A stretch of DNA of 17,614 nt from Thermoanaerobaculia bacterium (GCA_044226625.1 JBGAGQ010000093.1:1-17614), one strand, 5' to 3'. Positions 1 through 17,614 are shown, numbered from the stretch's first letter. A program made the numbers and translations. Notes: generated by a model from the letters alone, not told the origin.

Positions 1-110
1 AAGCTCGACGTCACCGATCCGATCACCGTGCTCGCGCCGAACGGGAGCAGCAGCTTCGGACGTCCCATTCGACGGGAGGCCCCCGCGGCCGGGAGGAGGG
101 CGATCGGCAT
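1..110 (-). CDS. Nucleotidyltransferase family protein (NTP_transf_3; MocA/MobA-like), 5' part only, runs off the left edge
   Basis: Manual minus-strand translation from ATG at 110 gives MPIALLPAAGASRRMGRPKLLLPFGASTVIGSVTSS. This matches the AAGxSxRMGxPKxLL nucleotide-binding signature of MocA/MobA/IspD-type transferases. Not in the ORF track because it is truncated. Confidence 0.85.
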   Translation of the reverse strand, partial: MPIALLPAAGASRRMGRPKLLLPFGASTVIGSVTSS

Positions 111-130
111 GGGGGCAGTCTAACGCCGCT

Positions 131-159
131 CCGGCCCGCCTCTCGACGAGGCGGGCCGG
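131..159 (-). terminator. GC-rich hairpin downstream of the TonB-dependent receptor (terminator or mRNA-stabilising stem)
   Basis: Perfect 12-bp stem CCGGCCCGCCTC / GAGGCGGGCCGG with a 5-nt loop, 15 nt past the receptor stop codon. No U-tract. Confidence 0.55.
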
Positions 160-174
160 GGGCGGGATGGGCGA

Positions 175-2649
175 TTAGCGCTTGTAGGTGAGGCTGAGCA
201 GCGAGCGCCGGCCGATGAGGTCGCCGCCGAACGACTGGTACGCCTCTTCGTCGAACAGGTTCGACACCGACAGGCCGAGCGTCAAAGTGGTGGAGAGGTC
301 GTAGTTGGCGTTGACGTCCACCGAGGTATAGGCCTTGACGTCCCCCTGGAACGGACCGGTCACCCAGCGGAACTTGTCGCTGAAGCGGAAGCTCGCCTCG
401 GCGTTCCATCGATCGGCGAGGTAGCCGACGCCGAAGCTCCCCTTGTTCTTCGGGCTGTTCGGAAGCAGCAGGCGGTCGAGGCCCGGCTGGCTGTTCTGAA
501 TGTCGAAGTCGAACCAGGAGTAGGCAGCGTTGATGTTCCAAGAGTTGGTCACCGACCAGTTGAGGCCGAGGTCGATGCCCTGGGTGTCGACGGCGCCGAA
601 GTTCGCATAGGAGACGGCGCCCAGGATCGGCGTGCCGTCGAGGTTGTTGGTGAGGACGAAGAAGTTGCTGCCGAGCGCCGCGCGCAGGCGGGTGAGGAGG
701 AGCGTAGCGGCCGGAGCGGGCAGATTCGCGGGGGCCTGATAGAGGCCGAAGTTCGGATTCAGCCGGCCGAGCGGGGTGCCGAAGTTCGGCAGCAGGTCGG
801 TGATGAAGTTCTCGTTCTTGCTCTTGTAGTACTCCGCGGTGAGGACCGCCTTGCCGCCGAGGATGCCGGTGTAACCCACTTCCCAGGTCTTCACCTCTTC
901 GACGTCGAGGTCATTGTTGCCGAGCGCGAGCACGCGGGTGTTCGCGGTCGCGACGTTGCCGTCCGGATCGAAGCCGCAGGAGACGCCGGCCCCACGGCAG
1001 ATCGCCTCGAACGGCGAAAGGTTGATCGGCGCCGCGACGTCCGCCTGGAGGAAGAACTCGGAATAGTTCGCGACCTGGAACCCTTCGTTGTACGAGGCGC
1101 GCAGCGTGTGGTTCGGGCGCACCGCCCAGACCAGCGAGCCCTTCGGTGAGAAACGTCCCTCGTGCAGGTCGCTGTCGTCGTACCGGCCGGCGACCACGAA
1201 CTTCAGCGCGTCGGTGAGGTTCCAATCGAGCTGACCGTAGCCCGCGAAGGAGGTCGCGCCGACCGGCGCGAAGATCAGCGTCTGGCGCCCGGTCCGCGAA
1301 TCGAGGCTGTCGATGTTCTCGTCCTGGTAGCTGCCGCCGAGGACGATCCGAGCCTTCGAGCCGAGGCCCCAGTAGGTCTGGGCTTCCAGGTTGAAGTTGT
1401 CGTCGTCGAGCGCGACGTTGTTACCCGCCGACAAGGCGGTCTGCCGGGAGGCGTCGCGCTTGTTGTACGACGCGAGGAAGTTGAGGTGGTCCCGCGAGTA
1501 GTCGAGGCGCGCGAACTCGCGCTTGACGTCGACCAGCTGGACGCGGCCGATGCCGGTCTGAAACACCGGGCCGGAAATGTCGGCGCCGCCGATTTCGAGC
1601 GTCGCCAGCGCGCCGCCCCCTTCGAAGTAGCGGTCGAGCCGGGCGGAGCCGAACTTGATCTCGTCGTCGTCCTCCGGATCGAGCGGCACGCGCTCCTGCG
1701 GCAGACAGTCGGTCTGTCCCGAGACGGTGCACGGCTTCGAGTACTCGGCCTTACCGTTTCTCGAGACGGTGAAATCGCCGCTCTGGCGCAAGCCGCCGAG
1801 CAGCTTGAAGTAGGTGGCGTCGTTGATCTCCCCGGCATAACGGGCGTCGAGGTTCAACGTCGAAAGCTCGCCGCCGGTCGCGCGGAGGAGCAGGCCGCGG
1901 CTGTCCTTCGGCCGCCGGGTGATCAGGTTGAGCACGCCGGACGAGGCGTTCGCGCCGTACAGCGCCGCGGAGGGCCCGCGGACCAGCTCGGCCTGCGCGA
2001 GGTCGTCCAAGGGGAACGAGATGGACGCCCACTCCTGGGCGCCGAGGAACGGCACCGACGGGTCGCGGCCGTCGATCAGCGTCGCCACCCGGCGGTTGAG
2101 CGAGCTGTTGAAACCGCGGGTGTTGAAGTTGAAGTCGTAGACGCCGCTCTGGGTGACCTCCGCGCCGGGGGTGAACTCGAGCAGCTTGGGGAGCTGGGCG
2201 TGGGTCGACTCGCGCTCGATCTGCTCCTCCGAGACGATGGTCACGGCGGCCGGGGCCTCGGTGATCTTCTCGTTCTGGCGCGAGGCGGAGTAGACCGTGA
2301 TCGTGTCGACGAAAGAGACGTCCCAGTCGACCTGCTTGTCGATCGTCCGGGTCTTTCCGGCCTGGACCTCGACGCCGGTCGCCGTGTCGCTCGAGTCGCC
2401 CGCGGTGAAGGTCAGGTCATACGTCCCGGCCGGCATTCCCGAGAACGAGTAGCGACCGTCGGAATCGGTGAGCGTCGCCTGAGAGGTCGATTGGATGACG
2501 ACCGTGACGCCGCCGATTCCGGTTCCGTCCTTGCGCGAGATCCGCCCTTCGATCCGGCCGGTCGCCTGCGCGAAGAGCGCGGTCGAGAGGAGCCCCGCGC
2601 CCCATGCGACGAGGAGCGCCGCGACGCAACGTCCCAAGTGCTTCTTCAT
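175..2649 (-). CDS. TonB-dependent outer-membrane receptor with N-terminal carboxypeptidase-regulatory-like domain
   Basis: Likely start is ATG at 2649 (MKKHLGRC...ALFAQ signal peptide, purine-rich RBS upstream), not the ORF-track start at 3036. Contains the CarboxypepD_reg-like segment TGRIEGRI...TDSDGRYSF, a TonB-box-like DTITVYS, plug motifs RGF...LIDGR and ELVRGPSAALYGANASSGVLNLITRRP, and the C-terminal NLFDEE...GR barrel motif. Confidence 0.93.
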   Translation of the reverse strand: MKKHLGRCVAALLVAWGAGLLSTALFAQATGRIEGRISRKDGTGIGGVTVVIQSTSQATLTDSDGRYSFSGMPAGTYDLTFTAGDSSDTATGVEVQAGKTRTIDKQVDWDVSFVDTITVYSASRQNEKITEAPAAVTIVSEEQIERESTHAQLPKLLEFTPGAEVTQSGVYDFNFNTRGFNSSLNRRVATLIDGRDPSVPFLGAQEWASISFPLDDLAQAELVRGPSAALYGANASSGVLNLITRRPKDSRGLLLRATGGELSTLNLDARYAGEINDATYFKLLGGLRQSGDFTVSRNGKAEYSKPCTVSGQTDCLPQERVPLDPEDDDEIKFGSARLDRYFEGGGALATLEIGGADISGPVFQTGIGRVQLVDVKREFARLDYSRDHLNFLASYNKRDASRQTALSAGNNVALDDDNFNLEAQTYWGLGSKARIVLGGSYQDENIDSLDSRTGRQTLIFAPVGATSFAGYGQLDWNLTDALKFVVAGRYDDSDLHEGRFSPKGSLVWAVRPNHTLRASYNEGFQVANYSEFFLQADVAAPINLSPFEAICRGAGVSCGFDPDGNVATANTRVLALGNNDLDVEEVKTWEVGYTGILGGKAVLTAEYYKSKNENFITDLLPNFGTPLGRLNPNFGLYQAPANLPAPAATLLLTRLRAALGSNFFVLTNNLDGTPILGAVSYANFGAVDTQGIDLGLNWSVTNSWNINAAYSWFDFDIQNSQPGLDRLLLPNSPKNKGSFGVGYLADRWNAEASFRFSDKFRWVTGPFQGDVKAYTSVDVNANYDLSTTLTLGLSVSNLFDEEAYQSFGGDLIGRRSLLSLTYKR

Positions 2650-2834
2650 CTCCGTTTCCCCTTTGAATAGGCGGCGGCCCGGCGGCGGCATCCGGAGGAG
2701 GCCGCGGCGCGATCCAGCCAACATGGAAATGTCCGAAAAACTGGCGCACATGGTACTCCGACGAGGCCGGACGACCAAGGGGGTTTTGGGTGCTGGCCGA
2801 ACCTCTTCGAGGCTCGTCGTCTGCCCCGGTTTGA

Positions 2835-2848
2835 CGAAACCGTTTCCA
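2835..2848. promoter_or_regulatory. Candidate LacI-family operator in the divergent receptor/amidase intergenic region
   Basis: CGAAACCGTTTCCA fits the LacI/cre-type pattern TGNAANCGNTTNCA at all specified positions except the first, and overlaps a TTGACG -35-like hexamer at 2831-2836. Confidence 0.35.
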
Positions 2849-2897
2849 GCGTTCAAAGATCCGCCCGAAAATCTCCAACCGAAGGGAGACACGCTGC

Positions 2898-3698
2898 ATG
2901 TCGGCGAAGTTTCGTGGCCGGCCCCGAAGGCACGGCGCGGGTTCGACGCGCCTATTCTCGATCGGGCTGGCTCTCCTGATGGGTGCGCTGGCCGGAGGAT
3001 CGGGCTGCGCGGGGCGTCTTGCGCGAAGCGCGGCACAAGGTCCGCGGGCGGCCGCGGTCAACTGCTCCGAGGCCGCGGGTCTCGTCGTCGTGCCGCTTCC
3101 GTTGCCGAACGCCCGGCGACGCGCGCGGCTCACCCTCGAATACGTCCGGGAGCGGTATGAACCGGGCGCTGGTAGCCGCCGGGGGCGCCGCTTCGAGCCG
3201 AGCATGATCGTCCTGCACTGGACCGAGCTGCCGGACCTCGCGGCGCTCTGGGCGGCGTTCAGTCCCGCGGAGCTCCCCGCGTCGCGGCCGGAGCTGGCGC
3301 GGGCCGGACGGGTCAACGTCGCCTCGCAATTCGTGGTGGACCGCGACGGAGCGGTCTATCGGCTGCTGCCCGAGACCGCGATCGCGCGGCACGTGATCGG
3401 CCTGAACCGCGCGGCGATCGGCATCGAGAACGTCGGCGGCAGCTCGGCGCCGCTCACCGAGTGCCAGGTGCGCGCCGACGCCAAGCTGGTCGCCGAGCTG
3501 GTCGCGCGCCACCCGACCGTGCGCTATCTGATCGGGCACCACGAGTACGGCCGCTTTCGCGGTACGCCGCTCTGGGAGGAGCGAGACCCCAACTATTTCA
3601 CCCTCAAGGTCGACCCGGGCGAGGAGTTCATGGCCGCGGTCCGGGCGAAGATCGCACCGCTGCACCTGGCCGAGGATTTCGTGGCCGGGCCACCCTGA
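2898..3698 (+). CDS. N-acetylmuramoyl-L-alanine amidase (Amidase_2/PGRP-like), probably exported or a lipoprotein
   Basis: Zn-amidase motifs IVLHWT, SQFVVDRDG, ARHVIGLNRAAIGIENVG, LIGHHE and KVDPG. Basic then hydrophobic N-terminus ending in GSGC (lipobox-like). Exact start uncertain. Confidence 0.88.
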   Translation: MSAKFRGRPRRHGAGSTRLFSIGLALLMGALAGGSGCAGRLARSAAQGPRAAAVNCSEAAGLVVVPLPLPNARRRARLTLEYVRERYEPGAGSRRGRRFEPSMIVLHWTELPDLAALWAAFSPAELPASRPELARAGRVNVASQFVVDRDGAVYRLLPETAIARHVIGLNRAAIGIENVGGSSAPLTECQVRADAKLVAELVARHPTVRYLIGHHEYGRFRGTPLWEERDPNYFTLKVDPGEEFMAAVRAKIAPLHLAEDFVAGPP

Positions 3699-3816
3699 CC
3701 GTCCGTCTCGAGACTTTCGCCGTTTTCGCGTCCGATCCCGAGTCTCGAGTCCCTCACCGGGTCGCGCCGCGCTTTCCGTGCGGTCGGGATCTACACTTTT
3801 AGAGAGGAGAAAAGAG

Positions 3817-4125
3817 ATGTCCGAATCTTTCCCCGTCGGTCGAAAAATCCGCCGCCTGGCGCTCGTCGGGCTCTGCCTCGGAGGAGTCCTCGCGATGAGC
3901 GCTCCCGCCTCCGCGCTTCCGTTCGAGCTCGGCCTCGGCGCCTCCCTGCGCGAAATCGCGGGCTGGTTCGAGGGGATCAAGTCTCTCCCCTGGGGGGGCG
4001 ACCCGAATCCGCCGAATTCCGGCACCTGCATCGATCCGAACGGCAAACCGAGGCCGTGCGACTCCCGCCAGGCTCCCTCTCCCGCGTCCCGGCGGGAGCT
4101 GACGCGTTCCTTCCCCGCGGTCTGA
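3817..4125 (+). CDS. Small secreted protein or peptide precursor with C-IDPNG-x4-C motif (102 aa)
   Basis: GAGGAG RBS before ATG 3817. Sec-type signal (RKIRR, then LALVGLCLGGVLAM, then ASA). The C-terminal half contains GGDPNPPNSGTCIDPNGKPRPC. Confidence 0.7.
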   Translation: MSESFPVGRKIRRLALVGLCLGGVLAMSAPASALPFELGLGASLREIAGWFEGIKSLPWGGDPNPPNSGTCIDPNGKPRPCDSRQAPSPASRRELTRSFPAV

Positions 4126-4160
4126 GGCGCGGACGTCCCGTCTCGCCAGGCCATTCCCCC

Positions 4161-4196
4161 TCTTCGCCTCTCCGTTGGTCGTCGGAGAGGCGGAGA
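4161..4196 (+). terminator. Hairpin between the peptide gene and the TPR gene
   Basis: 14-bp stem TCTTCGCCTCTCCG / CGGAGAGGCGGAGA (one G-U pair) with an 8-nt loop. No clear U-tract. Confidence 0.5.
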
Positions 4197-4260
4197 GACG
4201 CTTCTCGCGGGAACGCGCGCATGCGAGAATGTTGACGAAGTTTCGCCTGGAGACCCCTCG

Positions 4261-5589
4261 ATGAGCGACCACCCCGCATCCGAGAGCTTCACCGCATTGG
4301 TCGCGGGGAGCCTCGAAGAGGGAGAGCGGAGGCGGGTGATCCGCCACCTGATCTCCGGCTGCGCCGACTGCGGCGAAGCCGCGGCGTCTGCCTATCGCTC
4401 GCTCGACGCGCAGCGGTTCGGGGCCGCACCCCTGTATCGCCCCGAGTGTTACGAATTCCCGGTTCGTTACGCGCTACGCGCGGCGCGGGCCACCTTCCTC
4501 CGCTTGGAGCGCGAGCGCGACCGGGCCGCCCGCGAGGTAGCGGCGGCGCTCGCCGGGGACCTCGACAGTTTGAAGGCGCTGTCCCGCTCCGACGCGGGCG
4601 GTCTGCGGGGATGGGCTCGGACGGAGGCCCTTCTGGAATCGATCGACGGGGTTCGGCTGGAGTCTCCGGCGCGGGCTCTCGAGGTGGTGCGGCTCGCCGT
4701 CGAGTCGGCGGACCGGCTTGCCCCGACGGCTCACCCGGAGGAGCATGTCGCGGACCTCCGCTGCCGCGCCTATGCGGAGCTGGGCAACGCGCAGCGCCTG
4801 ATCGGCGATCTGGTCGCAGCCGAGCGGGCGATGGGGATTGCCGAAGAGCTTCGTAGGGAGGGGACGGGAGTGCCCGCGCTCGCCGCGCTGCTGCTCGATC
4901 GCGGCGCGTCGTTGCGGATCGACCAGCGGCGCTTCGCCGAAGCCGACTCGATGCTCGACCAGCTCATCGAGTTGCGCAGCGAGGCGGGGGAGCGCAGCGA
5001 GGTCGGCAAGGCGTGGGTCCTCAAGGGGATCGCCGCCGTCTACGGCGAAGAGCCGCTCGTCGCGCGCACCCATTTCGGGGCGGCGCTCGAGGCTCTCGAT
5101 CCGGCGCGGGACGGTCGGCTGGTCTGGATCGCGCTCCACAACCTCGTCGACTGCGAGATCGCGCTCGGCCACTTCCGTGAGGCTCGCCGGGCGCAGCGGT
5201 CGCTCGCGCCGCTCTACGACCTTCACGCGCGGGAGATGGACCTCCTCAAACGGCGGGGCCAGGAAGGAAAGATCGCCGCGGGGCTCGGCGAGCTCGAGGA
5301 AGCGGAGGGGATCTTCCGAGAAAACCGCGCCGCCTACGAGCGCCACGGCATGCCCTATTCGGTCGCGTTGGTCGACCTGGACCTCGCGGCGCTCTGGGTC
5401 CGCGAGGGGCGTTTCGCCGAGGTCGCGGCCGTGGCCGACCAGCTGGTCGCCTCGTTCTCCGCTCTCGGCGTCGGCCGCGAGATGCTCGCCTCGTTCCTGC
5501 TGCTCCGGGAGGCCGCGAGGAATCGGCAGGCGACGCTCGCCCTGGTGCACAACGTCGCGGCGGAGCTCGGGCGTCTGAAGCATCCCTGA
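4261..5589 (+). CDS. Zinc-finger (zf-HC2/ZAS-like) plus tetratricopeptide-repeat protein
   Basis: N-terminal HP...RHLISGCADC resembles the anti-sigma zinc-binding motif. The rest is helical TPR-like repeats (AYAELGNAQRLIGDLVAAE, RRFAEADSML, ALHNLVDCEIALGHFREA, LGELEEAEGIF, EGRFAEVAAVA). GGAG RBS at 4249-4252. Confidence 0.8.
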   Translation: MSDHPASESFTALVAGSLEEGERRRVIRHLISGCADCGEAAASAYRSLDAQRFGAAPLYRPECYEFPVRYALRAARATFLRLERERDRAAREVAAALAGDLDSLKALSRSDAGGLRGWARTEALLESIDGVRLESPARALEVVRLAVESADRLAPTAHPEEHVADLRCRAYAELGNAQRLIGDLVAAERAMGIAEELRREGTGVPALAALLLDRGASLRIDQRRFAEADSMLDQLIELRSEAGERSEVGKAWVLKGIAAVYGEEPLVARTHFGAALEALDPARDGRLVWIALHNLVDCEIALGHFREARRAQRSLAPLYDLHAREMDLLKRRGQEGKIAAGLGELEEAEGIFRENRAAYERHGMPYSVALVDLDLAALWVREGRFAEVAAVADQLVASFSALGVGREMLASFLLLREAARNRQATLALVHNVAAELGRLKHP

Positions 5590-5794
5590 TCACGCCCCGG
5601 CACGCCCGAGCCGGCGCTCCCGGCCTTCCGGGGCCCAGGCACCGCTGTGTTACGATTTTGGGGTCCAAACCGGGCCGCAATCGAGGTCCAAAACCTCCTC
5701 GCTTTCCGCCGGCGTCGACCTCCAGCCATCCCGCCCAAGATCCGCCGAAACTCCGAAAGCTCCCTCCATCCACGACCCAGAGGATCCTTCATCC

Positions 5795-6679
5795 ATGTCG
5801 AGCAGCGGCATCTCGAATACGGGGCATCGTCCGGGCCTACTGATCGCCATCGGCGGCGCCGAGGATAAGACCCGCGAGCGCAAGATTCTTCGCCGTTTCG
5901 TCGAGGAAGCGGGCGGCTCGAAAGCGAAGATCGCGATCCTCGCGACGGCCTCGGCGCTTCCCGATACCGGGGAGAAGTACCGCGAGGTGTTCGACGCGCT
6001 CGACGTGCCGGAGATCCTGGTGCTGAACGTTCCGGATCGCGCGGCGGCGTTGGAGCTCGGCGCTCCGGTGCTCGAAGCGCTCGAAGCGGCGACCGGCTTC
6101 TTCATGACCGGGGGAGGGCAGCTGCGGGTCACCTCGGCGCTCGGCGGCACGCCGATCGCGGCGGCGATCCGCCGCCGCCACGCGGAGGGGCTGGTGGTCG
6201 CCGGCACGAGCGCCGGCGCGTCGCTCCTTTCCGAGCACATGATCGCGTTCGGCGAGGGAGGAGGGACGCCGCGGCAGCGTCAGGTGCAGATGGCCAAAGG
6301 GCTCGGTCTCGCGCCGGGCGTGATCATCGACCAGCACTTTCGGCGCCGCGACCGCCTCGGCCGCCTGCTCACCGCGCTCTCCTACAACCCCGAGCCGATC
6401 GGGCTGGGCATCGACGAGGACACCGCCGCGGTGATCGAGCCGAGCGGCATGCTCACCGTGCTCGGCAGCGGCACGGTGACGATCGTCGAAGGGGCGGGGC
6501 TGACTTACACCGACACCCACCATGCGTTGCCCGGCAAGCCGCTCACGTTGCTCGGCCTGCGGCTCGACGTCTTATCCGACGGGGCGCGCTACGACCTGGC
6601 GCGTCGGCGCGGCCTGCCCCCGCTCGACGAGCCGGTTCCCGTGGCCGATCCCGAGGAAGTCGCGCTCGCCGAAAGCTGA
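5795..6679 (+). CDS. cphB: Cyanophycinase (peptidase S51)
   Basis: IAIGGAEDK N-terminus, FMTGGGQLR, nucleophile motif GTSAGA, IIDQHF..R.RLGRL and GIDEDT. Lies directly upstream of cphA. Confidence 0.95.
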   Translation: MSSSGISNTGHRPGLLIAIGGAEDKTRERKILRRFVEEAGGSKAKIAILATASALPDTGEKYREVFDALDVPEILVLNVPDRAAALELGAPVLEALEAATGFFMTGGGQLRVTSALGGTPIAAAIRRRHAEGLVVAGTSAGASLLSEHMIAFGEGGGTPRQRQVQMAKGLGLAPGVIIDQHFRRRDRLGRLLTALSYNPEPIGLGIDEDTAAVIEPSGMLTVLGSGTVTIVEGAGLTYTDTHHALPGKPLTLLGLRLDVLSDGARYDLARRRGLPPLDEPVPVADPEEVALAES

Positions 6680-6757
6680 GCATCACCTTCCCTTGCCGTC
6701 CCCCCCACCCCGCGTGCTAGAAAGCGTTGGCCTTTCTTTTCGCGAGCGGAGCGTGGC

Positions 6758-9535
6758 ATGAAGATTTTGGAGACGCGGGTCTACCGTGGGCCCAACCTAT
6801 ACGCCCTCCGGCCGGTGATCCGGCTGAAGGTCGATCTGATGGAGCTCGAGCAGTACCCGACCTTGAAGCTTCCCGGCTTCGTCGACCGGCTGCTCGCCAC
6901 GATGCCGTCGCTCGCCGAGCACACCTGTTCGTACGACACCCCGGGCGGGTTCGTCCGCCGGATGACCGAGGACGAGGGCACCTGGCTGGGTCACGTTCTC
7001 GAGCACATGGCGCTCGAGTTCCAGTGCCTTGCCGGTACTCCCGTCACCTACGGAAAGACCCGCTCGCACGGGCTCCCGCTGGGGCAATACCACGTCATCT
7101 ATAGCTATCTCGAGGAGAGCGTCGGCCTGCGCGCGGGCGAGCTCGCCTTCCAACTGCTGCGCACGCTGCTGCCGCCCGAGCGCGAGGCCTACGACCCCGA
7201 GCCGTTCGACTACGCGCACAACCTCGAGCGTCTGGTCCGTCTGGCGCAGCGGCGCGCGTTCGGTCCCTCGACCGCGGCGCTGGTGAAGGCCGCGGAGGAT
7301 CGCGACATCCCGTGGATCCGGTTGAACAACCGGTCGCTGGTGCAGCTCGGGCACGGCAAGTTCCAGCGTCGCATCCAGGCGACGGTCACCAGCGAGACGC
7401 GGCACATCGCGGTGGAGATCGCCTCGGATAAAGAGCTCACGAACCGCATCCTCCACGACTTGGGCCTACCGGTGCCGCGCCAGCAGCTGGCGTACGACGC
7501 CGAGGAGGCGGTGGCGGCGGCGCACAAGCTGGGCTTCCCCGTGGTGGTCAAGCCGCTCGACGGCAACCACGGCCGTGGCGTGTCGATCAACCTCGCGACC
7601 CCCGAGCAGGTCGAGACCGCTTTCGGCAAGGCCGAGGAGCGTTCGGGCACGGTGATCGTCGAGACGTTCCAGACGGGCAACGACTACCGAATCCTGGTCG
7701 TCGGCGGAAAAGTGATCGCGGTCTCCGAGCGGGTTCCCGGCCACGTGATCGGCGACGGTAAGCAGACCATCGAGCAGCTGATCGACGAGGTGAACGCCGA
7801 CCCGCGGCGCGGCGTCGGTCATGAGAAGGTGCTCACCCGCCTGGAGGTGGACCATCAGGCGCTCCGTCTGCTGGAAGAGGCGGGCCTGACGCTCGAGTCG
7901 ATCCCGGAGGCGGGGAGAGTGGTCTCCCTCCGCTCGACGGGAAACCTTTCGACGGGCGGGACCTCGATCGACCGCACCGACGTCATCCATTACGACAACC
8001 GGGTGATGGCCGAGAGGGCGGTGCGCGCGGTCGGCCTGGACGTCGGCGGCGTCGATTACATCTCGCCCGACATCTCGAAAAGCTACAAGGAAGTCGGCGG
8101 CTCGATCGTCGAGATCAACGCCGCGCCGGGCTTCCGCATGCACACCAGCCCGACCGAAGGTCCGGCGCGCGACGTGGCCGGGCCGGTGATCGACCTGCTG
8201 TTCCCGACCGGCACGCCGTACCGGATCCCGATCGCCGCGATCACGGGGACCAACGGCAAGACGACCACGACGCGGATGGTCGGGCACATCCTGAAGCTCG
8301 CCGGCCACACGGTCGGCATGGCGACTTCGGATGGCGTCTACATCGACGGCCAGCTCACCGTTCGCGGCGACCTCACCGGCCCGTGGGCGAGCCACCTGGT
8401 GCTGCGCGATCCGACCGTCGACGCGGCGGTTCTGGAGACCGCGCGCGGCGGCATCGTTCGCTCCGGTCTCGGCTGGCGCAAATGCAAAGTCGGCGCGGTG
8501 CTGAACATCGCCTCCGACCACCTGGGTCTCGGCGGGATCGACGACCTCGACGATCTGGCCGAGATCAAACAGGTGGTGGTCGAGGTCGCGCAGGAGGTCT
8601 GCGTCCTGAACGCCGACGACCCGCGCGTCGCGCGCATGGCGGCCGAGAGCCCGGGGCAGCCGTTTTACGTGACGATGGAGGCCACGAACGATCTCGTGCG
8701 CCGTCACGTGCGCGAGAAGGGGCGTGCCATCGCGCTCGAAGAGAGCCTGAACGGCCGCCTGATCGCCCTCTACGACGGCGAGGAGCACGTGCCGGTCCTC
8801 TGGGCGCATCAGATTCCCGCGACGGTCGACGGCCACGCCCTCCACAACGTGCAGAACGCGATGTTCGCGACGGCGATCGCCCTCGGCATGGGGGTGTCGC
8901 TCGAAAACGTCCGCCTCGGCCTGCGCACCTTCTCGACCGACTTCTTCCAGGCGCCCGGCCGGCTCAACTTCTACAACGAGCTACCGTTCCGCGTGATCCT
9001 CGACTACGCCCACAACGCCCACGGCATGGCGGCCGTGGCCCAGACCGTCCGCGCGCTCACCGTCCGCGGGCGGCGCATCGGCGTCATCTCCGCCCCCGGC
9101 GATCGGCGCGACGAGGACATCATCGATTTGGCCCGGGAGGCGGCACCCGCCTTCGACCTGATCATCCTGCGCGAGGACGACCAGAAGCGCGGCCGACGTC
9201 CCGGCGAAGTGGGGGAGATCCTCCGACGGGGCCTGCTCGAAGCCGGCTATGCCGAGGAGCGCATCGTCCCCGGGGTCTACGACGAGCAGGAAGCGATCGA
9301 GCGCTCGCTGGCGACCGCCGAGCCCGGCGACCTCCTGGTCATCTTCGGCGACGACCTCCAGCGCGCCTGGAGCCTGATCACCGGCTTCGGCAAGCCCGGA
9401 GGCGGAGAGGCCGCCCCGGCCTTCGCCGCCGCGGCGGGCATCGCCGCCGAGCCTTCGCGCACCGAGCGCCGAGACCCGCCGCGACCGCCCCGGAGATCCT
9501 CCCAGCCGGTCGAGCCGCAAGAAGCCGCTGACTGA
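6758..9535 (+). CDS. cphA: Cyanophycin synthetase CphA1
   Basis: N-domain (RGPN..., HTCS...GGF..R...GT..GHVLEH), ATP-grasp domain (FGPST, VVVKPLDGNHGRGV, NLSTGG, EINAAPGFRMH) and Mur-ligase-like domain (ITGTNGKTTTTR, ETARGG, DHLG, PGRLN, DYAHN, GDRRD). Confidence 0.97.
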   Translation: MKILETRVYRGPNLYALRPVIRLKVDLMELEQYPTLKLPGFVDRLLATMPSLAEHTCSYDTPGGFVRRMTEDEGTWLGHVLEHMALEFQCLAGTPVTYGKTRSHGLPLGQYHVIYSYLEESVGLRAGELAFQLLRTLLPPEREAYDPEPFDYAHNLERLVRLAQRRAFGPSTAALVKAAEDRDIPWIRLNNRSLVQLGHGKFQRRIQATVTSETRHIAVEIASDKELTNRILHDLGLPVPRQQLAYDAEEAVAAAHKLGFPVVVKPLDGNHGRGVSINLATPEQVETAFGKAEERSGTVIVETFQTGNDYRILVVGGKVIAVSERVPGHVIGDGKQTIEQLIDEVNADPRRGVGHEKVLTRLEVDHQALRLLEEAGLTLESIPEAGRVVSLRSTGNLSTGGTSIDRTDVIHYDNRVMAERAVRAVGLDVGGVDYISPDISKSYKEVGGSIVEINAAPGFRMHTSPTEGPARDVAGPVIDLLFPTGTPYRIPIAAITGTNGKTTTTRMVGHILKLAGHTVGMATSDGVYIDGQLTVRGDLTGPWASHLVLRDPTVDAAVLETARGGIVRSGLGWRKCKVGAVLNIASDHLGLGGIDDLDDLAEIKQVVVEVAQEVCVLNADDPRVARMAAESPGQPFYVTMEATNDLVRRHVREKGRAIALEESLNGRLIALYDGEEHVPVLWAHQIPATVDGHALHNVQNAMFATAIALGMGVSLENVRLGLRTFSTDFFQAPGRLNFYNELPFRVILDYAHNAHGMAAVAQTVRALTVRGRRIGVISAPGDRRDEDIIDLAREAAPAFDLIILREDDQKRGRRPGEVGEILRRGLLEAGYAEERIVPGVYDEQEAIERSLATAEPGDLLVIFGDDLQRAWSLITGFGKPGGGEAAPAFAAAAGIAAEPSRTERRDPPRPPRRSSQPVEPQEAAD

Positions 9536-9722
9536 CGCCGCGCTCTTGAGGACTTCCCGCCGATAGCGGAGCGCGGTGGGAGGTTCTCCCCTCCAATAAA
9601 GAACTTCAAACAGACTCGCGAAGTCGCCCTCACTTCCGGGCTCGAAGTTCCGAGCCCTGGCGGATTGGGACGTCTGCGGCATGTTGGAAATGCCTTGGCG
9701 CAGAAAAAGTCCGCCAAAGCTC

Positions 9723-9751
9723 TTGACAGATTCTAGCGGTCGGGCAAGATT
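9723..9751 (+). promoter_or_regulatory. Sigma70-type promoter candidate upstream of the 20-nt array
   Basis: Perfect TTGACA (9723-9728), a 17-nt spacer, then AAGATT (9746-9751), within an AT-enriched stretch. Confidence 0.55.
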
Positions 9752-9793
9752 GTGCGCGTCATGCATACTCACTATGTTTCCCGGGTGAATCGG

Positions 9794-10198
9794 GAATCTG
9801 CTGGCTGCGCACCGGATCTCCCGGTCGCGGCACAAATTTCCTGGTGGCACCCGGGATTTCCTGGCGACAGCGCAAATCGGCTGGTCGCACTCTGGATTTG
9901 CTGGGCGGCCTGTCTGAGGGGCTGGCCGCGCCTGGGGTTTTGCTGGCCGCGCGCTACACCGACGGTTTTCACCGAGAAAAAGGCTGGCGACGCTCCGGAT
10001 CGGCGAACCGGAGATCTGAAATTTCCTGGCTGCGCTCCCAATTCGCTGGCGGAGCTCCAAATCGGCGGGTCGCGCTCCAAATTGGCTGGCGGATCTGGAA
10101 CCAGCGGATCGGAGAGTACGGCCAGAGACTCCCAAACCACGACCCGGAGATTCGAAGCGCGGCTGGAAGATTCCCGTCGCGGCCGGAAGGCCGTGAGC
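9794..10198 (+). repeat. Degenerate tandem array with ~20-nt period (core RRATYNSCTGG)
   Basis: The CTGG-type core recurs at 9801, 9821, 9841, 9861, 9881, 9901, 9922, 9943, 9984, 10026, 10046, 10066 and 10086. A related 20-nt periodicity (GCGGCYGGAAG) continues at 10159 and 10179. Confidence 0.8.
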
Positions 10199-10272
10199 CA
10201 AACCCAGCCGATCGTCCAATTCCTGAAACCCGTCGGCATGACGCCGGCTGGTTCTTTAGTAGGAGGCTTTTG

Positions 10273-10665
10273 ATGAGACAGCGGTACTACGCAGACCTGG
10301 CCAACGCATGGAACGTGATGGTCGAAAACGCCCGGCCCGTTTTGGAGGCGCTCGGTCCCGCGGCGTCGCGGCACGAGGTGCTCGGTCAGAAGATGGGCGA
10401 GCTCATGCGCCTCAACGAAGAGGCCGAAGGGCACCGCTCGGAGCTGGCGCGGGTGGTCAAGTTGAGAAAGGAGGCGGCAGCCACGGGTAACAAAGTCTTC
10501 CGTCGGTTCGCGGCGGATCTCCAGGCCCATCACGGCTTCGACAGCGCCGAGCTGATTCGCTACGGGCTCCAACCGAAAGGGCGGGCGCGGAAGAAGAAGG
10601 AAGCTGCGACGGCGAAGGACGTGGCCGAGAAGGGACCGGAGAAGTCGACCCTCGTAGGAGCTTGA
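10273..10665 (+). CDS. Hypothetical 130-aa alpha-helical protein with G-x-x-S-x-x-L-x-x-Y-G-x-x-P motif and Lys/Arg-rich tail
   Basis: AGGAGG RBS at 10261-10266 before ATG 10273, so the ORF-track start at 9844 is probably too long. Amphipathic/coiled-coil sequence ending in HGFDSAELIRYGLQPKGRARKKKE, followed by a terminator. Confidence 0.8.
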   Translation: MRQRYYADLANAWNVMVENARPVLEALGPAASRHEVLGQKMGELMRLNEEAEGHRSELARVVKLRKEAAATGNKVFRRFAADLQAHHGFDSAELIRYGLQPKGRARKKKEAATAKDVAEKGPEKSTLVGA

Positions 10666-10690
10666 TCCTAGGTTCCTGAAGTCGTAACTC

Positions 10691-10724
10691 TCTACGGGCG
10701 GCTGGACCCCGCCCGTAGATTTTT
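10691..10724 (+). terminator. Rho-independent terminator
   Basis: 11-bp stem TCTACGGGCGG / CCGCCCGTAGA, loop CTGGACC, followed by TTTTT. Confidence 0.85.
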
Positions 10725-10918
10725 CTCCCCGCCTTCGCCGTCGCCGACAACCTACCTGCTCCCTTCGCGGGATTCAAGCTCCCAGCCCGGCCTCTCCCAG
10801 CCGTACCTTTCCGACCCGCTGCGGTCCTCGACGCACCTCCACGCCGTTCGGGCTCGGATAGAGTTGTCGCTCGACGACTCCAGAACCCGAAAGCAACCGA
10901 GAGAAAAGGAATAGGCAC

Positions 10919-11779
10919 ATGGCCGAGCAGCCGAACACCCGCATCGCGGTCCGCGTCCAAGCGGTGGGAGGGAAGTTCCTGGGGGACGACATCGGCGGCG
11001 CGGCGATCGCCGTGCGCGACGCGCAGAGCGGCGAGCTGCTCGCCTCGGGATCGACCGCCGGGACGTCTGGAAACCTCGCGCTAGCTTATTCGCCGGCCGC
11101 TTCGTTGTCGACGATCGCAACACCGTTTCCGAACGGGCCGACGGTCGTTCGTTGGGTTTCGGCGGTCGACGGCTCGACACGGGCTACGACGACGTCGGTC
11201 TTCCTCGTCGAGCTGTTCCTCGACCGTCCCCGGCTGCTTGAGTTCGAAGCCTTCGGTCCCCTCGGCGGCCTTCAGTCGGCGCATCGCACGGTCGCGGCCC
11301 TGGCGGTCTCGCCCGGCGACGACCTCACCGCGGCGCCCGGCTTGGTCTTGAGGCTTCAAGGGCTGCTGGTCCAGGTCATGAGCCCCGCGACGCACAGCGC
11401 GTTCAATTCCGGATCCTGCACGGATCTGCAGCTCGACCTCGCTGCGAGCGTCGCCATGATGTGCGGCTGCCCGATCGAAGAGGGAGCCGAGAGCCCCTGG
11501 CAGCCAACCGACTTTTCCGTGTCGGCGACGATTCGCGAGGTGGGAGGAAAGGTGGTCGATACGGTGCCGCTCATCTTCAATGCGACCAATACGCCCGGCC
11601 TGTTCGCGGCGAAGTGGGGGATTCCGGCGAACGCCAGCGGCCAAACGATTTTCTACGAAGCGATCGTCACCGCACGCCAGAAGAGCACCAGCAACGTCGG
11701 CTCGGGAGTGGTCACGTTCTTCGTCAACCCGCCGCCGCAGCCGACGGCCACCTCGACGAACCAGGTATCTCCTATATAA
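10919..11779 (+). CDS. Hypothetical beta-rich protein with MMCGCPI motif
   Basis: 286-aa ORF with AAAGGA RBS and coding-like composition. Motifs VRVQAVGGKFLG...GGA.I.VRDA.SGELLA.G.T.G.SG and MMCGCPI...W. No obvious signal peptide. Function unknown. Confidence 0.75.
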   Translation: MAEQPNTRIAVRVQAVGGKFLGDDIGGAAIAVRDAQSGELLASGSTAGTSGNLALAYSPAASLSTIATPFPNGPTVVRWVSAVDGSTRATTTSVFLVELFLDRPRLLEFEAFGPLGGLQSAHRTVAALAVSPGDDLTAAPGLVLRLQGLLVQVMSPATHSAFNSGSCTDLQLDLAASVAMMCGCPIEEGAESPWQPTDFSVSATIREVGGKVVDTVPLIFNATNTPGLFAAKWGIPANASGQTIFYEAIVTARQKSTSNVGSGVVTFFVNPPPQPTATSTNQVSPI

Positions 11780-11839
11780 TTCGATGCGGTCATTCTATTT
11801 AGCGACGATTTGAGTCGTGCCCTCCCAAGGAGGTGGCCG

Positions 11840-12121
11840 ATGGCTCAAGGAATTTGGCTCGAAGTCGCAGACGTTCGATTCGACAGCGCCAAGGGCTGCC
11901 AAGTGCGTTTCAAGGCGGACAAGGAGGATCCCAGAGGCTGGTGGGAAGTGATGGACGACGCCTTGGGATGCAAACAGCCTGGGCTCAAAGTACGCCAAGA
12001 GATCCAGAGCGAGTTGGACAAGAAGCACACCGTGTTGGCAGAGCTGAAATGGGAGGCCGCTTCGACGGCTCCGACGTGCCAAGGAATTCGATTCTTGGGC
12101 GTCGACGCGGGTTCCCGCTGA
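11840..12121 (+). CDS. Hypothetical 93-aa protein
   Basis: AAGGAGGT RBS at 11827-11834, then ATG 11840 (MAQGIWLEVADVRFD...). Globular-looking alpha/beta composition. Stop lies 22 nt before the SIR2-STAND gene. Confidence 0.75.
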   Translation: MAQGIWLEVADVRFDSAKGCQVRFKADKEDPRGWWEVMDDALGCKQPGLKVRQEIQSELDKKHTVLAELKWEAASTAPTCQGIRFLGVDAGSR

Positions 12122-12143
12122 CGCCGGAACGGGGAGACGCGCT

Positions 12144-15100
12144 TTGAGCGCCACATTCGCGGCACACCGATTGCCGCCCCCTACCTTCCCATCTCGCGAG
12201 AGGGAAGCGCGAAGCTGGGAGATGGCGGCGCATGCCTTGACGCAGGGGACGGTGGTGGCGGTGGTGGGCGCGGGGTGCTCCGCGCCGCTCGGCTATCCGA
12301 CTTGGACGCAATTGACGTCCAGGATCGTCGAACTGACCCTCCAGCTCCTCGATCACCGCAAAACCCCCGACGATGCGGAGCTCCAGCGGGTCGCCCATTT
12401 CCGACAGCGACTGGCCGCGGAAGAATCACCGAGCTCCCAGGAGCTCATGTTCTACCTGGGCGCCTGCAAGACGCTGGTCGAACGGGCCGGAGCGGTGTCC
12501 GACTGCGACCGGACCTTCCGTGATTTGTTCTCCCCCGCGGGACGAGACGCCCCCGCCGACGCCAACCCTCACCGAGCCTTGCTGTCGCTGCAGATCTCGC
12601 GCTTCGTCACCACAAACTACGACTGCGCGCTCGAACAGGCGATCGCAGCGGAACGGAGGGTCGATTTCGCGAGGTTCGGAGTTGCTACGTCGGCGCCCGG
12701 CGGAGCGGACACGAAGATGGGGACGTTGTCCTTCACCCAACAGGCCGACAATTGCAGCCAGCTCGCGAGATTCGCCTTGGCGGTGGAGGAAGCGAAGAAC
12801 ATGGTGTTCCACTGCCACGGCCGGTTCGACGTCCCCGGCTCGATCATCGCGAGCGAGGCCGACTACCAACGATGGTACCTGCGACAGTCGCCCGACAGCC
12901 CGCCGTATTTCTTGCAGACCATCGACTTGCTGTTCGAATCGAATCCGATCCTGTTCGTCGGGTACGGATTGGGCGACGAGGACTTGCTCCGGCCGTTGCG
13001 CAGAATCGCGGCCTCGGCCCCCGAGCGCAGGCCGTATCGGCCGTTGTTCGCGCTGCTATCGGACGAGGGCGGAAAGGCCGACTCGGACCGTCACGACCGC
13101 ATGTTCGAACGGTACGGCCTCAACGTCCTCACTTACAACGAGTCCGGATCCGAAGATCCGGTGGAACGGGGACGCGATCTATCCGCCGCTCTCCGCAAGT
13201 TGGAATCGTATCGGCTGGAATGGCGCGACGGCTGGCTGGAAAAGCCGAGGTTCCGGCGTGTGACGGTGTCGACTCGGCCGCCGGAGCCCTATCGCCACTA
13301 CGACATCGACACGGGTTCGCCCTGGGTGCTGGGCGAGCGAAGGGTGGGCGAGGAGGTCGCTTCGCTGGTCGAATTCGCGCTCGACAGGGCACGGGTCATT
13401 CTGATCGTGGGCCCCGGGGGGACCGGCAAATCGTGGCACGCGACGCGCCTGCTCGAAGAGCTGACGCACCGAGGGGGTTTCGAAAGTTTCTTCTTCTGGA
13501 GCTCCTATTACGCGGACGACGCCCTCACCGGACTCGATCGCCTGGTCGCGTATATCGACCCGGAGGGCGATCGCAAGGAGTCCCGCCTGGCGAGAATCCG
13601 AAGAGCCCTTTCGCGAGGTCGGCACGCAATCGTCTTCGACGGCTTCGAGCGCCTGCTTCGACCGAGCCCGGACGACCCCGAGGTCGGCTTGAGCAACGAC
13701 CCGATCGTCAAGAAATTCCTGGAGATCTGTTCGGCGGAGAGCAGCGGCAGCACGCTCATCGTGACGAGCCGTCTGTGGCCGGCGGAGCTTCCGAGGGACG
13801 AGCCCAGGGTGCGGTTCAAGCCGCTCGAACGATTGCGGACCGACGACCTCCTTGCCGTCGAGATCTTCCGCCGCTTGGATCGCGATCAGGTCTCGATGCT
13901 CTGCGCGCTGCTGGAGGGCCACGCCTATGCCTCGCTGCTCGCCGGGCGGTTTCTTGGCTTCGTTCCGACCTCTCGGCTCGAACAGCAGTTCGTCTTGCTG
14001 CGACGCGCGCTGGCCGCCACTCCGCCGGACCGCCGCCTCGGAACGGTGATTCGATTGGTCCTGGATGCGGTGGACGAGCAGACGTTCTGCTTGGCCCGTC
14101 CGATGCTCGCGCGGCTCGCCGTCTTCATGAGTCCGGTGACCGACGCGACCCTCGCAGCCTGTTTCGCGCTGGCGGAGGAAGAAATGGGACTTGGCGGAGA
14201 CGCCGGGACGGCGGAGGCCGACGTCGTCGACCGTCTCCTTGAGGCGCAATTGATCTTCCGGGTCGTGGGTTGCCCGGGAGGACACGAGCCGGCGGCCTAT
14301 ACCGTGCACCCGACGGTCCGCAGTTTTGTCTTCGAGGGGTCGCAGCAGGTCGAAAGGGACGTCTTACCCAACTTTACGTTGGCCGGGTTCACCTCGGGGA
14401 AGGCCGCGGTGCATCCCGGAAGCACCGTCCAGGCCCGATGGGTGTCGGAACTCTTCACTCGATTGCACCGGGATGCTCAGGTCCAGGTGGAGGCGGGGCG
14501 CCACGACAAGGCGGTGCAGCTCTGCCGAAGCCTCTTTGGAGTGGTTCGCTCGCGGATGGAAGCGAACACGGCGCCCCGATGGTGCAGCTACCAGGACTAT
14601 CTCGGTTTCGGCGTGAGGGTAATCGACCTCGCCAAGTCGCTTTCGACTCGCTGGCTCTTTCGGGAGCGGCACGAATTGGACGAAGTCGAGGACGCGGCGT
14701 CTCCCCTCTACGCCGACGAGGTCGCGTTTTGCTACAACGACGTCGGCTTGGCGCTTTGCGCCGAAGGCTTCATGCGGGACACGCTCGACGTCTGGGAGCA
14801 AGGGTACGAGATCAACCGCCTCCTCGAAGGGATGGCGGAGGTGCCGCTCTATTCCCTCCAATCCCAGCTCCATCTGGGTCATACCTTCATCGAGATCGGC
14901 GACCTGAAGATGGCCAGCCAGTACCTGGAAGAAACCAAGCGGACGAATTTCAAGGTCAGCGATGTCGACTACGGTGCGCGCATCCTGGGCTATCAGGCGC
15001 TGGTCGCCCACTACCGCAACCATATCGAGGAGGCGGACCACAAATACAAGGAGGCGCTGCGGCAGCTCCGGGCTTCTGGAGGAAACGCGCGAGCCGAAAG

Positions 15101-15629
15101 CTACTTCCTTTGCCATCGGTCGAAATTGGCGATCACTCGCCACGATTTCGACCGGGCTTTGCGCTACATCAACTCGAGCCGCGCCCTGGCTCTGGCGAGC
15201 GGGGCCGTGGACCTGGTGGGATACGCGCGGGCGGCGCTTGGGCGATGGCATCGCGAACAGGGTAGGTTCGCTGAGGCGATCGCCGAGTATCAATCCGCCC
15301 TCGCCCTCAGCAAGGAGAAGGGAATCCATCGGCTGGAGGCCGAGATCCTCACCGGGCTCTCGAGAACCGCTCTTCTGCTCGGAGACGGCGAACTGGCTAG
15401 GCAACGGGCGATGGCCGCACTCGCGATCGGAAATGAGCTCGGCTTGGGACTTCGGATCACCCAAGGGCTTCTTGCACTCGGTCTGGCGATGCGCCAAGTC
15501 GGTCAGGCAGGCCTCGGTGGTGCATACCTGAGACTTGCGCGCGACCTCGGTAGCCGGCAGGAGTATTGGCTTCGAAGTAGAGAAGCCGAGCTGGCGTTGG
15601 CCGAGCTCGGAGATGGCTCGGTCCTTTAG
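12144..15629 (+). CDS. SIR2-like NADase + STAND/NB-ARC-like P-loop NTPase + TPR protein (bacterial NLR/Avs-like putative defence protein)
   Basis: SIR2_2 motifs VGAGCSAPLGYPTW, TTNYD, FHCHG and LFVGYGLGD. Walker A GPGGTGKS (13410-13433), Walker B IVFDGFE, sensor LIVTSR, GxP-region LEGHAYA, winged-helix VHPTVR, then C-terminal TPRs. Start is TTG 12144 (GGAG RBS) or ATG 12222. Confidence 0.85.
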   Translation: MSATFAAHRLPPPTFPSREREARSWEMAAHALTQGTVVAVVGAGCSAPLGYPTWTQLTSRIVELTLQLLDHRKTPDDAELQRVAHFRQRLAAEESPSSQELMFYLGACKTLVERAGAVSDCDRTFRDLFSPAGRDAPADANPHRALLSLQISRFVTTNYDCALEQAIAAERRVDFARFGVATSAPGGADTKMGTLSFTQQADNCSQLARFALAVEEAKNMVFHCHGRFDVPGSIIASEADYQRWYLRQSPDSPPYFLQTIDLLFESNPILFVGYGLGDEDLLRPLRRIAASAPERRPYRPLFALLSDEGGKADSDRHDRMFERYGLNVLTYNESGSEDPVERGRDLSAALRKLESYRLEWRDGWLEKPRFRRVTVSTRPPEPYRHYDIDTGSPWVLGERRVGEEVASLVEFALDRARVILIVGPGGTGKSWHATRLLEELTHRGGFESFFFWSSYYADDALTGLDRLVAYIDPEGDRKESRLARIRRALSRGRHAIVFDGFERLLRPSPDDPEVGLSNDPIVKKFLEICSAESSGSTLIVTSRLWPAELPRDEPRVRFKPLERLRTDDLLAVEIFRRLDRDQVSMLCALLEGHAYASLLAGRFLGFVPTSRLEQQFVLLRRALAATPPDRRLGTVIRLVLDAVDEQTFCLARPMLARLAVFMSPVTDATLAACFALAEEEMGLGGDAGTAEADVVDRLLEAQLIFRVVGCPGGHEPAAYTVHPTVRSFVFEGSQQVERDVLPNFTLAGFTSGKAAVHPGSTVQARWVSELFTRLHRDAQVQVEAGRHDKAVQLCRSLFGVVRSRMEANTAPRWCSYQDYLGFGVRVIDLAKSLSTRWLFRERHELDEVEDAASPLYADEVAFCYNDVGLALCAEGFMRDTLDVWEQGYEINRLLEGMAEVPLYSLQSQLHLGHTFIEIGDLKMASQYLEETKRTNFKVSDVDYGARILGYQALVAHYRNHIEEADHKYKEALRQLRASGGNARAESYFLCHRSKLAITRHDFDRALRYINSSRALALASGAVDLVGYARAALGRWHREQGRFAEAIAEYQSALALSKEKGIHRLEAEILTGLSRTALLLGDGELARQRAMAALAIGNELGLGLRITQGLLALGLAMRQVGQAGLGGAYLRLARDLGSRQEYWLRSREAELALAELGDGSVL

Positions 15630-15771
15630 GTTCGGAATCTAAGGCGGAGAAACGGCGACGGCCTAACCGAAGCTCGAGGCTCCTCAAGCCCCGGCCGAGC
15701 TCACTGATCCGATGCAGGCGAAGAGAGAGCTTCTCAGTGGGAGGGGAGTACCCCGTCCCTCGAGTTTCGGC

Positions 15772-15809
15772 TCCAGCGGGTAGCTGACCCTACCCGCTGG
15801 ATTCTTTTT
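15772..15809 (+). terminator. Rho-independent terminator
   Basis: 12-bp stem TCCAGCGGGTAG / CTACCCGCTGGA, loop CTGACC, followed by TTCTTTTT. Confidence 0.85.
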
Positions 15810-16022
15810 CGGCGTTGGCCGTCTGCGTAACCCTAACCGCGTAGCCGGTACGGAAGCAAGTGTCCCCGCGGCCGTCCGGAGATTGCGATACGCCCTCGCG
15901 GCGTTTCGCCTCTATCCTTTCGTCCGGGAGGGGCTCCCTCCCACCGGTCGGGCGGCCGGCTCAGAAAAGCTAAGATAGACGGCAATACGATCGTTGCTGT
16001 TCGAAGACGGAGTGCCATCGGT

Positions 16023-17614
16023 GTGAGGAGAGCGGGAAAGGTAGCAGCCTGTGCGTTGTTCGTTTCGCTCGCCCTAGGCGCGGGCGCCGACGCGGAGCCC
16101 GCGCCGCCGGGGCGGCCGCGGATCGGCCTGGTCCTTTCCGGAGGGGGAGCGCGAGGGATCGCCCACGTCGGGGTGCTCCGGGCGCTCGAAGAGCTGCGCA
16201 TTCCGATCGACGCGATCGCCGGCACCAGCATGGGGGCGGTGGTCGGAGGGCTCTACGCCTCGGGTCTCAGCCCCGAAGAAATCGAAAAGGCGTTCCGGGA
16301 CATCGAGTGGAGCACGGCGTTCGACGATTCGACCGCGCGCGACCGGCTCTCGTTCCGGCGCAAACAGGACGACCAGGGAGTCCTGTTCAACTTCCAGGTC
16401 GGTGTGCGGAGCGGGCGGCTTCGGGTGCCGCGGGGTCTCGTCCAAGGGCAGAAGTTCAACTTGATCCTCCGCCGGTTGACCCTGCCGGTCGCGACGGTAC
16501 GCGACTTCGACCAGCTGGCGATCCCGTTTCGTGCCGTGGCCGCGGACCTCGGAACGGGGGAGCAGGTCGTGATGGCGACCGGCGACCTCGTGCTCGCGCT
16601 CCGGGCGAGCATGGCCGTGCCGGGTGTGTTTTCTCCCGTCGAGCGCGAAGGGCGCCATCTCGTCGACGGCAGCATCGCCGACAACCTGCCGATCGACGTG
16701 GCGCGAACGATGGGCGTCGACCGCCTGATCGTCGTCGACATCAGCGAGCCGCTCGGAACGGCGGCCTCGCTCGACTCACCGGTCGCGATTACGAATCAAG
16801 TCTTCACCCTGCTGATCCGGAAGACCACCGAGGAACGGAAGAAGTCCCTCGTCCCGGACGACCTGTTGATCGTGCCGGAGATGGAGGTCGGTTCGGCACA
16901 GTTCGATCGAATCGACCGCGCGATCGAAGGGGGCCGGTTGGCCGTCGAAAAAGACGCCGCCCGTCTTTCGGCGCTCGCCCTCTCCGCCCCCGAGTACGAG
17001 CGTTGGGCCGCCCGCCACGAGGAGGAGCGCGGCGCCGACGCCGAGGCGATCCGCAACGGCGGGCCGTGGATCGCGCAGATCGAGATCCGCTCGGATAGCC
17101 GCCGGACCGACGAGCTGATCCGCCGCCGGATGAGGACGCGGCCGGGGGAGCGGCTGAAGATCGACGCGCTGACCTCCGATCTCGAGCATCTTTACGGCAC
17201 GGGCGTTTTCGATCAGCTCGGCTTCGAGCTCGAGAAGGTGGAAGGCGAGACCGTTCTTGGAATCGACGCCAAGACGCGGAGCTGGGGGCCGAACTACCTC
17301 CGCTTCGGCCTCAACCTGAAAGACGATTTCCGCGGCTCCACGGGGTTCGACCTCGGCCTCCGCTACACGGCGACCGGTTTCGGCCGCCTGGGCGCCGAGT
17401 CGCGCACGGACCTCCGCCTGGGCGAGGACCAGTCGATCGAGACCGAGCTCTATCAACCGTTCGGGGCGGGGCGCTGGTTCGTGGCGCCGAGGGTGGGCCT
17501 CTCCCGCCGGAACTTGACGATCGCCGAGGGGGAGACGGAGCTCGCTTCGTTCCGCGTCGGCAGCGCGCTCGCCGGCTTCGACGTGGGGCGCGAGGTGTCC
17601 GATTGGGGAGAGCT
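16023..17614 (+). CDS. Patatin-like phospholipase with probable POTRA and Omp85 beta-barrel (PlpD/type Vd-like), truncated at the right edge
   Basis: Manual translation from GTG 16023 (GGAG RBS at 16009-16012) gives the signal peptide MRRAGKVAACALFVSLALGAGADA, then RPRIGLVLSGGGARGIAHVGVL, GTSMG, RASMAVPGVFSPV and VDGSIADNLP. A POTRA-like segment (...DLEHLYGTGVFDQ) and KSWGPNYLRFGL-type barrel start follow. Absent from the ORF track. Confidence 0.92.
   Translation, partial: MRRAGKVAACALFVSLALGAGADAEPAPPGRPRIGLVLSGGGARGIAHVGVLRALEELRIPIDAIAGTSMGAVVGGLYASGLSPEEIEKAFRDIEWSTAFDDSTARDRLSFRRKQDDQGVLFNFQVGVRSGRLRVPRGLVQGQKFNLILRRLTLPVATVRDFDQLAIPFRAVAADLGTGEQVVMATGDLVLALRASMAVPGVFSPVEREGRHLVDGSIADNLPIDVARTMGVDRLIVVDISEPLGTAASLDSPVAITNQVFTLLIRKTTEERKKSLVPDDLLIVPEMEVGSAQFDRIDRAIEGGRLAVEKDAARLSALALSAPEYERWAARHEEERGADAEAIRNGGPWIAQIEIRSDSRRTDELIRRRMRTRPGERLKIDALTSDLEHLYGTGVFDQLGFELEKVEGETVLGIDAKTRSWGPNYLRFGLNLKDDFRGSTGFDLGLRYTATGFGRLGAESRTDLRLGEDQSIETELYQPFGAGRWFVAPRVGLSRRNLTIAEGETELASFRVGSALAGFDVGREVSDWGE

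Follow-up and report, generated by a model that had tools for sequence, protein, structure and literature searches.

Phased 20-Nucleotide Arrays Accompany a Family of Small Helical Proteins in Thermoanaerobaculia and May Be Their Binding Sites

INTRODUCTION

Short tandem repeats next to the gene of a protein that binds them are familiar from plasmids and phages. The iterons recognized by Rep and O initiators are direct repeats of ∼17–22 bp set about two helical turns apart. A looser mode of binding is that of nucleoid proteins of the H-NS/Lsr2 type, in which a helical oligomerization domain is combined with a short basic, AT-hook-like element and AT-rich DNA is bound with little specificity. 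In the parC/ParR systems of R1 and pSK41, as described in excerpts of one account (PMC5016525), a block of tandem repeats lies just upstream of the operon for a small dimeric binding protein and doubles as the site of autoregulation. For sopC/SopB of F and the OB sites of KorB, excerpts of the same account (PMC5016525) describe short inverted repeats within longer iterons, present at one locus or scattered over the genome.

Here we describe an array of 20-nt units that precedes a gene for a small protein, which we call B, in a 17,614-nt stretch of DNA from a Thermoanaerobaculia bacterium (the window). By analogy, the closest known devices are the arrays of plasmid centromeres and iterons together with the small proteins that bind them. 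As in parC/ParR, a tandem-repeat block stands upstream of a small-protein gene, the product of which is predicted to dimerize, and the repeats of the pSK41 centromere are themselves 20 bp long. ParR is a ribbon-helix-helix protein, and the model of B is all-helical, with generic helical fold matches (Z at most 7.3). No motor of the ParM/ParA type recurs beside the 19 B genes of the genome, and instead of one plasmid site there are ∼100 chromosomal arrays with, apparently, ∼14 specificities. Palindromic cores within longer tandem units, and a home site accompanied by scattered sites, are shared with sopC/SopB and KorB, but SopB and KorB are helix-turn-helix proteins of the ParB family with ParA partners, to which B is unrelated by sequence, and the repeats of sopC are 43 bp long whereas the arrays here have a period of 20–21 bp.

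The resemblance to iterons lies in the ∼20-nt tandem direct repeats that adjoin the gene of a presumed binding protein. Unlike in iteron replicons, there is no Rep-type protein (B being without a Pfam or NCBIfam match) and no evidence of an origin, and in place of the single origin there are 104 arrays spread over many contigs and all intergenic contexts, many of them convergent. REP, BIME and foldback repeats are likewise multicopy and intergenic, and the forward run followed by a reverse run in arrays of the window's type recalls them; they differ from the present arrays with their 20–21-nt units, fixed period, many plain direct arrays of palindromes and link to the B family. Finally, B resembles H-NS and Lsr2 in having a long helical region predicted to dimerize and a basic tail, without any match to them in sequence or fold, and the arrays are phased, putatively cognate sites in contrast to loosely bound AT-rich DNA.

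RESULTS

The array lies downstream of a gene for cyanophycin synthetase, and its parts and flanking features are given in Table 1. The eleven units listed in an initial annotation of this DNA are all present exactly as quoted there, and the GGAGG, the B gene and the terminator are likewise as it described them. The 20-nt autocorrelation peak, which it had proposed to measure against shuffled controls, is significant: base identity over 9790–10100 reaches 0.423 and 0.432 at lags 20 and 40, as against 0.27 in shuffles (z of 5.84 and 5.87, respectively, from 500 dinucleotide-preserving shuffles), and the 99th percentile of the best-lag z in the shuffle null is 3.64. Tandem Repeats Finder called the best-kept part alone (10026–10090, period 20, 3.2 copies, 73% matches). 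A position-weight scan added a forward unit at 9936 and reverse-complement units at ∼10006–10017, 10100–10111 and 10142–10153, and because of these reverse-complement units the end of the array was set at ∼10176. The two ends are complementary (9791–9830 with 10137–10176, 78% over 40 nt) and form the closing helix of the predicted RNA fold. Complementarity is also seen between 9815–9828 and 10003–10016.

Table 1. Features of the array and its flanks, with positions counted from the first nucleotide of the window
Feature	Position	Strand	Remarks
Promoter-like element, TTGACA-17 nt-AAGATT	9723..9751	+	TTGACA 9723-9728, AAGATT 9746-9751; read directly
Whole array	9794-10176		∼12 forward and 3-4 reverse 20-nt units; weight-matrix scan
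Forward-unit run 1, six 20-nt units (RRATYTSCTGGC...)	9794..9913	+	Spacing exactly 20 nt
Degenerate middle	9914..10018	.	Two forward units (9936, 9977) and one reverse unit (∼10006-10017)
Forward-unit run 2, four 20-nt units	10019..10098	+	Tandem Repeats Finder, unit reading, weight-matrix scan
Reverse-complement units	10099..10176	-	Close the array against 9791-9830
GC-rich leader hairpin	10232..10248	+	Right before the ribosome-binding site
Ribosome-binding site, GGAGG	10262..10266	+	6 nt ahead of ATG; read directly
Gene B	10273..10665	+	130-aa helical protein, tail basic and disordered; the genome has 19 paralogues, this one included
Intrinsic terminator	10691..10724	+	11-bp stem (10691-10719) and T run; called by scan; kept in G003

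A coding reading of the array was ruled out, as no ORF with coding-like GC3 overlaps it and units of the same type in another genome (G023) contain stop codons; together with a codon-position GC contrast of 0.08, this agrees with the original view that the array is not a peptide repeat. The units are also contiguous and degenerate and have no spacers, so that the layout is not that of a CRISPR, again as first proposed. Readings of the unit as a sigma-54 element, DnaA box, Chi or CsrA site were dropped by eye for their poor fit, and Rfam covariance models gave no match in the whole window at E up to 1. Among contigs from four DNA runs (with partial cover outside run X1), no variation in unit number was seen. 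One of the four runs contains two substitution variants.

The claimed promoter is a more qualified case. The TTGACA-17-AAGATT element is present as read, but it falls below the criterion of a consensus promoter scan, which left it uncalled because its −10 hexamer matches at only 3 of 6 positions. At the orthologous locus of a second genome of the genus (G003), a promoter-like element (TTGACT-18 nt-GACAAT) stands in a comparable place upstream of the array, and this element, the array, the gene and the terminator are all kept. Hairpins similar to the one in the leader of the window's gene are found in most leaders of its paralogues.

Window-type units are not confined to the window, which is contig C101 of a genome of 6.6 Mb in 133 contigs (G000). 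Two further arrays of this type, at C76:126907–127340 and C76:221202–221636, share 90% identity across 436 nt and lie in inverted orientation at a distance of 94 kb, and a decayed remnant lies at C76:145.7–146.5 kb, giving a set of one home array, two orphans and a remnant. A three-unit pattern search of 81 genomes from the same GTDB family detected the unit in six: five of the eight genomes of the genus (G000, G001, G003, G006 and G007) and, outside it, only G023, from another genus of the family, where the unit reads AGATTAGCTGGGCCGTCGTA. In a class-wide sample it was present in 2 of 151 genomes, both of the window's genus. The pattern run backwards as a control matched only G015 (7 times) and G217 (twice), neither of which has the forward pattern. 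A pattern scan of a wider genome collection returned mostly scattered single matches in unrelated bacteria, which were not taken as relatives.

The consensus from 207 units at 13 loci is RRATYTSCTGGC-nGnRCTCC, with positions 2, 3, 7, 9 and 10 conserved at 94–98% and positions 6, 12 and 14 nearly free, the units having been picked by positions 0–11. A forward run is followed by a reverse run at 18 of 18 loci of the genus, and the arrays are multicopy, intergenic and able to fold back, with a fold z of about −3.8 on both strands. These 18 loci fall into about seven syntenic groups whose neighbors are unrelated housekeeping genes (among them EamA, NadA, MFS, MacB/FtsX and 2OG oxygenase), and they therefore represent neither 18 independent events nor a link to one neighbor. 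Orthologous arrays at syntenic sites correspond unit by unit across species, and their identity is 0.82 at box positions compared with 0.69 at other positions, a contrast of suggestive value only, since an alignment of repeats may be off by one unit and thereby inflate the box identity. Our first idea, that the window's protein has nothing to do with the arrays because copies lie beside unrelated genes, was revised after the paralogues had been checked.

Across the genome we counted 129 strongly periodic segments, 102 of them with a lag of 20, 21 or 40–43; all but one of the remainder have lags that are multiples of 3. Removal of coding repeats left 104 non-coding arrays that add up to 40,918 nt, or ∼0.6% of the genome. 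They cluster by sequence into ∼14 unit types, and the period of 20–21.5 nt persists across units of unrelated sequence. Among the units are many 13-bp palindromes, such as GGAAGT-N-ACTTCC, found at the home locus on C125, and GGATCA-N-TGATCC, the type found on C1; other home loci have a GATTCTC-type unit (C76:31 kb) or GAATTCGAATTTC (C11). The frame CCAG-5 nt-N-5 nt-CCAG is common to types I and III, which differ in their half-sites. Of the arrays that could be placed (n = 91), 27 are in convergent, 46 in tandem and 18 in divergent spacers, and a further 13 lie at contig ends. About 85 of the 104 have no B gene nearby, and 10 of the 13 non-coding clusters with at least two members combine gene-less orphans with one or more home arrays linked to B. 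In this genome, none of the 8 arrays of type II or the 5 arrays of type VI is linked to a B gene; type VI has such a link in G001, and the B concerned has no orthologue in G000 (best match 37%).

The 19 B paralogues of the genome were collected by HMM search. A non-coding array with a 20–22-nt period lies within 700 nt upstream of 13 of them, compared with 85 of 4169 crude gene calls (one-sided Fisher p = 1e-18), and 20–22 nt is the best autocorrelation lag of the upstream kilobase in 16 of the 19. The B genes at C14:17249 and C123:69189 have an array that was hidden by the gene-overlap filter, those on C1 and C111 have one ∼1 kb away, the module on C46 has the order array-A-B (A being the neighbor gene described below), and C57 is the one true exception without an array. 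Apart from B, no partner family other than A recurs beside the 104 arrays.

The association extends to other genera. Best-hit B loci were inspected in 18 genomes other than G000, and an array of 20–22-nt period stands within ∼600 nt of 11 of them, upstream in seven and downstream in four. The initial annotation had proposed a search for arrays upstream of homologues, and with 13 of 19 paralogues at home and 11 of 18 best-hit loci elsewhere the outcome is positive. In five other genomes of the genus, B loci of four clades keep the unit type of their G000 counterpart at 12 of 18 loci: 6 of 7 in the C13 clade (GATAGC-N-GCTATC), 2 of 3 in the C125 clade (GGAAG-type), 4 of 6 in the C1 clade (GATCCCGCG-type) and 0 of 2 in the C14:16827 clade, where the sequence upstream of one locus is just 208 nt long. 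Across species, a B clade and its unit type are passed on as a pair, and linkage alone would lead one to expect that a gene and the array adjacent to it are co-inherited.

The window's own B has an orthologue in G003 only (86% identity over the core), where it comes with a window-type array. Matches in G002 and G004 are orthologues of the paralogue on C111 and have a related 21-nt forward/reverse array. In G001, G006 and G007 the window-type arrays are regular, the best relatives of the window's B are 30–39% identical, and no B gene stands beside any of the window-type arrays fetched from these genomes. The locus had been introduced as a self-contained unit, and this description stands in part: array and adjacent gene do form a unit, which is kept in G003, but with 19 modules and 104 arrays in the genome it is not self-contained, and both the gene-less window-type copies and the arrays of the three genomes that lack the orthologue speak further against that word.

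ORF clustering of the 3 kb around the 19 B genes returned as recurrent families A, proteins of the HTH and TPR kind and three unknowns; no ATPase or motor of the ParA, ParM or TubZ type was recurrent within that distance. Gene A encodes a protein of the Pterin_4a/DCoH fold (PF01329) and occurs upstream in 6 of the 19 modules, the window's module not among them. Five of the six A proteins score at or above the 26-bit cut-off of the PF01329 model and the sixth reaches 25.8 bits. The array directly follows A in four modules (C125, C76, C13 and C109). Inspection by eye of the alignment of all six A proteins showed no His-His-Pro, the catalytic motif of pterin-4a-carbinolamine dehydratase/DCoH. XRE-HTH and TPR proteins are found near 3 of the 19 modules.

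B relatives carry the labels Thermoanaerobaculia or Acidobacteriota. The protein was found in 22 of the 24 family genomes that were searched, was matched once, weakly, among 16 genomes of sister families and gave no match when its profile was run against 299 other Acidobacteriota genomes; B is thus confined to one family of Thermoanaerobaculia, bar the one weak match. At E up to 0.001, a search of 1.84 billion proteins found at least 1087 representatives (clusters at 50% identity). B has no family match in Pfam or NCBIfam (none of 30 relatives has a Pfam hit), no family and only two weak single-member matches in PHROGs, and no relative among PDB sequences by profile (best E 0.54); in the ESM Atlas only unnamed Acidobacteriota clusters were matched. 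None of the Pfam, NCBIfam, PHROGs and PDB sequence searches revealed a recognizable DNA-binding domain, a point that counts against DNA binding by B.

Orthologues of B are well conserved, with a mean column identity of 77% in 25 sequences. The structural model consists of helices only, at residues 2–86 and 91–96, followed by a disordered basic tail. P-K-G-R-P-R-K occurs in the closest relatives of the window's B, which itself reads GRAR in place of GRPR. Foldseek found no PDB match for the model at E up to 0.001, and VIA-align wide found generic helical hairpins only, the best with a Z of 7.3 over 58 residues. Prediction of a dimer gave a score of 0.74, compared with 0.00 for the best of three controls; among proteins of solved structure, 20 of 30 homomers and 1 of 23 monomers come up to this mark, counts that are rough as a calibration because the prediction for B used an alignment of its own. 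At least 97% of contacts are common to the dimer runs, and the partner has a pLDDT of at least 88. The model supports an antiparallel dimer of B along the whole helical part, which would place a basic tail at each end.

DISCUSSION

Given that no described system was matched in Rfam, Pfam, NCBIfam, PHROGs or the PDB, and that a literature search found no publication on these arrays and B (most subscription journals lying outside its coverage), the view of the initial annotation, which did not recognize the locus as a described system, holds against the databases and published accounts searched. The data as a whole point to the arrays and B as an undescribed protein-plus-binding-site system. The reading that we favor, with a probability of roughly 45%, is that B dimers bind their own arrays on DNA, one unit corresponding to two helical turns. 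Proteins of the B family would pair in antiparallel fashion into elongated dimers, each end of which bears a basic tail, and these dimers would sit on double-stranded sites repeated every 20 or 21 bp. Since this period corresponds to two helical turns, a row of B dimers could coat the array. Each paralogue would be paired with a unit sequence of its own. The array in the window would be the home array of the gene behind it, at which B may control its own synthesis, and gene-less copies of the same unit type would offer further docking places for the cognate B.

In favor of DNA binding by B we count the link to B genes, the narrow period, the operator-like palindromic units, the pattern of home and orphan arrays, co-inheritance, the want of a rival partner, the dimer model and the lack of an RNA signature. 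Against cognate binding we count the window-type arrays of G001, G006 and G007 that have no matching B, the types II and VI that have no home B in G000, and the co-inheritance that linkage alone would give. The 27 of 91 placed arrays that lie between convergent genes fit poorly with plain promoter control.

The same observations can be read in terms of a selfish or neutral repeat, that is, slippage-prone tandem or foldback arrays of the REP, MITE or satellite kind that disperse through the genome and are not bound by B, the B-linked copy being then the source copy of a small cassette or a favored landing place. We consider this unlikely, even though the many arrays that have no B nearby (∼85 of 104), in every intergenic context and with 27 in convergent spacers, are what such a repeat would leave, as are the 90% identical inverted duplicates of the window type, the persistence of arrays where the matching B is missing, the decay of one syntenic array in G000 and the position of 13 arrays at contig ends. 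What slippage leaves unexplained is a period of 20–21.5 nt across units of unrelated sequence, and the many palindromic units of a dimer type. Selfish dispersal also sits poorly with the unit-by-unit correspondence of orthologous arrays at syntenic sites and with the better conservation of their boxes (0.82 against 0.69, which unit slippage may inflate), and at the boundaries of the C76 copies no transposase, terminal repeats or target duplications were noticed.

Quite improbable, in our view, is an array that works as RNA, forming the 5′ leader of the B mRNA (with the orphans as separate RNAs) and carrying motifs or hairpins that are bound or processed, as in a CsrB-like sponge or a precursor. 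The window, G003 and one other genus all have a promoter-like element ahead of the array, and if these elements are real, the arrays would be transcribed as leaders and an RNA role would be possible. A conserved GC-rich hairpin separates array and ribosome-binding site in most B leaders, and in modules of the order A-array-B the array sits between two genes of the same strand. In the window itself the sense strand folds better than the antisense strand (−240.8 compared with −216.8 kcal/mol), but this is true of only 7 of 18 B-linked arrays (mean z of −4.6 sense and −4.4 antisense), and several arrays, such as those at C76:31026, C93 and C109, fold no better than shuffles. Arrays of the window type are strand-symmetric, a forward run preceding a reverse run at each of the 18 loci (∼7 syntenic groups), no Rfam model matched anywhere in the window, and a period fixed at two turns of the DNA helix has no obvious rationale in RNA. 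Of the two mechanisms offered by the initial annotation, DNA sites spaced at two helical turns suit these data better than an array of RNA.

A similarly poor prospect is that the arrays are DNA sites for another factor, such as the Pterin_4a-fold protein A or the XRE-HTH/TPR proteins, with B as the regulated output gene: A does lie directly upstream of the array in C125, C76, C13 and C109, HTH and TPR proteins are near three modules and arrays persist where no matching B is found, but only 6 of 19 modules have A and 3 have HTH/TPR proteins, and it is B alone that recurs at arrays genome-wide and across genera.

Should B bind the arrays, a plasmid-style device, in which a small dimeric protein is combined with tandemly arrayed sites for it, would have been expanded onto the chromosome in one bacterial family, with ∼19 paralogous specificities and ∼100 arrays, and the B proteins, so far unannotated and comprising at least 1087 clusters at 50% identity, would gain a role. 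It would also supply natural orthogonal protein/array pairs comparable to the lacO and tetO arrays used in imaging, and possibly a new layer of nucleoid organization in Acidobacteriota, a poorly studied phylum. If the arrays were instead selfish satellites, they would still be a new and unusually regular kind of bacterial repeat, one that breaks assemblies.

Binding of B to its own arrays could be taken further, to an address code in which ∼19 paralogous two-ended dimers each recognize an array type of their own, phased at 20/21 bp, and arrays of the same type are coated and perhaps bridged. Bridging would bring home locus and orphans together and so organize or co-regulate distant parts of the chromosome. 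We regard this extension as a long shot, less probable than any of the readings above.

If the pairing of B with its arrays is real, it would also make a test case for the diversification of DNA-binding specificity, with half-site swaps visible between close paralogues. In the home array on C13, half-sites of types I and III are mixed within single units, which, on the address-code reading, would hint that close paralogues form heterodimers.

Variation and Copies of the Arrays

Within the window array, which is a run of non-coding 20-nt units, two variants of positions 10000-10152 were present at similar depth in one public DNA run, differing at 15 positions, and these seem to represent a difference between two strains or haplotypes. 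Because such arrays break short-read assemblies, with 13 of the 104 found in this genome (G000) lying at contig ends, their true number is probably higher. Two arrays of the window's unit type are carried by a single contig, C76, in inverted orientation and 94 kb apart; they are 90% identical, which suggests either a recent duplication or that they form both ends of one rearranged segment.

Outside this genome, the backwards control pattern gave seven matches in G015 and two in G217, which suggests that other genera of this bacterial family hold additional 20-nt arrays built from different unit sequences. The three-unit pattern matched two to three times each in several Bacillaceae records (Sporosarcina, Gracilibacillus, and Bacillus sp.), at spacings that are multiples of 10 nt and commonly 60 nt, and these records may hold unrelated 20-nt-phased arrays.

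Leaders, Neighboring Genes, and Candidate Binders

Most leaders of the genes for B, the small, predicted helical protein family encoded beside some of the arrays, carry a GC-rich hairpin 15-45 nt 5' of the ribosome-binding site, the loop of which often contains CAT, and this hairpin could be a processing or stabilizing element. At the closest paralogue of the window's B, on contig C111, the array and its B gene lie ∼1 kb apart, with inserted genes in the intervening stretch, which includes minus-strand coding sequence. Elsewhere in the window, the Peptidase_S51 gene lies directly upstream of the cyanophycin synthetase gene, and the two are an ordinary cphB-cphA pair; the 1161-residue protein resembles STAND-type anti-phage defense proteins in its domain architecture.

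Features discussed in the text
Feature	Location	Strand	Remark
GC-rich leader hairpin	window 10232-10248		counterparts in leaders of other G000 B genes
Stretch between array and B gene	G000:C111:11021-12200		minus-strand coding sequence within
Window-type array (L002)	G000:C76:126907-127340		∼100-nt non-repeat tail
Window-type array (L003)	G000:C76:221202-221636		∼100-nt non-repeat tail
1161-aa protein	window 12144-15629	+	SIR2_2, AAA/NACHT-like, and TPR domains
Peptidase_S51 gene	window 5795-6679	+	cyanophycinase-like
Cyanophycin synthetase gene	window 6758-9535	+	
XRE-type HTH + TPR proteins	G000:C125:67808-69469, C13:8835-10514, C46:17494-19389		550-630 aa
Records with repeated three-unit pattern matches	L106, L115, L120, L122, L130, L134, L158		

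Proteins combining an XRE-type HTH with TPRs were found near three of the A-array-B modules, which combine a gene for A (a Pterin_4a-fold protein), an array, and a B gene (C125, C13, and C46), and are possible alternative binders or sensors. In the array adjoining the B gene on C13 (L214:1560-1780), GGAAG-type and GATAGC-type half-sites are joined in single units, e.g. GGAAGTCGCTATC, an arrangement that would fit heterodimers formed between two closely related paralogues.
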